Part shown: positions 1 to 64,000 of the stretch, in pieces | Layout: the number at the start of each line of letters is the position of its first letter | Numbering within the stretch: position 1 is the first letter of the stretch | Notes under the pieces: generated by a model | The model's database searches: none | What the model was told of the DNA's origin: nothing | The model's input: only the letters and a program-made list of their open reading frames with translations | DNA from: Gemmatimonadales bacterium | GTDB taxonomy: Bacteria; Gemmatimonadota; Gemmatimonadetes; Gemmatimonadales; GWC2-71-9 | NCBI GenBank assembly: GCA_035637355.1 | Contig: DASPXJ010000091.1 | Span: 161 to 64,160 of the forward strand | Reading direction: 5' to 3' | Length of the DNA stretch: 64,000 bases | Made by a program: the position numbers and the translations under genes

Positions 1-359
1 ACCGCCAGCCGCTGCTCGGGCGTGGAGACCATGAACGTCGTGCCGCTCATCTCGCGCGACAGCGCCTCCACGGCCTGCAGGCCCGCGCGCCAGCGCGCCG
101 GCGGCTCCTGCTCGAACGACTCGGCGAGCCGCGCGTCGATGTAGGCCGCCACGCCGGCCGCCCGTGCCCCGCCCGACTGCGCGTCCGTCGGAATGATCAT
201 GTCGCTCAGCTCGTCGACCAGCGCGAACTCGGCGGGCGTGAAAAAAAGGGGTTGGGAGTTGGGAACTGGGAGTTGGGGCAGCGCGGGGAGCGCACCTGCG
301 GCCGCCGCGGCGGCCCCCGCCGCCGTCGCCTGGATCATTTCGCGTCGCGTGAGCTTCAT
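1..359 (-). CDS. Tat-signal small subunit, gluconate 2-dehydrogenase subunit-3-like (N-terminal part only; the gene runs off the window start)
   Basis: Own translation of the minus strand from ATG 359-357 gives MKLTRREMIQATAAGAAAAAAGALPALPQ...FTPAEFALVDELSDMIIPTDAQSGGARAAGVAAYIDARL. It has a twin-arginine leader and an ATGA overlap with the stop of the upstream GMC gene. It is absent from the ORF track because no stop lies inside the window. Confidence 0.6.
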   Translation of the reverse strand, partial: MKLTRREMIQATAAGAAAAAAGALPALPQLPVPNSQPLFFTPAEFALVDELSDMIIPTDAQSGGARAAGVAAYIDARLAESFEQEPPARWRAGLQAVEALSREMSGTTFMVSTPEQRLA

Positions 360-2146
360 AGGTTCCCCCGCTTGAACTCGTCGGCGAGGTGCTCGCACGA
401 GCGCCACGCCAGCGCCATGATCGTCCACGTCGGATTCTGGCACGACGCGCTCACGTGGCTCGAGCCGTCCACGACGAACAGGTTTTTGACGTCGTGCGAC
501 TGCTGGAACTGATTCAGCACCGACGTCTTGGGATCGGTGCCCATGCGCGCCGTGCCGAGCTCGTGGATCGACCAGCCTTCGGTCAGGATGTTCTTGTCGA
601 CGCCGACGACCTCGATGCCCGCCGCCTCGAACATTTCCTTGCCGGCGTTCGCCATGTCCTCGCACATCTTTTTCTCGTTATCGCCGAACTGATAATTGAA
701 GCGCAGGACGGGAATGCCCCAGCTGTCCTTCACCTCGGGATCCAGATCCATGTAGTTCTCGTAGCGGGCGAGCACTTCACCGAAGCCGCCCATACTAATG
801 AAGGCACCCGCGTGCTCGCGGACCGATTTCTTGAACTGACCCCCGAACCCCGGCGTGTCCCACGCGCTGTCGGGGAAAATCGAGAAGCCGGAGCCGCCCT
901 CGAAGCCGTAGCCGCGGATGAACCCCGGCTGCTTGTCCTCCAGGTTCCGGAACCGCGCCACGTAGAACCCGCCCGGCTTGCCGTCGTCCAGCGTGGGCGG
1001 CGCTCCCACCATCTCCTTGACCAGTCCCGTGACGCCCGGTCCCATCACGTGCTCGCAGAAGTTGTGGCCCACGTGCCCGCTCGAATTGCCGATACCGTTG
1101 GGATGTTGTCGAGACTGCGACAACAACAAGAGCCTGGCACTTTCCAACGTAGACGCCGCCAAGATTACGACACGAGCTTTCGCTTCGTAGGTACGGTGGT
1201 TCTGCGCATCGACGAACGAGATGCCGCGTGCCTTGCCGGTGTGCGGGTCGACCAGCACTTCGTGCGCAATGGAATTGGTGCGGAGCGTGAGATTGCCGGT
1301 GTCCATCGCCGGGTAGATGAGCCCCGTCGGCGAATCGAAGGCGGCATGGATGTCGCAGCCGCCGGGCCGCCGGCCGCACGCGCCGCGGCCGAAGCATTTG
1401 CTGCGATACTTGTTGTGCTTGACGCCGTCCGTCGTCACGCCGGCGCGATACGGCGTCAGCGTGCGTCCCATCGTGGCGAGACTCTGGCGCAGCTTCACTT
1501 CCGCCGCGGTGAGCTTGTTCGGCCGCTGGAACAGACTGTCCGGCAGGTGCGGCAGGTTCTCTTTATGGCCGGAGATGCCAAGGTACAGGTCTACTTTGTC
1601 GTAATACGGTTCAATGTCGGCATACGAGATCGGCCAATCTTCGCCGTAGCCGTCGTGCGTCTTCCCCTTGAAGTCGTAGTCCGACAGTCGCAGCGCGAGG
1701 CGGCCCCAGATATTCGTCTTGCCGCCCAGCAGCCGCGCGCGCACCCAGGCGTAGCGCGTGCCGGTATAGGGATGATCCTTCTCGTCGACCAGGATGTTCT
1801 TGACGTAGTCCGATCCGCCCCAGCCCCCGACGTACGAGAAGACATGCTTGAACGCCGATCCCTTGGCGTACGGAGGTTTCCGGACGGTGTACTCGTTGAA
1901 GAGGATGGCGTGGTAGCCGGGAGGCGCCTCGCCGCGTCGCGGGTGATCGTACGGCCACTCCATCGAACGCAGCTCCTGCTCGATGGGAATCTTTTTGCCC
2001 GCCTCGAGCAGCAGCACCTTCATGCCCTGGGATGTGAGGACGTGCGCCGCCATCCCGCCCGCCGCGCCCGAGCCCACCACGACGGCGTCGTAGGTGCGCG
2101 CCAGGTCGACATCCTGCTCCTGGGACCGGAAGCGAATGAGAGTCAT
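356..2146 (-). CDS. GMC-family FAD-dependent oxidoreductase (large subunit)
   Basis: ORF 356..2347. Start trimmed to ATG 2146 (MTLIRFRSQEQDVD), just ahead of the dinucleotide-binding motif VVVGSGAAGGMAAHVL. C-terminal GMC signature GTARMGTDPKTSVLN...VVDGSSHVSASCQNPTWT. Confidence 0.85.
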   Translation of the reverse strand: MTLIRFRSQEQDVDLARTYDAVVVGSGAAGGMAAHVLTSQGMKVLLLEAGKKIPIEQELRSMEWPYDHPRRGEAPPGYHAILFNEYTVRKPPYAKGSAFKHVFSYVGGWGGSDYVKNILVDEKDHPYTGTRYAWVRARLLGGKTNIWGRLALRLSDYDFKGKTHDGYGEDWPISYADIEPYYDKVDLYLGISGHKENLPHLPDSLFQRPNKLTAAEVKLRQSLATMGRTLTPYRAGVTTDGVKHNKYRSKCFGRGACGRRPGGCDIHAAFDSPTGLIYPAMDTGNLTLRTNSIAHEVLVDPHTGKARGISFVDAQNHRTYEAKARVVILAASTLESARLLLLSQSRQHPNGIGNSSGHVGHNFCEHVMGPGVTGLVKEMVGAPPTLDDGKPGGFYVARFRNLEDKQPGFIRGYGFEGGSGFSIFPDSAWDTPGFGGQFKKSVREHAGAFISMGGFGEVLARYENYMDLDPEVKDSWGIPVLRFNYQFGDNEKKMCEDMANAGKEMFEAAGIEVVGVDKNILTEGWSIHELGTARMGTDPKTSVLNQFQQSHDVKNLFVVDGSSHVSASCQNPTWTIMALAWRSCEHLADEFKRGNL

Positions 2147-2157
2147 CGGGAGTGGAA

Positions 2158-2239
2158 CCCGGGCTGAGAGCCCGGGCTGGGCGTGAGGTGCGCCCTGTAA
2201 GGGCGCACGCGGAGCCGAGCGCGCCCTCTCAGGGCGCGC
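2158..2239 (-). terminator. Three consecutive GC-rich stem-loops between the propeller gene stop and the GMC gene start
   Basis: cccgggc-tgaga-gcccggg (2158-2176), gtgcgccc-tgtaa-gggcgcac (2188-2208), gcgcgccct-ctc-agggcgcgc (2219-2239). There is no U-tract, so intrinsic-terminator function is uncertain. Confidence 0.35.
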
Positions 2240-2264
2240 AACCCGAATCGCCGAATCATGGCCA

Positions 2265-3164
2265 TTAATCTTTCCTTTCGAATGACACGAACGCAACGCG
2301 CCTGCTGTCCGGTGACCAACTGGGAACGTTGATGGTTCCCTGCCCACCGAAGAATGCGGGCGTGAGATCGCGCACCGAGCGGTCGCGCAGATCCATGAGC
2401 CGGAGCTTCACCTGTTTCCCGAACGGATGGTCCTGACCTTGGTCCTCGACGAACGCGAGATAGACGATCCAGCGTCCATCCGGCGATGGATGCGGGAACC
2501 AATTCGCGTACGCATCGTGCGTGAGCTGCTCGGCCTGACTGCCGTCCGGCCGCATGCGCCAGATCTCCATTTTGCCGCTGCAGAACGAGTTGTAGTAAAT
2601 GAAAGCGCCGTCGGGGGAATAATCGGGCCCGTCGTCCAACCCGTGGCACGTCGTGATACGGCGCTCGTCACCGCCGGACACCGGAATGGTGTAGATGTCA
2701 AACTCCCCTTCCCGCCGCCCGACAAAGGCCAGCGTCTTCCCATCGGGTGACCAGCCGTGCCAAAAGCTTGGCGCCTTCGTCGTGATCTGTTTGGGGGTGC
2801 CGCCGCCGATCGGCAGCAGATAGACGCTCGAGGTCAGCCAGTCCTCGGTGGGCTCGTTGCTGATCACGAGCCAGTTGCCGTCGGGGGAGATCCCGTGGTC
2901 GTTGTTGATGCGCGTCGCCGCCCCCGTCTCGATGGGCTGGAGCTGTCCTCCAGCGACACTCAGCCGGTACAGCCGGCCTTCACTATTGATGAGCAAGAAG
3001 CGCCCATCGCGCGACCAGTTGGGCGCTTCGAAACGGCGGTCGGCGCTGTAGACGGTTTCGATGCGGCCCGACGAGATCTCGACCGTCTTCAGCAAACTGT
3101 GGGTGCTGCTCTCCTGCGAAGCCTGGAACGCAACCGCGATTCCGAGCAGCGCTGGGATCAGAAT
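2265..3164 (-). CDS. Periplasmic TolB-like / PD40 (WD40-like) beta-propeller repeat protein
   Basis: C-terminal ~300 aa of ORF 2265..3596. Repeated blades [39 protein letters not shown] and [10 protein letters not shown] follow a signal-like [17 protein letters not shown]. The Arg-rich upstream part of the ORF overlaps the isomerase gene and is not credible. The start codon is unresolved (ATT 3164 or CTG 3161). Confidence 0.7.
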
Positions 3165-4003
3165 TCCAGTCCCCGGAGGTACTGGTAGTTGGCGCGCGCG
3201 TCGGCGAGGTCGCCGTCCGCGTCGCTCGCCGTTTCCTGCTCGACGTACGCGGGCTTCTGGTCCAGCGCCGGCACCGCGGCCAGGAACTTCTTGAAATCGA
3301 AGATTCCCTTGCCGAGGCCGGTATCGTGGGCGCGATCGGGCGTCGCGTCCTTGAGATGGAAGCTCGCGAATCGGTCGGGATATTTCTGCAGGTACTGCAT
3401 CGGATCGCCGCCCCCGATCAGCATGTTCCCGACGTCGAGCTGCAGCCGAGTGACGGAGGGATCGAGCCGGTTGATGAAGACGTCGAAGGGGATCTGGCCG
3501 GCGATCGGCTTTTGGTGGTACGCCTCGTTGTGGAACCCCAGCCAGATCCCGGCGCGCCGCGCGACCGCGCCGGCGGCGTTGAAGCGATCGGCCCACTCGC
3601 GCCAGTCGTCGAGCGTTTGCTTGGTCCAGTCTTCGAAATCAGGGACGAAGAGATACTGGTGGCCGAGCAGTTTCGCCGTTTCGAGGCTGCGCTCCCAGCC
3701 GACGAAAATCGTATCGGCCGACATGTGCGCCGACGGCGCGCGCAGCCCTTCGTTCTTGAGCGTGGCGGCGACTTGCGCGGGGGTGCGGCCGAACAGATTG
3801 AACGACCAGAGCAGCTCGACGTCGGTGTAGCCGATGGCGCGCACCGCCGCGAGCGTGCGGTCGGGATCCTGTGCCATCGCGTGACGAACCGCATAGGTCT
3901 CGAGCCCGATGTGATCCAGCTTCTTCGCAGCGCCGAAGGGCGCGCGGGCAAACATTCCGCCCGCCGCCGCGCCCATGGTGTGAATGAAGTCGCGTCGTTT
4001 CAT
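3158..4003 (-). CDS. Sugar phosphate isomerase/epimerase (xylose-isomerase-like TIM barrel) with Tat signal
   Basis: ORF 3158..4003. N-terminus [19 protein letters not shown] (RR leader). Body LETYAVRH...GYTDVELLW...GFHNEAYH...SFHLKD is typical of AP-endonuclease-2/xylose-isomerase-like proteins. Confidence 0.8.
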
Positions 4004-4036
4004 AGCGCGCTAATCTACAGATGGCCGGGCAGGCGG

Positions 4037-4904
4037 CTAGGCGAGGGTGCGCTGCAAATGATCCGAGAGGCGGAGACTCAGCGCGACGAGCGTCAACGTC
4101 GGATTGACCGCGCCTCCGGTTGGAAACACCGACGCGCCCGCAATGGAGAGGTTCCCGAGTCCATGCACGCGGCAGTTCGCGTCCACGACACCGGACCGCG
4201 GGTCGGGGTGCATGCGCGTCGTTCCCATATGATGCCACCCTCCGCTCAGCGTTTTCGGCCAGCCCGGATCCCCGCTGCGCAGCCAATCGAGGATCTGGAC
4301 GCGACCCAGCCCGCTCCGCCCGAATTCGCGGCCCAGCACGTCGTAGAATCGCTGGAAGGACCGCTTCTCGAGGTCGGTCATCCGCCAGTCGAGCACCGCG
4401 CGCGGCATCCCCAGGGCATCGCGCTGCGCGCTCAGCGTGACGCGCGAGCTCGGATTCGGCGATTGCTCCTGCCGGGTGATCACGTGAAAGAAACGCCCCG
4501 TCGGCGCGGCGGCAGGCGGCGGCACGTCCGTTTCGGATGGCGGTGGGCCCGCCTTGCCGCCGGCTTCCCATTCGCGCATCGCGGCCAACACGTCCGGCGT
4601 AATCGCCTGGAACGTGCTCTTCGCGACTTCCTCGGCCCCGCCCTCTCCCGCGGGCTCGAGCGATACGGTGCCGTTCAAAACGCGCTGCTGGCGCTGCACC
4701 GCCGCGGTGAGTGCCAATTTCACCGCGATAGAGGTCCTGCATCGCCGCCTCATACTGCAGGCCGCCGCCTTCCAGCAACAGCACCGTACGCGGCGAGCCG
4801 ATCCACTCGCGCGCGATCGTGATGCCGGCGGCGCCGGCGCCGACAATGCACAGATCGCCTTCGAGCAGGGCGCCGTTGGGGAGGGTTCGAGCGTCGATGT
4901 GCAT
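4037..4904 (-). pseudogene. GMC-family oxidoreductase remnant (frameshift plus large internal deletion)
   Basis: The N-terminal FAD motif MHIDARTLPNGALLEGDLCIVGAGAAGITIAREWIGSPRTVLLLEGGG lies in frame of ORF 3639..4904. The C-terminal GMC domain (EQSPNPSSRVTLS...GGWHHMGTTRMHPDPRSGVVDANCRVHGLGNLSIAGASVFPTGGAVNPTLT) lies in frame of ORF 4037..5272. The frames switch near 4690-4725. Total length is only ~289 codons, versus >500 for the intact paralog at 356-2146. Confidence 0.6.
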
Positions 4905-4913
4905 CGCGGGTGA

Positions 4914-5300
4914 TCAGGCCGGTGCGGGCAGCAGCGAGAACAGCGCGCATTGGCGCGCCTCGGTCGCCGAGAGCACCCAGCCGTTGACGAGCACGGTTCG
5001 TCCCGCAGCGAAGTCGCTGCGCACCAGCTGCGTGATCCACGAGCGCGGCGCCCACGGCACGCGCACGGGACGCCCGGCGAGAATGGCGGCGCGCAGCGGC
5101 GCGCGTTCGTTCTCTCCAGGCACCAGCGCGCGGTACTGTTTCCCGATGTTACGCACCGACTCGGAACCCAGCAGCGCGAGCAGCGCGGGATGTGTGAGCG
5201 CCTCGAGATCACCGGCAGTATCGACGCCGGCCCCACGGGCGGCGCTCGTGAGGCTGGCCGCACTGGCGGCACTGACGCGGAGAAATTCCCGCCGGTTCAT
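4914..5300 (-). CDS. Small Tat-signal protein (partner-type subunit preceding a GMC oxidoreductase)
   Basis: Internal ATG 5300 of ORF 4914..5441 gives MNRREFLRVSAASAASLTSAARGAG (twin-arginine leader). Its stop lies 7 nt upstream of the GMC remnant start. Confidence 0.6.
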   Translation of the reverse strand: MNRREFLRVSAASAASLTSAARGAGVDTAGDLEALTHPALLALLGSESVRNIGKQYRALVPGENERAPLRAAILAGRPVRVPWAPRSWITQLVRSDFAAGRTVLVNGWVLSATEARQCALFSLLPAPA

Positions 5301-6200
5301 CAGTGGACCGAGGGTCGGTAAACGCGCACCCAGTCGACCAGCATCGTGGCGGGAAAAATGGCGTCCGACTGCGGATCGCCGTCGAAGTGGCCGCCCACCG
5401 CCTGATTCAGGATTACGAAGAACGTCTGGTCGAAGACCCAATTGCCGTACGTCATGACGGCAGCACGCGACACGCCGTTAGTGCAGCCGGCCGTCCACGT
5501 AGTAGCGGATCGACTGGGCATCCCACTCGACCGCGTAGACGTGGAAATCGGTCGCGGTGGTCGCGGTTGGGTGCGCGAACGGCGTATTGCCGGAGTAGCC
5601 GGGGCCGTGCACGGCCGAGCTCGTTATGCTCGACTGGCTGCCACGGTTTTCCAGGATGTCGAGCTCGCCGCAGGTCGGCCAGCCAACCGTCCCAATGTTG
5701 TCGCCGAGCATCCAGAACGCCGGCCAGAGTCCCTGCCCCGCCGCGAGCTTGATCCGCGCCTCGACGCGCCCCGGGGAGACAGAGATCTTCCCGCGCGTCG
5801 TGATCTTCGCGGAGGTATAGCGACAAGCTCCGTAGTAACACGTCAAACCGGCGGGTGCGGTGCGCGCGACGATCGCCAGCTGTCCGTCGCCGTTCAGGGC
5901 GATGTTCTCGGTCGCCGAGCGGTAGTACTCCTTCTCGCTGTTACCCCACCCGCAGTTGCCCTGCGAGCAGCCGTCGGCCGTGTCGTAGCGCCACCTGGTC
6001 GTGTCGATACGCGCGCCCGCCGGCCCGGCGAACTCATCGGCCCAGACCAGCGTCCATGGGTTGGGAGGGAGAGACGGAGGCGGCGGTGGAGCGGGGACCG
6101 GCGGCGGGACGGTGGGTGTGCCCGATGCGCACGCGAAGGCCGCGCCGATCAGCAGCGCGGCTCGCGCGCGGCCGATTAGAGATTCGCTGCTCGACGCCAT
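5300..6200 (-). pseudogene. Glycoside hydrolase family 16 (beta-glucanase/laminarinase-like) lipoprotein, frameshifted
   Basis: ORF 5478..6200 carries the lipobox-like AAFACASG, the catalytic GELDILE motif and FWMLG, then ends YYVDGRLH-stop. The missing C-terminus (TYGNWVFDQTFFVILNQAVGGHFDGDP...MLVDWVRVYRPS) continues in ORF 5300..5521, one frame over. Confidence 0.7.
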
Positions 6201-6907
6201 TGTTCGGCAATGACCGCGTGCCCCGCCGGCGTCGGGTGCACGCCGTCCGCCGCCCAGTACTCGGGCGGTGCCGTCCGGGCCCGCTGATTGAAGATCGTCT
6301 GCAAGGGAACGAACGTCGCGCGCGCGCGGGCGGCGACACGCGCCGCCGCGGCGCGACGCTGATCGAATTCCGGGAACCAGCGCGCATCGACGGCGCCCGC
6401 GCGCAGCACGAACGGCTCGAGCACGATGAGATGCACGTGCGGCAGGGCGTCGCGCGTGGTCTGGAGCAGCGCGGCGTATTGCTGCTCGTAGTCCTGCACC
6501 GTGCCGTTGTATCCATGGTCGAGCTTATGCCAGAAATCGTTGACCCCGATCAGAATGCTCAGCACGTCGGGCTTGAGGTCGATGGCATCCGTCGTCCAGC
6601 GCTGTTGCAAGTCGGGCACCTTGTTCCCGCTGATCCCCCGATTGTAGAACTTGAAACCCCGCGCGGCGTGCGCCGCGAGCACGGCCGCGGTAATGAGCAG
6701 CGGATACCCGGTGCCGAGCGCGCCCGCCGCGTTCGGGTCGGCGGACTCGCGGTTGCGGCCGCAGTCGGTGATCGAGTCGCCCTGAAAGAGAATGACGCCT
6801 CCCTTCGCGGCCGCCCCCCCGGCGGGTGCTTGTGCCGGCAGGCGCGAGGCCGCGGCGAGCGCGGCAGTCGTCAGCAGGAACTCACGCCGGTTCAGATCGC
6901 GAATCAT
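6176..6907 (-). CDS. SGNH/GDSL-family hydrolase with Tat-type signal
   Basis: ORF 6176..6907 begins MIRDLNRREFLLTTAALAAAS and carries GDSITDCGR (block I). The C-terminal DGVHPTPAGH matches block V (DxxH). Confidence 0.8.
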   Translation of the reverse strand: MIRDLNRREFLLTTAALAAASRLPAQAPAGGAAAKGGVILFQGDSITDCGRNRESADPNAAGALGTGYPLLITAAVLAAHAARGFKFYNRGISGNKVPDLQQRWTTDAIDLKPDVLSILIGVNDFWHKLDHGYNGTVQDYEQQYAALLQTTRDALPHVHLIVLEPFVLRAGAVDARWFPEFDQRRAAAARVAARARATFVPLQTIFNQRARTAPPEYWAADGVHPTPAGHAVIAEQWRRAANL

Positions 6908-6916
6908 GGACCCCTC

Positions 6917-7282
6917 TCATGATGGAGCCAGCATCTGTGAGGCCGGCTGCGCCACGTGCGGGCACTCGCCGGTCTTGCGCGCGCGGATCTCGAGCACCTG
7001 CTGGACGACGAAGTAGCGCTGGCCCCCGTAGATACTGCCCTCGTGCCCTTTCACGCCGCGGAGCTGAACGTACAGCGGCTGGTTTGATCCCGCCGTCATC
7101 GCGTGGTAGCGCGCGACGAGCGCCGTGTCTGGCACGATCACCACGGTTTTGGGATCGTCGCAGGCGAAGAACATGCCGGCGCCGTCCTGCGCCACGTACA
7201 CGCCGGCGACGTCGGTGGAGCGATGACAGGCGGTGAGCGCGGCTACGACCAGCGAGCCTGTGACGCAATGGCGAACGGCCAC
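6917..7282 (-). CDS. Hypothetical lipoprotein
   Basis: Tail of ORF 6917..7840. GTG 7282 gives VAVRHCVTGSLVVAALTAC (lipobox LTAC). It overlaps the permease 3' end by 40 nt; the rest of the long ORF is antisense to the permease. Confidence 0.45.
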   Translation of the reverse strand: MAVRHCVTGSLVVAALTACHRSTDVAGVYVAQDGAGMFFACDDPKTVVIVPDTALVARYHAMTAGSNQPLYVQLRGVKGHEGSIYGGQRYFVVQQVLEIRARKTGECPHVAQPASQMLAPS

Positions 7283-8604
7283 GTTCTTCCTTTCCAGGAC
7301 CACATACCGAAGCACGCGACACCGAGCAGCAGCGCGCCGAGCCCGAAGGCGATGACGATGGGCGGCGTCGTAGCAAAGATGAAGATCCATCCGAGCAGCG
7401 CAACCAGGCTCGGCAGCGGATACAGCCACATCCGATAGGGCCGCGGCATGTCGGGCGCGCGCCGCCGCAGCAGGGTGACCGCGCCGATCTGGCCGATGAA
7501 CTGCACGAGAATGCGCGTGGTAATCAGCGCATCGATGACCGTGCCCAGCGATGCGAAGCCGGCCACGATCGACAGGGCGCCCAGCACGAGGAGCGAGACG
7601 TACGGAAACCCTTGAGTCGGGTGCAGCCGGGCGAACACCGTGAAGAAGTAGCCGTCCTTGGCGGCGGCGTACGGCACGCGCGAGTACCCGAGCAGCAGGG
7701 CGAACACCGAGCCGAACGCGGTCCACAGAATCATCGCCGTGAATACGGTGGCGATGCGCGGGCCGTAGATCCGTTCCATGAACATCGAGACGACGAAGTT
7801 CGACTGCGGGTGCGCCGCCGCCGGAACGAAATCCCGCCACGGCACGACGCCGATGATCGAGAAGTTGATCGCCACGTAGATCAACGCCACCGCCACGGTG
7901 CTCAACAGAATCGACCGCGGGATCACCCGGCCCGGATTCTCGACCTCGTCGCCGATGTAGCAGACGTCGTAGTAGCCGAGGTAGTCATAGACCCCGATCC
8001 GCGCGGCGGCGCCGAGGCCGATGAAAAAGCCGAGCGAGAAGTTGAACGCGCCCGGCGGAAAGGCGAAGGCGAGGCGCGAGTCGAAATGCCGCGCGCCCGT
8101 CAGGATCACGACAATGACGGTGAGAATTGTCCCGATCCAGAGGGTCAGCGTGATCGTCGCGATGGATTTGATGCGCCGGTAAAGCAGCGCCACGTTCACC
8201 AACCCGATGATCGTCACGACGAGCATCGTCTGGCGCGGCGTGATCCCTTTCCAGATGTAGCCGAGGTACTGCGAGAACCCGATGTATCCGGACGCGATCT
8301 CGAGCGGCCCGCTCAGGACGAATTGCCACACGAACAGAAAGCCCATCAGCCGCCCGACCGTGTCGGCGCCGTAGCCGTGGCGCAGATAGCCGAAGGAGCC
8401 GCCCGATCCCGGCAGCGCCGCGCCCAGCTCGCTCCACACCATGCCGTCGCACAGCACGATGATCAGCGCGACCAGCCAGCCGAGCATGGCCTGCGGGCCG
8501 CCGAGGGCGGACATCAGCAGCGGGATCGTGATGAACGGCCCGATGCCGATCATGTTCGTCATGTTGAGCGCCGTCGCGTGCACCAGGCCGAAGCGGCGGT
8601 CCAT
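7243..8604 (-). CDS. APC-family amino acid permease
   Basis: ORF 7243..8604, 453 aa, about 12 hydrophobic segments. The N-terminal MTNMIGIGPFITIPL and GSGGSFGYL motifs are typical of APC transporters. Confidence 0.85.
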   Translation of the reverse strand: MDRRFGLVHATALNMTNMIGIGPFITIPLLMSALGGPQAMLGWLVALIIVLCDGMVWSELGAALPGSGGSFGYLRHGYGADTVGRLMGFLFVWQFVLSGPLEIASGYIGFSQYLGYIWKGITPRQTMLVVTIIGLVNVALLYRRIKSIATITLTLWIGTILTVIVVILTGARHFDSRLAFAFPPGAFNFSLGFFIGLGAAARIGVYDYLGYYDVCYIGDEVENPGRVIPRSILLSTVAVALIYVAINFSIIGVVPWRDFVPAAAHPQSNFVVSMFMERIYGPRIATVFTAMILWTAFGSVFALLLGYSRVPYAAAKDGYFFTVFARLHPTQGFPYVSLLVLGALSIVAGFASLGTVIDALITTRILVQFIGQIGAVTLLRRRAPDMPRPYRMWLYPLPSLVALLGWIFIFATTPPIVIAFGLGALLLGVACFGMWSWKGRTWPFAIASQARWS

Positions 8605-8607
8605 CGG

Positions 8608-9066
8608 CTAGCGTCGGGACCAGAGCGTGAGGCTCACCTTGAGGACGAGTGCCCACTCGAAATCCTGAAACGGCTGGACGTCGGGGATCGCGACGAGCGC
8701 GGTGCGCGGAATCGGCAGTGGCACGACGATCGTGCTGATGATGGCGGGAAAGGGCCGGTAATCGTTGGCGTCGAACCACAACAGCCCCGCTCCCAGGTCG
8801 ACCGCGAGCGCCTTCGTGTCGATGAGCGAGCGTTCCGCCTCGGTGATGACGGTCGGCTTGGCGCTCCGGTCGCTCCACGCCAGCGTGAGCTCCGCGCGTG
8901 TCGCGTGCCATGGCGGGCCGTCGATATGGAGATCGAAATCGGGCTCCGATGAAAAATCGCCGAGCACGATGCCGGCGCCGAGGAAGGCGCGCTGCGCGGC
9001 GGCGGCGGCGGCGGCGGCGGGAAGTGCGGTGCCGATGAATACGAGCACGAGGGCGGTACGAAGCAC
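8608..9066 (-). CDS. Hypothetical secreted protein
   Basis: ORF 8608..9066 with signal peptide MLRTALVLVFIGTALPAAAAAAAAQ. No recognisable motif. Confidence 0.5.
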   Translation of the reverse strand: MLRTALVLVFIGTALPAAAAAAAAQRAFLGAGIVLGDFSSEPDFDLHIDGPPWHATRAELTLAWSDRSAKPTVITEAERSLIDTKALAVDLGAGLLWFDANDYRPFPAIISTIVVPLPIPRTALVAIPDVQPFQDFEWALVLKVSLTLWSRR

Positions 9067-9086
9067 GCCCTAATGTACGTCGTTCG

Positions 9087-9464
9087 CTACAACTGGTGAG
9101 CCACGGTCAGCGTGAACTTCCCCGCTCCCGTGCTGGTGCCGAAGCTGCTGTCGCTCGCCGTGCTGACGCCGGAAATGGTCCACGTCACCTTCAGGTTCGC
9201 CGCCTGTGCACTGCCGGTCGCGACCATCCACGCCGAGCCCGCCACGAAGGTGCCGGCGGGTGCGACATAGGCAACCGACCACGGCAGGGGGGGACTGGTG
9301 ACCTTGATGACGGTGCCTGCCGCGTCCTTGTACTTCACGGAATCACAGCTGATCTGCGGTGCTCCTGTCAGGTGGTAGGACACGACGTAATCGGGCGGCG
9401 TGGGCGGTGTGACCTTGCACGCGCTCGCGAGCAACACGGTGGCAAACGTCAGATGGCGAATCAT
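9087..9464 (-). CDS. Hypothetical lipoprotein
   Basis: Internal ATG 9464 of ORF 9087..9683 gives MIRHLTFATVLLASAC (lipobox LASAC). ATGA-type overlap with the upstream GNAT gene stop (9461). Confidence 0.55.
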   Translation of the reverse strand: MIRHLTFATVLLASACKVTPPTPPDYVVSYHLTGAPQISCDSVKYKDAAGTVIKVTSPPLPWSVAYVAPAGTFVAGSAWMVATGSAQAANLKVTWTISGVSTASDSSFGTSTGAGKFTLTVAHQL

Positions 9465-10066
9465 TGACCCTCTGATTGGTGCCGGTGCAGCCGCAGCTCG
9501 AGATAGCGTTTCACATCCGGCCATTCCGTCGCCAGAATGCTGTACATCACGACGTCGCGCACGCTGCCGTCGCGCCTGGTGCCGAAGTGGCGAATCACGC
9601 CGTCCTTCTTGGCGCCCAGCGCTTCGATCGCCCGCTGCGACCGAAAGTTGAAGTTGTCCGTCCTGAGCCCCACGACCTTGCATCCGAGTTTCTCAAACGC
9701 GTGAGTCAAGAGCAGCAGCTTGCATGTCGTGTTGACGTGAGTGCGCTGGCGGCTTTGCCCGTACCACGTATGCCCGATTTCGACGCGCTCGATCGCCGGC
9801 TCGATATCGTGGTAGCGCGTCGATCCCATGATCGCACCGCTCGCCACGTCGCGCACGACCCAGGGAAGCATGTGGCCGTCGCGCTGGCCTGTCAGCGCGA
9901 CGGCGACGTACGTCCGCATGCCGTCGGGCGGCGGCACCGCGACGAACCACAGCTCCCACAGCCGGCCGTCGCCCGCCGCCGCCGCGAGCGCGTCGCTGTG
10001 CTCCTCGGCCAGTGGCTCGAGTCGAATGCCGTGTCCCTCGAGGACCACGGGGCGCGGTGCGATCAT
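9461..10066 (-). CDS. GNAT-family N-acetyltransferase (RimJ/RimL-like)
   Basis: ORF 9461..10066. IRLEPLAEEHSDAL... and the acetyl-CoA-binding-type segment NFRSQRAIEALGAKKDGVIR. Confidence 0.85.
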   Translation of the reverse strand: MIAPRPVVLEGHGIRLEPLAEEHSDALAAAAGDGRLWELWFVAVPPPDGMRTYVAVALTGQRDGHMLPWVVRDVASGAIMGSTRYHDIEPAIERVEIGHTWYGQSRQRTHVNTTCKLLLLTHAFEKLGCKVVGLRTDNFNFRSQRAIEALGAKKDGVIRHFGTRRDGSVRDVVMYSILATEWPDVKRYLELRLHRHQSEGQ

Positions 10067-10079
10067 GCGGGAAGACCTC

Positions 10080-10499
10080 CTAATCGCCTAGTACCTTAAT
10101 GATCACGCGCTTCTTGCGCTGCCCGTCCCACTCGCCATAAAACACGCGCTGCCACGGCCCGAAATCCAGCTTGCCGGCAGTAATCGGCACGATGACCTCA
10201 TGGCCGATCGTGAGGCTGCGCAGGTGCGCCGCCGCATTGTCCTCGCCCGTCTCGTTGTGCCGATACCGCTGGGGATCCCATGGCGCGATCGTCCCTTCCA
10301 GCCACTTCAGAATGTCCTCCCACAGTCCCGACTCGTGGTCGTTCACGAACACGGATGCGGAGATGTGCATGGCGCTAACCAGGACCAGGCCTTCCCGCAC
10401 CTCGCTCACCTGCACCTCCTTCACCACTTCCTCCGTAATGTCGATGATCTCCTGACGCCGCTTCGTGTTGAACCAGAGATAGTGGGTGTGCGCCTTCAT
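10080..10499 (-). CDS. YjbQ/UPF0047-family protein (secondary thiamine-phosphate synthase type)
   Basis: ORF 10080..10523, using ATG 10499 ([10 protein letters not shown]). Contains ITEEV...[23 protein letters not shown]...NAAAHLRSL...[13 protein letters not shown]. Confidence 0.85.
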
Positions 10500-10555
10500 G
10501 AACCCCCCGTGTCGAATTGTCACACGCCCGCCGAATCCCTAAATTGGCCGCAAAT

Positions 10556-11782
10556 ATGGCGCTTCCCTTCCGGCGGCGAATCTTCGTCATCCTCGTCGTC
10601 ATGACCGCGGTCCCGACGGTGCTCGCCGTCGCCGGTTGGGTCCTGTCGGTACGCCGCCTGCTGCCCGCCGCCGGGGCCCGCGCCGCGACGGAGCGCGTCG
10701 CCATCACCGCCCGCACCCTGCTCGAGGGCGTGGACACGCTGCACCTCACCGTTCGCGAGCGCGCGTTGCTGCGCCACCACCTCGACGAAGTCTCGGCATC
10801 CGTCAGCTTCGCGCGCCGGGCCGAAACGTTCCTGCGCTACTACACGGCCGGCTTCGCGCTGGTCATCGTGCTGCTCGGCGCCGCCGTCCTCTACGCGGCG
10901 GTGAATCTCGCCGGCCACTTGTCGCGGCAGCTTTCGCGTCCGATCGACGAGCTGGTCGGGTGGACGCAGCTGATCCGGCGCCACGAGCCGCTCCCTCCCC
11001 TGGGGGGGCCGACGAGCCGCGGTGCCCCCGAATTCGAGGCGCTGCGCCAGGCATTGCGCGAGCTGGCCGCGGCGCTCGCCGCCGCGCGCGAGCGCGAGCT
11101 GGAAGCCGAGCGGCTGCGCGCGTTCCGCGAGGTCGCCCGACGCGTGGCGCACGAAATCAAGAATCCATTGACATCGATGCGGATCGCGGTTGACCAACTG
11201 CGACGGAACGATGGAATGACGGAAGGACGGAAGGACATTGCGCTTCAAGTGATGGCGGCGGAAACCGACCGCCTGGAGCGCCTCGCCAAGGAATTCTCGG
11301 AGTTTGGTCGCTTGCCCGAGGGGCCGCAGAGTGAGGTCGATCTCGTCGAGCTGCTCGCCGAGTTGGGACGCACCGGAGTCCCGGAGGGCGTGCGGGTCAA
11401 CGTCGATGCGAACGGCGGACCGCAGGGGCTCCTTGGCCACTACGAGCCGCTGCGCCGCGCGTTCGCGAATCTCTATCGCAACGCCGCCGAGGCGATGAAC
11501 GGCCGCGGCGCGATCGACGTGACGGTCACCGGCGACGGCGCCGGGCTGGCGGTGACGATCGCCGACCACGGCCCCGGCATCCCCGCCGATCTGCGCCAGC
11601 GCATCTTCGAGCCGTACTTCACGACGAAGGACGACGGCACCGGCCTCGGCCTCGCGCTGGTGCGCGTCACGCTCGAAGCCCATCGGGGCACCATATCCGT
11701 GAGCGAGACGCCCGGTGGCGGAGCGACGTTTGCGATCGTCTTCCCCCCTTCCCCCGTCCCCCTTCCCCCGTCCCCCCAATGA
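10556..11782 (+). CDS. Sensor histidine kinase (NtrB/NtrY-like partner of a sigma54 activator)
   Basis: ORF 10517..11782 (TTG); ATG 10556 preferred. Two TM segments and a HAMP-like linker, H-box HEIKNPLTSM, N-box NLYRNAAEAM and G-boxes DHGPGIP / GTGLGLA. Confidence 0.85.
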   Translation: MALPFRRRIFVILVVMTAVPTVLAVAGWVLSVRRLLPAAGARAATERVAITARTLLEGVDTLHLTVRERALLRHHLDEVSASVSFARRAETFLRYYTAGFALVIVLLGAAVLYAAVNLAGHLSRQLSRPIDELVGWTQLIRRHEPLPPLGGPTSRGAPEFEALRQALRELAAALAAARERELEAERLRAFREVARRVAHEIKNPLTSMRIAVDQLRRNDGMTEGRKDIALQVMAAETDRLERLAKEFSEFGRLPEGPQSEVDLVELLAELGRTGVPEGVRVNVDANGGPQGLLGHYEPLRRAFANLYRNAAEAMNGRGAIDVTVTGDGAGLAVTIADHGPGIPADLRQRIFEPYFTTKDDGTGLGLALVRVTLEAHRGTISVSETPGGGATFAIVFPPSPVPLPPSPQ

Positions 11783-13173
11783 GCCCTCGCGTCCTCCTCG
11801 TCGACGACGAGTCGAACATCCGCCGCATGGTCGGGGCGCTGCTGCAATCGGATGGCTTCGAAACCGTCGAGGCGCCTGACGGCAACGCGGCGCTGGTGCG
11901 GCTCGTCGATGACGCGCCCGACGTCGTGCTGCTCGATCTGATGATGCCACCCGGACCCGACGGCCTCGCGACGCTGGAGCAGATCCGCAAACGAGCGCCG
12001 CACATCCCCGTCGTGATGATGAGCGGCAAGGCCACCCTCGCCGATGCCGTGCGCGCGACGAAGCTCGGCGCCTTCCAGTTCCTCGAGAAGCCGCTCACCC
12101 CCGAAGGGGTGCTGGTGGCGCTGCGCAGCGCGCTGGAATTGGGACGCACCCTCGCCGAGAACAAGCGGCTGCACGAGCAGCTGGGACACGCCGATCCGCT
12201 GGTCGGATCGAGCACCGCGATGGAAGCGCTGCGCGCGCTGATCGCGCGGGTCGCACCCACGGAGTCGCGCGTGTTGATCACGGGCGAATCGGGCACGGGC
12301 AAAGAGCTCGTCGCCTCGGCGATCCACCGGCTCAGCGCGCGCGGCAACAAGCCGTTCGTCACCGTGAACAGCGCCGCACTGCCGCGCGATCTCGTGGAGT
12401 CGGAAATGTTCGGGCACGAGCGCGGCGCCTTCACCGGCGCGACGGAGCGGCGCCAGGGCCGCTTCGAGCTGGCGGACGGCGGCACCCTGTTTCTCGACGA
12501 AGTCGGGGACCTGGGCGCGGAGGCGCAGGCGAAGCTGCTGCGCGTGCTGGAGAGCGGCGTGGTCGAGCGCGTCGGTGGCGAGCGTCCGTTCGACGTCAAC
12601 GTGCGCGTCATCGCCGCGACGAACAAGGACCTGCAACAGGCGGTGCGGCAGGGGCAGTTTCGCGAAGACCTGTGGTTTCGGCTGAACGTGCTGCCGATCC
12701 ACATTGCGCCGCTGCGCGAGCGGCCGGAAGACGTGGCGCCGCTGGTTCGCCATTTCGCCGAGCGCTCCGCGGCGCGGCTCGGCCGGCCGGTGAAGTTCGA
12801 CGCCGGCGCGGTGCCGCTGCTCGCCGCCTACACCTGGCCCGGCAACGTGCGCGAGCTCGCCAACATCATTGAACGGATGGCGATCCTGGCGACGTCGGAA
12901 CTCTTGACTGCGGCAGATGTCGCCCGCGTGCTGCCACAGGATGGCCTGCGGCCCCCCCCGGCTGCCGTCACCGCCGCCGACGGCGAGCCGTGGCGCGACA
13001 TCGCGCTCAGCGAGACGCTCGACCAGTATGAGCGCGAGCTGATCGCCAAAGCGCTGTCCGCATCGCGCGGCAACGTCGCCGAAGCCGCGCGCCGGCTGCA
13101 GACCGACCGGGCCAATTTGTACCGCCGCATGCGCCGTCTCGGTATCGAGCCTCCACTGAAAGCCGACCTATGA
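11779..13173 (+). CDS. Sigma54-dependent Fis-family response regulator (NtrC-like)
   Basis: ORF 11779..13173. REC domain (VLLVDDE...DLMMP), AAA+ Walker A GESGTGKE, sigma54-contact GAFTGA, C-terminal Fis-type HTH (RGNVAEAARRLQTDRANLYRRM). ATGA overlap with the kinase gene. Confidence 0.9.
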   Translation: MSPRVLLVDDESNIRRMVGALLQSDGFETVEAPDGNAALVRLVDDAPDVVLLDLMMPPGPDGLATLEQIRKRAPHIPVVMMSGKATLADAVRATKLGAFQFLEKPLTPEGVLVALRSALELGRTLAENKRLHEQLGHADPLVGSSTAMEALRALIARVAPTESRVLITGESGTGKELVASAIHRLSARGNKPFVTVNSAALPRDLVESEMFGHERGAFTGATERRQGRFELADGGTLFLDEVGDLGAEAQAKLLRVLESGVVERVGGERPFDVNVRVIAATNKDLQQAVRQGQFREDLWFRLNVLPIHIAPLRERPEDVAPLVRHFAERSAARLGRPVKFDAGAVPLLAAYTWPGNVRELANIIERMAILATSELLTAADVARVLPQDGLRPPPAAVTAADGEPWRDIALSETLDQYERELIAKALSASRGNVAEAARRLQTDRANLYRRMRRLGIEPPLKADL

Positions 13174-14912
13174 TCACACTACTGTTAGCGCTGGCCACTC
13201 TGCAGGACACCACGATCGTCATCCATCCCGACAGCTCGAGCGCCACGCTCGAGGCGCGGGCGCTGCCGCGCGTCGTGTCCGAAGAAGTCATCCGGTTCTA
13301 CAACGCCGCCGGGACGACCCGCCTGGTCGGCCGGACCCGGCTGCCGCGCGGCAACGAGTGGCGCGGCAACGTGGCGGTCCGCAACGGGCCGGTGCTCGTC
13401 GCGGGCCGGGTCCAGGGCACGCTCGTCGTGATCAACGGCGATCTGCTGTTCGATCAGGGGGGTGGGGCCGAAGTGACCGGCGACGTCATCGTCGTCGGCG
13501 GCACGGTCAATGACACGGCCAAGGCGCGGATCGGCGGGGAGGTGCGGCAGTACCGCGAGCCGCTGCTCTACCGCCTTCATAAGGAAGGGGACGAGATCGT
13601 CTACGCCCCCAACCTCCGGCGCCGGCTATGGAATCCGGGCGCGCACGTCTCCTGGGGTACGGCCGACTCGCGCTCGTCCCTCACGATCGCGACGGGCGGA
13701 ACATTCAATCGTGTCGAAGGGCTGCCGGTCGTCTTCGGACCGCTGGTCGACTGGAAGCTCGAGCAGAACTTCCGGCTGCGCGTCGATGCGCTCGGCGTAT
13801 TCCGGTCGGCCGGCGATCTCTCCGACAAGCGCAGCGACCTCGGCTACATGTTCCGCAGCGAGCTGCGCGCCGGCGACGTGCGCCCGGTGGGGCTCGGCCT
13901 GCGCGCGTTCGACGTCGTCTCGCCCGTCGAAGACTTGGGACTCCATAATGCGGAGATCGGGTGGAGCGCGTTTGTCTTCGGCCGCGATTACCGCGACTAC
14001 TACCTGAACAAGGGATGGGCGGCCCGCGTGTTCGCGCAACCGGAACGCCAAGTGTCGCTGTCGCTCGAGCTGCGGCGCGAGTGGCAGACGGGCGTCGGCA
14101 CGCAGGATCCCTGGACGGTGTTTCGCAATTCCGAGCCGTGGCGCCCCAACCCGCCGATCGACGAAGGGCACTTCACGACGCTCGCGCTGGGTGCCGCGCT
14201 CGACACGCGCAACGATCCCGACGAGCCCTCCTCCGGGTGGCTGGTGCGCACGACGCTCGAGCATTCGGGGAGCAAAGACGTCGTCCCCCACACCGGCGTG
14301 CCGGCGAGCGTCCGCGATTCGATTCCGACCGATGGGTCGTACGGCTTCGGCCGGATGTTCTTCGACCTCCGGCACTACGCCCGCATCAGCCCGTCGGGAC
14401 GCGTGAACGTGCGGTTGATCGCCGGCGGCTGGGCCGGCGGCGATCCGCTGCCGCTGCAGCGACGCCTGTCGCTCGGCGGTCCCGATCCGATGCCCGGCCA
14501 TCCGTTCCGCGCCAGCTCGTGCAACACCGCCTTCACCGACCCCGCGTTCGCCGGCACACTGGTCGCGGCGTGCGACCGCGTCATCGCGTTCCAGACGGAG
14601 TATCGCGGCCACGTGAAGCTCAACTGGAGCTACAACCCGTGGAAGGACGACAAACCGGAGCGCGACGAGGGCCGCGGATCGTTCTTCTGGCTGGAAGGGC
14701 TCGACGTCGTGGTATTCGCGGACGCGGGCCAGGGCTGGCTCGTGGGCAATGCGCCGGGCCACGTACCGTCCGGCAGAATTCCCGGCTTCTCGAGCTGGCT
14801 CGTGGATGCGGGACTGGGCGTCGATTGGGGAGGATTCGGAGTCTACATCGCCAAGGCGGTCACAACCGGCGAACGGCTGCGCTTCACGGTCCGGCTCGAT
14901 CACCGGTTCTAG
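13170..14912 (+). CDS. Outer-membrane Omp85/surface-antigen(D15)-like beta-barrel with an N-terminal bactofilin-like beta-helix segment; no recognisable POTRA
   Basis: ORF 13170..14912 with signal MITLLLALATLQ. Residues 70-130, GNVAVRNGPVLVAGRVQGTLVVINGDLLFDQGGGAEVTGDVIVVGGTVND, form a G/V-periodic beta-helix pattern. The C-terminus LSLGGPDPMPGHPF...VVFADAGQGW...DAGLGVDWGGFGVYIAKAV...FTVRLDHRF ends in an aromatic residue like Omp85 barrels. ATGA overlap with the regulator gene. Confidence 0.55.
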   Translation: MITLLLALATLQDTTIVIHPDSSSATLEARALPRVVSEEVIRFYNAAGTTRLVGRTRLPRGNEWRGNVAVRNGPVLVAGRVQGTLVVINGDLLFDQGGGAEVTGDVIVVGGTVNDTAKARIGGEVRQYREPLLYRLHKEGDEIVYAPNLRRRLWNPGAHVSWGTADSRSSLTIATGGTFNRVEGLPVVFGPLVDWKLEQNFRLRVDALGVFRSAGDLSDKRSDLGYMFRSELRAGDVRPVGLGLRAFDVVSPVEDLGLHNAEIGWSAFVFGRDYRDYYLNKGWAARVFAQPERQVSLSLELRREWQTGVGTQDPWTVFRNSEPWRPNPPIDEGHFTTLALGAALDTRNDPDEPSSGWLVRTTLEHSGSKDVVPHTGVPASVRDSIPTDGSYGFGRMFFDLRHYARISPSGRVNVRLIAGGWAGGDPLPLQRRLSLGGPDPMPGHPFRASSCNTAFTDPAFAGTLVAACDRVIAFQTEYRGHVKLNWSYNPWKDDKPERDEGRGSFFWLEGLDVVVFADAGQGWLVGNAPGHVPSGRIPGFSSWLVDAGLGVDWGGFGVYIAKAVTTGERLRFTVRLDHRF

Positions 14913-14913
14913 A

Positions 14914-15531
14914 GTGCGCCTTCGTTGGTGGGTGGGGGGGGCCATCGCTCTGGCCCTCACGCCACAGGTGGGCGTCGCGCAGTCTCCTACGCTGACGGTC
15001 ACGCTGCAAAACGACGTCCCGCGCGTGCGCAGCACGGGGCTCCTGGCCGACGGCAAATTCGTGGGACTGATGCGCTCGGGCTTTCCGCTGCGGCTGCACT
15101 ACCGGCTCGAGCTGTGGAAGGTGCGCACCTCCTGGTTCGATCAGTTCATCCGCGAGGTCTCGTGGGACGGCGTCGCGCGCAACGATCCGCTGGCCGACGA
15201 CTTCGTGCTGATCCGGCAGGGAGGGAACGTGAGCCGCTATGCGACGCCCGATGACCTGGCGGCGGCGTTGGACATTCCCTACACCGTCACGTTGGGGCCG
15301 AGCGGCGGGTCGGGACGCTATTACTTCGTCGCGCGGCTCGAGGTCACGACGCTCAACGACACGGATCTACAAGAATTGTCCCGGTGGCTCTCGGGACAAG
15401 TGGGACCCGCCGTGTCAGGTGAGGGAAATTTCGGCGAAGCGTTGGCGCGGGGAGCGCAGCGGGTGCTGGTCCGGCTCGCGGGGCTGCCGCGTCAGCGGCT
15501 CGAGGCGCGGAGTCCTACGTTCCGGCCGTAG
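14914..15531 (+). CDS. DUF4390-like periplasmic protein
   Basis: GTG 14914, 2 nt after the upstream stop, within ORF 14749..15531. Signal VRLRWWVGGAIALALTPQVGVAQ; body LRLHYRLELWKVRTSWFDQFIREVSW...YYFVARLEVTTLN. The family is recalled (from memory) to sit next to sigma54 two-component pairs. Confidence 0.5.
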   Translation: MRLRWWVGGAIALALTPQVGVAQSPTLTVTLQNDVPRVRSTGLLADGKFVGLMRSGFPLRLHYRLELWKVRTSWFDQFIREVSWDGVARNDPLADDFVLIRQGGNVSRYATPDDLAAALDIPYTVTLGPSGGSGRYYFVARLEVTTLNDTDLQELSRWLSGQVGPAVSGEGNFGEALARGAQRVLVRLAGLPRQRLEARSPTFRP

Positions 15532-15631
15532 GACGACGTCGAACGACGACGTCAAACAACGGCGTCAAACAGAGACGTCGAAGAACGGCGTCGGCGGAAA
15601 GACGATCACGGACCGCGTAGGAATGATGACG
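15526..15631 (+). repeat. Array of ~8 degenerate 13-bp tandem units (left end of islet)
   Basis: ccgtaggacgacg / tcgaacgacgacg / tcaaacaacggcg / tcaaacagagacg / tcgaagaacggcg / tcggcggaaagacg / atcacggaccgcg / taggaatgatgacg. It starts on the DUF4390 stop codon. Confidence 0.75.
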
Positions 15632-15663
15632 CCCCGCCGCACTTCGAACGCTATCGTGGGCGC

Positions 15664-16032
15664 ATGGTTCTCCGCGCCGATCCCAGCCGACTGCTCGTCT
15701 CCCATGTTGCTGCAGCTGTGGCCAAGGAGTGCGCCGAGCTGGCCAAGACGTTCCGCGGCCCTGGCGCATTCGCCAGAGCCGATCAGTTGGTTCGAGCGTC
15801 CGTGTCTGTGGTCTCGAATATCGCCGAGGGCTGTGGGCGCGGCACCGTCCCGGACTTCCGGCGCTTCTTGCTGCATGCGCGTGGGTCAGCGCAGGAGACC
15901 CTCACCCAGCTCCGCCTCATCAACCCAACAAGCCCGGCCCAGAGCAGCCAACTACGCTCCCTTCAGAGCCGGACGGTGTTGGTCTTGAAGCTGATCAATC
16001 GTTTGTATTCGCACCCCCCGCCAGACAAATAG
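15664..16032 (+). CDS. Four-helix-bundle protein (23S rRNA intervening-sequence protein / Avd-like family)
   Basis: ORF 15664..16032. The motif ADQLVRASVSVVSNIAEGCGRGTVPDFRRFLLHARGSAQETLTQL matches the family core xQLxRAxxSIxxNIAEGxGRxxxxEFxxFLxxAxGSxxE. A stem-loop caaccgc-N7-gcggttg at 16037-16057 follows the stop. Confidence 0.75.
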   Translation: MVLRADPSRLLVSHVAAAVAKECAELAKTFRGPGAFARADQLVRASVSVVSNIAEGCGRGTVPDFRRFLLHARGSAQETLTQLRLINPTSPAQSSQLRSLQSRTVLVLKLINRLYSHPPPDK

Positions 16033-16143
16033 GTATCAACCGCCGCGAGTGCGGTTGCCAGACAGGAGTTGTTCCGGCAGCGGTTGGAAACGGCCCGCGC
16101 CGATGTATCTTTCGCGCAGTGCAGAGAGAGGGAGCAAGGAACC

Positions 16144-16443
16144 ATGCCCGCCGTCGATCTGGATCTCGCGAACTTCGCGTCGGAGTGGCACGCTCAGACA
16201 CTAAAAGGCCACCTGCAGGCCTACGTTAGGCGAGAGGGGTCGGACGGGTCCCTTGCTCGAGTCGTGAAGACCACAGCGACCTACCTACGGAAGGGCCTTG
16301 TCTCTCACGGCACGCTCCGCTGTCTTGTTGCCGAAGTCGAGACAGAGAGTGTGGACGATTTCCGAAGCTGGCGAGATTACCAGCAACGGAGGGATCGGTT
16401 TTGCAGCATGATGACAGGCCTGTCTGATCTCCTCAAGCAGTAA
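16144..16443 (+). CDS. Hypothetical protein (99 aa), orphan
   Basis: Internal ATG 16144 of ORF 16069..16443, preceded by gagggagcaaggaacc (SD-like). Lower GC than the flanks. No motif recognised. Confidence 0.4.
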   Translation: MPAVDLDLANFASEWHAQTLKGHLQAYVRREGSDGSLARVVKTTATYLRKGLVSHGTLRCLVAEVETESVDDFRSWRDYQQRRDRFCSMMTGLSDLLKQ

Positions 16444-16465
16444 CGTAGTCCGCTTCAAGCGCTTC

Positions 16466-16945
16466 TTACGGCGAGCGCCCACCGCGTGGCCAGACGCACC
16501 GGCCTATGGCCTTGAACTTCGCGATTGGAAGCTGATGCCGCTGGTTTCGCGACTTGGAGCCCGGCGCCAGCAGCGCGGCGCGGACCGCGGCCCGCTCGGC
16601 GCGGTAGATGGCAGTAGCGTTGAACTCTGAGTCCAGGAGGACAAGAAGAACCGCGTCCCATGGCTTGGACAAATCGATGGCTCCCATTCGGGCGCCTGGG
16701 TTAACTTTGCCCGGGAAGCATCTGCCCTTGATCTGAAGCTGTTCTCTCCGACCGTTGCGTACTTTCCCTTCCGCATCGTATCCAGGCTGGCGCACGGCGA
16801 CCGGCCGCAGGCGCAGGAGCCTGATAGCCTCATATTCGGCCACCTCACCCGTAACGCCGAGCGGTCGCCCAGTGAGATGGTAGTATTGCTTCGCCAAGCG
16901 CTTGGCGTTGGCGAGCAGCCGGATCAGGCTCTTCGAGTTCGGCAT
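16466..16945 (-). CDS. Small PD-(D/E)xK-like (restriction-endonuclease-fold) protein, hypothetical
   Basis: ORF 16466..16945. GVTGEVAEYEAIRLL...GYDAEG...EQLQIKGR gives an E...D...(E/Q)xK spacing typical of the fold. Convergent with ORF 16144-16443. Confidence 0.45.
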   Translation of the reverse strand: MPNSKSLIRLLANAKRLAKQYYHLTGRPLGVTGEVAEYEAIRLLRLRPVAVRQPGYDAEGKVRNGRREQLQIKGRCFPGKVNPGARMGAIDLSKPWDAVLLVLLDSEFNATAIYRAERAAVRAALLAPGSKSRNQRHQLPIAKFKAIGRCVWPRGGRSP

Positions 16946-16947
16946 GG

Positions 16948-17069
16948 TCTTCGTTGTGGAAGGAGCGGTCGAAGAAGGGCGTAAGGAGGGGCGTTCGTCG
17001 GAGCGTAGTCGTTCGACGTCTTTGTTTTACGGCTTTGTTCTACGGTTTTTGTTCGACGACTTTCTTCTA
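16948..17069 (-). repeat. Array of degenerate 13-bp tandem units (right end of islet), same family as 15526-15631, inverted
   Basis: Minus strand from 17069: tagaagaaagtcg / tcgaacaaaaaccg / tagaacaaagccg / taaaacaaagacg / tcgaacgactacg, then decaying CG-phased units down to the ATG at 16945. Plus-oriented units at 16962-17010 make the region an imperfect palindrome. Confidence 0.7.
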
Positions 17070-17075
17070 CGGTGT

Positions 17076-17477
17076 TCAACTCCCAAATTGACGGTCGATA
17101 GCGGCACGGATTTCCGTCAGCGATTTCCCCTGCCCCGCCATACTGCTCGCCAGCATGGCCTCACCCATGCAGATGTCGCAATAGGCCGCGTGCGTTGACT
17201 CGTAGCAGGTGAGCAGCGAGCGGTGGCTGGAGTGCTTCGAGCAATCGCAATGGCAGTAGACCCCATCGAGCGTGGCAGCGATGGTGCGCGCGGCCGCGTA
17301 CGCCTCGAGCGCACCGGGGTTGCGTGGGATTGCGGGATCGGCGAGGACCTTCGCGGCCGTGATGCCGGGCCGCGGCGTGGGATGCTGGGTCGAGCCGCCG
17401 GCCGGCCGCGTGAGAAAAACGACCCCCACCAACGCGGCTGCGCCGGCGCCCGCCAGCACCCAGGGCACCTTGGCCAT
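17076..17477 (-). CDS. PCYCGC-motif membrane-anchored protein
   Basis: ATG 17477 within ORF 17076..17738. TM anchor MAKVPWVLAGAGAAALVGVVFL. Cys/His cluster VYCHCDCSKHSSHRSLLTCYESTHAAYCDICMGEA. Confidence 0.7.
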   Translation of the reverse strand: MAKVPWVLAGAGAAALVGVVFLTRPAGGSTQHPTPRPGITAAKVLADPAIPRNPGALEAYAAARTIAATLDGVYCHCDCSKHSSHRSLLTCYESTHAAYCDICMGEAMLASSMAGQGKSLTEIRAAIDRQFGS

Positions 17478-18025
17478 TACAACGCCTCGAGCGTCGCCAG
17501 TACATCCGCTCCGTAGAAGAGCCGGATGTACTTCGCCTGCGTCCGCGTGAGGCGGCGCACCGCCCAGGAGAGATGCACGAAGTGCGGCTCGTGCGGCGAG
17601 CGCAGCGGGTGCATGCCCACTTCCTCGGGCAGCAGGTTGCCCTTGCGGGTGTTGCAGCTCGAGCACGCCGTCAGGACGTTGGTCCACGCGTTCGTGCCGC
17701 CGCGGGACAGCGGGACGAGGTGGTCGCGCGTCAGGCACTCGCGCTGCCGCAGCTCCTGCTGCGAGCGGCCGCAGAACTGGCAGCGGTAGTTGTCGCGGGC
17801 AAACAGGAACGTGTTGGTGACTTGGCGGCGGAAGCGGCGGGGGACGTGGACGAAGCGGACGAGTCGGATGACAGCGGGGCGTGGCACCGCCATTCGCTCG
17901 GAATGGACCGGCGTGCCTTCCGCCTCGACGACCTCGGCCTTCCCATCAATGACCAGCCGCAGCGCCCGGCGCACCGGCACCATGGTCAGCGGCTCGAACG
18001 AGGCATTGAGGGCTAGGCAACGCAT
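17477..18025 (-). CDS. HNH endonuclease-family protein
   Basis: ORF 17477..18025. CQFCGR...LTRDHLVPLSRGGTNAWTNVLTACSSCNTRKG (HNH with two CxxC pairs). N-terminal LALNASFEPLTMVPVRRALRLVIDGKAEVVE. TAATG overlap with the PCYCGC gene. Confidence 0.85.
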   Translation of the reverse strand: MRCLALNASFEPLTMVPVRRALRLVIDGKAEVVEAEGTPVHSERMAVPRPAVIRLVRFVHVPRRFRRQVTNTFLFARDNYRCQFCGRSQQELRQRECLTRDHLVPLSRGGTNAWTNVLTACSSCNTRKGNLLPEEVGMHPLRSPHEPHFVHLSWAVRRLTRTQAKYIRLFYGADVLATLEAL

Positions 18026-18069
18026 GCGATATGCTAATACCGACCAGCAACTTACAGCAAGTGAGGGAT

Positions 18070-19465
18070 TTACGAGCTCGCTGCTGGCTGAAACGCGCGC
18101 CGTAACTCGTCTATTTGCGACTCGACTGAGGCACGCGAGGCACCTCCAGGCGTGGCACGGCTTTCCACGCTTTGCTCCCAGGTGCCGAGCTGCGCCAGCG
18201 CCGGTCCCAGCGCGGGATGAATCGCTGCCGCCACTTTGGCGGGCACCTTATCGAGCGTGACACCAGCCTGCTCCGCCGCACGAACCAATCTGCCGATCAA
18301 TCCGTGACTCTCACGGAATGCGACACCTGCCTCGACCAGCAAATCTGCGAGATCTGTGGCCCGCATCGCCGGATCGAGCGCCGCCGCCATCCGCTCCGCG
18401 TTCACGGTAAGCGTGTCGATCGCGCCGGTGACGGCGGGCAACACCGTCGCCAGCGTGTCGCACGCGTCGAACAGCAGCGCCTTGTCTTCCTGCAGGTCTT
18501 TCTGATAGCCGGCCGGAATCCCCTTCAACACCGTGAGCAGCGCCACGCAATCGCCCAGCATGCGTCCGGCCTTGCCGCGCGCCAGCTCGAACACGTCCGG
18601 ATTGCGTTTCTGCGGCATCAGGCTCGACCCGGTACTGAAGCTGTCGGCGAGCGAGACGAATCCGAATTCGCCGCTGGCGTAGGTGATGAGCTCCGAACCG
18701 AGACGCGACAAGTGCGTGCCGACCAGCGCGATCACGAACAGCACCTCGGCGACGAAATCGCGATCGCCGGTCGCATCCAGCGCATTCGGGGAGACGGCGC
18801 GGAAGCCGAGCGCTTCTTTCAGCAGGACACGATCGACGGGAAAGCCGGAGCCCGCCAGCGCGCCCGAGCCGAGCGGCAGCTCGGCCGTGCGGCGGCGCGC
18901 ATCCGCGAGGCGCTGGCGGTCGCGGACCAGCGGCCACGCGTGCGCCAGCAGCACGTACGCCCAGCGCACCGGTTGGGCGCGCTGGCCGTGGGTGTAGCCG
19001 GGGAGAATCGCGTCGAGCCCATCTTTCGCCTTGGCGACGAGCGTGCGGCCGAGGGCGGCGACGGCGGCGTCGAGCTCGTCGATAGCATCGATGGTCCAGA
19101 GTCGCAGGTCCGTGGCGACCTGGTCGTTGCGCGACCGGCCGGTGTGCAGCTTCCCGGCCACCGCACCGATTTCCGCGTAGAGCAGCCGCTCGACGAGCGT
19201 GTGCACGTCTTCATCGGGAGCGCCGGCGGCGGCGCCGTCCGCGAGCTTGTCGGCGACGCGGTCGAGGCCTTCGAGCAGCTGCGTCTCTTCGGTGGTGGTC
19301 AGAACGCCGGCGCGGCACAGGGCGTGTACCCACGCCTTGCTGGCGGCGACGTCCTGCGGCCAGAGCCGATGATCGACGGGGAGGCTGCGGTTTAACGCGT
19401 CGAGCGCTTCGCTGGGTCCGAGAACGAAGCGCCCGCCCCACATGTGATGCGGAGGGGGGGGCGTG

Positions 19466-19482
<17 letters not shown>
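18070..19482 (-). CDS. argH: Argininosuccinate lyase
   Basis: ORF 18070..19482. Fumarate-lyase signature GSSLMPQKRNPD and HTGRSRNDQV. Confidence 0.95.
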
Positions 19483-20698
<1,216 letters not shown>

Positions 20699-20703
20699 AG
20701 TTG

Positions 20704-20717
20704 TGTATAAAAATACA
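20704..20717 (-). promoter_or_regulatory. ARG-box-like palindrome (putative ArgR operator) immediately upstream of argG
   Basis: tgtat-aaaa-ataca has the same TGnAT-W4-ATnCA architecture as the classical ARG box. It sits in the only AT-rich stretch of the region, 6-19 nt from the argG ATG (20698). argR is encoded at 22941-23405. Confidence 0.45.
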
Positions 20718-20748
20718 TACGGCAGGCTTTGGTTCGCAAGCCCTAACC

Positions 20749-20880
20749 AAAAGCAGGTCCTTCGCGCCTGCGGCGCTCAGGATGACAATCTCGCTCTTCC
20801 TACTTACTCAAAAACAAAAGCGAAGCAATGTCATCCTGAGCGAAGCGCGCGGAACGCGCGCGAGCGAAGGACCTGCTTTT
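20749..20880. repeat. ~130-bp composite inverted repeat (REP/MITE-like palindromic element)
   Basis: Left arm aaaagcaggtccttcgc...gctcaggatgaca (20749-20787) pairs with right arm tgtcatcctgagc...gcgaaggacctgctttt (20829-20880), giving 17-bp and 13-bp perfect blocks. Internal hairpin gcgcgcg-gaa-cgcgcgc. AT-rich ~40-nt loop. Confidence 0.65.
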
Positions 20881-22234
20881 ACCATCCCCATCCGGTACGG
20901 TACCGTGGCTTGACGTACTCTTCTGGAATTCCTGTAGTCAGCACCGCGCCGGTCTGCGGATTCACATCGATCGGCTGCGCGGTGCGCACCGCCAGATTGC
21001 CGAGCAGCACCATCTCGGTGAGCGGTCCGGAATGGCCGGGAATGTTCGATCCAGCCGGTGTCCCACCTTTGCAAGCGGCGATCCATTCGGCGTAGACGCC
21101 CTCGGTGCGCGGATACTTCTGCGCCGGCGGATGCGCGGTGATTTCCGCCTGCTTCGCCTCATCGAGCAGGCGTGGGCTCTCGCCATAGATCCCCGCGACC
21201 AGCTTGCCCGCATCGCCGATCCACAGCTGCCCGCTGGTGTCGAACGGCCACGCGAGCGGATCGGTGATCTCTTTGGGACGCGGCGGATACAGGCTGCCGT
21301 CGCGCCACACGACGGCCACCGCGGGCCGGTTGCCCTTGGCTGGAAACGCGTAGGTGATGCGCGAGCACGCCGGTGCCGTCTCGCTGTAGAGCTTGGTCGA
21401 CTCCGCTTCGATGCGCGATGGGTAGCCGAGCTCGAGCGTCCAGAACGACGCATCCATCGAGTGGCAGGCGATGTCGCCCAAGGCGCCGGTGCCGAAATCC
21501 CACCAGCCGCGCCATTTGAACGGCGCATACGCGGGATGGTAGGGCCGCTGCGGCGCGGGTCCGAGCCACAAGTCCCAGTCGAGCCACTGCGGCGTGTAGA
21601 ACTCATCGAGCGGCCGCTCGATCGCCTGCGGCCAGATCGGCCGGTTCGTCCACAGCTGGATCTCGCGGACGGTGCCGATCGCGCCGGCCTCCACCCATTC
21701 GCGGATCTGCCGCGTGCCCTCCTCGGCGTGGCCCTGGTTGCCCATCTGCGTCGCGACTTTGTACTTCGTCGCGGCCTCCTCGAGTTGCTTCACTTCCCAC
21801 AACGTCCGCGCCAGCGGCTTTTGAATACGCGTGTGCTTGCCGAGCTTCATCGCCGTCATGCCCGCGACCGTGTGCGTGTGATCGGGCGTCGAGACGGTGA
21901 CGGCGTCGATGTTCTTTCCTTCTTTATCGAGCATGACGCGGAAATCCTTAAAACGCTTCGCCAGCGGGAATGCACTGAACGACTGTGCCGCCTGACGATC
22001 ATCCACGTCGCAGAGCGCGTAGATGTTCTCGGTCTTCCCGACTCCCCGCACGTCATTCGCGCCCATGCCGCCCACGCCGATGCAGGCGATGTTGAGCTTG
22101 TCGCTCGGCGCGAGACGATTGTGCCCCCGCCCCCGCGCCCCGAGCACGTGCGGCGGCACGATCGTGAACGTCAGACCGGTGGCGACGTCGCCGACAAAGC
22201 GACGCCGCGAGATGAGCGAGCGTTTCCTGGTCAT
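20879..22234 (-). CDS. Gfo/Idh/MocA-family NAD(P)-dependent oxidoreductase with Tat signal
   Basis: ATG 22234 within ORF 20879..22459 gives MTRKRSLISRRRFVGDVA (RR leader). Rossmann motif IACIGVGGMGANDV. ATGA overlap with the upstream DUF1080 gene. Confidence 0.85.
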   Translation of the reverse strand: MTRKRSLISRRRFVGDVATGLTFTIVPPHVLGARGRGHNRLAPSDKLNIACIGVGGMGANDVRGVGKTENIYALCDVDDRQAAQSFSAFPLAKRFKDFRVMLDKEGKNIDAVTVSTPDHTHTVAGMTAMKLGKHTRIQKPLARTLWEVKQLEEAATKYKVATQMGNQGHAEEGTRQIREWVEAGAIGTVREIQLWTNRPIWPQAIERPLDEFYTPQWLDWDLWLGPAPQRPYHPAYAPFKWRGWWDFGTGALGDIACHSMDASFWTLELGYPSRIEAESTKLYSETAPACSRITYAFPAKGNRPAVAVVWRDGSLYPPRPKEITDPLAWPFDTSGQLWIGDAGKLVAGIYGESPRLLDEAKQAEITAHPPAQKYPRTEGVYAEWIAACKGGTPAGSNIPGHSGPLTEMVLLGNLAVRTAQPIDVNPQTGAVLTTGIPEEYVKPRYRTGWGW

Positions 22235-22944
22235 GGCAGCACCCGGATCTTGATGTTGCGGTAGGCGACGACGTTGCCGTGGTCCTGCAGGCCGATGTGG
22301 CCCTGCGAGTTTTTCCCGAAGCGGGGATGTGGCTTGAACTTGCTTCCCGCCACCTTCGAATCCCAATCGCGGCTGCCGAGCTCGTACTCCAGCAGCTTGA
22401 CGCCGTTGAGCCAGTGCTCGACGTGATTGCCGTTCACGATGAGCCGCGCCGTGTTCCATTCACCACCCGGATGTACGTGCCCGCGCGGCGCCGGATAGAG
22501 ATCGTAGGCTGCACCCGCCGATGTCACGGGTGACTGGCCGTCCGGGTGCTTCGCGTCGTCGAGCACCTGCATCTCCACCGCGTTCCAGTAGATCTCGTCC
22601 GTATCGTCGGCGGCGCGATAGAAGATGCCGCTGTTCCCGCCCGGCTCGATCTTCCAATCGATCGACAGCTCGAAGTTCTTGAATTCGTCGCTCGTGATGA
22701 TGTCGCCGCCCGCGCCCACGCGCGTGAGCGCCCCATCCTGCACCACCCATCCGTCGGAAATCGTCGGCTTCCCGTAGTTGCGCCAGCCTGTTGTCGTTTT
22801 CCCGTCGAACAGCAGCCGCCACCCGGCGGCCTTCTCAGCGTCGGTGAGCGAATTCTGGTTGGTGGAGGATGGTGGAGGTTGTGATTGAGCAGAACAGGCG
22901 TTCGCGATGACCAACAGCGCCATGAGAGCCAAGAGCGTTTTCAA
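22231..22944 (-). CDS. DUF1080 / 3-keto-disaccharide-hydrolase-like secreted protein
   Basis: ORF 22231..22944. Signal MKTLLALMALLVIANACSA, then GWRLLFDGKTTTGWRNYG...GNSGIFYR...HIGLQDHGNVVAYRNIKI. Confidence 0.8.
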   Translation of the reverse strand: MKTLLALMALLVIANACSAQSQPPPSSTNQNSLTDAEKAAGWRLLFDGKTTTGWRNYGKPTISDGWVVQDGALTRVGAGGDIITSDEFKNFELSIDWKIEPGGNSGIFYRAADDTDEIYWNAVEMQVLDDAKHPDGQSPVTSAGAAYDLYPAPRGHVHPGGEWNTARLIVNGNHVEHWLNGVKLLEYELGSRDWDSKVAGSKFKPHPRFGKNSQGHIGLQDHGNVVAYRNIKIRVLP

Positions 22945-23405
22945 GCGGGGAGTCCTGCGAGCTCTTGCAACCGGACCTGGACGGCACGGCGGCCTCGCTC
23001 GCTGCGCGTGATGACCAGGATGGCATCGTCACCGGCGATGGTGCCGATGATCTCGCTCCACCCGGCGCCGTCCAATGCCAGAGCCAGCGCCTGCGCCGCT
23101 CCCGTCGTCGTCTTGAGGACGAGCAACGGGCCGACGCCTTCGGCGGAAACGAGCATGGTGGGAAGGAGCTGCTCCAGATGCGGCCGGACGCCCCCCCCGG
23201 GGGCGCCCTCCGCTCCGGCCGCGTAGTGCGAGCCGCCATCGGGCGCGGCGACCTTGGCGAGACCCAGCTCGCGGATGTCGCGCGACAGCGTCGCCTGCGT
23301 CACGTTGTAGCCCTCGGCCTTGAGGCGCTCGCGCAACTGCTCCTGGCTGCCCACTGTTTCCTGCCGCACGATCCGCAGGATGGCCGCGTGACGTTGCGTT
23401 TTCAT
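22941..23405 (-). CDS. argR: Arginine repressor
   Basis: ORF 22941..23405. Winged-helix N-terminus QRHAAILRIVRQETVGSQEQLRERLKAEGYNVTQATLSRDIRELGL and C-terminal GTIAGDDAILV. Confidence 0.9.
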   Translation of the reverse strand: MKTQRHAAILRIVRQETVGSQEQLRERLKAEGYNVTQATLSRDIRELGLAKVAAPDGGSHYAAGAEGAPGGGVRPHLEQLLPTMLVSAEGVGPLLVLKTTTGAAQALALALDGAGWSEIIGTIAGDDAILVITRSERGRRAVQVRLQELAGLPA

Positions 23406-24652
23406 GGGGCGGAAATCTGATGCACGATGCGGCCGCTGACTACTGTTAACTGGGCGGCGAGGGGCGGCGAGGGACGGCGAGGGGCGGCGAGCGGGAAAAC
23501 CGCCAAGTCGGCCGCCTTTCCGACTTCCAGCGAACCGATCTCACGCTCCCAGCCCAGCGCGCGCGCCCCTTCTATTGTAAGCATGCGCAGCGCTGCATCC
23601 CCCCCCCCGGTGAGCCCGGCCGCCTCTGCCTCCGCCCATAGGTCCAGCTCGCCGACGCTCACGACAGAGTCGGTGCCCAGGCCCACCGGCACGCCGGCCT
23701 CGCGAACCCATCGGAGCGGCAGGCGGCCATGGCGATGCGCCGCGTTGGAGCGGGGACAATGCGCCACCGCCGCCCGCGTCACGCGCAACAGCTCGATGTC
23801 GGCCTGATCGACCTGCACGCAATGAATGCACAGCGTGCCAGGGCGCAGGATGCCCCGTTGCAGGAGATACGCGACCGGCGAGCAATTCCGTGCCTCAATG
23901 GCGATTCCGCGCGCACGCAATGCAGCGGCGAACGGTCCGGCACCATCGCGGACCAATAGCGTCTCCTCTTGTGATTCGGCGGCATGCACAGCGATCGGCA
24001 ACCCTTCGTTGCGGGCGAACGCGGCCACGGCATCGTAGAGTGACGCGCTCACGGTGTACGGTGCATGAGGTGAAACCCCAACTGACAGTTGCGCAGTTGC
24101 AAGACGGCGCAGTTGCGAGATCGCTTTCTCCAGCTCCTCCATGCTCGCGGAGCACTGCGCGGGGTCCGGACCAAACACTTCCTGGTACACGATCCCTCGG
24201 CCGCCGAGGTCGTGGAGCGCGCGCATCACCGCACCGGTGCTGCCGGTTTCCGCGACGCAGGTGACGCCGCGCGTCCAGCAATCGCGCACGCCCGCCACCG
24301 CCGCCTCGTAAAACGCCTCGGCGCTGGTCGCCTCCTTCAGCTCGCGGATCCGCCTGATCCAGGTGAGGAATTCGGACTCGTCGTGCCGCCCGCCGCCGCC
24401 GCCGCCGCCGCCCAGATGCGTGAGCTCGAGATGCGTATGGCAGTTGACGAGGCCGGGCATCAGCTCCGCGTCGGGGAAATGCAGTGGCTGCGCAGCGGCA
24501 GGCTGCGGCACGCTCGCGTGCGGCCCGACCGCAGCGATCCGTCCCGCGCCGTCAACAAGAACGGCGCCGTCCTCGAAGGACGGCGCCGTTACTGGATGGA
24601 TGCGAGCGGCACGAATCCTCAGTCCAGTCATCAGCTCCAAGCTAGACGACAC
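23402..24652 (-). CDS. Metal-dependent amidohydrolase (chlorohydrolase/deaminase-like)
   Basis: ORF 23402..24652 (GTG); an alternative ATG lies at 24631. HxH motif LVNCHTHLELTH followed by a Gly8 insert, then ...HAAES...CIHCV...GTDS. Confidence 0.8.
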   Translation of the reverse strand: MSSSLELMTGLRIRAARIHPVTAPSFEDGAVLVDGAGRIAAVGPHASVPQPAAAQPLHFPDAELMPGLVNCHTHLELTHLGGGGGGGGRHDESEFLTWIRRIRELKEATSAEAFYEAAVAGVRDCWTRGVTCVAETGSTGAVMRALHDLGGRGIVYQEVFGPDPAQCSASMEELEKAISQLRRLATAQLSVGVSPHAPYTVSASLYDAVAAFARNEGLPIAVHAAESQEETLLVRDGAGPFAAALRARGIAIEARNCSPVAYLLQRGILRPGTLCIHCVQVDQADIELLRVTRAAVAHCPRSNAAHRHGRLPLRWVREAGVPVGLGTDSVVSVGELDLWAEAEAAGLTGGGDAALRMLTIEGARALGWEREIGSLEVGKAADLAVFPLAAPRRPSPPLAAQLTVVSGRIVHQISAP

Positions 24653-24654
24653 AA

Positions 24655-24784
24655 GAAAAGTTGCACAGACGCCAAGTTGCGAAGTGGCTCCAAGCTACAC
24701 GTGCGAGAGGTCAGGAAAGTCTTCCTGACCTCTTGAAGGTTGCACTGGAGACCACTTTCCAACTTGGCGTCTGCACAACTTTTC
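24655..24784. repeat. 130-bp near-perfect palindrome built from AAGTTGC-type modules
   Basis: gaaaagttgcacagacgccaagttgcgaagtggctccaag...gaggtcaggaaagtcttcctgacctc...ccaacttggcgtctgcacaacttttc. A partial extra arm (ccttgaaggtt) lies at 24810-24821, next to the PBP1A stop. Confidence 0.75.
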
Positions 24785-24819
24785 TAATGGCTTCGACCTT
24801 GCGACTCCAACCTTGAAGG

Positions 24820-26991
24820 TTACGGGGTCACGCCGACTCCAAACGGTGAGTGCACCTGGCACACCTGCGTAGGCTCGGTGCCCGGATAGAACCACTCCCA
24901 GCGCCGTACCTCGAGCGGGCAGAACGGCGTGGCGAGGAATCCGTTCGACCAGTCGACCTCGCGCGTCACGAGATCGTCGGGCCGCGCCCAGTCTCCGGGG
25001 GCCGGGCGTCGCTCGTAGACGTCGCGCATGAACTTCGTCCAGGCGGGCGCCACGATGCGGCCGCCGCCGGCGTTGTTCATGATGCGCCGCTGCAAATCGT
25101 AGCCGATCCAGATGCCCGTCACGATCTCGGGCGTGAAGCCCACGAACCAGGCGTCGGTGTAGTCGTCCGTCGTCCCGGTCTTGCCCGCCATCGGGACGCG
25201 CAGGCCCCCGACCGCGCCGGCGGCCGTGCCGCAGCGGTGCGGGCCGGTGCCGGGCTGGCACCGCATCACATCGCGCATCATGTCGAGCATCAGCCAGTTG
25301 TGCTCGGGATCGAGCACCTGCTCGCGCTTGATCGTGGACTGGTAGAGGATGTTGCCCTGGCGGTCCTCGATGCGCTGGATGCCGATCGGCTCGACGCGCG
25401 TCCCGTTATTCGCGAACGACGTATACGCCGCGATGAGCTCGATCGGCTTGGTCTCGCGGGCGCCGATGTGGATCGAGGGATAGGGCGGCAGCGGGGTCGT
25501 GATGCCGTAGCGGCGCGCTTCACCGATCACCGTTTGCTCGCCCAGCGCCATGCCGAGCTTGATCGTCGACAGGTTGCGTGACAGGTACAGCGACCGGCGC
25601 ATCGGGATGAGGCCCAGCGTCGTGTCGTCGTAGTCCTTCGGCTGCCACAGCGAGCTGTCGAGCTGGATGACGGGCGGATTGAGCGGCGAGTCGTCCAGCA
25701 TCTCGGTGACGGGATGCCCGGCGCGTATCGCGGCCGAATACACGAACGGCTTGAACGTCGAGCCCGGCGGCCGTGCCGACTGCGTGACGCGGTTCCACTT
25801 CGAGTCGACGAAGTCCCGGCCACCGACCATCGCGAGGATGTTGCCGGTCTTGGCGTCGACCGCGAGCAACGCGCCCTGCAGATAGGGCGCGAACGGGCCC
25901 TGGTCGTCGGGCGTGCTGCGACCCTGCTCGAGGTAGTCGCGATACGACGTGCCCTCGAACTTGCCGTTGGAGTACACGCCCGATTCGATCTCGTTGAGCT
26001 GCGACTGGAGGGCCTGTTCCGCGGCCTCCTGCATGTCGAGATCGAGCGTGGTGTAGATGCGCAGGCCCTTCTCGTAGAGATCGCGGCCGAAGCGCGGCTC
26101 GAGGAACGCCGACCGCAGCCATTCGACGAAATACGGCGCCACGTCGCCGTAGCTGGTGCGGCGCGTGGTCAACACCAGCGGATAGGCTTTCCAGAATTCC
26201 GCATCCTCAGGAGTCAGGAATCCCTGATTGCGCATCAGCGTGAGCACGACGTTGCGGCGCCAGATCGCGTTGTCGGGATGCGTGCGGGGATTGTAGGTCC
26301 CCGGGGCTTTGGGAAGAGCGGCGAGTGTGGCCGCTTCGGCGACATTGATATCGCGCACCGACTTGCCGAAGTAGACCTGCGACGCCGCTTCGACGCCCGC
26401 CACGTTGGGGCCGAGGCTGATCTGATTCAGGTACAGCTGGAGAATCGTGTCCTTCGGGAAATTGCGCTCCAGCTCCAACGCGACACGGGCTTCCCGCAGC
26501 TTCCGGCCGAGCGAGCGTTCGCGGGTGATCTTGTCCTTGAAGACGTTCCGGGCGAGCTGCTGGGTGATCGTGGAGAACCCGCGGAAGCCTTTGAGCATCG
26601 CTCCGGGCAGCCGCACGAAGTCGATCCCGTGATGGCGGTAGAAGCGCTTGTCTTCCGTGGCCAGGAATGCCTGGCGCACGTGGACGGGGATCTGGTCGAG
26701 CGGAACGACGGTGCGGCGCTCGATCCCCAACTCGGTGATCAGGCGCCCATCGGCCGCATACACCTTGGAGGTCTGGAGCTGCGGCCGCTGTCCCGGATCG
26801 ATGCGCATGATGCTGGGGCAGCGGTCGCCGGCGCAAACGCGCGTCCACGAGCCGTAGGCCAGCCCGCTGCCGTACAGCAGGGCGAGCACGGTGGCGATGA
26901 TCACCCGCCGCCGCTGGACGGGAACGTACCACCAGCGGATGAAGAAGGGGCGGCGCGGTGCTGAGGGGGGCGTCGATGATGCCATCTGCAC
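24820..26991 (-). CDS. Penicillin-binding protein 1A family (bifunctional transglycosylase/transpeptidase)
   Basis: ORF 24820..26991. GT51 motif ATEDKRFYRHHGID. Transpeptidase SxxK motif STFKPFVYSAA. Confidence 0.9.
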   Translation of the reverse strand: MQMASSTPPSAPRRPFFIRWWYVPVQRRRVIIATVLALLYGSGLAYGSWTRVCAGDRCPSIMRIDPGQRPQLQTSKVYAADGRLITELGIERRTVVPLDQIPVHVRQAFLATEDKRFYRHHGIDFVRLPGAMLKGFRGFSTITQQLARNVFKDKITRERSLGRKLREARVALELERNFPKDTILQLYLNQISLGPNVAGVEAASQVYFGKSVRDINVAEAATLAALPKAPGTYNPRTHPDNAIWRRNVVLTLMRNQGFLTPEDAEFWKAYPLVLTTRRTSYGDVAPYFVEWLRSAFLEPRFGRDLYEKGLRIYTTLDLDMQEAAEQALQSQLNEIESGVYSNGKFEGTSYRDYLEQGRSTPDDQGPFAPYLQGALLAVDAKTGNILAMVGGRDFVDSKWNRVTQSARPPGSTFKPFVYSAAIRAGHPVTEMLDDSPLNPPVIQLDSSLWQPKDYDDTTLGLIPMRRSLYLSRNLSTIKLGMALGEQTVIGEARRYGITTPLPPYPSIHIGARETKPIELIAAYTSFANNGTRVEPIGIQRIEDRQGNILYQSTIKREQVLDPEHNWLMLDMMRDVMRCQPGTGPHRCGTAAGAVGGLRVPMAGKTGTTDDYTDAWFVGFTPEIVTGIWIGYDLQRRIMNNAGGGRIVAPAWTKFMRDVYERRPAPGDWARPDDLVTREVDWSNGFLATPFCPLEVRRWEWFYPGTEPTQVCQVHSPFGVGVTP

Positions 26992-27022
26992 TAAAACCTA
27001 GTTAAGCCGTAGATTCGCCGCC

Positions 27023-28282
27023 ATGACCGACGTCTTGCAGGCACTGGAATGGCGAGGCTTCGTGCAGCAGGCCACGCCCGCGCTGGCCGCGCATTTCGCG
27101 ACAGGCCCGGTCACCGCCTACTGCGGCTTCGACCCGACGGCACCCTCGCTGCAGCTCGGCAATCTCATGCCGCTGATGCTGCTCGCCAATCTGCAACGCG
27201 CGGGCCATCGGCCGATCGTGCTGATGGGCGGCGGGACGGGACTGATCGGCGATCCCTCGGGGAAGCCGGGCGAGCGCCCGCTGCTCTCCAAGGAAGAAAT
27301 CCGCGAGAACGTGCATCGCATGCGCGACCAGGCCGCGCGGTTTCTGGAATTCGGCGCCGGTCCCACGGCCGCACTGCTGCTGGACAATGCCAAGTGGCTG
27401 ATCGAGCAGCGCGTGATCGACTTCCTGCGCGACGTCGGCAAGCACTTCACCGTGAACATCATGCTGCAGAAGGAGTCGGTGAAGGCGCGACTCGATTCGG
27501 GGCTGTCGTTCACCGAGTTCAGCTACATGCTGCTCCAGGCCTACGACTTCCTGCACCTGTTTCGCGAGCGCAAGTGCACGCTCCAGGTCGGCGGCAGCGA
27601 CCAGTGGGGGAACATCACGGCGGGCGTGGACTTGATCCGGCGCATCGAGAACGCGGAGGCACACGGACTGGTCGCACCGCTGGTGACGATGGCCTCGGGG
27701 AAAAAGTTCGGCAAGACGGAAGAGGGAGCGATCTATCTCGACCCCCAGCTCACGTCGCCGTACAAGTTCTATCAGTCCTGGATCAATACGGACGATCGCG
27801 ACGTGGAGAGATACCTGAAACTGTTCACGCATCTTCCCGAGCCGGAGGTCACGAGCCTCGTGGCGCAACAGGCCCGGAATCCCGCTCAGCGCCCGGCGCA
27901 GCGGGCGCTCGCGGCTGCCGTGACGGCGCTGGTGCATGGCGCGGAAGTGCTCTCGGGCGTGGAAGCGGCGTCCGCGATTCTGTTCGGTGAAGAGCAGCCG
28001 GAGGTCCACCCGCAGGTCTTCGAGATCCTGGCCGGTGAGATCCCCACGATCGCCGTCGAAGGGGAATCGGACGGCGTGGCGCTGGTCGATCTCGTGGCCC
28101 GCGCCGGGCTTGCCAAGTCGAAGAGCGAAGCGCGCCGCAGCATCGAGCAGGGGGGCATCTACGTCAATCAGCAGCGCGTCGATGACGCCGGCCGCACTAT
28201 CGCGTCGGGGGACTGGATCGGCGGCCGCAATCTGTTGCTGAGGAAAGGCAAGAAGGAATACGCGCTGCTGAGACGCGCGTGA
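27023..28282 (+). CDS. tyrS: Tyrosine--tRNA ligase
   Basis: ORF 27023..28282. Class I HIGH region (SLQLGNL), KMSKS-type KFGKT, C-terminal S4-like domain. Confidence 0.95.
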   Translation: MTDVLQALEWRGFVQQATPALAAHFATGPVTAYCGFDPTAPSLQLGNLMPLMLLANLQRAGHRPIVLMGGGTGLIGDPSGKPGERPLLSKEEIRENVHRMRDQAARFLEFGAGPTAALLLDNAKWLIEQRVIDFLRDVGKHFTVNIMLQKESVKARLDSGLSFTEFSYMLLQAYDFLHLFRERKCTLQVGGSDQWGNITAGVDLIRRIENAEAHGLVAPLVTMASGKKFGKTEEGAIYLDPQLTSPYKFYQSWINTDDRDVERYLKLFTHLPEPEVTSLVAQQARNPAQRPAQRALAAAVTALVHGAEVLSGVEAASAILFGEEQPEVHPQVFEILAGEIPTIAVEGESDGVALVDLVARAGLAKSKSEARRSIEQGGIYVNQQRVDDAGRTIASGDWIGGRNLLLRKGKKEYALLRRA

Positions 28283-28740
28283 AGGACTTGCTGCTCGAGG
28301 TCTTCGATCAAGCCTACACCGCACCCGCGTGGCATGGCACGCCGCTGCGCGGCACACTGCGAGGCGTCACGGTTCGGCAAGCGCTGTGGCGGCCCGCTCG
28401 GCACCGCCACTGCATTTGGGATCTGGTCCTGCACACGGCCTACTGGAAGTGCATGGTGCGCCGCCGGCTGCTGCGCGATCCCACCATCGCGTTCCCGCGC
28501 GACGGCGCGAACTGGCCGGCGCTTCCGGAGCGGCCCACCGACGCCGCCTGGAAACGCGACCGCGCGCTGCTCGACGAGCAGCACGCGCTGTTGCGTCGCG
28601 CCATCGCGCAGGTAAAACCGCGTGACCTCGGCAAGCGCGGCTGGCACTCGCAGTGGCGCGTGGCGCAGGAGATTTACGGCATTGCTTCACACGATCTGTA
28701 CCACGCAGGGCAGATCCAGCTGATCAAGAAACTGTTGTAA
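28279..28740 (+). CDS. DinB-family protein
   Basis: ORF 28279..28740. Conserved His triad context: IWDLVLHTAYW...SHDLYHAGQIQLI. Confidence 0.8.
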   Translation: MKDLLLEVFDQAYTAPAWHGTPLRGTLRGVTVRQALWRPARHRHCIWDLVLHTAYWKCMVRRRLLRDPTIAFPRDGANWPALPERPTDAAWKRDRALLDEQHALLRRAIAQVKPRDLGKRGWHSQWRVAQEIYGIASHDLYHAGQIQLIKKLL

Positions 28741-28760
28741 GACGCTACGACGTTACGACG

Positions 28761-29948
28761 CTACATCAGATCATCCAGCACCTCAATCACCTTCTCCATC
28801 TCCTCCACCGTGTTGTAGCAGTGCGGCGAGAGCCGGATCGCGCCCTCGCGCAAGCTGCACACGACGCGCGCGCGCTTCATGCCGTGATACGCCTCCACCG
28901 GCTTCGGTGGCGCCACGCACAGGATCGCGGAGCGGTGCCCGTTCTCGGTGGGCGATGTGATCCGCACGCCGTTCTGCTGCGCCCACTTCACGATCGGCTC
29001 GTGCGTCGCGCGCGTCACCTCCGCGATGTCGCGCACGCCGATCTCGAGCAGCAGCGCCAGCGACTGCGTCATGCCCACGAAGTCCTGATAAGGCAGGGTG
29101 ATCATTTCAAAGCGGCGGGCATCGGAGCGGAACGTGGGATTGTACTCGGTGAGCCGCGAGAAATCGTCCGTGCCCTCAAAGGCCATCCAGCCGGTGATCG
29201 TCGGCTCGAGTTTCGCGACCAGCTCCTTGCGCACGTACACGAACCCCGATCCCCACGGCGACAGCAGCCATTTCTGCCCGCCGCACGCCAGGATGTCGAC
29301 CGGCGTCTCCTGCACGTCGAGCACCGAATTACCGACGCCCTGAATGCCGTCCACGACCAGGTACGTGCCGTTGGCGCGGCAGGCGGCGCCCAGTTTTTTC
29401 AGGTCGGCGCGATAGCCGTTGGAGAACTGCACGAACGAGACCGCGAGCACGCGTACCTTGGGGTCGCGCAGCCGCTCGAGCAGATGCTCCTCGTCCGGCC
29501 ATCCCTGCGGAGTGCAGCGCGCCATCTCGACCGTGATCCCCTGATCGCGCAGCAGCAGCCAGGGATAGACGTTGGCGGGGAACTCTTTGTCCGACAGCAG
29601 CACGACGTCACCCGCCTTGAGCGGCAGCGCGCGCGCGGCGAGGTGCAATCCGAAACCGGTGTTGGTGGCGAGGGCGACCTCCGACGGGTCTGCATTGATC
29701 AGCTGGGCGAGCCCTAGTCGCGCGGCGGCAAGGCCGGCGAACAGCTCGCGGTCGGGCAACAGGTGCGGCGCGGTACGTTTGGCCGTGAACTCATCGAGCG
29801 CGCGCCGCGTCCGCTCCGGTATGGGACCGATGGAGGCATTGTTGAGATAGGTCGTATCCGCCGTCCACGGGAATTCCGACGTGCGCAGCGCCTTGAAGGT
29901 CTCGCGCAGCGCGCGCACGTGGGTCGGGTGGTAGGCGATCTCGGTCAT
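28761..29948 (-). CDS. Class V aminotransferase / cysteine-desulfurase-like PLP enzyme
   Basis: ATG 29948 within ORF 28761..30107 (MTEIAYHPTH). YLNNASIGP, and PLP-lysine context ACGGQKWLLSPWGSGF. ATGA overlap with the upstream permease gene. Confidence 0.8.
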   Translation of the reverse strand: MTEIAYHPTHVRALRETFKALRTSEFPWTADTTYLNNASIGPIPERTRRALDEFTAKRTAPHLLPDRELFAGLAAARLGLAQLINADPSEVALATNTGFGLHLAARALPLKAGDVVLLSDKEFPANVYPWLLLRDQGITVEMARCTPQGWPDEEHLLERLRDPKVRVLAVSFVQFSNGYRADLKKLGAACRANGTYLVVDGIQGVGNSVLDVQETPVDILACGGQKWLLSPWGSGFVYVRKELVAKLEPTITGWMAFEGTDDFSRLTEYNPTFRSDARRFEMITLPYQDFVGMTQSLALLLEIGVRDIAEVTRATHEPIVKWAQQNGVRITSPTENGHRSAILCVAPPKPVEAYHGMKRARVVCSLREGAIRLSPHCYNTVEEMEKVIEVLDDLM

Positions 29949-30790
29949 GCCGCGCGACCCATGCTTCTGACGTCGAGCGCGTCCCGCAATCCGTCGCCCA
30001 GCAGATTGAGTCCCAGCACCGCGAGGCCGATCGCGACGCCCGGAGCGATCGAGACCCACGGCGCGACACGCAGCAAATCGCGTCCGTCGGCGACCATCGC
30101 GCCCCACGACGGGGTGGGCGGTTGCGCGCCGAGGCCGATGAACGACAGCGCCGCCTCGGCCATGATCGCGCCGCCGATGCCGAGTGTCGCCGCAACAATC
30201 ACGGGCGCGATCACGTTGGGCAGCAGGTGGCGCGCGATGATCCGGGCGTCCGACGCACCGAGCGCGCGGGCCGCCTGCACGTACTCGAGACCGCGCGTCA
30301 ACAGTACCTGGCCGCGAACGATGCGCGCCATGCCCGCCCAGCCGACGATGCCGATGACGACGAACACGACGGGCAGCGACGGCTTCACCGCGGCGGCGAT
30401 GGCGATCAGCAGCAGCAGCGACGGAAATGCGAGCGTCACGTCGGCGACCCGCATGATCAGGCCGTCCATCCAGCGGCCGTAGTAACCCGACACGAGTCCT
30501 AACGTCACGCCGAGCGCCAGGGCGATGCTCTGGCTGATCAAGCCGACGGCGAGCGACAGGCGGGCGCCGTAGAGCACGCGCGACAGCACGTCGCGCCCCT
30601 GGGCGTCGCTGCCCAGCAGAAACGCGCCGGAGGGTGGACGCAAACTTGCAGAGAGATCACCACGGAATGGATCATCGGGAGCGAGCCACGGTGCGAGCAA
30701 CGCCAGCAGCGCGAGGATGCCCACGAGACCCAGGCCGAAGCGGGCCCAGGGATCATGAGCGAGTCGTGTCCAAAACAGTGGCGCCGCCAT
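29945..30790 (-). CDS. ABC transporter permease, DppC/OppC-type
   Basis: ATG 30790 within ORF 29945..31261 (MAAPLFWTRLAHDPWARFG). Six TM segments and EAA-type loop YVQAARALGASDARIIARHLLPN. Confidence 0.85.
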   Translation of the reverse strand: MAAPLFWTRLAHDPWARFGLGLVGILALLALLAPWLAPDDPFRGDLSASLRPPSGAFLLGSDAQGRDVLSRVLYGARLSLAVGLISQSIALALGVTLGLVSGYYGRWMDGLIMRVADVTLAFPSLLLLIAIAAAVKPSLPVVFVVIGIVGWAGMARIVRGQVLLTRGLEYVQAARALGASDARIIARHLLPNVIAPVIVAATLGIGGAIMAEAALSFIGLGAQPPTPSWGAMVADGRDLLRVAPWVSIAPGVAIGLAVLGLNLLGDGLRDALDVRSMGRAA

Positions 30791-31928
30791 GGGGGTCTCG
30801 ACTACGTTACTCGGGACTTCACCCCGCGGGCAATGGGATACTGATGTGAAGCGAGACACACCGTTCACCCTCGTGCTGGGCGGCGGCGGGATGAAGGGGC
30901 TCGCCCACGTGGGCGTGCTCCAGGCGTTGCTCGAGCGCGGCCACCGGCCGACCCGCATCATCGGGTCGAGCGTCGGCGCGCTCGTCGGCGCCGCCTGGGC
31001 CGGCGGGATGGGCATCGCCAGGCTGCGCGAGATCGCGCTCAGCCTCAAGCGCAAAGAGGTGTTCGCGGTCGCGCATGCCGACATGGCGTTCAAGCGCATG
31101 CGCTCGCCCGCCCTGTTCCGGCGCGAGCCGCTCGAGCACCTCATCCAGCGCACCTGCGGCGACCTCACCTTCCAGCAGCTCGACCCGCCCGTCGTCGTCA
31201 ACACCGTGGACCTGAACTCGGGGATGCAGGTCTTCTGGGGCCTGCCGGGGCTCGACGACATCCGGGTCGCCGACGCGGTGTTCGCGTCCTGTGCCCTGCC
31301 GGGATACTTCCCGCCGCACGAGATCGGCGGCCGGTTCTATGTGGACGGCGCCGTGGTCTCCAACGTCCCCTTCGACGCGGCGCGCGCGCTCGGCCCCGAG
31401 CTGATCGTGGCGGTGGACGTCTCGGCGTCGAGCGTGCTCACGGCCGACGCGCAGGATGAAGGCTTCGCGGGCGTGTTCGCGCGCGCGACCGAGATCCTGA
31501 TGACGACGCTGCTCGAGCAGCGCGTGCGCACCTGGACGACACCGCCGGTCTACTATATCCAGCCGCGCGTCGAGCACGTCACGATGTTCTCGTTCGATCA
31601 CCTGCGCGAAGAAGTCGAAGAGGGATATCGCGCCACCGCGGCCGCGCTCGACCGCGCCGATGATTGGCCGGAGCCCGGTGAGGTCGGCATCTATCCCAAG
31701 CGGCGCGTACTGGTGCGCGTGGAGCGCGAGCGCTGCATCGGGTGCGGCACGTGTCTGGTGCATGGGCCGCAGGGGATGTTCGTGCTCGACTCGGAGCGGA
31801 AAGCGGTCGTCACCCAGCCGGATCAGGAGTGGTCGCCGATGGACGGCGGCTACATCCGGCACTGCCCGACGTACGCGATCATCGCGCGGCCGGCGGATCA
31901 GGCAAAGGAGATGCTTCGCTCAGGTTGA
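30789..31928 (+). CDS. Patatin-like phospholipase fused to a C-terminal single-cluster 4Fe-4S ferredoxin-type motif
   Basis: ORF 30789..31928. Oxyanion GGGGMKG, nucleophile GSSVG, catalytic DGA(V). The C-terminus carries CIGCGTC...HCP. An alternative GTG start lies at 30846; ATG 30789 shares a CATG with the divergent permease start. Confidence 0.75.
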   Translation: MGVSTTLLGTSPRGQWDTDVKRDTPFTLVLGGGGMKGLAHVGVLQALLERGHRPTRIIGSSVGALVGAAWAGGMGIARLREIALSLKRKEVFAVAHADMAFKRMRSPALFRREPLEHLIQRTCGDLTFQQLDPPVVVNTVDLNSGMQVFWGLPGLDDIRVADAVFASCALPGYFPPHEIGGRFYVDGAVVSNVPFDAARALGPELIVAVDVSASSVLTADAQDEGFAGVFARATEILMTTLLEQRVRTWTTPPVYYIQPRVEHVTMFSFDHLREEVEEGYRATAAALDRADDWPEPGEVGIYPKRRVLVRVERERCIGCGTCLVHGPQGMFVLDSERKAVVTQPDQEWSPMDGGYIRHCPTYAIIARPADQAKEMLRSG

Positions 31929-33122
31929 GACTTGCGATTCGATGTCGCGCAGGTCGCGGATGACACGGTCCCAATTGTAGTAAGTCTCGATGGACTTGCG
32001 GCCCGCCTGCCCGAGCCGCCGCGCGAGCAGCTGGTCGCCGAGCAGGCGTTTGAGCGCCGTCGCGACCGCCTCCGGGTCGTCCGGATTCACCACGAGCCCC
32101 GTCTCGCCGTCATGGACCGCTTCGGCCAGCCCGCCCGATTGGCCCGCGATCACCGGCAGGCCGCTGGCGCTCGCTTCCGCCAACGCCACGCCGAATCCTT
32201 CGACGCGCGAGCCGTCGGCGCGGCGCGACACGCCGATGTACGCGCTCGCGATGTTGAACACGGCCGGCAGCTCCGCCTCGGGCACGTTGCCGACGAAGCG
32301 CACGTGATCGGCGATCTTCAGCTCCTCGGCGAGTCGCTGATATTCCTTGCGCTTCTTGCCACTGCCGACGATCAGGTAGTTCACGTCGAGGCCATCGAGC
32401 CGGCACTGCGCCACGGCACGCAGTGCCATGTCCACGCCCTTGTACGCCTCGAGCCGCGCGACCGTGAGCACCCACGGCGCCTGCCCATTGAGATGATAGC
32501 GCGAGCGGACGGCGTGCGTATCGATGCCGGGGCGGAACTGCTCGGGATCGGTGCCAAGCGGCACCAGGCGCACCATCTCCGCCAGGGGATCGAGACCCAG
32601 CTCGCGCAGCACCTTCTGTGCCTGCTCACGCGTCCACTGGCTGTTGGCGACGACGGCGACGGCGGAGCCCAGCAGCGCCTTCGCGGTTTTGCGCGCGAAG
32701 CGCGAGTGATGGATCGCGTGCAGCTCCTTGAGCAGGTCGCCGCCGTGCACGAAGACGCCGTACTTCGTGCCGACGCGCTCGTGCATCCATTTCGCCGGAT
32801 AGGTGCAGGGGCGGATCGAATCGCACCACGCGAAGCGCGGCTTGTGCTGCCGCGCGAGCGACGCGACGCGCCGCGACCAGAAGAGCAGGCCGGCGAAATT
32901 GCGCAGCGCCTTGCTCGGCACCGGTAAACGATCGACCACCGCGCCGCTGAAGCGGACGTCCGAGTCCTGGGAGTCGCGATGCTGGCCGGTGGAGACGAGC
33001 AGCTCGCCCCGCGGGTAACGGCGCGTGAGCTCGCCCATCATCCGGGCGATGCCGGTCTGCATCGGCGGGAATTCGCCGGTCAGCAGGAAGGTCTTAGCCA
33101 CGAGGACGCTGCACCCTCCCAA
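31920..33122 (-). CDS. Glycosyltransferase family 4 (GT-B)
   Basis: ORF 31920..33122. EX7E region EGFGVALAEASASGLPVIAG. Confidence 0.85.
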   Translation of the reverse strand: MGGCSVLVAKTFLLTGEFPPMQTGIARMMGELTRRYPRGELLVSTGQHRDSQDSDVRFSGAVVDRLPVPSKALRNFAGLLFWSRRVASLARQHKPRFAWCDSIRPCTYPAKWMHERVGTKYGVFVHGGDLLKELHAIHHSRFARKTAKALLGSAVAVVANSQWTREQAQKVLRELGLDPLAEMVRLVPLGTDPEQFRPGIDTHAVRSRYHLNGQAPWVLTVARLEAYKGVDMALRAVAQCRLDGLDVNYLIVGSGKKRKEYQRLAEELKIADHVRFVGNVPEAELPAVFNIASAYIGVSRRADGSRVEGFGVALAEASASGLPVIAGQSGGLAEAVHDGETGLVVNPDDPEAVATALKRLLGDQLLARRLGQAGRKSIETYYNWDRVIRDLRDIESQVST

Positions 33123-33124
33123 TG

Positions 33125-34219
33125 TTAATGGGAGCGTTCCCCCGCGAGCAATTCCTCGATCTTGTCCTTGAGACGCTGGCTGGCGCGGCCGTCCAGCCCG
33201 TGGAAGTAATAAGCCCGTTGCTCGTCGGCGGCTGCCCGCATGGCAGGCGTAGGGTGCAGCGCTTGCGCGATCGCCTCACCGAGGCGGTCGGGCGAATCCA
33301 CGTGCACGAACGCGCCCTTCAAGAAGTCGCGGTTGTCCTCGCTGAGCAGTGGTTGGCCGTCGCTATGCACCAAGCGTGGAAGGTCGTAGACGATGCCGGT
33401 CTTGCCGAGGGCCAGGAAGTCGAAGACCGTGCTGGAGGCTTCACTGACCAGCGTGTCGGCGGCCGCCATGTACGGCACGATGTTGTACTCGCTGGGCGGC
33501 AGCAGCACGCTGTGCGGGTACTTTTTGACCCGCCGCTCGAAGATCCGGTGCTGCCGGTGCGGGGCGTACTTTCCCATCCAGCTGTAGTGATGGAGCTTGA
33601 CGATCAGGTTGTAGCGGTCACGGGTCGCTGCGAAGATCGCGTCTTTCACATCGTACATGCAGGTCGGCTTGTACGTCGGCGCAAACAGCACGGTGCGCCG
33701 GTTCGGATCGAGGCGCCAGCGCCGCAGCAGCGCCGCGCTGTCTCCGTACCGGCCCTGGAAATACCAGTCCAGCTTGGGCAGCCCGATCAGGTGCACCTCG
33801 CTCCTCCCTTGAAAACCGGACTGTTCGATCCGCTCCACGCGGTACCGGCCTTCGACGAAGATCTGGTAGCGGGTGTCGAGATTCCTGGCGAGGTTGCGAT
33901 ACAGAATATTCTTGATCCCCGTGCCATGGTTGAGGAAGCAGAGGAGGGTTCGGCCGTACGCCTCGGCGCGGACCGTGTCGCCCGCGATCACGACATCGAA
34001 CCCACGCTTCTCATCCGTGAAACGGTAGCCCTGGCGGACCCACTCATCCACGATCGGCGGGCGGTAGCGGAAGTTGACGAAGAACCGCCGGATGCGTTCC
34101 TCGTCCAAGGCGAAGAAGACGTCGTAGCGGTCGTCGCCCTGAAACAGCTCGATCACCGGGTCGAACGCAGCCTTGTGGTAGACGAATCCGATTTTGAACA
34201 GCACTCGGCGCCGGGTCAT
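33125..34219 (-). CDS. CDP-glycerol glycerophosphotransferase (TagB/TagF)-family protein
   Basis: ORF 33125..34219. VLFAPTYKP...KLHHY pattern and an overall ~360-aa TagF-like layout. Confidence 0.7.
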   Translation of the reverse strand: MTRRRVLFKIGFVYHKAAFDPVIELFQGDDRYDVFFALDEERIRRFFVNFRYRPPIVDEWVRQGYRFTDEKRGFDVVIAGDTVRAEAYGRTLLCFLNHGTGIKNILYRNLARNLDTRYQIFVEGRYRVERIEQSGFQGRSEVHLIGLPKLDWYFQGRYGDSAALLRRWRLDPNRRTVLFAPTYKPTCMYDVKDAIFAATRDRYNLIVKLHHYSWMGKYAPHRQHRIFERRVKKYPHSVLLPPSEYNIVPYMAAADTLVSEASSTVFDFLALGKTGIVYDLPRLVHSDGQPLLSEDNRDFLKGAFVHVDSPDRLGEAIAQALHPTPAMRAAADEQRAYYFHGLDGRASQRLKDKIEELLAGERSH

Positions 34220-34932
34220 CCGTACCGCGCGCGGTTGGCCGTCGCGTGTTCGTAGGCGGCCGGCGTATCGATGTCGATCCAGTGGCTGGCTGCGGGGATC
34301 GGCACCGCCTCGAAGTCGTCCGCGGCGATGAGCTCCCGCACTCCCTCGGTGATGCTGTCGCGGCCCCGGCCGATCTGCCGCCCCATCGCATCGAAATAGC
34401 GGCGGGTGAGCCGGAAAACGCCGCAGTCGACGGCGTTGAAGTCAGCCAGCTCCTTCCCGATTCGGGTAATCCGGCCCGCATCGACCCAGACCTTGGTGGC
34501 GTCCTCCAGGTCGTGTACCAGCTCGATGCGTGAATCGACGAGCAGTTGATTGCGGCCGGCCGGCGCGTCGATCATCGCCCGCAGCGCCGCGGGAGAGACG
34601 AGGTGGTCCGACATGGACAGCAGAACCTCCTCGTCCGGGGCCAGCACCGTACCCGCCAGGTGCACTGAAATCCCGTTGCCTCGGTGCCATTCCGGATTCC
34701 TGACCACGCTGACCGCGTAGCCCAGGTTATCGTTGGCGGTGAGGTACTCGACGATCGCCTCCCCCCGGAATCCGACGATCACGATGAATTCAGAGATCCC
34801 CGCGGCGGCGAAGTTCTGCATGATGCCGGAGAGAATGGTCCCGCTTCCGAACCGCAGCAGCGTCTTCGGAGTGTCGTCGGAGGAGCTCGCGAGCCGGCTT
34901 CCCCGTCCCGCGGCAGTGATGATGGCCCTCAC
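34216..34932 (-). CDS. Nucleotidyltransferase (sugar/alcohol-phosphate cytidylyl- or nucleotidyl-transferase)
   Basis: GTG 34932 within ORF 34216..35046. AIITAAGRGSRL signature. GTGA overlap with the upstream GT4 gene and ATGA-type overlap with the downstream TagF-like gene. Confidence 0.75.
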   Translation of the reverse strand: MRAIITAAGRGSRLASSSDDTPKTLLRFGSGTILSGIMQNFAAAGISEFIVIVGFRGEAIVEYLTANDNLGYAVSVVRNPEWHRGNGISVHLAGTVLAPDEEVLLSMSDHLVSPAALRAMIDAPAGRNQLLVDSRIELVHDLEDATKVWVDAGRITRIGKELADFNAVDCGVFRLTRRYFDAMGRQIGRGRDSITEGVRELIAADDFEAVPIPAASHWIDIDTPAAYEHATANRARYG

Positions 34933-36071
34933 GAAGCAGACAGGCCAAGGACGTGCTCGTACACTGCGGCCGTCCGCTCCGCCGCCAGTCGCCAGCTGAA
35001 TCCCGCCGCGCGAGACAGCGCGCGCTGACGGAGCTGATCGCGCCATTCACCATCCTCCAGCACCCGCACGATCGCCGCGGCCAGTTCGCCTGGATCCAAC
35101 GGATCGTCCACGAGCGCGGCCGCGTCGCCCGTGACCTCAGGAATCGAGCTCGTGTTGGCGGCGATCACCGGGCACCCGCAGCGCAGTGCCTCGAGCAACG
35201 GCAGCCCGAACCCTTCGAGCAGTGAGGGGAACACCAGCGCGTCGGCCGCCGCGTACCACAGCGCCAACCTCGCGTCGGAGACGTCATGCTCGTAGCGGAC
35301 GTGGCGCTCCAGCCGCATGCGCCTGGTGAGTCGGCCGGCGCGGTGGCTCCGCCCCCCCACGCGGATCAGCAGCACCTCCGGGACCCGGGCGGCAACGAGG
35401 GGAAGTGCGCGGAGCAGCGTTTCCACGTTCTTCCGCGGCTCCTCACTCCCCACATGGAGCAGCAGCGGCTGGTCCGGGGACACGCCGAGCGCTGCGCGAG
35501 CGTTCGACCGGTTCGCGGGCCGGAACGGATCGCCCGTCCCCCACGGAGTGACGAATGTGTGCCGAGCCGGGTAGGGGAAGCGCGTCAAGAAATCCTGGCG
35601 GGAGAACTCCGATGGGAAAATAATGGCGGCGGCGCGCTGCAGTGCGGCGATGTGGCGCTTCCGAATCTGGGTGGAGATCCAGGGGTGGTTGCCCGGATAG
35701 CGGAGCGCGACAAGGTCGTGCACGGTGACGACGGCCGGTCCCACGTGCCGCACGCTGTGCCCCATCATCTGGCTCGTCACGTGGTACAGCGCGTATCCGC
35801 GCGGGATACGCTGCGGGTAATAGTAGCGGGAGGCGAGCTGGTACAGCGTCCCGTAGCCCGACTGCTTTTCCCACCACGGGCGGCGCTGCATCGTGATGTC
35901 GTTTGCATTCCCATCGCTCCACGCTGTGGCGTCGGCGTGCCGCGGCACATTCTGCAACAAGAGATGGACGGAGTGGCGCGCCGCATACAGAGTCCGCAGC
36001 TCGGAGTACAGACCCCGGACGTAGCGCCCGATCCCACCCGACAGATGGTCGTTGACCAGAAGAATGCTCAT
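34929..36071 (-). CDS. Glycosyltransferase family 4 (GT-B)
   Basis: ORF 34929..36071. EGFGLPLLEALRCGCPVIAA. Confidence 0.85.
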   Translation of the reverse strand: MSILLVNDHLSGGIGRYVRGLYSELRTLYAARHSVHLLLQNVPRHADATAWSDGNANDITMQRRPWWEKQSGYGTLYQLASRYYYPQRIPRGYALYHVTSQMMGHSVRHVGPAVVTVHDLVALRYPGNHPWISTQIRKRHIAALQRAAAIIFPSEFSRQDFLTRFPYPARHTFVTPWGTGDPFRPANRSNARAALGVSPDQPLLLHVGSEEPRKNVETLLRALPLVAARVPEVLLIRVGGRSHRAGRLTRRMRLERHVRYEHDVSDARLALWYAAADALVFPSLLEGFGLPLLEALRCGCPVIAANTSSIPEVTGDAAALVDDPLDPGELAAAIVRVLEDGEWRDQLRQRALSRAAGFSWRLAAERTAAVYEHVLGLSAS

Positions 36072-36117
36072 CGATGATGATGAATCATGTCCCGAAGCTA
36101 GTTATACTGGGACCTCG

Positions 36118-37035
36118 ATGCACGTCGTAGTCGCGTCCCATCATCGGCTCCCGGTCGAAGGTTATGGCGGACCGCAGCGCGTCGTCGTCGCGCTGGTGCG
36201 CGGGCTCGCGGCACTCGGTCATCGCGTCACGATTCTCGCGCAACCCGGGACGAAACTGCGCGAGGCGACGAAGATCGTGGACGTCGCGCCGCGGCTGCTC
36301 AAGGACTCCGGCGTCGATCTCAACCGCTTCATCCCCGACGGCGCCGACATCCTGCACGCGCATTTCCCCATGAAGAAGGGGCCGAAGGATCTCCCCTTCG
36401 TGCAAACGCTGCACGGCAACTGGAAGCCCGACACGCCCCTCCCGCCGAACACGATCTTTCTTTCCCGCGACCACGCCAAACGACACGGCAGCACGATCTT
36501 CGTGTACAACGGGCTCGACCCCGCCGAATACATCTTCCGCGGCCGTAAGGAGCAGTGGGACCTGTTTCTCGGAAAACTGCACAGCGACCGCGGTTACCAG
36601 TGGGCGGTCGACGCCGCGAAGCGCACAGGGCGCCGGCTGATCATCGCCGGCGGCTGGCGGCCAACCTTTACGGGCGGCATCAAGTACGTCGGCGAGGTCG
36701 GTGGCAGGCGCAAAGCGGTGCTGCTCGCCCGCGCCCGCTGTCTGTGGATGCCGGCGCAGTGGGACGAGCCGTTCGGGTTGCCGACCATCGAGGCGCTGTT
36801 CTCGGGCACTCCCGTGCTCGGGACGCGGCGCGGCGCGCTCCCCGAAATCGTGACGCCGGCGGTGGGCGTGTTGCGCGACACGCTCGACGAGCTGATCACG
36901 GCGGGGGAGAAGGTGACGACGCTCGATCCACGGGCGTGCCGTGAGCGCGCCGAGCGGCACTTCACCCACCTGGTGATGGCGGAAGCCTACGTGCGCATGT
37001 ACCAGCAGATGCTGCAGAAGGGCGAGCTGAAATAG
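36118..37035 (+). CDS. Glycosyltransferase family 4 (GT-B), short form
   Basis: ATG 36118 within ORF 36052..37035 (MHVVVASHH). EPFGLPTIEALFSGTPVLGT. Confidence 0.8.
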   Translation: MHVVVASHHRLPVEGYGGPQRVVVALVRGLAALGHRVTILAQPGTKLREATKIVDVAPRLLKDSGVDLNRFIPDGADILHAHFPMKKGPKDLPFVQTLHGNWKPDTPLPPNTIFLSRDHAKRHGSTIFVYNGLDPAEYIFRGRKEQWDLFLGKLHSDRGYQWAVDAAKRTGRRLIIAGGWRPTFTGGIKYVGEVGGRRKAVLLARARCLWMPAQWDEPFGLPTIEALFSGTPVLGTRRGALPEIVTPAVGVLRDTLDELITAGEKVTTLDPRACRERAERHFTHLVMAEAYVRMYQQMLQKGELK

Positions 37036-37196
37036 ACCGCCCGCTGCAGCGCGTCCTCATCGTCGCGGCGCTGCTGCGCCTGCTCGCGGCCGTATTCAGC
37101 CAGGGATTCCTCGCCACCGACGACCATCACGTCGTCGTCAACGCGGCCGATCAGATCGCCAGCGGTACGCCACTGGCGACGACCTACGCGCGCTCG

Positions 37197-38471
37197 GTGC
37201 TGTTTCCGGGGGTCATCGGCGCCATCATGGCGTTGGGCCGCGGCATCGGGATACACGATCCCGGCCACGAGATGCTGCTGGTGCGCCTCATCCAGGCCGC
37301 GTATTCGCTGCTCGCCGTCTACTTCGTGTACCGCATGCTGGAGCGCTCGCTCGGCAAGGACAGCGCGTTGCTCGGCGGCTTCCTTGCGGCGGCCTTCTTC
37401 GCGATGGCGGTCACCGCGGTGCATCAGCTCGAGGAGTCGATCTGCCAGGTGCCGCTCCTGGCGGCGTGCTGGTGGTGGCAACGCACTGAAGACGGCGATC
37501 AGCCGTCAGCCGTCTGGGGCGCATTGGCCGGTGCGGCTCTCGGCACCGCCCTGATCCTGCGCTTTCCTTTGATAGCCTTTGCCGCCGCCTTCGTCGTACT
37601 GACCCTGTTCCGCCCAGCGGCGAGAAGCGCGAAGCTCGCGTTCATGGGCGGCCTTGCATGCGTGATCGTGCTGCAGGGCTTCAGCAATGCGGTGGTGAAC
37701 GATCAGTGGGGATACTCGTTCATCCACCGGCTCGGAGCGATGCTGCATCCGCAACGGATGGCCGTGGAGTCCGACGGATTCCCCAGCGCCCCGCCATGGC
37801 ACTACATTCTCACGCTGCTCGCGGCCCTTATTCCTCCTGCATCGATCCTGTTGCTTGCGGCAGCGGTCGCGGGCGGGAGGCAGCTGTCCCTGCTCGGCAT
37901 CCCGACGCTCGCGTTTTTCGTGAGCCATAGCGTGATCGCGAACAAGCAGGAACGGTTTCTGCTGCCGATTCTGCCGATCCTCTTCATCCTCATCGTCGCG
38001 GGACTTCCCTGGCTGGCGGCGCGCATCACGATTCGCCGGGCCTATCGCGGCATGTGGTGGTACTTCTGGATCGTGAACGCCGCGTTGCTGATCGTGCTGA
38101 CGTTCAGTTTCACCAAGCAGGACCGCGTCGCGCCGTTGCTGTACGTGTACCGGCGGCACGACGCGACGGGTGTCCTCATTGCGCAGTACAACCAGACGTT
38201 TCGGGTCCCCGACTACTATCTGGGGCGACCGAAACCGGCGCTGCTGGTGCTGCAACAGCGCGATGAGGTACCGGTGAGCGGCTTTGCCATCAATTACGTG
38301 GTGTTGTACAGCGACTCACTGGCGGCGGACCGCGCGTTTCTGGAAGGCGCACTACACCAGCGGCTGACGCTGCTGACGGTCATCACCCCGAGTCTCGCGG
38401 ACCGGCTCGCCCACGCCGTCAACCCGCGTCACAACAAGGCCCGGAACGCCGCCGTCTACACGACTTTGTAA
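37197..38471 (+). CDS. Polytopic membrane glycosyltransferase (GT-C fold, PMT_2/mannosyltransferase-like)
   Basis: ORF 37197..38471 (GTG) with more than 8 TM segments. The frame stays open upstream to at least 36960 and encodes a plausible first TM plus an acidic loop (LIVAALLRLLAAVFSQGFLATDDHH) without any ATG/GTG/TTG, so the true start is probably near 37032. Confidence 0.7.
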   Translation: MLFPGVIGAIMALGRGIGIHDPGHEMLLVRLIQAAYSLLAVYFVYRMLERSLGKDSALLGGFLAAAFFAMAVTAVHQLEESICQVPLLAACWWWQRTEDGDQPSAVWGALAGAALGTALILRFPLIAFAAAFVVLTLFRPAARSAKLAFMGGLACVIVLQGFSNAVVNDQWGYSFIHRLGAMLHPQRMAVESDGFPSAPPWHYILTLLAALIPPASILLLAAAVAGGRQLSLLGIPTLAFFVSHSVIANKQERFLLPILPILFILIVAGLPWLAARITIRRAYRGMWWYFWIVNAALLIVLTFSFTKQDRVAPLLYVYRRHDATGVLIAQYNQTFRVPDYYLGRPKPALLVLQQRDEVPVSGFAINYVVLYSDSLAADRAFLEGALHQRLTLLTVITPSLADRLAHAVNPRHNKARNAAVYTTL

Positions 38472-39322
38472 TTGCGAAATTCGAAGACGCGCGCGCCCGT
38501 CAGCCGCTCGATCCAGTCGGAGATGTAGAGACGGAGATGGCTGAGCTTGAGGTCGCGAGGGCCGACCACTCGCTCGGGGTCGTGGGCGCGCTCGCGAATC
38601 CATTCCGCGGCCGCGCGGGGATGCGTGCCCGTGAACGGCTTCAGGAGCGGGATCCAATCGAGGTGACCCGCGCCTTTCAGCTCCTGCTCGAGCCGCTGCT
38701 TGGCCCAGGGATAAATCGTCCTCGAGATCTCGCGCTTTTGCCGGATCGCCGCGGCCGGTCGCGCCCAGCCGTAATGGAACATCTCCGCATCCGTGGGGCG
38801 CGCGCGAATTTTCCGGTACTCCGGCCCGACGCGAAAGCCTTGCGCGCCCTGAAAGGCACGGATGTCCCTGCCGAGGCGAACGCAGCGCACTTCCCGCCGA
38901 TACCAACGCCGGTTCGTCGCGATACAGTCGAACCCGCCGTAGAAATGGAGATATTTCACCAACAGGCCTTCGATGTGGCTCTCCTTGTCCCATTCGGCGA
39001 CTTTCTCCTTGAGCAGGCGCGCGCCACGCTCGTGCAGGACTTCGTCCGCCTGGATGTAGATGCCCCAGGTGCCGCGGCACGCCTCCATCGCGCGCTGCGT
39101 TTCGCTGGAGATCATCCGATTGCCTTTGCTGAAGTCCCACACCGTGTCGAGAATGCGGACGCGCGGGTCATCGATCGCGGCCACGAGGTCGCGGGTGTCG
39201 TCTTCCGATCGCCCGACGTTGACGACGACTTCATCGCACACCTCGAGCACCGAGCGAATCGCGGGGACGATGGGGAAGTCGATTTTGACGGCGTTGCGAA
39301 CGAGGGTGAAGCCCGAAAGCAT
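38456..39322 (-). CDS. Putative glycosyltransferase (GT-A-like), hypothetical
   Basis: ATG 39322 within ORF 38456..39457. MLSGFTLVRNAVKIDFPIVPAIRSVLEVCDEVVVNVGRSEDDT resembles short GT2-like proteins. Confidence 0.55.
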   Translation of the reverse strand: MLSGFTLVRNAVKIDFPIVPAIRSVLEVCDEVVVNVGRSEDDTRDLVAAIDDPRVRILDTVWDFSKGNRMISSETQRAMEACRGTWGIYIQADEVLHERGARLLKEKVAEWDKESHIEGLLVKYLHFYGGFDCIATNRRWYRREVRCVRLGRDIRAFQGAQGFRVGPEYRKIRARPTDAEMFHYGWARPAAAIRQKREISRTIYPWAKQRLEQELKGAGHLDWIPLLKPFTGTHPRAAAEWIRERAHDPERVVGPRDLKLSHLRLYISDWIERLTGARVFEFRNYKVV

Positions 39323-39323
39323 G

Positions 39324-41126
39324 TCAGGTCCGGAACTGAAGGTTGTACAGGCGCCGATACAGGCCGTCGGCGGCGAGCAGATGGTCGTGACTGCCCCGCT
39401 CCACGATGCGCCCTTCCGCCAGCACGACGATGAAGTCGGCGTGCTGCACGGTCGCAAGACGATGCGCGATGACGAACACGGTGCGGTGCGCCATCAGGCG
39501 GTCGATCGCCTCCTGCACCAGCCGCTCCGATTCGGTATCGAGCGCGCTGGTCGCTTCGTCGAGAATCAGGATCGGGGGATCGCGCAGCAGCGCGCGGGCG
39601 ATCGCAACCCGCTGGCGCTGGCCGCCGCTCAGCCGTGTGCCCCGCTCGCCCAGCAGCGTGTGGTAGGTCTCCGGCAGCCGCATGATGAATTCGTCGGCAT
39701 TGGCCGCGCGCGCCGCGGCGCGCACCTGATCCAGCGGCACGTCCTTCAGGCCGTAGGCGATGTTCGCGAGCACGGTGTCGTTCAGCAAGACGGTTTCCTG
39801 CGACACGATGCCCATCAAGCGCCGCAGCGAGGTGCGGGTGTAGCTCGTCAGCGGCACTCCGTCCATCACGATCTCGCCGCGTGTCGGCTCATAGAACCGC
39901 GGCAGGAGATCGACCAGCGTCGTCTTGCCGGCGCCCGACGGGCCGACGATCGCGACGACCTGCCCGCGCTCCACTTCGAGATCCACGTCGCGCAGCACCG
40001 CTTCCGACGCTTCGTACTCGAACGACACGCCGCGGAACTCGATCCGCTCGTTGAACTCCGCCGTGGTCTCCCCCGGCTTGTCGCCTTCGGCCGACGGCAG
40101 GTCGAGCACTTCGAACACGCGCTCGGCCGACGCGACGGCGGCGGTCATGATCGCCGGGTAGTTCGACACCGACTTGATCGGCGACATCAGCCGCAGGCTC
40201 ACGGCGAGGAACGTGATCAGCACCGCGGGATCGAGGGTCGCGACCGTGCCGAGCGCGAGCCGCGTCCCCACGACGAGGATGAGCACCAGCATGACCCCGC
40301 CGAAGACTTCGCTCACCGGACTGGTGAGGCTGGAATAGCGCTGCGCGCGCAGCACGCGCTTGCGGTAGCGCTCGGCCAGCTCGCGGAAGCGTCCCAGCTC
40401 GAACGCCTCCGCGACGTACGCCCGCACCAGCTTCGCCGACGCGATCATCTCGCCGACGTGACTGGTGACTTCGCCGCGCTCGGCGGCCAGCTCGCGCGAG
40501 CGGCGCCGCAGGCGGTTGATCATCGGCCGGATGATGAGGAGCAGGACCGGGGCGAGCAGCAGCGAGAGCAGCGCCAGCCGCACCGACAGGCCGAACAGGA
40601 TGACGACGTAGACGATGATGACCACGACGTTCTGCAGCAGCGACGCCAGCGCCGCGCTGACGGCGGTCTTGACCTGATCGGTGTCGCTGATGATGCGGGC
40701 GATGATCTGGCCGCCGCGGGTGCGCTGGAAATAGCCGAGCGGCAGCGTCTGGAGGTGCCGGAACAGCCGGATGCGCAGGTCGCGGACGACGCCTTCCTGA
40801 ATCGCCACGCTGCCGAGCGAAGAGAGGTACTGCGTGAGGTTCTTCAGCAGCAGCGCGACGAGCAGCACGATGACGACGTTGCGCAGCGCGATGTCCGGCG
40901 TCCCCGCCTGCAGCAACGGCCCGGCGATCTTGTTGAGCACGGCCTCGACGTGCGAGCCGCCCTCGGCGGGCAGCGCGGCGTCGCCGAACAGCGTGCGCAG
41001 GAACGGGATCAGCAGCACGAAGGTGAAGCCGTCGAGCACCGACGACACCACCGTCGCCCCGATCGTGGCGGCGAACAGCGAGGTGTAGGGCCGCAGCAGC
41101 GACAGCAGTCGAGCGCCGCGGCCCAT
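39324..41126 (-). CDS. ABC exporter, fused permease/ATPase (MsbA-like lipid/glycolipid flippase type)
   Basis: ORF 39324..41126. Six TM segments, then Walker A GPSGAGKTT, signature LSGGQRQRVAIARAL and Walker B ILILDEATS. Confidence 0.9.
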   Translation of the reverse strand: MGRGARLLSLLRPYTSLFAATIGATVVSSVLDGFTFVLLIPFLRTLFGDAALPAEGGSHVEAVLNKIAGPLLQAGTPDIALRNVVIVLLVALLLKNLTQYLSSLGSVAIQEGVVRDLRIRLFRHLQTLPLGYFQRTRGGQIIARIISDTDQVKTAVSAALASLLQNVVVIIVYVVILFGLSVRLALLSLLLAPVLLLIIRPMINRLRRRSRELAAERGEVTSHVGEMIASAKLVRAYVAEAFELGRFRELAERYRKRVLRAQRYSSLTSPVSEVFGGVMLVLILVVGTRLALGTVATLDPAVLITFLAVSLRLMSPIKSVSNYPAIMTAAVASAERVFEVLDLPSAEGDKPGETTAEFNERIEFRGVSFEYEASEAVLRDVDLEVERGQVVAIVGPSGAGKTTLVDLLPRFYEPTRGEIVMDGVPLTSYTRTSLRRLMGIVSQETVLLNDTVLANIAYGLKDVPLDQVRAAARAANADEFIMRLPETYHTLLGERGTRLSGGQRQRVAIARALLRDPPILILDEATSALDTESERLVQEAIDRLMAHRTVFVIAHRLATVQHADFIVVLAEGRIVERGSHDHLLAADGLYRRLYNLQFRT

Positions 41127-42697
41127 TAGCGCGAGCGACGCGGCGTCAGCAACGCGACGGGCAGAATCATTTCCTCCGGCGTCGCCCCGCCATGCAGGAA
41201 GGCGCCGCGATAGCGCGCCTGGTATTCGCGCAGCTTGGTCGGATACACGAAGAAGCGGTCGCCGGTCGCCAGCAGCAGCCGCACGCCGAGGCCTTTCGCC
41301 GGCAGCCCAAAGGCCTTCAGGTCTTCGACCATGATCGCGGCCTCGGGGTCCTCGGACCGGAGGTCTTCACCGAACTTGTAGCGCAGGTTGGCGGTCGCGT
41401 CGCGCTTGGCGAACACCGTCGCCGGCGTCTCGCAGTGGATCGAGCCGTGATCGGTGGTCAGCAGCACCGGGACGTTGCGCCGCTCCGCCTCTTCGAGTGC
41501 CGCGAGCACGGGCGAGCGCTCGAACCACGTCCGTGTGAGGCCGCGCAGCGCATCGGCGTCGCGCGCGACTTCATAGAGGATCGCGTTTTCGGAGCGGCCG
41601 TGCGTCAGCTGATCGATGAAGTTGAAGACGAGCGCGGTCACGCCGGGCTGCGCCAGGTGCGCCGGCAGGCGCCGCAGCAGATCCTGGCCGTCCGCGGCGG
41701 TGAACAGCTTCTCGTAGCGCACGGGGACGTTTTCGCCCACCAGCTCGCGCAGCTGCTCGGTCAGCAGCTCGGCCTCGTGGGCGTTCAGGCTCTCCTCATC
41801 GGTCGGCGCGCCCCACCACTCCGGATGGCGCGCCGCGATCTCCATCGGGAACAGGCCGCTGAAGATCGCGTTGCGGGAGAACGGCGTCGCGGTCGGCAGG
41901 ATGCTGTAGTAGTGCGATTCCTCCAGGTCGAAGAGCGGCGTGATCAAATCGCGCAGCACCTCCCACTGATCGAGCCGCAGGCAGTCGATCACGATGAACA
42001 CGACCCGGCCGGTGCGCTTCAGCGCGGGCACGAGAAACTCCGCGCCCACGTCCACCGACAGCGGCGGCCGGTCGCGCTCGGGATCGGCGAGCCAGCGCGG
42101 GTAGTTCCTGGTGATGAAGCCCTGGAAGTCCTTCCGTAAGCTGTCCTTCAGATTGCGCAGCGCTTCGGAGAGTCCGGGCTCGCCGCCCGCGGCGAGCCGC
42201 ACCTCCCAGCGCGCCAGCTCGGCGACCAGCTCGCTCCATTCGCGCCACGCGAGGTTCGCGCCGCGGCGGCCCTCGAGCTCGCGAAAGCGCGTGACGAAGT
42301 CGCGCGCCAGCCGCTGCTGGCGGATGCGGTCGCCTTCGAGCAGGCGCGTGACGACCGACAGCACCTGGCGCGGATGCACCGGCTTCACGAGGTAGTCGTC
42401 GATCTCGATGCCGATCGCGTCGCGCAGCAGCCCGTCGTCCTCGCTCTGCGTGACCATCACGACGGCCATGGCGGGGTCGATGGCGCGGATCTCGGGGATC
42501 AGCTCCAGGCCGCGGCGGCCGGGCATCTGCTCGTCGAGCAGCACGACGCTGTAGGGCTGGCGCCGCAGCATGGCGAGCGCGTCGTCGCCGTGCGCCGCCT
42601 GCGCCACCGCGAATCCCTGCTGCTCCAGAAAGCGGCGGTGCGCGGCGAGCCCGTCGACTTCGTCGTCAATCCAGAGAATACTTTTCGGTCGCGGCAT
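41126..42697 (-). CDS. Response-regulator receiver fused to a PglZ/alkaline-phosphatase-superfamily domain (PorX-like)
   Basis: ATG 42697 within ORF 41126..42736 (the track start is TTG). REC: ILWIDDE...VLLDEQMPG...LVKP. PglZ-like: VVFIVIDCLRLDQW...PTATPFSRNAIFSG...LTTDHGS. Confidence 0.8.
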   Translation of the reverse strand: MPRPKSILWIDDEVDGLAAHRRFLEQQGFAVAQAAHGDDALAMLRRQPYSVVLLDEQMPGRRGLELIPEIRAIDPAMAVVMVTQSEDDGLLRDAIGIEIDDYLVKPVHPRQVLSVVTRLLEGDRIRQQRLARDFVTRFRELEGRRGANLAWREWSELVAELARWEVRLAAGGEPGLSEALRNLKDSLRKDFQGFITRNYPRWLADPERDRPPLSVDVGAEFLVPALKRTGRVVFIVIDCLRLDQWEVLRDLITPLFDLEESHYYSILPTATPFSRNAIFSGLFPMEIAARHPEWWGAPTDEESLNAHEAELLTEQLRELVGENVPVRYEKLFTAADGQDLLRRLPAHLAQPGVTALVFNFIDQLTHGRSENAILYEVARDADALRGLTRTWFERSPVLAALEEAERRNVPVLLTTDHGSIHCETPATVFAKRDATANLRYKFGEDLRSEDPEAAIMVEDLKAFGLPAKGLGVRLLLATGDRFFVYPTKLREYQARYRGAFLHGGATPEEMILPVALLTPRRSR

Positions 42698-42756
42698 CTT
42701 TCGAGACAAGCTAGTCCCGCTGGCGAAGCCGGGCAACGCGCGACTACATTGGCCGC

Positions 42757-43752
42757 GTGTTGCGAGTCCTGTGCGTCCGGTTCAGCTCCATCGGCGATGT
42801 CCTCCTCACCACTCCCCTCGTGCGCGCGTTACACCGCCGCCATCCCGAAGCCGAGCTGTACTTCGTCACCAAGCGCGCGATGGCGCCGCTCGTGATCGAG
42901 AACCCCCATCTCACGGACGTCATCGCGCTCGAGCCCGGGGAACGGATCACCGATCTCGCGCGCCGCCTGCGCGCGATCGGGCCCACCCATGGGCTCGATC
43001 TGCACGGCAGTCTCCGCAGCGCCGCGCTGCGCTGGCTCGTGCCGTGCCGCTGGTCCGGGTATTCGAAACGCAAACTCGCCCGCACCACGTTGATCTCCAC
43101 CAAAATCAATCTGTACGGCAAGCACGTGCCGGTTCCGGAGCGGTACTTCGAAGCCGCCCGCGCGCTCGACGTGGCGCCGGATGGTGGACCGCCGGAGTTC
43201 TTTCTCGCGCCCGCGGCGCGGGCGCACATGACGCACTGGCTGCCGGCAGTCGGGGGGGGGCTCGAGCAACAGCGGTTCGCCGTGATTGCGCCCGGTGCCG
43301 CCCATGCGACCAAGCGCTGGCCGCTGCGCCACTGGCAAACGCTGACGGAGCGGCTGCGGCAGCTCGGCTACGGCATCGTCGCCGTCGGCGGGCCGGAGGA
43401 CCGTGAGCTCGTGAACGAACTTGGCTCGGGCGTCGTCAACGTCGCGGGAGAATTCACGCTGCAGGAAACCGGGGCGTGCCTCGCGCGCGCGTCCGTCGTC
43501 GTGTCCGGCGATACCGGCGTGATGCACATGGCGACGGGCGTGGGCGCCCGGGTCGTCGCGCTGTTCGGGCCAACCGTCGAGCCGTTCGGCTTCTTTCCGT
43601 ACGCGAACGGCGCCGTCGTCCTGGAGCGCGATCTGTCGTGCCGTCCCTGCTCGGCGATGGGGACGGAGCGCTGCCCGCTCGGCCACCATCGCTGTCTGGA
43701 GGACATCCTGCCGGATCAGGTGGCTGCCGCCGTGCAGCGGCTCGTCGCGTGA
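42757..43752 (+). CDS. Glycosyltransferase family 9 (LPS heptosyltransferase-like)
   Basis: ORF 42757..43752. RVLCVRFSSIGDVLLTTPLVRAL...KRWP...SGDTGVMHMA. Confidence 0.85.
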   Translation: MLRVLCVRFSSIGDVLLTTPLVRALHRRHPEAELYFVTKRAMAPLVIENPHLTDVIALEPGERITDLARRLRAIGPTHGLDLHGSLRSAALRWLVPCRWSGYSKRKLARTTLISTKINLYGKHVPVPERYFEAARALDVAPDGGPPEFFLAPAARAHMTHWLPAVGGGLEQQRFAVIAPGAAHATKRWPLRHWQTLTERLRQLGYGIVAVGGPEDRELVNELGSGVVNVAGEFTLQETGACLARASVVVSGDTGVMHMATGVGARVVALFGPTVEPFGFFPYANGAVVLERDLSCRPCSAMGTERCPLGHHRCLEDILPDQVAAAVQRLVA

Positions 43753-44117
43753 GCACGCCCGCCGAGGAGCGGCTCGTCACGCTCATCGCCGAGTCGGCGC
43801 GCGGGCCGCAGCGCGAGGGCCTGTTCGCGCTGTGGCTCATGGTGCGCGCGGCCGAGGCGTTGCTGCCGCCCTCGCCCGTGAGCGCGAAGAACCACCGCCG
43901 CCGGCTGCAGGCCATCGAGACCCGCCTCGGCAGCCTGGCCCTCCCCGCCCCGCTCAAGCGCGCGCTCGTCGCGGCGCGGCAGCACCTCGAGACGGCCACC
44001 CCCAACGCCGCGGCGCTGGTGCTCAGCCAGCTCACCGCGCCGGCGCGTGACGTACTCGGCGTGGAGGCCGCGGATGCGGTCACCGTTGCAGCACGCAGCG
44101 CCAGATTGCATTTATAG
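43749..44117 (+). CDS. Hypothetical helical protein (122 aa)
   Basis: GTG 43749 within ORF 43476..44117. GTGA overlap with the GT9 stop, and it ends 3 nt before the DnaB-like gene. Confidence 0.45.
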   Translation: MSTPAEERLVTLIAESARGPQREGLFALWLMVRAAEALLPPSPVSAKNHRRRLQAIETRLGSLALPAPLKRALVAARQHLETATPNAAALVLSQLTAPARDVLGVEAADAVTVAARSARLHL

Positions 44118-44120
44118 ACT

Positions 44121-44999
44121 ATGGCTCCCCCTTCCCCCGCCCGCCGCTTCGAAAAACGTGCCTCGCTCGACAACCTCGTAGAGCGGGTGGACGCGCAGCG
44201 CCCCGGCGAGATCACCGGCGACACGATCCCGACCGGATTCGGCTCGCTCGACAAGCTGCTCGGTGGCGGATTGCGCAGGCGCGACCTGATTCTGTTGGGC
44301 GGCGATATCGGCAGCGGCAAATCGGCGCTCGCGCTGGGGATCGCGCTCCGCGTCGCGCAGCAATCGCTGGGCGTCGCCTACCTGTCGGGGGAGATGAATG
44401 AAGAACGGCTCATGGAGCGCGCGCTCGCGATCGAGGGCAAAGTCGCGGTCGACGAGCTGCGGGCCGCCAAGCTGAGCGACCAGACCCGCGCCGGTATCGG
44501 CGGCGCCGCGGTACGGCTGCGCGGTCTGCCGCTCACGCTCTTGCCGCTCGCGGGCGAGGATTTCGAGACCGCCTTCGAGCGACTCGACCCGCTGCGCCAG
44601 GTGGGGCTCGTCGTCGTCGACTATCTCCAGCTCGTGCCGCCACCGAAGGCGCGCACGACGCAGGACGAGGACACGGCGCTGGTGTTAAGGCATCTCAAGG
44701 CGCTGGCGCTCGCGCGCGAGGTGGCGCTCCTCGTGGTCGCGCAATTGCCGCGCTTCCAGGCCGAGCGTGACGATCAGCGGCCGACCCTCGACGACTACGG
44801 TGTGTTCGGCGCGCCGAAACAACACGCCGATGTGATCCTTTCCGTGTTCCGAGAGGAGATGTACCGGCCCGGTGGCGGCGTGGAGGGGGCCACCGAGCTG
44901 ATCGTGGCGAAGAACCGCAATGGTCCGACCGGCTTCGTGGACCTGTACTTCTATCGCCGCTGGATGCGGTTCGAGGATATGCTGGACCCCGACCGGTAG
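44121..44999 (+). CDS. DnaB-helicase C-terminal (RecA-fold ATPase) domain protein lacking the DnaB N-terminal domain
   Basis: ORF 44121..44999. GFGSLDKLLGGGLRRRDLILLGGDIGSGKSALAL (Walker A), SGEMNEERL (catalytic Glu context), VVVDYLQL (Walker B), ELIVAKNRNGPTG. Confidence 0.75.
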   Translation: MAPPSPARRFEKRASLDNLVERVDAQRPGEITGDTIPTGFGSLDKLLGGGLRRRDLILLGGDIGSGKSALALGIALRVAQQSLGVAYLSGEMNEERLMERALAIEGKVAVDELRAAKLSDQTRAGIGGAAVRLRGLPLTLLPLAGEDFETAFERLDPLRQVGLVVVDYLQLVPPPKARTTQDEDTALVLRHLKALALAREVALLVVAQLPRFQAERDDQRPTLDDYGVFGAPKQHADVILSVFREEMYRPGGGVEGATELIVAKNRNGPTGFVDLYFYRRWMRFEDMLDPDR

Positions 45000-45048
45000 G
45001 GACACGCCATAGGCGTGCCGTACGGGCACGACATGTCGTGCCCCTACC
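44995..45048. terminator. Bidirectional stem-loop cluster between convergent genes
   Basis: cacgcc-ata-ggcgtg (45003-45017) and the perfect 20-nt palindrome gggcacgacatgtcgtgccc (45024-45043) are enclosed by ggtagg/cctacc. Confidence 0.5.
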
Positions 45049-45448
45049 GTTTCGTGGAATCCGTCGGAATCACGCCGATCATCGTATAGGTCGTGCCCGG
45101 CCCACCCACGTTCGGCCGCAACGTCAGCCACAGCGGCCGCTTGTTCTGCTCCGCGTAGATCGTGACGGTGCCGCTGCGATCACTGACCGTGCGCCTCACG
45201 TCCCAGTGATTCAGCGGCAGCGCCTGCAGGAACCACGTCGCCACAGTCGTCACCGAATCGGGCGATGACATGACGAGTTGAGCCGCCTCCTCGCCTGCCG
45301 AGACGCTGACCATCGAGGAGCGCGGATAGGCGAGCGTGCCGCTCAGCGCCTGGCCGGCGCGGTGCCGGGTCTGCTCGGGATTCTCCCCGGGGCGCTCGCA
45401 GGCGGCGAGCAACACGACGATGACGATGAAACGGGCGGCGCGCGGCAT
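45044..45448 (-). CDS. Hypothetical lipoprotein
   Basis: ORF 45044..45448. MPRAARFIVIVVLLAAC (lipobox LLAAC). Confidence 0.6.
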   Translation of the reverse strand: MPRAARFIVIVVLLAACERPGENPEQTRHRAGQALSGTLAYPRSSMVSVSAGEEAAQLVMSSPDSVTTVATWFLQALPLNHWDVRRTVSDRSGTVTIYAEQNKRPLWLTLRPNVGGPGTTYTMIGVIPTDSTKR

Positions 45449-45485
45449 GGGCGCGGGAATGCTACCTGTGGCGCTCTCACGCGGT

Positions 45486-45558
45486 CAAGTTGTAAGTTGC
45501 AGGCTGCCAGACCTCAGAGGAGTTGCGAAGACGCCGAAGTTGCGAAGTGGCTGCAAGC
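45486..45558 (+). repeat. Second copy of the AAGTTGC-module repeat family
   Basis: agttgcgaagacgccgaagttgcgaagtggctgcaagc (45521-45558) matches agttgcacagacgcc-aagttgcgaagtggctccaagc (24659-24695) at ~33/37 positions. An upstream module is caagttgtaagttgcaggctgcc. Confidence 0.65.
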
Positions 45559-45570
45559 GGGGAGCTGCCA

Positions 45571-46317
45571 GTGGCTGGTCATAGCAAGTGGAAGCAGATC
45601 AAACGGAAGAAGGCGGTCACCGATCAGAAGCGGGGCGCCGTGTTCACGCGTCTCATCCGCGAAATCACGATCGCCGCGAAGCAGGGCGGCGGCGATCCGG
45701 GCGGCAACGCGCGGCTCCGCACCGCGATCGACGCCGCCAAAGCGGAAAACATGCCGGCCGACAACATCGACCGCGCGATCAAGAAGGGCACCGGTGAGCT
45801 GGAAGGCGTGACCTACGAAGAGGTCACGTACGAAGGATACGGTCCCGGTGGTGCCGCGCTGCTGATCCAGGCGACGACCGACAATCCCAACCGCACCGTG
45901 GCCGAGATCCGTAACGTTTTCCAGCGCCACGGAGCCAACCTGGCCGCGACCAACGCCGTCGCCTGGATGTTCGATCGCAAGGGGCAGATCGTCGTCGACG
46001 CGAAAGCGAGCGAGGACGCGACGATGGAAGCCGCGCTCGACGCCGGTGCGGAGGATATGGAGAAAGAGGGGGACATCTACCTCATCACGACGCCGCCCAC
46101 CCAGCTCCACGCGATCGATCAGGCGCTGCGGACCAGACAGCTGCCGGTGCAGAGCGCGGAGATCGCGCTGGTTCCCAAGAACACCGTGAAAGTCGAGGGC
46201 AGCGACGCCAAGCGCCTGCTGCAGCTCGTCGAGGGCCTCGAGGAGATGGACGACGTCGCGAAGGTGTTTTCCAACTTCGACATCGACGCCGAGGCGATGG
46301 CGGCGGTGACGGGATGA
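45571..46317 (+). CDS. yebC: YebC/PmpR-family transcriptional regulator
   Basis: GTG 45571 within ORF 45523..46317. (M)AGHSKWKQIKRKKAVTDQKRGAVFTRLIREI. Confidence 0.9.
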   Translation: MAGHSKWKQIKRKKAVTDQKRGAVFTRLIREITIAAKQGGGDPGGNARLRTAIDAAKAENMPADNIDRAIKKGTGELEGVTYEEVTYEGYGPGGAALLIQATTDNPNRTVAEIRNVFQRHGANLAATNAVAWMFDRKGQIVVDAKASEDATMEAALDAGAEDMEKEGDIYLITTPPTQLHAIDQALRTRQLPVQSAEIALVPKNTVKVEGSDAKRLLQLVEGLEEMDDVAKVFSNFDIDAEAMAAVTG

Positions 46318-46318
46318 C

Positions 46319-46801
46319 GTGAGGGTCCTGGGCGTCGACCCCGGCACCGCGATCACGGGCTACGGCGTGATCGAGACGGGGAATGGGAACCGAACCCCCC
46401 GGTTGGGCCGACTCATCGAATGCGGTGTTTTTCGCTTCGGACGCAACAATTCCCTGCCCCATCGTCTCGCAGAGCTTCACCACGAAATCGCGCAGCTCAT
46501 TCGGCGTCACCAGCCATCCGTGCTCGCCCTGGAGGACGCCTTCTATCATAAGAACGTGCGTACCACCCTCGTGCTCGGCCATGCACGGGGGGTGATCCTG
46601 CTGGCCGCGGAACAAGAGGGCCTGGAAATCGCCCAGTATCCACCTGCCATGATCAAAAAGACGGTAGTCGGCGCCGGCGGAGCCCAGAAGTCGCAAGTCG
46701 CGACGATGGTGGCTCGGTTGCTGCGGCTCAAGCACGCGCCCAAACCGTCAGATGCTGCCGACGGTGTCGCGGTGGCCCTGACCTACATTCTGCGGTCATG
46801 A
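46319..46801 (+). CDS. ruvC: Crossover junction endodeoxyribonuclease RuvC
   Basis: ORF 46319..46801. VLGVDPGTAITGYGVIE...EDAFY...DAADGVAVAL. Confidence 0.95.
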   Translation: MRVLGVDPGTAITGYGVIETGNGNRTPRLGRLIECGVFRFGRNNSLPHRLAELHHEIAQLIRRHQPSVLALEDAFYHKNVRTTLVLGHARGVILLAAEQEGLEIAQYPPAMIKKTVVGAGGAQKSQVATMVARLLRLKHAPKPSDAADGVAVALTYILRS

Positions 46802-47385
46802 TCGCGCATGTTCGCGGCCGTCTGGCCGCCAAGTCCGCCGACCGCGTCGTCGTCGAGACGCCGGGCGGCGTCGGGTACGAAGTCGTCGTGCCGCTCGGCG
46901 TCATGGAGCGGCTCCCCGCCAGCGGAGCCGAAATCACGCTCGCCACGGAGCTGGTGGTGCGCGAAGACGGCTGGGCCCTGTACGGCTTTCTCGACGACGC
47001 GGAGCGGCGTTTCTTCCAGCGGCTGACCAGCGTGAGCGGTGTCGGTCCCAAGATCGGCATCGCCCTGCTCTCGGCGCTCGGGGTCGAGCGGGGCGCGCGC
47101 GCGCTGCGGGAGAAGAACATCGCGCTGCTTTCATCCGTCAGCGGCATCGGCCGCAAGACCGCCGAGCGGCTGGCACTCGAGCTGGGAGAGAAGGTGGAGG
47201 AGTTTACGGAGACCCCATCCGTGGCCGTCCCGGTTGGCGCCGAGGCGGCGCTCAAGGCGCTGGAGCGGCTCGGTTATGGAACGGCGGAGGCCGATCGGGC
47301 CGTGCGGCAGGTGCTTGCCGGGAATGGGACGGAAGAAACCGAGGCGCTCGTGCGGCGTGCACTGCAGATACTCACCACCCGATGA
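46798..47385 (+). CDS. ruvA: Holliday junction branch-migration complex subunit RuvA
   Basis: ORF 46798..47385. MIAHVRGRL...GVGYEV...LTSVSGVGPKIGIALLS...VSGIGRKTAERL. Confidence 0.95.
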   Translation: MIAHVRGRLAAKSADRVVVETPGGVGYEVVVPLGVMERLPASGAEITLATELVVREDGWALYGFLDDAERRFFQRLTSVSGVGPKIGIALLSALGVERGARALREKNIALLSSVSGIGRKTAERLALELGEKVEEFTETPSVAVPVGAEAALKALERLGYGTAEADRAVRQVLAGNGTEETEALVRRALQILTTR

Positions 47386-47567
47386 CCGCCATCCCCGCTG
47401 AGGTGACCGCGGAATGGATCTGCACGCGCTGCGGGTCCACGAACCGGCGGCTCGTGCCCGCCGGCGTCACGCGGGCGGAGGATGTGTGCCTCCAGTGTCA
47501 TACGCCGCACCAGATCGAGCAGGATAAACGGCCGGTCCGCTGGCTGGCGCGGGCGAAGCAGCGATAA
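47382..47567 (+). CDS. Small zinc-ribbon protein (61 aa) embedded between ruvA and ruvB
   Basis: ORF 47382..47567. CTRC...CLQC (two CxxC pairs). ATGA overlap with the ruvA stop and TAATG overlap with the ruvB start. Confidence 0.55.
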
Positions 47568-48598
47568 TGGCGCGCGCCGAAATCACGACGCCTGAGGCGC
47601 TCGAGAGCGAGCGGTTGACCGACGCGGCGCTGCGGCCGTCGCGGCTGGACGAGTTCGTCGGCCAGGCCAAGGTCAAGGAGTCGCTGCAGATCGCGATCGA
47701 CGCGGCGAAGCAGCGCAAGGAGCCGCTCGATCACACGCTGTTCTTCGGCCCGCCCGGCCTCGGCAAGACGACGCTCGCGCTGCTGATGGCCAAAGAATTG
47801 GGCGTCAGCATCCGTACCACCTCCGGTCCCGTGCTCGAGCGGCCCGGTGATCTCGTGGGGATGCTCACCTCGCTCAAGGCGGGCGACATCTTCTTTATAG
47901 ATGAAGTGCACCGCCTGCGGCCGGCGCTGGAAGAGTTCCTGTACCCGGCGATGGAGGAATTCCGGGTCGACGTGCGCATCGCCGACGGCCCGCACGCCCA
48001 GACGCTGCCGATGCAGCTGGAGCGCTTCACGCTGATCGGCGCCACGACGCGGTTCGGGCTGCTCACCCCGCCGCTGCGCGCGCGCTTCGGCCTGGTCGAA
48101 CGCCTCCACTACTATCCGCCCGATGATCTCGTCCAGATCATCATCCGCTCCGCCGGCATCCTCGGCGTCGGCGCCGACGCGGCGGGCGTCGCGGAGATCG
48201 CCCGCCGCAGCCGGGGCACGCCGCGTGTGGCGAACCGGCTCCTCAAACGCGTGCGCGATTACGCGCAGGTGCGTGCGGGCGGCAAAATCACCGCGGCCGT
48301 GGCCGGCGAGGCGCTGAAGCGGCTCGACGTAGACGAGTTCGGGCTCGACGACATGGACGCCCGCATCCTCAAGGCGATCATCGAGATGTTCGAGGGCGGT
48401 CCCGTCGGCGTGCAGACGGTCGCCGCGGCGGTCGGTGAGGATCCGGGGACGCTCGAGGAGGTCTACGAGCCGTTCCTGATGCAGCAAGGCTTTCTCGCCC
48501 GTACGCCGCGCGGCCGCGTCGCGACGCCCGCAGCCTACCGGCACTTTGGATTTGTCCCACCGAAATCGGCGGAGCAGGCGAGTATCTTCGACGGCTAG
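47567..48598 (+). CDS. ruvB: Holliday junction branch-migration ATPase RuvB
   Basis: ORF 47567..48598. Walker [12 protein letters not shown], Walker [16 protein letters not shown]. Confidence 0.95.
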
Positions 48599-49617
48599 TG
48601 CACCGCCTCTCCGATTTCGACTACGCACTCCCCCCGGAGCAGATCGCCCAGCATCCGCTCGCTGATCGCTCCGCGAGCCGGCTCCTCGTGCTCGATCGCG
48701 CAACGGGTACGACGCGGCACCTCCACTTTCGCGACCTGCTGGAGCTGATCCCCCCGGGCGATCTGCTCGTCATCAACACGTCGCGCGTCATCCCGGCACG
48801 GTTACACGGGAAACGGGAAACGGGAAACGTTGCCGAGCTTCTCTTGGTGCGGGAGCTCCAGGACGGTTCATGGCTGGCCATGGGGCACCCCGGCGGCAAG
48901 CTGAAGCCCAGCCGCCGAGTCGCGTTCGGCGACGATAGCGCTGTCGAGATTCTCGAGATGCTGGGCGGAGGACTGCGACGCGTGCGGTTCGTGGGCAAGC
49001 TCGATGCGCGCGCGACGCTCGCGAAATACGGCGAGGTTCCGTTGCCGCCGTACATCCGTCGCACACCGACGGCGGCCGACCAGGAGCGGTATCAGACCGT
49101 GTACGCCACGCACGATGGCAGCGTCGCAGCGCCCACGGCGGGCCTCCATTTCACCACGGAGCTGCTGGCGCAGATCCACGAGCGCCGCACGCTGGTCACG
49201 GCGCTGGATCTGCACGTGGGACCGGGCACGTTCAAGCCGGTCGAGACCGACGACCTCGATAAGCACACGATGCACCCCGAGCCGTACGAGATTTCCCCGG
49301 GCGCGGCGAGCGGCATCAACCACAACCGCGGCAAGGTGTGGGCGGTGGGAACGACTGTGGTGCGAGCGCTCGAGTCAGCCGCTGACTCGCACGGTCAAGT
49401 GCGCGCCGGCGCGGCTGAAACGAGTCTCTTCATCCGCCCGCCGTACGATTTCAAGATCGTAAACCACTTGATCACGAACTTTCACCTGCCCCGCTCCACG
49501 CTGCTGATGCTCGTGTGCGCGTGGGGTGGATACGAGCGCGTCATGGCGGCGTATCGCGAGGCGGTGCAGAAAGGATATCGGTTCTATAGTTATGGCGATG
49601 CGATGCTGCTCATCTAG
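48598..49617 (+). CDS. queA: S-adenosylmethionine:tRNA ribosyltransferase-isomerase
   Basis: ORF 48598..49617. LSDFDYALPPEQIAQHP...PTAGLHFT...TNFHLPRSTLLML. Confidence 0.95.
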   Translation: MHRLSDFDYALPPEQIAQHPLADRSASRLLVLDRATGTTRHLHFRDLLELIPPGDLLVINTSRVIPARLHGKRETGNVAELLLVRELQDGSWLAMGHPGGKLKPSRRVAFGDDSAVEILEMLGGGLRRVRFVGKLDARATLAKYGEVPLPPYIRRTPTAADQERYQTVYATHDGSVAAPTAGLHFTTELLAQIHERRTLVTALDLHVGPGTFKPVETDDLDKHTMHPEPYEISPGAASGINHNRGKVWAVGTTVVRALESAADSHGQVRAGAAETSLFIRPPYDFKIVNHLITNFHLPRSTLLMLVCAWGGYERVMAAYREAVQKGYRFYSYGDAMLLI

Positions 49618-51079
<1,462 letters not shown>

Positions 51080-51083
<4 letters not shown>

Positions 51084-51628
51084 CGGTGCGGACGCTGCAC
51101 GTCCTGGGCTCGCCGGTGCTGCGGCAAAAATCGCCGCCGGTCGCCGCGGTTGACGATGCGGTGCGCCGGCTGGTGGACGATCTGTTCGAGACGATGCGCG
51201 CGGCCAAGGGCGTTGGCCTCGCGGCCAATCAAATCGGCGCCGCCCGCCGGGTGGCGGTGGTGGATGTCGGCGAAGAAGACCCGCCGCCGCTCGTGCTGAT
51301 CAATCCTCAAATCGTGGAGCGTAGCGACGAGGAGGAGACCGCCGAAGAGGGCTGTCTCTCGATCCCCGAGATTTTCGGCGATGTGACGCGATCGGCGCGG
51401 GTCGTCGTGGAGGCCCTGGATCAGGAAGGCCGCAAGGTCCGCACGGAGGCGCACGGCTACAAGGCGCGCGCGATCCAGCACGAGATCGACCACCTCGACG
51501 GCATCCTGTTTCTCGATCACCTCAGTGCCGTGAAGCGGAATCTCCTGCTCGCGAAGTGGAAAAAGTCGCGCAAGGGAAAGAAGGGATATCTCAAGGAGGT
51601 CACGCCGGAGCCGGCGGGTGAACTGTAA
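51080..51628 (+). CDS. def: Peptide deformylase
   Basis: ORF 51080..51628. GVGLAANQIG, EGCLSIP, HEIDHLDG. Confidence 0.95.
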
Positions 51629-52585
51629 GTGCGCGTGGTCTTCTTCGGTACGCCCGAATTCGCAGTGCCCTCGCTGCGCGCGCTGGTCGGTGAAGGGTTC
51701 GACGTCGCCGCCGTCGTCACACAACCCGATGCAGCGCAGGGACGCTCCCGTTCTCAGCTGATTCCCCCGCCGGTCAAGGTCGCCGCCGCCTCGGAAGACC
51801 TGCTCGTACTGCAGCCGGAAAAGCCGACCGATCCCGCATTTCTCAAACAACTCCGGGACCTGCAGCCCGACATCGGGGTCGTCGTCGCGTACGGCCACAT
51901 TCTCAAGCCCGAGCTGCTGACGCTGCCGCCGCGCGGCATGGTGAACGTGCATCCGTCCCTGTTGCCCGGCCTGCGCGGCGCGGCGCCGGTCGAGTGGGCC
52001 ATCATCCGCGGCCACGAAACGACCGGCGTGACGATCATGCAACTGGACGCCGGGATGGACTCCGGGCCGGTGCTGCACCAGATCCCCCACCGCATCGGGT
52101 CGGACGTGACGGGCGGGGACCTGTCGGCGCATCTCGCGGAAATGGGCGCGCAGGCGCTGATCGAAACGCTGGCGATGCTCGAGCAGAGCGATCCGCCGCC
52201 CCAACCCGTCCCGCAGAACGAGAGCCGCGCGACGTTCGCACCCAAGCTGACGCGCGAGACGGCCCGCATCGATTGGGCGAAGGACGCGCGCGCGATCGGG
52301 TGCCTCATCCGCGGGCTCGACCCGCGGCCCGGCGCATGGACGGAGCTGAAGGGTACCGAGATCAAGCTGTTCAGCCCGAAGGTCATGGAGCCGCCGTTTC
52401 CCGGCACGGGCGCGCCCGGCCAGGTGCTCTCGGCCCAGGGCTCGCTGGTCATTGCGACGGGGGAGGGGGGCGCCGCGGGCGCCGCCGTCGAAGTCTTTGA
52501 GGTGCAACCAGCCGGGAAGGCACGCATGCCGGCCGAGGAATGGCTGCGCGGTGCGCGCCTGCAGCCCGGCGCCAGGTTCTCGTGA
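51629..52585 (+). CDS. fmt: Methionyl-tRNA formyltransferase
   Basis: ORF 51629..52585. VVFFGTPEFAVPSL...NVHPSLLPGLRGAAP. Confidence 0.95.
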   Translation: MRVVFFGTPEFAVPSLRALVGEGFDVAAVVTQPDAAQGRSRSQLIPPPVKVAAASEDLLVLQPEKPTDPAFLKQLRDLQPDIGVVVAYGHILKPELLTLPPRGMVNVHPSLLPGLRGAAPVEWAIIRGHETTGVTIMQLDAGMDSGPVLHQIPHRIGSDVTGGDLSAHLAEMGAQALIETLAMLEQSDPPPQPVPQNESRATFAPKLTRETARIDWAKDARAIGCLIRGLDPRPGAWTELKGTEIKLFSPKVMEPPFPGTGAPGQVLSAQGSLVIATGEGGAAGAAVEVFEVQPAGKARMPAEEWLRGARLQPGARFS

Positions 52586-53199
52586 GAGCGGCGCTGCCGC
52601 GGCTGCACGCGATCACCGATGAGCGTATCGCGCGGCGGTCCGACCTCGACGCGGTCGCGCGCGCCCTGTCGGATGGCGGCGGCAGCGATCTGGCCATTCA
52701 CGCGCGCGGCCGCGCGCTGACCGGGCTCGAGCATTACGACCTGTCATTCCGTCTTTCCGTCCTGCCGTCGCAGTTATTTGTGAACGACCGTTTGGACATC
52801 GCCCTGGCGGTTCCATCGGCCGGTGTCCAGCTCGGTCATGGCAGCCTGCCCGTCAGCGCCGCCCGCGCGCTCAATCCGCTGTGGTGGATCGGCAAGTCGG
52901 TTCACGACTTGGACGAAGCGGAAGCCGCAAGGACGGAAGGGGCTGACTATCTTGTTGTAGGGCCGGTGTTCGCGACCGCCTCGCACCCGGGCCATACACC
53001 AATGGGCCTGGCGGGGCTCGAGCAGATCGTCGCCGCAGCCGAGGCGCTGCCGGTGATTGCCATCGGCGGCATCGGGGGGGCCGATCGAGTGCGCGAGGTG
53101 CGAGCCAGTGGGGCATACGGCGTCGCGGCGATTCGGGCGTTATGGGACGACGTCGAGCCCGAGAACGCCGCGCGGAGGATGCGGGAATGGATGTTGTGA
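52582..53199 (+). CDS. thiE: Thiamine-phosphate synthase
   Basis: GTG 52582 within ORF 52540..53199 (GTGA overlap with fmt). LHAITDE...FVNDRLDIAL...GVQLG...VGPVFAT...IAIGGI. Confidence 0.85.
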   Translation: MRAALPRLHAITDERIARRSDLDAVARALSDGGGSDLAIHARGRALTGLEHYDLSFRLSVLPSQLFVNDRLDIALAVPSAGVQLGHGSLPVSAARALNPLWWIGKSVHDLDEAEAARTEGADYLVVGPVFATASHPGHTPMGLAGLEQIVAAAEALPVIAIGGIGGADRVREVRASGAYGVAAIRALWDDVEPENAARRMREWML

Positions 53200-53387
53200 T
53201 CAATGGAGAGCGCAAACAGGTGACCCCCGGGGCAACCTTGCTCGAGCTGCTGACGCAGCTCGAGCTCGATCCGCGCACAGTCGTGGTCGAGCACAATCGC
53301 CGGATTGTTCGGCGCGCGGGGCTTGCCGAGGTCAACGTCGCTGAAGGCGATGCGATCGAGCTGGTGCATTTTGTTGGAGGGGGATGA
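53187..53387 (+). CDS. thiS: Sulfur-carrier protein ThiS
   Basis: ATG 53187 within ORF 53142..53387. 66 aa ending in ...VHFVGGG (C-terminal GG). Confidence 0.85.
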   Translation: MDVVINGERKQVTPGATLLELLTQLELDPRTVVVEHNRRIVRRAGLAEVNVAEGDAIELVHFVGGG

Positions 53388-53408
53388 GGGAAGGGGGAAG
53401 GGGGACGG

Positions 53409-54206
53409 GTGACTACCGCGGTTGAGACAATCCGGGATACTCCGCTCGACATTGGCGGGCGCACGTTCCAGTCGCGCCTCATGGTCGGGACCGGGAAATA
53501 TCCCGACATGGATACGATGGTGCGCGCGATCGACGCATCGGGCGCCGAGGTCGTGACCGTCGCGGTGCGCCGGGTGAATCTCGACCGCTCCAAGGAATCG
53601 AGCGTCCTGCACTTCCTCGATCCCAGGAAGATCTTCCTGCTCGCCAACACCGCCGGGTGCTACACCGCGGCCGACGCGATCCGCTACGCGCGGCTGGCGC
53701 GCGAGGCGGGGTTCAACGACTTCGTGAAGCTCGAGGTGATCGGCGACGAGGAGACGCTCCTGCCCGACGTGGCGGGGCTGCTCGAGGCGGCGAAGGTGCT
53801 GGTGCAGGAAGGCTTCAAAGTACTGGCGTACACCAACGAGGATCTCGTGACCGCGCTGCGGCTCGAGGATGCCGGCTGCGCCGCGGTGATGCCGCTCGCC
53901 TCGCCGATCGGTAGCGGGCTCGGCCTGTTGAATCCATTCAGCGTGCGGACGATCAAGCGCCGGCTGCACGTGCCGGTGATCGTCGATGCCGGCGTGGGCA
54001 CCGCGTCCGACGCGTGCGTCACGATGGAGCAAGGCGTGGATGGGATCCTGATGAACACCGCGATCGCGGCCGCGCAGGATCCGGTCTCGATGGCGCAGGC
54101 GATGCGGCTCGCCACGATCGCGGGCCGCGCGGCGTATCTCGCCGGCCGGATGCCGCGGCGCGAGGTCGCTATGCCGTCTTCCCCCACCCGGGGGATGCTG
54201 GATTAA
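53409..54206 (+). CDS. thiG: Thiazole synthase
   Basis: ORF 53409..54206. SRLMVGTGKY...KLEVIGD...VMPLASPIGSG...VIVDAGVGTASDA. Confidence 0.95.
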   Translation: MTTAVETIRDTPLDIGGRTFQSRLMVGTGKYPDMDTMVRAIDASGAEVVTVAVRRVNLDRSKESSVLHFLDPRKIFLLANTAGCYTAADAIRYARLAREAGFNDFVKLEVIGDEETLLPDVAGLLEAAKVLVQEGFKVLAYTNEDLVTALRLEDAGCAAVMPLASPIGSGLGLLNPFSVRTIKRRLHVPVIVDAGVGTASDACVTMEQGVDGILMNTAIAAAQDPVSMAQAMRLATIAGRAAYLAGRMPRREVAMPSSPTRGMLD

Positions 54207-54270
54207 AGAAGCAACTGCCGCGCGGCGAGCGGCTCTGGAGATCCTGCGCGCGGTCCGAGCCGGCGCGCCC

Positions 54271-55497
54271 TTGGCCGATGCGCGCGACCGCCATCTCACG
54301 GGTCTCGCCGAGCGCGACCGCCGCCTGGCGTACGAGCTGTCGGCCGGCGTGCTGCGCCGCCAACGCGAGCTGGATGACGCGCTCGACCTGGGCCGCACCG
54401 ACCCCCGCCTGCACGACGTCCTCCGACTCGGCGCCTACCAATTGCGTTGGCTCACCCGCGTACCGTCGCATGCTGCGGTGTCGACGAGCGTGGAGCTGGC
54501 CCGAGAGACCGTGGGTGAGGCGAGCACTGGGTATGTCAACCGAACGCTACGGCAACTGCATCGGGACGGGGGACGAGGGACGGGAGACGGGGCAGCCACC
54601 CATCCCGATTGGCTCGTTCAGCGTTGGATCGATCGTCTTGGAAAACCGGAGACGGAACGCCTTATCGCGTGGAATGACACACGCCCTTCGCTCATCATTC
54701 AGCCAGCGCGCTGGAACCTTGACCGTTTGGAGACGGAGCTGCGAGCCGCGGGAGTCGAGACGACGCGGTCACCTTTCGACGCCGGGCTCGAAGTCCTCGT
54801 CCCCCGTCCCCCGTCCCGCGTCCCCCATCCAGCGAATCTTCCGGGGTTCACCGCAGGAGCCTTCATTGTCCAGGATCCTGCCCATTCTCTTGTCTGCCGT
54901 TACGCAGCCATTCCGCGTGGTGAGTTCGTTTACGACGCCTGCGCCGCGCCCGGTGGGAAAGCGGTGGCGCTCGAGGCTGCGGGCGCGCGTATCGTCGCCG
55001 GCGACGCGCGGCTGGAGCGGCTCCCGCGGCTCAGCGAAACGACTCGGCGCGCGGGAGTGGCGATCCGCTGCCTCGCCGCCGATCTTGAGGCGGCGCCGAT
55101 TCGCGAGGACAGCCTCGCTGCCGTGCTCGTCGATGCACCGTGCAGCGCGACGGGCACGATGCGGCGGCATCCCGACGCACGCTGGCGTCTCCACCCCGCG
55201 GTGTTTGCGCGGGCCGCGGCGCGGCAGTTGCGCCTGCTCCAGGCAGCCGCGCCGCTCGTGCGGCCGGGAGGGCTGCTCATCTATGCGACCTGCTCGCTCG
55301 AGCCGGAGGAAAATGAAAGTGTCGTGGAGAATTTTCTGAGCCGGCATGCTGATTTCTCCAGGGCGAGCAGCGATGCGGTGCCCGCCGAGCTGCTGACGGC
55401 CGCGGGCGACTTCCAGTCGCTGCCGCAGCGCCACGGAATCGACGGCGCCTACGCCGCGCGCCTGTTGCGGGAGGGGGAGGGGGGGGGGCCTTCCTGA
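54271..55497 (+). CDS. rsmB: 16S rRNA (cytosine967-C5)-methyltransferase RsmB (start probably upstream, near 54202)
   Basis: ORF 54271..55497 (TTG). DAPCSATG and YATCS catalytic motifs. The NusB-like first helix (ARRAALEILRAVRAG) is encoded in-frame upstream of the TTG without a canonical start. Confidence 0.85.
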   Translation: MADARDRHLTGLAERDRRLAYELSAGVLRRQRELDDALDLGRTDPRLHDVLRLGAYQLRWLTRVPSHAAVSTSVELARETVGEASTGYVNRTLRQLHRDGGRGTGDGAATHPDWLVQRWIDRLGKPETERLIAWNDTRPSLIIQPARWNLDRLETELRAAGVETTRSPFDAGLEVLVPRPPSRVPHPANLPGFTAGAFIVQDPAHSLVCRYAAIPRGEFVYDACAAPGGKAVALEAAGARIVAGDARLERLPRLSETTRRAGVAIRCLAADLEAAPIREDSLAAVLVDAPCSATGTMRRHPDARWRLHPAVFARAAARQLRLLQAAAPLVRPGGLLIYATCSLEPEENESVVENFLSRHADFSRASSDAVPAELLTAAGDFQSLPQRHGIDGAYAARLLREGEGGGPS

Positions 55498-56255
55498 TGC
55501 GCGTTCGCCGCCGCTTCGAGCCGCTTGAGGGTTTCAAAGTCACTCCCCGATTCTGGAAGTGGGTCGCCATCGGTACCGGCGCCGTCGTCGCGGGTTATCT
55601 CACGGCGTACCTCGTGCTGTTTCCCGCGCCGATTCTCCCCGGTCACCAGGTCGTGCCGCGGGTGCTCGGCCTGACGCTGGCCGAAGCGCAGAGCGAAATC
55701 CAGACGGCGAAGCTGCAGACCGCGGAGGGCGGCGCCGAACCGCATCCGACCGCACCGGCGGGGATCGTGATCTGGCAGGATCCGCCGCCGGGCGTCATCG
55801 CGCCTGAAGGAACGAAGGTGACTCTGGTGTCGAGCGCCGGCCCGCCCAAGATTCCGGTGCCGGATGTCGCCAACCTCGACGCGGGGCTCGCGCAATCGCT
55901 CATCGCGTCGGCGGGATTGGTAGTGAGTCAGGTGGAGTCGGTGCAGGCGGCCTCGCCCACCGGCCTCGCGATGATGACGCGGCCGCCGGCGGGAACGGCG
56001 CTGGCACCCGGCGCCGGGCTGACGGTGGTCGTGAGCCGCGGCGCGCCGACGATCCCGATTCCCGATCTGCTCGGCATGGCCTCCGCGGATGCACGGACGC
56101 GGCTCGAAATGGAAGGGCTGCAACTGGGGACGGTGACGCGGCGACGCACGAGTGAAGCATCGCCCGGCACGGTCGTGGCGCAGACTCCCGCGGCCGGGAC
56201 GCTGGCGGCGCCCGGCACGGTGGTGGACATCATCGTGGCTCGGAGTCCGCAATGA
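55497..56255 (+). CDS. Membrane-anchored protein with three PASTA domains (no kinase or PBP domain)
   Basis: ORF 55497..56255. TM WVAIGTGAVVAGYLTAYLVLF, then three repeats of the type VPxVLGLTLAEAQ..., VPDVANLDAGLAQ..., IPDLLGMASADAR... TGATG overlap with rsmB. Confidence 0.8.
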   Translation: MRVRRRFEPLEGFKVTPRFWKWVAIGTGAVVAGYLTAYLVLFPAPILPGHQVVPRVLGLTLAEAQSEIQTAKLQTAEGGAEPHPTAPAGIVIWQDPPPGVIAPEGTKVTLVSSAGPPKIPVPDVANLDAGLAQSLIASAGLVVSQVESVQAASPTGLAMMTRPPAGTALAPGAGLTVVVSRGAPTIPIPDLLGMASADARTRLEMEGLQLGTVTRRRTSEASPGTVVAQTPAAGTLAAPGTVVDIIVARSPQ

Positions 56256-56923
56256 CGAACGGAATCCGCATCGCGCCGAGCGTGTTGTCCGCCGATTTGG
56301 CGCGTCTGCGGGAGCAGGTCGAGCAAGTGCTGGAAGCGGGCGCCGACTGGCTCCACGTGGACGTGATGGACGGGCGCTTTGTCCCCAACATCACGTTCGG
56401 CGCCAACATGGTCGAGGCGCTACGCAAGCTGACCGACAAGCCGATCGACGCGCACCTGATGGTGGTCGAGCCCGAGGACTACATCGAATCGTTTGCGGCT
56501 GCGGGCGCATCCGTGTTCTCGTTCCATCCCGAAGCCACAATTCACGTGCAGCGGCAACTCGATGCCGTAAAGAAAGCCGGCATGATGGCGGGCCTCGTGC
56601 TCAATCCCGCAACGCCGCTCGCGCATGCCGAAGAGGTGATGCGGGACCTCGATTTGTTGCTCATAATGACGGTGAATCCAGGCTTTGGCGGACAGAGTTA
56701 CCTTCCTGGTTCAAACGAGAAAATCCAGCGCGCCCACGCACTACGCACCACGCACCACGCACAGTGCTTTTTGGAAGTCGATGGAGGGATTACGCGTCAG
56801 ACGATCGCAGCCGCACATCAGGCCGGCGCCGACACATTCGTCGCGGGCAACGCCGTGTTCGGCAGCGCCGATCCGGGCCGCGAGGTGCAGGAGCTGCGCC
56901 GGCGCTGTATGGTGAGCGTATGA
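56252..56923 (+). CDS. rpe: Ribulose-phosphate 3-epimerase
   Basis: ORF 56252..56923. IAPSVLSADLARL...HVDVMDGRFVPN...MTVNPGFGGQ...VDGGI. Confidence 0.95.
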   Translation: MTNGIRIAPSVLSADLARLREQVEQVLEAGADWLHVDVMDGRFVPNITFGANMVEALRKLTDKPIDAHLMVVEPEDYIESFAAAGASVFSFHPEATIHVQRQLDAVKKAGMMAGLVLNPATPLAHAEEVMRDLDLLLIMTVNPGFGGQSYLPGSNEKIQRAHALRTTHHAQCFLEVDGGITRQTIAAAHQAGADTFVAGNAVFGSADPGREVQELRRRCMVSV

Positions 56924-57456
56924 CGAACCGGCAACAGTGGACGCTGATCGCCAGCGTCGTGATGACGGCGGTGTTCGGCGTCGCGCTCGCCATCAAGCTG
57001 CGCCCGCAGCTCAATCTGCTCGAGGTGGGATCGGCGGCGCCCGACTTCGACGCCGTGCAGCTCCCGACGGGCCGGCCGGCGAGCATCGAGGATTATCGCG
57101 GGAAGGTCGTCCTGCTCAACATCTGGGCGACGTGGTGCGCACCCTGCAAGGTCGAGATGCCGTCGATGGAACACCTGCATCGCAAGCTCGCCGGCACCGA
57201 TTTCCGCCTCGTCGCCGTGAGCGTCGATGAAGAGGACTCGACCGTGGTGAACAAGTTCGTGAAGGATCTGGGGCTGACGTTCGAGATCCTGCACGATCGC
57301 GACGGATCGATCCGCCGGATCTATCAGACCACCGGGGTGCCCGAGAGCTTCGTCATCGATCGCGACGGCGTGATCGTCAAGAAAGTCATCGGCGCGGCCG
57401 ATTGGGACGCGCCGGTCAACGAGAGCCTGATCCGCCGGCTGCTCGATGCGCGCTAG
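56920..57456 (+). CDS. TlpA/ResA-family thiol:disulfide oxidoreductase (thioredoxin fold)
   Basis: ATG 56920 within ORF 56152..57456 (ATGA overlap with rpe). TM anchor, then WATWCAPC active site. Confidence 0.85.
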   Translation: MTNRQQWTLIASVVMTAVFGVALAIKLRPQLNLLEVGSAAPDFDAVQLPTGRPASIEDYRGKVVLLNIWATWCAPCKVEMPSMEHLHRKLAGTDFRLVAVSVDEEDSTVVNKFVKDLGLTFEILHDRDGSIRRIYQTTGVPESFVIDRDGVIVKKVIGAADWDAPVNESLIRRLLDAR

Positions 57457-58387
57457 CCTGCTCCAGCTGATCACCCGCAACTGGCCGATCAAGGGCGCCG
57501 CGCTGTTTCTCGCCCTGATGCTCTACGTGGCGGTGCAGCTGCAGCAGCCGGTGACGACCAGCTTCGACGTCACGCTCAACCTGCAGCTGCCGCCGGGCCG
57601 GGCGCTGGTCCACAAGCCGCCCAAGGTCCGCGTGCAGATCTCGGGCAAGGGCAGCCAGATCCTGAAGCTGCGCTCACTCGCCGGCGACATCACGCGGCGC
57701 GTCCCCGACACCCTCACGGCATCCACCTACACGATCCATCTCGACCCGGCGGAGGTCGAGCTGGCGCTGCCGAAGGGCGCCGACGTGCGCGTGATGGAGG
57801 TCCGCCCCAGCGAGATCACGCTCGCGCTCGACAGCGTGGCGCGCAAAGAAGTGCGCATCGTCTCGCTCGTGACCGTGACGCCCGAGTCGGGCCAGTTTCT
57901 GCACGGTGGGCTCTCGATGACGCCTACGACGGCGCGCCTCGTGGGCCCGGAGAAGAGTCTCGCTACGATCGACTCGGTGACCACCGTGCCGATGGAAATC
58001 ACGAATGTAGCGGGCGGGTTCACCCGCAACGTGCCCATCGACACGATGCCGCTCGGCATCGTGCGGCTGTCGCCCAAGCAGGTGACGGTCACCGGCGAGA
58101 TGGGGACCATCGCGGAGCGCTCGTTCGGCGGGATTCCGGTCGAGACGGGCGCCGGTGCCATCACGAGCTTCATCGTCACACCGGCACGCGTGTCCGTCTC
58201 CGTCCGCGGCCCTGAAGAGCGCGTGCAGGCCCTGACGCGTGACTCGCTGCGCGTGGTCGCCCACATCACCGGACCGAGCGGCGGCGTGGCGCGGATCACC
58301 GTCATCGCGCCACGTGGCATCACCGCCCGCGCCATCCCCGATTCCGTCACGCTGCGGCGGCGCGCGACCCCCACGCGTCGTGGCTGA
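57446..58387 (+). CDS. YbbR-like repeat domain protein
   Basis: ORF 57446..58387. N-terminal TM NWPIKGAALFLALMLYVAV, followed by repeated ~85-aa beta-rich modules. Confidence 0.7.
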   Translation: MRASLLQLITRNWPIKGAALFLALMLYVAVQLQQPVTTSFDVTLNLQLPPGRALVHKPPKVRVQISGKGSQILKLRSLAGDITRRVPDTLTASTYTIHLDPAEVELALPKGADVRVMEVRPSEITLALDSVARKEVRIVSLVTVTPESGQFLHGGLSMTPTTARLVGPEKSLATIDSVTTVPMEITNVAGGFTRNVPIDTMPLGIVRLSPKQVTVTGEMGTIAERSFGGIPVETGAGAITSFIVTPARVSVSVRGPEERVQALTRDSLRVVAHITGPSGGVARITVIAPRGITARAIPDSVTLRRRATPTRRG

Positions 58388-59399
58388 CGTCGTCCTCGGC
58401 ATCGAGACTTCGTGTGATGAAACGTCCGCCGCCCTGCTGGTGAACGGCGAGCTGGCGAGTCTCGTCATCCTGTCGCAGGACATCCACAAGGTCTTCGGCG
58501 GCGTCGTACCGGAGCTGGCGAGCCGGGCACATCTCGCCGCGCTCCCCGCGGTGGTGGATCGCGCCCTGGCGGAGGCGGGCCTCGCGCCGTCGGCGATCGA
58601 CGCGGTGGCCGTAACCGCCGGGCCGGGACTGGCGGGCGCGCTGCTCGTCGGCGTCGTCTACGCGAAATCATTCGCGTATGCCGGCAACCGGGCGCTCATC
58701 GGCGTGCACCACATGGAAGGCCACCTGTTCGCGCCGGCGGTCGAAGACCGTGACCTCGCGCCGCCGTTCGTGGCGCTGCTGGTCTCCGGTGGTCATACGC
58801 TGCTGCTCGACGTCCCCGCCTGGGGCCGCTACCGCCTGCTCGGCGAAACGCGCGATGACGCAGCCGGTGAGGCGTTCGACAAGGTCGCGACGCTGCTCGG
58901 ACTCGAGTATCCGGGTGGCCCTGCGATCGAACGGCTCGCGCAGCAAGGCGACCCCAGCCGCTTCAGCTTCCCGCGTCCCATGATCGCCGAGGGTTTCGAG
59001 TTCTCGTTTTCCGGACTCAAGACTGCCGTGCTGCATGCGGTGCGCGCGTCGGACGATCTGGACAGAGATCGCGCGCATGTCGCCCGTGGCTTTCAGGATG
59101 CGGTCCTCGACGTGCTCGTCACCAAGCTGGAGCGGGCCGTGCGCGCGACCGGTTACTCCACCGCCGTCCTGGGCGGAGGGGTCGCGTGCAGCCGCGCGCT
59201 GTCGGCCCGCGCCGCCGAGCGCGTGGCGGGCAGCGCGCGCGTCGCCGTGGCGAGCCCGCGGCTCAACGCCGACAACGCCGCGATGATCGCGCGCGCCGGT
59301 TGGCATCGCCTGCGCCTCGGCGAGCGCAGCGACTGGACGCTCGACGCCCGCGCCGATCTCCCCCTCCCCGGTCTCGAAACCGCCGAGATTACGACATGA
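58380..59399 (+). CDS. tsaD: tRNA N6-adenosine threonylcarbamoyltransferase
   Basis: GTG 58380 within ORF 58239..59399. LGIETSCDETSAAL...GVHHMEGH...LLVSGGHT. Confidence 0.95.
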   Translation: MADVVLGIETSCDETSAALLVNGELASLVILSQDIHKVFGGVVPELASRAHLAALPAVVDRALAEAGLAPSAIDAVAVTAGPGLAGALLVGVVYAKSFAYAGNRALIGVHHMEGHLFAPAVEDRDLAPPFVALLVSGGHTLLLDVPAWGRYRLLGETRDDAAGEAFDKVATLLGLEYPGGPAIERLAQQGDPSRFSFPRPMIAEGFEFSFSGLKTAVLHAVRASDDLDRDRAHVARGFQDAVLDVLVTKLERAVRATGYSTAVLGGGVACSRALSARAAERVAGSARVAVASPRLNADNAAMIARAGWHRLRLGERSDWTLDARADLPLPGLETAEITT

Positions 59400-60247
59400 C
59401 CGTTTATCCTTTCGTGCTGCATCTCGGACCGCTCGAGCTGACGGGCTACGGCCTGATGATGATGGTCGCGTTTCTGATGGCCGGTTGGGCGATTCAGCTC
59501 GACCTGCGCCAGCGCGGCCTGGACGAGGATTACGCCGCCGACATCGTGATCGCCGGCGTCGTCGGCGGCCTGGTCGGCGCCAAGCTGTGGTATGTCTTCC
59601 TGACCGGCGAGAGCGATGCGCTGTTCCGCCGCGGCGGCTTCGTCTGGTACGGCGGCTTCCTCGGCGCGACGCTCGGCATCCTGCTCAACGGCTGGCGGCG
59701 GCGCGTGCCGGGCCGGTTCACCGCCGAGCTCTGTGCCGCGCCGCTCGCGCTCGGCTATGCGTTGGGCCGGGTCGGCTGCTTCGTCGTAAATGATGACTAC
59801 GGGATTCCCAGCACCGTCCCTTGGGCCATGAAATTTCCCAATGGGTTGCCGCCTACGACCGTCGCCAATCTCCAGACGATGGGCGTGCATTTTCCGGCGG
59901 GAACCGACCCGATGTCGCTCGTGGCGGTGCATCCGACTCAAGTTTACGAAACGATCGCGATGCTGCTCGTCTTCTGGTGGCTGTGGCGGCGGCGCGATCA
60001 TGGTCACGCGATCGGGTGGCTGTTCGCCTGGTACATGGTGCTGGGCGGTGCCGAGCGGTTTCTGGTGGAGTTCCTGCGGGCGAAGGACGACCGGATTCTG
60101 GGAGCGTTTACGCTGGCCCAGGCGACCAGCGTTCTCCTGATGCTCGTCGGCGGGACGCTGCTGTACGTGTGGCGCGCGCCTGCGGGACCGCAGCCGCTGC
60201 CGGAGTCATTGCGACCGAAGCAGGTCCCGCTCCGCGCCACGTCCTGA
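59396..60247 (+). CDS. lgt: Prolipoprotein diacylglyceryl transferase
   Basis: ATG 59396 within ORF 59186..60247 (ATGA overlap with tsaD). GRVGCFVVNDDYG...HPTQVYE. Confidence 0.9.
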   Translation: MTVYPFVLHLGPLELTGYGLMMMVAFLMAGWAIQLDLRQRGLDEDYAADIVIAGVVGGLVGAKLWYVFLTGESDALFRRGGFVWYGGFLGATLGILLNGWRRRVPGRFTAELCAAPLALGYALGRVGCFVVNDDYGIPSTVPWAMKFPNGLPPTTVANLQTMGVHFPAGTDPMSLVAVHPTQVYETIAMLLVFWWLWRRRDHGHAIGWLFAWYMVLGGAERFLVEFLRAKDDRILGAFTLAQATSVLLMLVGGTLLYVWRAPAGPQPLPESLRPKQVPLRATS

Positions 60248-61981
60248 GGACTTGGGCCGCAGGCTCCATCCGGCGGCAACGAGCGCCAGCGCCAGCAGCA
60301 GTCCCTGCCCCAGCAATGATTCGAGCGTCGGGTAGACGCCGAGCACGGGAATGCGCGGCGCGCCCTCGATCACCGTCAGCGGAATGATCCGCGCTTCCTG
60401 CAATTCGGCGATGCCCTTCCCCGCGAAGACGAATGCCATGTAGTACAGCATCACGCCCGTCACGGCGAAGAACGGCTTCATCGCCACGCGCAGCCCCAGC
60501 TGATTGATGATCAGGTAAACGGCGACCAGCCCGACGGAGCCGGCGGCAATTCCCCCGATGACCGAGACGCTGCTGGAGCCCGCCGACGTGAACAGCGCCT
60601 TGTAGAACAGGATCGTCTCGAAGCCTTCGCGATAGACGGCGAGAAATGCGACGGCGCTCAACGCCATCCCCGAACCGGAGGACAGGGCGCTCTGCATCTT
60701 GCCGTGCACGAACGCGGTCCACTTGGCGGCTTCGATCTTGGACAGCAGCCAGTAGCTGACGTAAAAGAGCACCGCCGCCGCGAGCAGCATCGTGCCGCCT
60801 TCGATCGTCTCGCGCTGTCCCGGCGTCACTTGAAACAGCAGCTCGACCAGGACCCAGGTGAGGAGACTCGCCGCGACCGCGAGCCAGGCTCCCCGCGCGA
60901 CATCGCGGCGCCGGTCCGGCGCACCCGCTTTGGTGAGAAAGGTCATCAGCGCCGCGACGATGAGGATGGCTTCGAAGCCCTCCCGCACCAGCAGGAAGAA
61001 CGACGCCACGAACAAGCTCATCGACGACGGACGGTCGGCAACGACACGCTCGGCGCGCTCGAGTCCGGCCAGCAGCCGCTCGCGAATGGCATGGCGCTCC
61101 GCGTCATCGGCGCGCGCCACGCGCGTGCGCAGCCACGCGAACGTCGTCTCCAGCTCGCCGGCAAGCCCGGGGTTCTTCGCGCGCACCTCCGTCTCGACCT
61201 GTTCGAACGTGAGATAGGCGTCGAACCCGATCTTCTCGGACCGCAGCGCGATCGCGGAGTCCACCTGCCGGCGCACGGCGGCAAAGGTCGCCGCCGTGGC
61301 CGATCCGCCGTACTGCATCGCACCCACGTAGGCCGCCACCGCCCAGCGGTCTTCGTCCGGCACGTCCTCGGCGAATTCGGGCATGGCGGTGCCGGGGACG
61401 CCGATGGCGATGCGGCGAAAGATCTCGAGCAGCGTCGTCCCGCCCATGACGCGGGGGTCGGTGAGATCGGCTGGCCGCGGTCCCTTCAGGGTTTTCGCCT
61501 TCGGGCCGTCGCCGCGGCCCGCTTCTCCATGACATGCGGCGCAGCGCTCGTGAAAGACGACGGCGCCGCGTGCGAGCGACGGTGGCTTGGAAGGGAGCTG
61601 CTCGATCACATTGGGACCACCCGCGGCGGCGGTAATGCGACTGATGAGCGCGTCGGTCACGAGGCGCACCGAGTCCGGCGGGGCCAGACGGTCCAGCATT
61701 TCCGCGATCCGGGTGAGCGCATGACCGGAGACTACGCGCGCACCGACGGGGAGCCCGGGGACGTCGAATGTGGCCTGCTGAATGAAGAGTTTGGCTTCGT
61801 CCACTTCCTCGGGCTGGACGATCTGCCCACCGCTGGGCGTCACACCGAGGGCGTATTCCTTGGCGGCAAGGGAGGCGGCGGCAACCACCCGCCGCGACAG
61901 GGCCAAAGAGTCAGACGCCTGCCCTGCGAGTGGCTGTGCAAGGCAGGCGGCAAGGACGAGAAGGATTGCCCGGAACCGCAC
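60206..61981 (-). CDS. Cytochrome-c domain fused to an FTR1/EfeU-family iron permease
   Basis: ORF 60206..61981. Signal peptide, haem motif CAACHG, and two REGFE motifs (REGFEAILIV, REGFETILFY) in a 7-TM C-terminal half. Confidence 0.8.
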   Translation of the reverse strand: MRFRAILLVLAACLAQPLAGQASDSLALSRRVVAAASLAAKEYALGVTPSGGQIVQPEEVDEAKLFIQQATFDVPGLPVGARVVSGHALTRIAEMLDRLAPPDSVRLVTDALISRITAAAGGPNVIEQLPSKPPSLARGAVVFHERCAACHGEAGRGDGPKAKTLKGPRPADLTDPRVMGGTTLLEIFRRIAIGVPGTAMPEFAEDVPDEDRWAVAAYVGAMQYGGSATAATFAAVRRQVDSAIALRSEKIGFDAYLTFEQVETEVRAKNPGLAGELETTFAWLRTRVARADDAERHAIRERLLAGLERAERVVADRPSSMSLFVASFFLLVREGFEAILIVAALMTFLTKAGAPDRRRDVARGAWLAVAASLLTWVLVELLFQVTPGQRETIEGGTMLLAAAVLFYVSYWLLSKIEAAKWTAFVHGKMQSALSSGSGMALSAVAFLAVYREGFETILFYKALFTSAGSSSVSVIGGIAAGSVGLVAVYLIINQLGLRVAMKPFFAVTGVMLYYMAFVFAGKGIAELQEARIIPLTVIEGAPRIPVLGVYPTLESLLGQGLLLALALVAAGWSLRPKSSGRGAERDLLRSQ

Positions 61982-62016
61982 GACAAATAGTAGAGTAATT
62001 TTGTCGGGAATTCAAT
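61982..62016 (-). promoter_or_regulatory. Sigma70-like promoter (TTGAAT-17-TACTAT) with an overlapping 24-bp palindrome, abutting the iron permease start codon
   Basis: Minus strand: ttgaat tcccgacaaaattactc tactat ttgtc GTG. The palindrome is gacaaa-N12-tttgtc (61982-62005). Confidence 0.4.
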
Positions 62017-62398
62017 CTGTTGACAGCACTGCAATTGCGACCGCGGCCTCATGCGTATGGGAGAGCGACAGCAGGACCCGCCGCACCCGCAACTCGTTGG
62101 CGCGGCTCGCCGCCAGTCCGCTGAGTGCGACATCGGGCCGCCCATCGGCCGCACGGGTGACCTCGATGTCCCGCCACCCGATGCCGCGGGCCGCCTCGCT
62201 GCCCTGGAGCGCCTTGTAGACCGCCTCCTTGGCGGCCAGGCGGACCGCGACATGCTCGGCGGGATCGGGCCGGGAGCGGCAGTACTCCGCTTCGGCGGGC
62301 GTGAGCAGCCGGTCGAAGACGTGTGCGCCTTTGTCGGCGAGCATCGCGCGCGCGCGGGAGACTTCCACGAGGTCGACGCCCACACCAACGGCGCTCAC
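62012..62398 (-). CDS. acpS: Holo-[acyl-carrier-protein] synthase
   Basis: GTG 62398 within ORF 62012..63085. GVGVDLVEVSR...AAKEAVYKAL...EVT...LSLSHTHEAAVA. Confidence 0.9.
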   Translation of the reverse strand: MSAVGVGVDLVEVSRARAMLADKGAHVFDRLLTPAEAEYCRSRPDPAEHVAVRLAAKEAVYKALQGSEAARGIGWRDIEVTRAADGRPDVALSGLAASRANELRVRRVLLSLSHTHEAAVAIAVLSTD

Positions 62399-62733
62399 GG
62401 TGCCGGCCTGGCGACAAAGAGCCGCCGGCGGTACCGATGGCCGTCGACGTCCACGACGACGATGTACGCACCATTGACCACCCGCCGAGCTCCTCCACCC
62501 AGTGTGAGGTCCCAAACATATTCGTTGTTCGGCGCGGGCACCGTGGTGGTGAACAGCCGGTCGCCCGTGAAACCGAAGATCGAAACACTGGCATTGCCGG
62601 TCGCCGCGGGCCAGGAGATGACGACCTGATCGCTCCGCACCGGATTTTCCGAGACCTCGACGCGAAGCTGGGCGGGAGCCTGCGCGCCCCCCGCGAGCAG
62701 CAGGGCTAGAAGCCCAGTCGCGCCGCGAGCCAT
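62395..62733 (-). CDS. Small secreted protein consisting of a signal peptide plus one FlgD-Ig / T9SS-C-terminal-sorting-domain-like beta-sandwich
   Basis: ATG 62733 within ORF 62395..62820. Signal MARGATGLLALLLAGGAQA, then SENPVRSDQVVISW...VSIFGFTGDRLFT...YVWDLT...VVNGAYIVVVDVDGHRYRRRLFVAR. Overlaps the acpS start. Confidence 0.5.
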   Translation of the reverse strand: MARGATGLLALLLAGGAQAPAQLRVEVSENPVRSDQVVISWPAATGNASVSIFGFTGDRLFTTTVPAPNNEYVWDLTLGGGARRVVNGAYIVVVDVDGHRYRRRLFVARPAP

Positions 62734-63440
62734 GCTGGAGCCGGGACGTACCCGCCGAGCATGAGGCCGAGCCACAGGAGCAAGACGGCAACGGGCGTCC
62801 ACACGACGAAGATCGGCCACAGCGAGGGCCGCCAGCCGGCGAGCGCATCCAGCTCGGCATTCCAGCGTTCGCGCTCGGCTTCGACTTCACTTTCGAGCGC
62901 GAGCCAGGCGGCTTCCAGCCGCCGCGCCACCGTGCGCAACGCTTCCTGCCACGTGGCGTGCGTCTCCTTTTCCAGCACCGACGCGTCGGCCGCGCGCACC
63001 GCGGCCGCTTCCAGCGCGTCGAGGGCGACGACGAACGTGCCGCCCCCCGTTCCGAGTCGCGCCGCGATCGCCCGTTTCTCGGCATTGGTCAGCAAGTGAC
63101 GCCGCAGGCGGAGCCGTGGCAGCCGCACCTGGCGCGCGATGCGCGTGATCTCGGCGTCGAGCGCCTCGGCGACGCGACTGGCGGCGCGGCGCACGGCATT
63201 GTCCCAGGCGGCCGCCCAGGCGCGGCGGCCTGTGACCTCGAGGATCCGCGCGCGCTCGTCGCCCTGCGCCTCACGCGCCGCCGCGGTGCGTCCCTCGCCG
63301 CCCAGCTCCAGCACGCGGGTGGCCAGCTCCTCGCGGATGTCGTCCACCGGCACCCAGGGGGGCTGCTGGCGGCGGGGCACGATGATGCGGCCGAGCGACG
63401 GCGCCAGCTCGGGGACGCGCAGCGGCATGAGGAGCTTCAT
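62706..63440 (-). CDS. Hypothetical protein with a C-terminal TM segment
   Basis: ATG 63440 within ORF 62706..63608 (ATGA overlap with the CYTH gene). Helical Ala/Arg/Glu-rich body, then WPIFVVWTPVAVLLLWLGLMLGGYV. Confidence 0.45.
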   Translation of the reverse strand: MKLLMPLRVPELAPSLGRIIVPRRQQPPWVPVDDIREELATRVLELGGEGRTAAAREAQGDERARILEVTGRRAWAAAWDNAVRRAASRVAEALDAEITRIARQVRLPRLRLRRHLLTNAEKRAIAARLGTGGGTFVVALDALEAAAVRAADASVLEKETHATWQEALRTVARRLEAAWLALESEVEAERERWNAELDALAGWRPSLWPIFVVWTPVAVLLLWLGLMLGGYVPAPAWLAARLGF

Positions 63441-64000
63441 CGAGCCAGACGTGCGGCCCGTCCCGTGCGTTGCTCGTAGTCGTCCACGAAATGCGGCAGG
63501 GCTTCGGGCAGGAAGCGCTCGCGCGGCAGACCGGTGGCGCGTACGGCACGCTCGATCGCGGCCGGTGCGCCCTCGATTTCGACGAGCACGTCCATCGCGG
63601 GATACCACTCGATTCGCACCGCCGCGCCGCTGAGACGGTATTCCGCGATCTTGCGATCGATGCGCAACGTCTCCTCGTAACCGAGGCGCTCGAGGATGAC
63701 GCGCGCCTCCTCCGGAGGACCGACCTGGATTTCGTGCTCCTCACGATGCTTGTAACCGCGACGCACGCTGACGGGACCTTTCCATCCCATGACGCCGAAC
63801 GGCTGCCTGCCGGCAGGCTGGTAGATCCGCAGCCGCAGCACTTCGTCCCGCGCCTTCAACTTGCCGCGGCGGTCATAGCGCCGGTCGATCATCTCACCCC
63901 GAAACACGAGCTCGGCGCCGGCTGCGACGAGCGTGGCTTCGAGCGCGGCAGGATTATCGACCCGCGCTTTCAACTCGAGCTCGTCTGCTGACTGCTTCAC
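63437..64000 (-). CDS. CYTH-domain protein (class IV adenylate cyclase / triphosphate tunnel metalloenzyme family)
   Basis: ORF 63437..64000. ELELKARV...LRLRI...VRIEWYPAMDVLVEIEG. The GTG at the window edge may or may not be the true start. Confidence 0.7.
   Translation of the reverse strand: MKQSADELELKARVDNPAALEATLVAAGAELVFRGEMIDRRYDRRGKLKARDEVLRLRIYQPAGRQPFGVMGWKGPVSVRRGYKHREEHEIQVGPPEEARVILERLGYEETLRIDRKIAEYRLSGAAVRIEWYPAMDVLVEIEGAPAAIERAVRATGLPRERFLPEALPHFVDDYEQRTGRAARLAR

Follow-up and report, generated by a model that had tools for sequence, protein, structure and literature searches.

What kind of element has interrupted two convergent host genes in this soil Gemmatimonadales genome? 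Within the 64,000-nucleotide stretch that we analysed (the window), a segment with a GC content of 0.54-0.65, against 0.66-0.74 in its flanks, is bounded by two mutually inverted arrays of 13-bp repeats and carries a four-helix-bundle (4HB) gene. An earlier, sequence-only reading had recognised the lower GC content and the arrays, and had been unable to place the arrangement in any described element class. That verdict was too strong: we estimate, at a probability of roughly 60%, that the segment is a horizontally acquired 4HB cassette of the type known from intervening sequences (IVSs) of 23S rRNA, here in a non-rRNA location, which has picked up two passenger genes. Support for this assignment comes from the insertion itself, the recurrence of the array-4HB-array arrangement, the existence of gene-less forms, the same design in other phyla and the pairing potential of the arms.

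The segment occupies positions 15525 to 17085 (about 1561 bp, unstranded). We found that it was absent, together with its arrays and genes, from 16 of 16 orthologous Gemmatimonadales loci, whose neighbouring genes are 75-97% identical to those of the window. At these empty sites the DUF4390-like gene is followed directly by the PCYCGC gene, the arrangement that the sequence-only reading had proposed to look for; the two genes are convergent and overlap by 26 nt. The window is placed within the clade of empty loci, beside the closest of them (L014, 97.6% nucleotide identity). Homology to the L014 empty site stops at ...CCTACG(T)TCCG (15524) and restarts at AATTGACGG (17086), and no divergent recombination tract was found in the flanks. 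Codon composition also differs, with GC3 values of 0.68-0.75 in the three internal ORFs versus 0.81-0.90 in neighbouring genes. Because all 16 orthologous loci lack both the segment and the arrays, these comparisons indicate that the 1.56-kb segment is a real insertion of foreign DNA and that the arrays are part of the insert. A possible alternative to site-specific insertion is an old presence/absence polymorphism kept by recombination.

The reading frames of both flanking ORFs now end within the insert. The left neighbour (14932-15531, + strand), which at empty sites extends 26 nt into the opposite gene, has acquired a new stop codon at 15529-15531; its earlier naming as DUF4390 is better worded as DUF4390-like, as the Pfam match is sub-threshold (20.6 vs 27 bits). 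The right neighbour (17076-17477, - strand) belongs to the CYCXC/PCYCGC family (PF13798, 8.4e-7; NF041379, 3.2e-26). Its new last three codons and stop (17076-17087, - strand; TTT GGG AGT TGA, or F G S *) lie within inserted or duplicated DNA, whereas empty sites have TTC GGA TCG TAG. At the left junction, the hairpin tcctacg-N7-cgtagga (15513-15533, + strand) folds as claimed: TCCTACG, a unit-like sequence of host origin that empty sites also have, is paired with the insert's first unit, CGTAGGA. No confident target-site duplication could be defined at the insertion sites. The strongest candidate is an imperfect duplication of 11 nt in L121; duplication was not clear in the window or in the corresponding locus of a distant relative (L079), and these two loci have their junction sequences in common, so that element ends and flanks are inseparable there. 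A domain search of the segment found no recombinase, in agreement with the earlier reading, and neither sharp termini nor a cognate transposase were found.

The two arrays were confirmed by Tandem Repeats Finder (TRF), by counts of the unit core and by lag-13 self-similarity, and were also picked up by position-weight-matrix and pattern matches. In the left, forward array (15527-15600, + strand), units start at 15527, 15537, 15550, 15563 and 15576, followed by a decayed unit at 15589. The right, inverted array (17004-17076, - strand) consists of 13/14-bp units with cores at 17062-17071, 17049-17058, 17035-17044, 17022-17031 and 17009-17018. By TRF, both rank among the top-scoring tandem arrays of the 64-kb window: 15532-15593 on the left (period 13, 4.8 copies, score 59; also period 26, score 76) and 17011-17072 on the right (period 13, 4.7 copies, score 66; also period 27, score 78). 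The unit is CGT-M-R-A-A-S-R-A-NNN (CGT-C/A-G/A-AA-C/G-A/G-A-NNN), a register shifted by 2 nt from that first proposed. Its core, CGTMRAASRA, was counted 9 times in the window, whereas 1.66 occurrences would be expected; 0 of 100 shuffles reached 9, and 8 of these 9 occurrences lie inside the two arrays. Similarly, lag-13 self-similarity was 0.70 on the left and 0.63 on the right versus a null maximum of about 0.4 (0 of 2000 shuffles), and the top 12 sliding windows over the 64 kb all fell at the two arrays; the periodicity thus exceeds chance in the shuffling check that had been proposed for it. The arrays are mutually inverted, with 82% complementarity between the arms at 15550-15582 and 17012-17044 (33 nt). 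The inner half of a palindrome at the right end consists of decayed forward-oriented units (16962-17010, + strand), which have GTGGAAGGAGGAGCGTTGGTCGGAGCG as their homologue in L079; here, the stretch 16963-16982 shares 85% identity with a pair of left-array units. This imperfect long palindrome, also noted previously, stands as a sequence feature but not as a structure, its local fold in the window being no better than that of shuffles (z -1.2). Across the 64-kb window and about 290 kb of loci from relatives, no further array or 4HB copy was found.

The core of the cassette is the 4HB gene (15664-16032, + strand), which encodes a 122-amino-acid protein with a pI of 11.1 that belongs to the 23S_rRNA_IVP/TIGR02436 family (PF05635, 5.5e-22; TIGR02436, 1.6e-22) and matches PDB 2GSC at 8.5e-10. 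Gemmatimonadales copies of this gene are under purifying selection (dN/dS 0.06-0.2). A conserved unit-like box, CGCGTAGGAATGATGA (15614-15629, + strand), lies 35 nt upstream of the start codon, with counterparts in L079 (GCGTAGGAATGATTA), L116 (GCATAGGAATGGTGC) and L127 (GGCATCAGAATGATGA) and a remnant in the gene-less L121 (GCGTAAGAATGATGA). The box may carry a promoter or 5'UTR element; a sigma-70 consensus scan gave no promoter-like match.

The other genes behave differently. The 4HB and nuclease-like genes had both been recognised, but a third ORF, orf99 (16144-16443, + strand), had been overlooked. This rare small ORF has no family assignment: its only non-identical homologues are two, both of 99 amino acids, and its match to Csx19 is weak (3.9e-4). 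It is preceded by its own conserved stretch, CGATGTATCTTTCGC (16104-16118), and an identical orf99 module lies in differing flanks in L142 and L143. The nuclease-like gene (16466-16945, - strand) encodes a DUF6998 protein (159 amino acids, pI 11.1) that matches PADLOC mREase_II over its full length (4e-48), in keeping with its first description. It has the invariant residues E34, E37, E39, D57 and Q71-x-K73, and is predicted to be a PD-(D/E)xK-like, methyl-directed restriction endonuclease. Homologues of DUF6998, which carry PF22522, are located in mobile or defence settings and have no arrays; close homologues (66-91% identical), found in other contexts, are likewise free of arrays, and a DUF6998 gene can also be a lone insertion between housekeeping genes, as in L011. 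L079, in turn, has the core module (forward array, box, 4HB gene, inverted array) at the same site and with the same junction sequences, without orf99 or DUF6998. These two observations link the arrays to the 4HB gene rather than to the nuclease-like one, and orf99 and the DUF6998 gene are best seen as passengers. Each array does lie just 5' of an inward-facing gene, as the sequence-only reading had noted, and stops about 60 nt upstream of the start codon (15664 on the + strand, 16945 on the - strand), but the picture of each array serving an inward-facing gene becomes secondary: the right array of L079 is situated past the 3' end of the 4HB gene, and no inward-facing gene reads from it.

The core module recurs in Gemmatimonadales at three further genomic sites besides that of the window and L079; L116/L107 and L118/L096 have it, and degenerate versions are seen in L127 and L128. 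In L121, L084 and L061, arrays are found at the same site with no 4HB gene, and the pre-4HB box is kept. Compact, gene-less pairs of forward and inverted 13-mer arrays also occur in the nuoA-nuoB and fusA-tuf intergenic regions, downstream of tRNA genes and at the ends of genes. These palindromes fold at -37 to -110 kcal/mol, and the four scored against shuffles (L052, L055, L059, L073) gave z values of -3.6 to -7.5. Unpaired spacers of 3-4 nt occur in many of the hairpins, and conservation is stronger in the unit core than in the pairing, which also fits a protein-binding motif. Some arrays contain runs of identical units (L072, L124), and L125 contains tandem modules. Tandem 13-bp iterons occur in the CRESS-like contigs L047 and L048. 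Across GC-rich loci totalling about 650 kb, no array had a transposase or recombinase next to it.

The same design is found in other phyla. Among 11 plasmid loci from Cyanobacteriota, Gemmatimonadota, Pseudomonadota and Bacteroidota, 9 have a 4HB ORF with short tandem repeats upstream, in units of 7-8 bp, and their complement downstream (E 5e-4 to 3e-11). Complementary flanks were found in 12 of the 16 4HB loci tested overall, compared with 5 of 697 pseudo-gene positions (about 0.7%), and among the 37 annotated CDS of one plasmid the sole match was the 4HB gene itself; two of the five further Gemmatimonadales 4HB loci (L079 and L128) failed the strict 200-nt flank test. Unit length (13, 8 or 7 bp) and sequence vary by lineage, and the 4HB gene is the constant partner. 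One of the plasmid loci, on Azospirillum lipoferum plasmid AZO_p2 (L133), lies within 23S rRNA and is a true IVS, with 7/14-mer tandem repeats upstream of its ORF. Likewise, tandem GACAGAT heptamers precede the ORF of the Coxiella IVS, with RNase III cleavage at the first of them (PMC4990558). The arms can also pair as RNA: the predicted duplex is -74.1 kcal/mol (z -6.2) in the window, where the arms are 1.4 kb apart with a convergent gene between them, -93.0 in L116, -67.1 in L118 and -72.9 in the Azospirillum rRNA IVS. Of the comparisons offered by the sequence-only reading, the likeness to inverted stems around 4HB genes in 23S rRNA IVSs is therefore the best placement, given the cross-phylum flanks, the Azospirillum IVS and the Coxiella repeats.

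A non-autonomous mobile element had also been proposed. The segment is indeed inserted foreign DNA, but a classical transposon, with clear duplication, termini and transposase, is not established. Under such a model, the segment would be a MITE-like or mini-transposon whose arrays are multi-site terminal inverted repeats for a transposase encoded elsewhere, as at the ends of Tn7, Mu and IS21; the 4HB and other genes would be cargo, and the gene-less palindromes internally deleted copies. The inverted arrays at both ends with no recombinase within, the clean empty sites, the gene-less end-to-end forms scattered over unrelated intergenic sites and the possible 11-nt duplication in L121 all fit. 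It is hard, however, to square 4HB as mere cargo with a unit whose sequence and length depend on lineage while the 4HB gene is constant. Since, in addition, termini are not sharp, unit copy number is variable, duplication is unclear in the window and L079 and the 650 kb of loci hold no transposase beside an array, we regard this model as possible but rather unlikely. Homing-type spread, in which the DUF6998 nuclease cuts the empty site and the islet is copied in by repair with the arrays incidental, could draw on the PD-(D/E)xK-like signature and the solitary insertions such as L011. It is largely refuted by L079, which fills the same site with arrays and 4HB but no DUF6998; the array-less close homologues and the best family match, a methyl-directed restriction enzyme, leave it very improbable.

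We consider it doubtful that the 13-mers are operator or iteron-like arrays that bind a regulator, perhaps the basic 4HB protein, and control the two inward-facing genes, the inverted layout merely reflecting two divergently placed promoter regions. The 60-nt spacing to the start codons, the conservation of the unit core above its spacers, the 4HB pI of 11.1, the box just upstream of the 4HB gene and the existence of natural tandem 13-bp iterons (L047, L048) are consistent with such a role. In contrast, the right array of L079 lies past the 4HB gene with no inward-facing gene, gene-less palindromes are found within housekeeping operons, what holds across phyla is that the two sides are complementary rather than that a motif is shared, the sigma-70 scan found no promoter, and a replication gene is absent; the first two of these leave the earlier suggestion unsupported as a primary explanation. 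There is scarcely any likelihood that the arrays are functionless, slippage-made simple repeats in AT-richer foreign DNA, inverted by coincidence. Variable copy number and unit sequence and runs of identical units (L072, L124) would suit slippage, but at each of four independent Gemmatimonadales sites (window/L079, L116/L107, L118/L096, L127) units of the same family occur on either side in inverted orientation, and complementary flanks in 12 of 16 4HB loci versus about 0.7% of control positions contradict it.

How might an IVS-type cassette work outside rRNA? The two arms would pair with each other, and adjacent forward and inverted arrays would fold locally into long hairpins. A transcript crossing the cassette would carry a long double-stranded stem, of the kind that RNase III cuts in rRNA IVSs. 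Through this stem the cassette may be separated from host transcripts, or those transcripts may be terminated or stabilised. Arms built of tandem repeats could pair at any offset equal to a whole number of units, such that pairing would outlast gains and losses of copies. The arms or their hairpins probably also act as cis-acting ends for insertion, which appears to be site-specific, adjoining a host TCCTACG that resembles one inverted unit. The moving enzyme would be supplied from outside the cassette, and the very basic, strongly conserved 4HB protein is the only element-encoded candidate cofactor. The pair of filled and empty sites offers a clean case for studying the movement of the long-mysterious IVS-type elements.

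Several known systems share parts of this design. The ends of Tn7, Mu, IS21 and Tn402/Tn5053 also have several short-motif copies, inverted between ends, but their sites are about 19-22 bp with irregular spacing and transposase genes are present, whereas the cassette has tightly packed tandem units of 13 bp, and a transposase is found neither inside it nor close to any of the arrays examined. MITEs such as the Correia elements of Neisseria are likewise small and intergenic, with inverted ends and no transposase, and Correia hairpins in transcripts are cut by RNase III; Correia-type elements end in defined terminal inverted repeats and duplicate a TA target, unlike the cassette, with its variable-copy periodic arrays, no clear duplication and, usually, a conserved protein gene. 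REP/REPIN sequences are palindromic repeats dispersed intergenically and also inside operons, and with RAYT they too flank, in inverted orientation, a single small gene without obvious host function. RAYT, however, is an HUH/Y1 transposase rather than a four-helix bundle, REP is one 20-35-nt hairpin rather than a tandem 13-mer array, and no further cassette array was seen in about 350 kb of related sequence. Integron attC sites and CALIN clusters resemble the cassette in having an imperfect palindrome 3' of a small ORF, in some inverted units (GTTAGAC) that fit GTTRRRY and in the tandem modules of L125; they differ in that attC has one R''-L''/L'-R' pair and the cassette arms up to eight units, most of which (GTTCGAC, GTTCTAC) miss the GTTRRRY core, and the cassette has no integrase and is inserted between convergent genes. 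Avd proteins of diversity-generating retroelements have a homologous basic four-helix-bundle fold (PF05635/cd16375; PMC10053308), but the cassette comprises arrays and a single ORF, with no reverse transcriptase or template/variable repeat pair within 10 kb.

The closest counterparts are the ORF-containing 23S rRNA IVSs of Leptospira, Coxiella burnetii (S23p) and Azospirillum (L133). Gene-less forms have a parallel in the short, ORF-less IVSs of Salmonella and Campylobacter. As in the cassette, a PF05635 four-helix-bundle protein is encoded, complementary terminal sequences around the ORF make a long stem possible, the ORF is preceded by short tandem repeats (GACAGAT in Coxiella, PMC4990558; 7/14-mers in L133), and the elements are sporadic among relatives and lower in GC. 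The cassette differs in lying between two protein-coding genes, whereas IVSs lie in helix 9, 25 or 45, and in its 13-bp unit, its arms of 60-75-bp arrays and its two extra genes. Finally, Coxiella S23p appears to be decaying, whereas the 4HB gene of the cassette is under strong purifying selection.

The two ends of the inserted segment (the islet; ~15525-17085, ~1561 bp) consist of arrays of 13-bp units with the core CGTMRAASRA, which run along the + strand on the left (15527-15600) and along the - strand on the right (17004-17076). These tandem arrays, proposed in a sequence-only reading of this DNA, are real: TRF reports repeats at 15532-15593 and 17011-17072 in the window; the 64-kb window contains nine copies of the core for an expected 1.66, eight of them inside the arrays, and no shuffle out of 100 reached nine; and self-similarity at a lag of 13 has its window-wide maximum at the arrays, with values that 0 of 2000 shuffles attained. 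That reading also held the arrays to be mutually inverted, and we found 33-nt arms with 82% complementarity. The hairpin that it placed at the left junction was reproduced in the predicted fold, and a GC comparison over the window bore out the lower GC content of the islet relative to its flanks; GC3 of the three islet ORFs is 0.68-0.75, versus 0.81-0.90 in neighbouring genes. The outermost units read CCGTAG(G/A)A at both ends, in the window and in a filled site of a distant relative (L079); the ends are inseparable from the flanks, and the unit number is variable. An Rfam search over 15300-17300 at E<=1 gave no rRNA match, the sole match being a chance sRNA. The window also holds short tandem repeats unrelated to the 13-mer family: CCCCCTTCCCCCGT (x2.4), GGGCGGCGAG (x4) and an 18/19-mer (x2.4), at 11744-11776, 23452-23491 and 24546-24589.

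Using the 580-aa Omp85-like neighbour, we sought the orthologous site in GTDB genomes and obtained 18 Gemmatimonadales loci, 16 of which reach the site. All 16 lack both the arrays and the islet genes. In every insert-free relative, the DUF4390-like and CYCXC/PCYCGC genes are convergent and overlap tail to tail by 26 nt (CTACGATCCGAATTGACGGTCGATAG), and the empty site reads GAGTCCTACGATCCGAATTGACGG. One empty locus, L014, is 97.6% identical to the window at the nucleotide level; a comparison of the two for a divergent recombination tract next to the islet found none. The match to the empty site stops at 15524 and restarts at 17086. The insertion separates the two host genes, whose ends now lie within inserted DNA; the F-G-S-stop C-terminus of the CYCXC protein is kept but written in other codons. 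The filled locus itself recurs as identical copies in several soil metagenomes; carriers of the filled allele include JGI 3300012350 and 3300012353. We also noted an HNH_5 endonuclease-like gene (17477-18025, -) whose protein is 98-100% identical across relatives whose neighbouring genes are 65-90% identical, an unusually strong conservation for a gene of that kind.

Occupancy of the site is sporadic, with 16 orthologous loci empty versus three filled lineages. Neighbour-joining trees of the flanking genes place the filled lineages L079 and L121/L084 as outgroups and nest the window among the 16 empty loci, beside L014. This placement indicates either at least one independent insertion at exactly the same position or a very old, maintained polymorphism. 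At the site, the host sequence TCCTACG has the look of a single inverted unit, and it pairs with the insert's first unit. L121 contains an imperfect 11-nt duplication (CTACGTTCCGA and CTATGACCCAA, where the empty site has CTACGATCCGA); in the window and L079, sharing is limited to GTTC or TCC(G/C), and no clear target duplication is seen.

The islet encodes three proteins. The first, on the + strand at 15664-16032, is a four-helix-bundle (4HB) protein with a pI of 11.1 that belongs to PF05635 (5.5e-22, 78.4 bits against a cut-off of 33.8) and TIGR02436 (1.6e-22) and is related to PDB 2GSC (8.5e-10). Gemmatimonadales 4HB genes have a dN/dS of 0.06-0.2, indicating strong purifying selection. The second, orf99 (16144-16443, +), codes for 99 aa and is very rare: only two non-identical homologues turned up in the protein collection. 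At two loci (L142 and L143), an identical orf99 module, with a conserved CGATGTATCTTTCGC upstream, stands between different flanks, and orf99 thus resembles a tiny mobile module in its own right; at another locus (L140), an orf99 homologue adjoins a SMODS nucleotidyltransferase. The third, the DUF6998 gene (16466-16945, -), matches PADLOC mREase_II (4e-48) over residues 6-153 of 159, and its residues E34, E37, E39, D57, Q71 and K73 (the last two as Q71-x-K73) are invariant across 20 homologues; a sequence search of PDB with this protein returned no match. Its sequence places DUF6998 in the methyl-directed restriction endonuclease family, with activity and methyl-dependence both predicted. The sequence-only reading had noted no recombinase in the segment, and our domain search agreed.

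We found that the arrays accompany the 4HB gene. L079 has the same site and junction sequences, with arrays and a 4HB gene (85% amino acid identity), and is devoid of orf99 and DUF6998. Two further pairs of loci (L116/L107 and L118/L096) carry a forward array, the 4HB gene and an inverted array at other genomic sites, and L127 and L128 show this layout with decayed units. At the window's own site, L121, L084 and L061 contain arrays alone, retaining a unit-like box that elsewhere precedes the 4HB gene. Six DUF6998 homologues (66-91% identical) lie in relaxase, UvrD+Ea47 and AbiEii/REase islands and one solitary insertion; since 13-mer arrays are missing from all six contexts, the arrays are not a feature of DUF6998. 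Both orf99 and DUF6998 follow the stop codon of the 4HB gene and precede the distal arm. Together, the passenger-free array-4HB modules and the array-free DUF6998 homologues indicate that orf99 and DUF6998 are later passengers.

A metagenome scan for three consecutive units yielded 76 loci, among which the islet's 13-mer is present in a coherent set of GC-rich soil contigs. Many of the 76 were set aside as other 13-bp repeats in low-GC contigs, for example CGTAAAACAATTG. Long CGTAAAACAATTG arrays followed by GCGTAATG-type repeats are a recurrent arrangement of their own in many freshwater contigs of ~48% GC (L056, L058, L064, L067, L069, L075, L082 and others). Pattern matches in viral contigs, namely AT-rich repeats of giant viruses and CRESS-like iterons (ACGTCGAAAGAAC), were judged unrelated and forced by the pattern. 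The iterons come from CRESS-like circular contigs encoding Rep and capsid (L047:1480-1570 and L048; IMG/VR, 2.9 kb), with four 13-bp copies of ACGTCGAAAGAAC between divergent genes, and their likeness to the islet unit is probably chance.

Nine distinct GC-rich soil contigs carried three to four forward units followed directly by three to four inverted units, with no gene between. These gene-less palindromes occupy the nuoA/nuoB gap, the fusA/tuf gap, gene ends and positions after tRNA genes, and no transposase was found near them. They are predicted to form long hairpins (-37 to -110 kcal/mol), with z of -3.6 to -7.5 versus shuffles for the four that were scored (L052, L055, L059 and L073). 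A search for further palindromes in the rest of the window and in the relatives' loci found none. Three palindromes directly border tRNA genes (L059:1340-1560, L073:4010-4230 and L095:130-330), and the inverted unit contains GTTCGA, the tRNA T-loop consensus. A T-run follows two of these three, suggesting that some copies may serve as terminators.

Complementary arms also flank 4HB genes in other phyla. Our sample comprised 11 plasmid 4HB loci (Cyanobacteriota, Gemmatirosa, Azospirillum and Riemerella) and five Gemmatimonadales loci; a plasmid tblastn search with the window's 4HB protein gave only five weak matches, and the usable set came from a cyanobacterial 4HB query. At 9 of the 11 plasmid loci, short tandem repeats precede the ORF and their complement follows it. 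The unit is 7-8 bp and different at each plasmid locus, and most of the nine have purine-rich repeats on the upstream side. On plasmid 1 of Gemmatirosa kalamazoonensis KBS708, the arms are built from 8-mers. Overall, complementary short-repeat flanks were present at 12 of 16 4HB loci versus ~0.7% of controls (5 of 697 pseudo-gene positions); among 37 annotated CDS of one plasmid, the single positive was the 4HB gene itself. The Azospirillum locus (L133, plasmid AZO_p2) lies inside 23S rRNA and is thus a genuine intervening sequence (IVS). Its predicted arm duplex (-72.9 kcal/mol, z -8.5 versus shuffles) compares with -74.1 (z -6.2) in the window, -93.0 (z -10.6) in L116 and -67.1 (z -5.7) in L118. 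In the Coxiella IVS, tandem GACAGAT repeats are reported upstream of the ORF, and RNase III cuts at the first of them (PMC4990558). In Pseudanabaena, Picosynechococcus and Anabaena plasmids (L130, L137 and L139), the repeat-armed 4HB gene sits within CRISPR-cas operons, in the cas6/cas4 gap in two genera and the cas10/cmr3 gap in the third. In another contig (L125:7500-16000; JGI Ga0679452_0000204), an Rhs-repeat locus precedes four tandem modules of ~2.2-2.35 kb. Every module starts with a 4HB gene, which in two of them has forward 13-mer units upstream, and continues with differing orphan toxin/immunity-like ORFs; 4HB cassettes may thus mark module boundaries in polymorphic-toxin loci.

We conclude that the islet is an IVS-type 4HB cassette at a non-rRNA site. 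The arrays most likely serve as complementary arms that would form a long stem in any transcript spanning the cassette; adjacent forward and inverted arrays would form local hairpins, and the arrays could also act in cis as ends during insertion. Tandem-repeat arms can pair in several registers, and pairing would therefore outlast changes in copy number. We infer that RNase III may process the arms; an insertion mechanism and a role for the basic 4HB protein are proposed in the same conditional sense.

A MITE or other non-autonomous transposon would have defined terminal inverted repeats. The islet ends are inverted arrays of variable unit number, and no transposase or recombinase that could mark a cognate autonomous element lies beside any array in the loci examined; a transposon mobilised in trans strikes us as unlikely. 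Less likely again is that the arrays are operators. Scans for sigma-70 promoters and terminators found nothing above shuffles. Homing driven by the DUF6998 nuclease would draw on the predicted endonuclease carried in the islet, yet L079 holds the same site with arrays and 4HB and no DUF6998, making this explanation very improbable. We give just as little credence to meaningless slippage repeats, which would suit tandem units of variable number but are contradicted by the flank-test controls (12 of 16 4HB loci versus ~0.7%).

More broadly, 4HB "IVS proteins" with tandem-repeat arms may constitute one widespread class of mobile cassette, a reading to which, with all its points taken jointly, we assign a probability of about 0.35. 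Insertion would occur in at least four phyla, not only in rRNA helices but also within operons and between them, and each lineage would use a repeat unit of its own (7, 8 or 13 bp). The element itself would supply a factor that acts on these repeats, namely the conserved basic 4HB protein, and gene-less palindromic arrays would be its non-autonomous offspring, by analogy with REPINs. Defence or toxin genes could further use the cassette as a landing pad, examples being the restriction-like gene of the islet, the orphan modules of the Rhs locus in L125 and the cyanobacterial cas operons. To our knowledge, this class has not been described as such. In the literature searched, we met no account of repeat-armed 4HB cassettes outside rRNA; 13-bp arms, passenger genes for defence, gene-less dispersed arrays and clean pairs of filled and empty sites were likewise missing from it. 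Such an absence does not prove novelty.

For more than 25 years it has been an open question where rRNA IVSs come from, how they move and what their four-helix-bundle ORF does (PMC4990558). Here, in protein-coding DNA, a precisely bounded filled site can be set against 16 empty ones; the junction recurs in a distant relative, the arms exist both with an ORF and without any gene, and the 4HB gene is intact and under purifying selection. With these materials, it becomes possible to test how specific insertion is, whether RNase III processes the arms and whether 4HB binds the repeats. If general, the complementary-flank rule would provide a simple annotation signature for 4HB cassettes and account for 4HB genes within cas, par and R-M operons. 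The islet also gives its strain a candidate methyl-directed restriction enzyme that the 97.6%-identical L014 is without.

Among known systems, REPIN-RAYT differs in that the array-flanked gene here is PF05635 and not an IS200/IS605-like Y1 (HUH) transposase, and the segment contains no Y1_Tnp domain. Unlike replicon iterons, the arrays have no rep gene at the islet, flank both sides in inverted orientation and also occur as palindromes. Diversity-generating retroelements, in which the 4HB (Avd) gene adjoins a reverse transcriptase and a template/variable repeat pair, differ as well: the genes called over 10 kb to each side include no RVT domain. A likeness to integron attC (GTTRRRY versus GTTAGAC) was dropped because most units misfit, there is no integrase and each array has more than two units. 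IVSs with a 4HB ORF and inverted ends are known already, as are heptamer repeats in Coxiella. IVSs lie in helix 9, 25 or 45 of 23S rRNA and leave the precursor transcript through RNase III cuts in their stem, whereas the islet lies between DUF4390-like and CYCXC/PCYCGC genes; like them, it encodes a 23S_rRNA_IVP (PF05635/TIGR02436) four-helix-bundle protein, is sporadic among close relatives, and has complementary ends around the ORF with the potential for a long stem (-74.1 kcal/mol in the window and -72.9 kcal/mol in the Azospirillum rRNA IVS).
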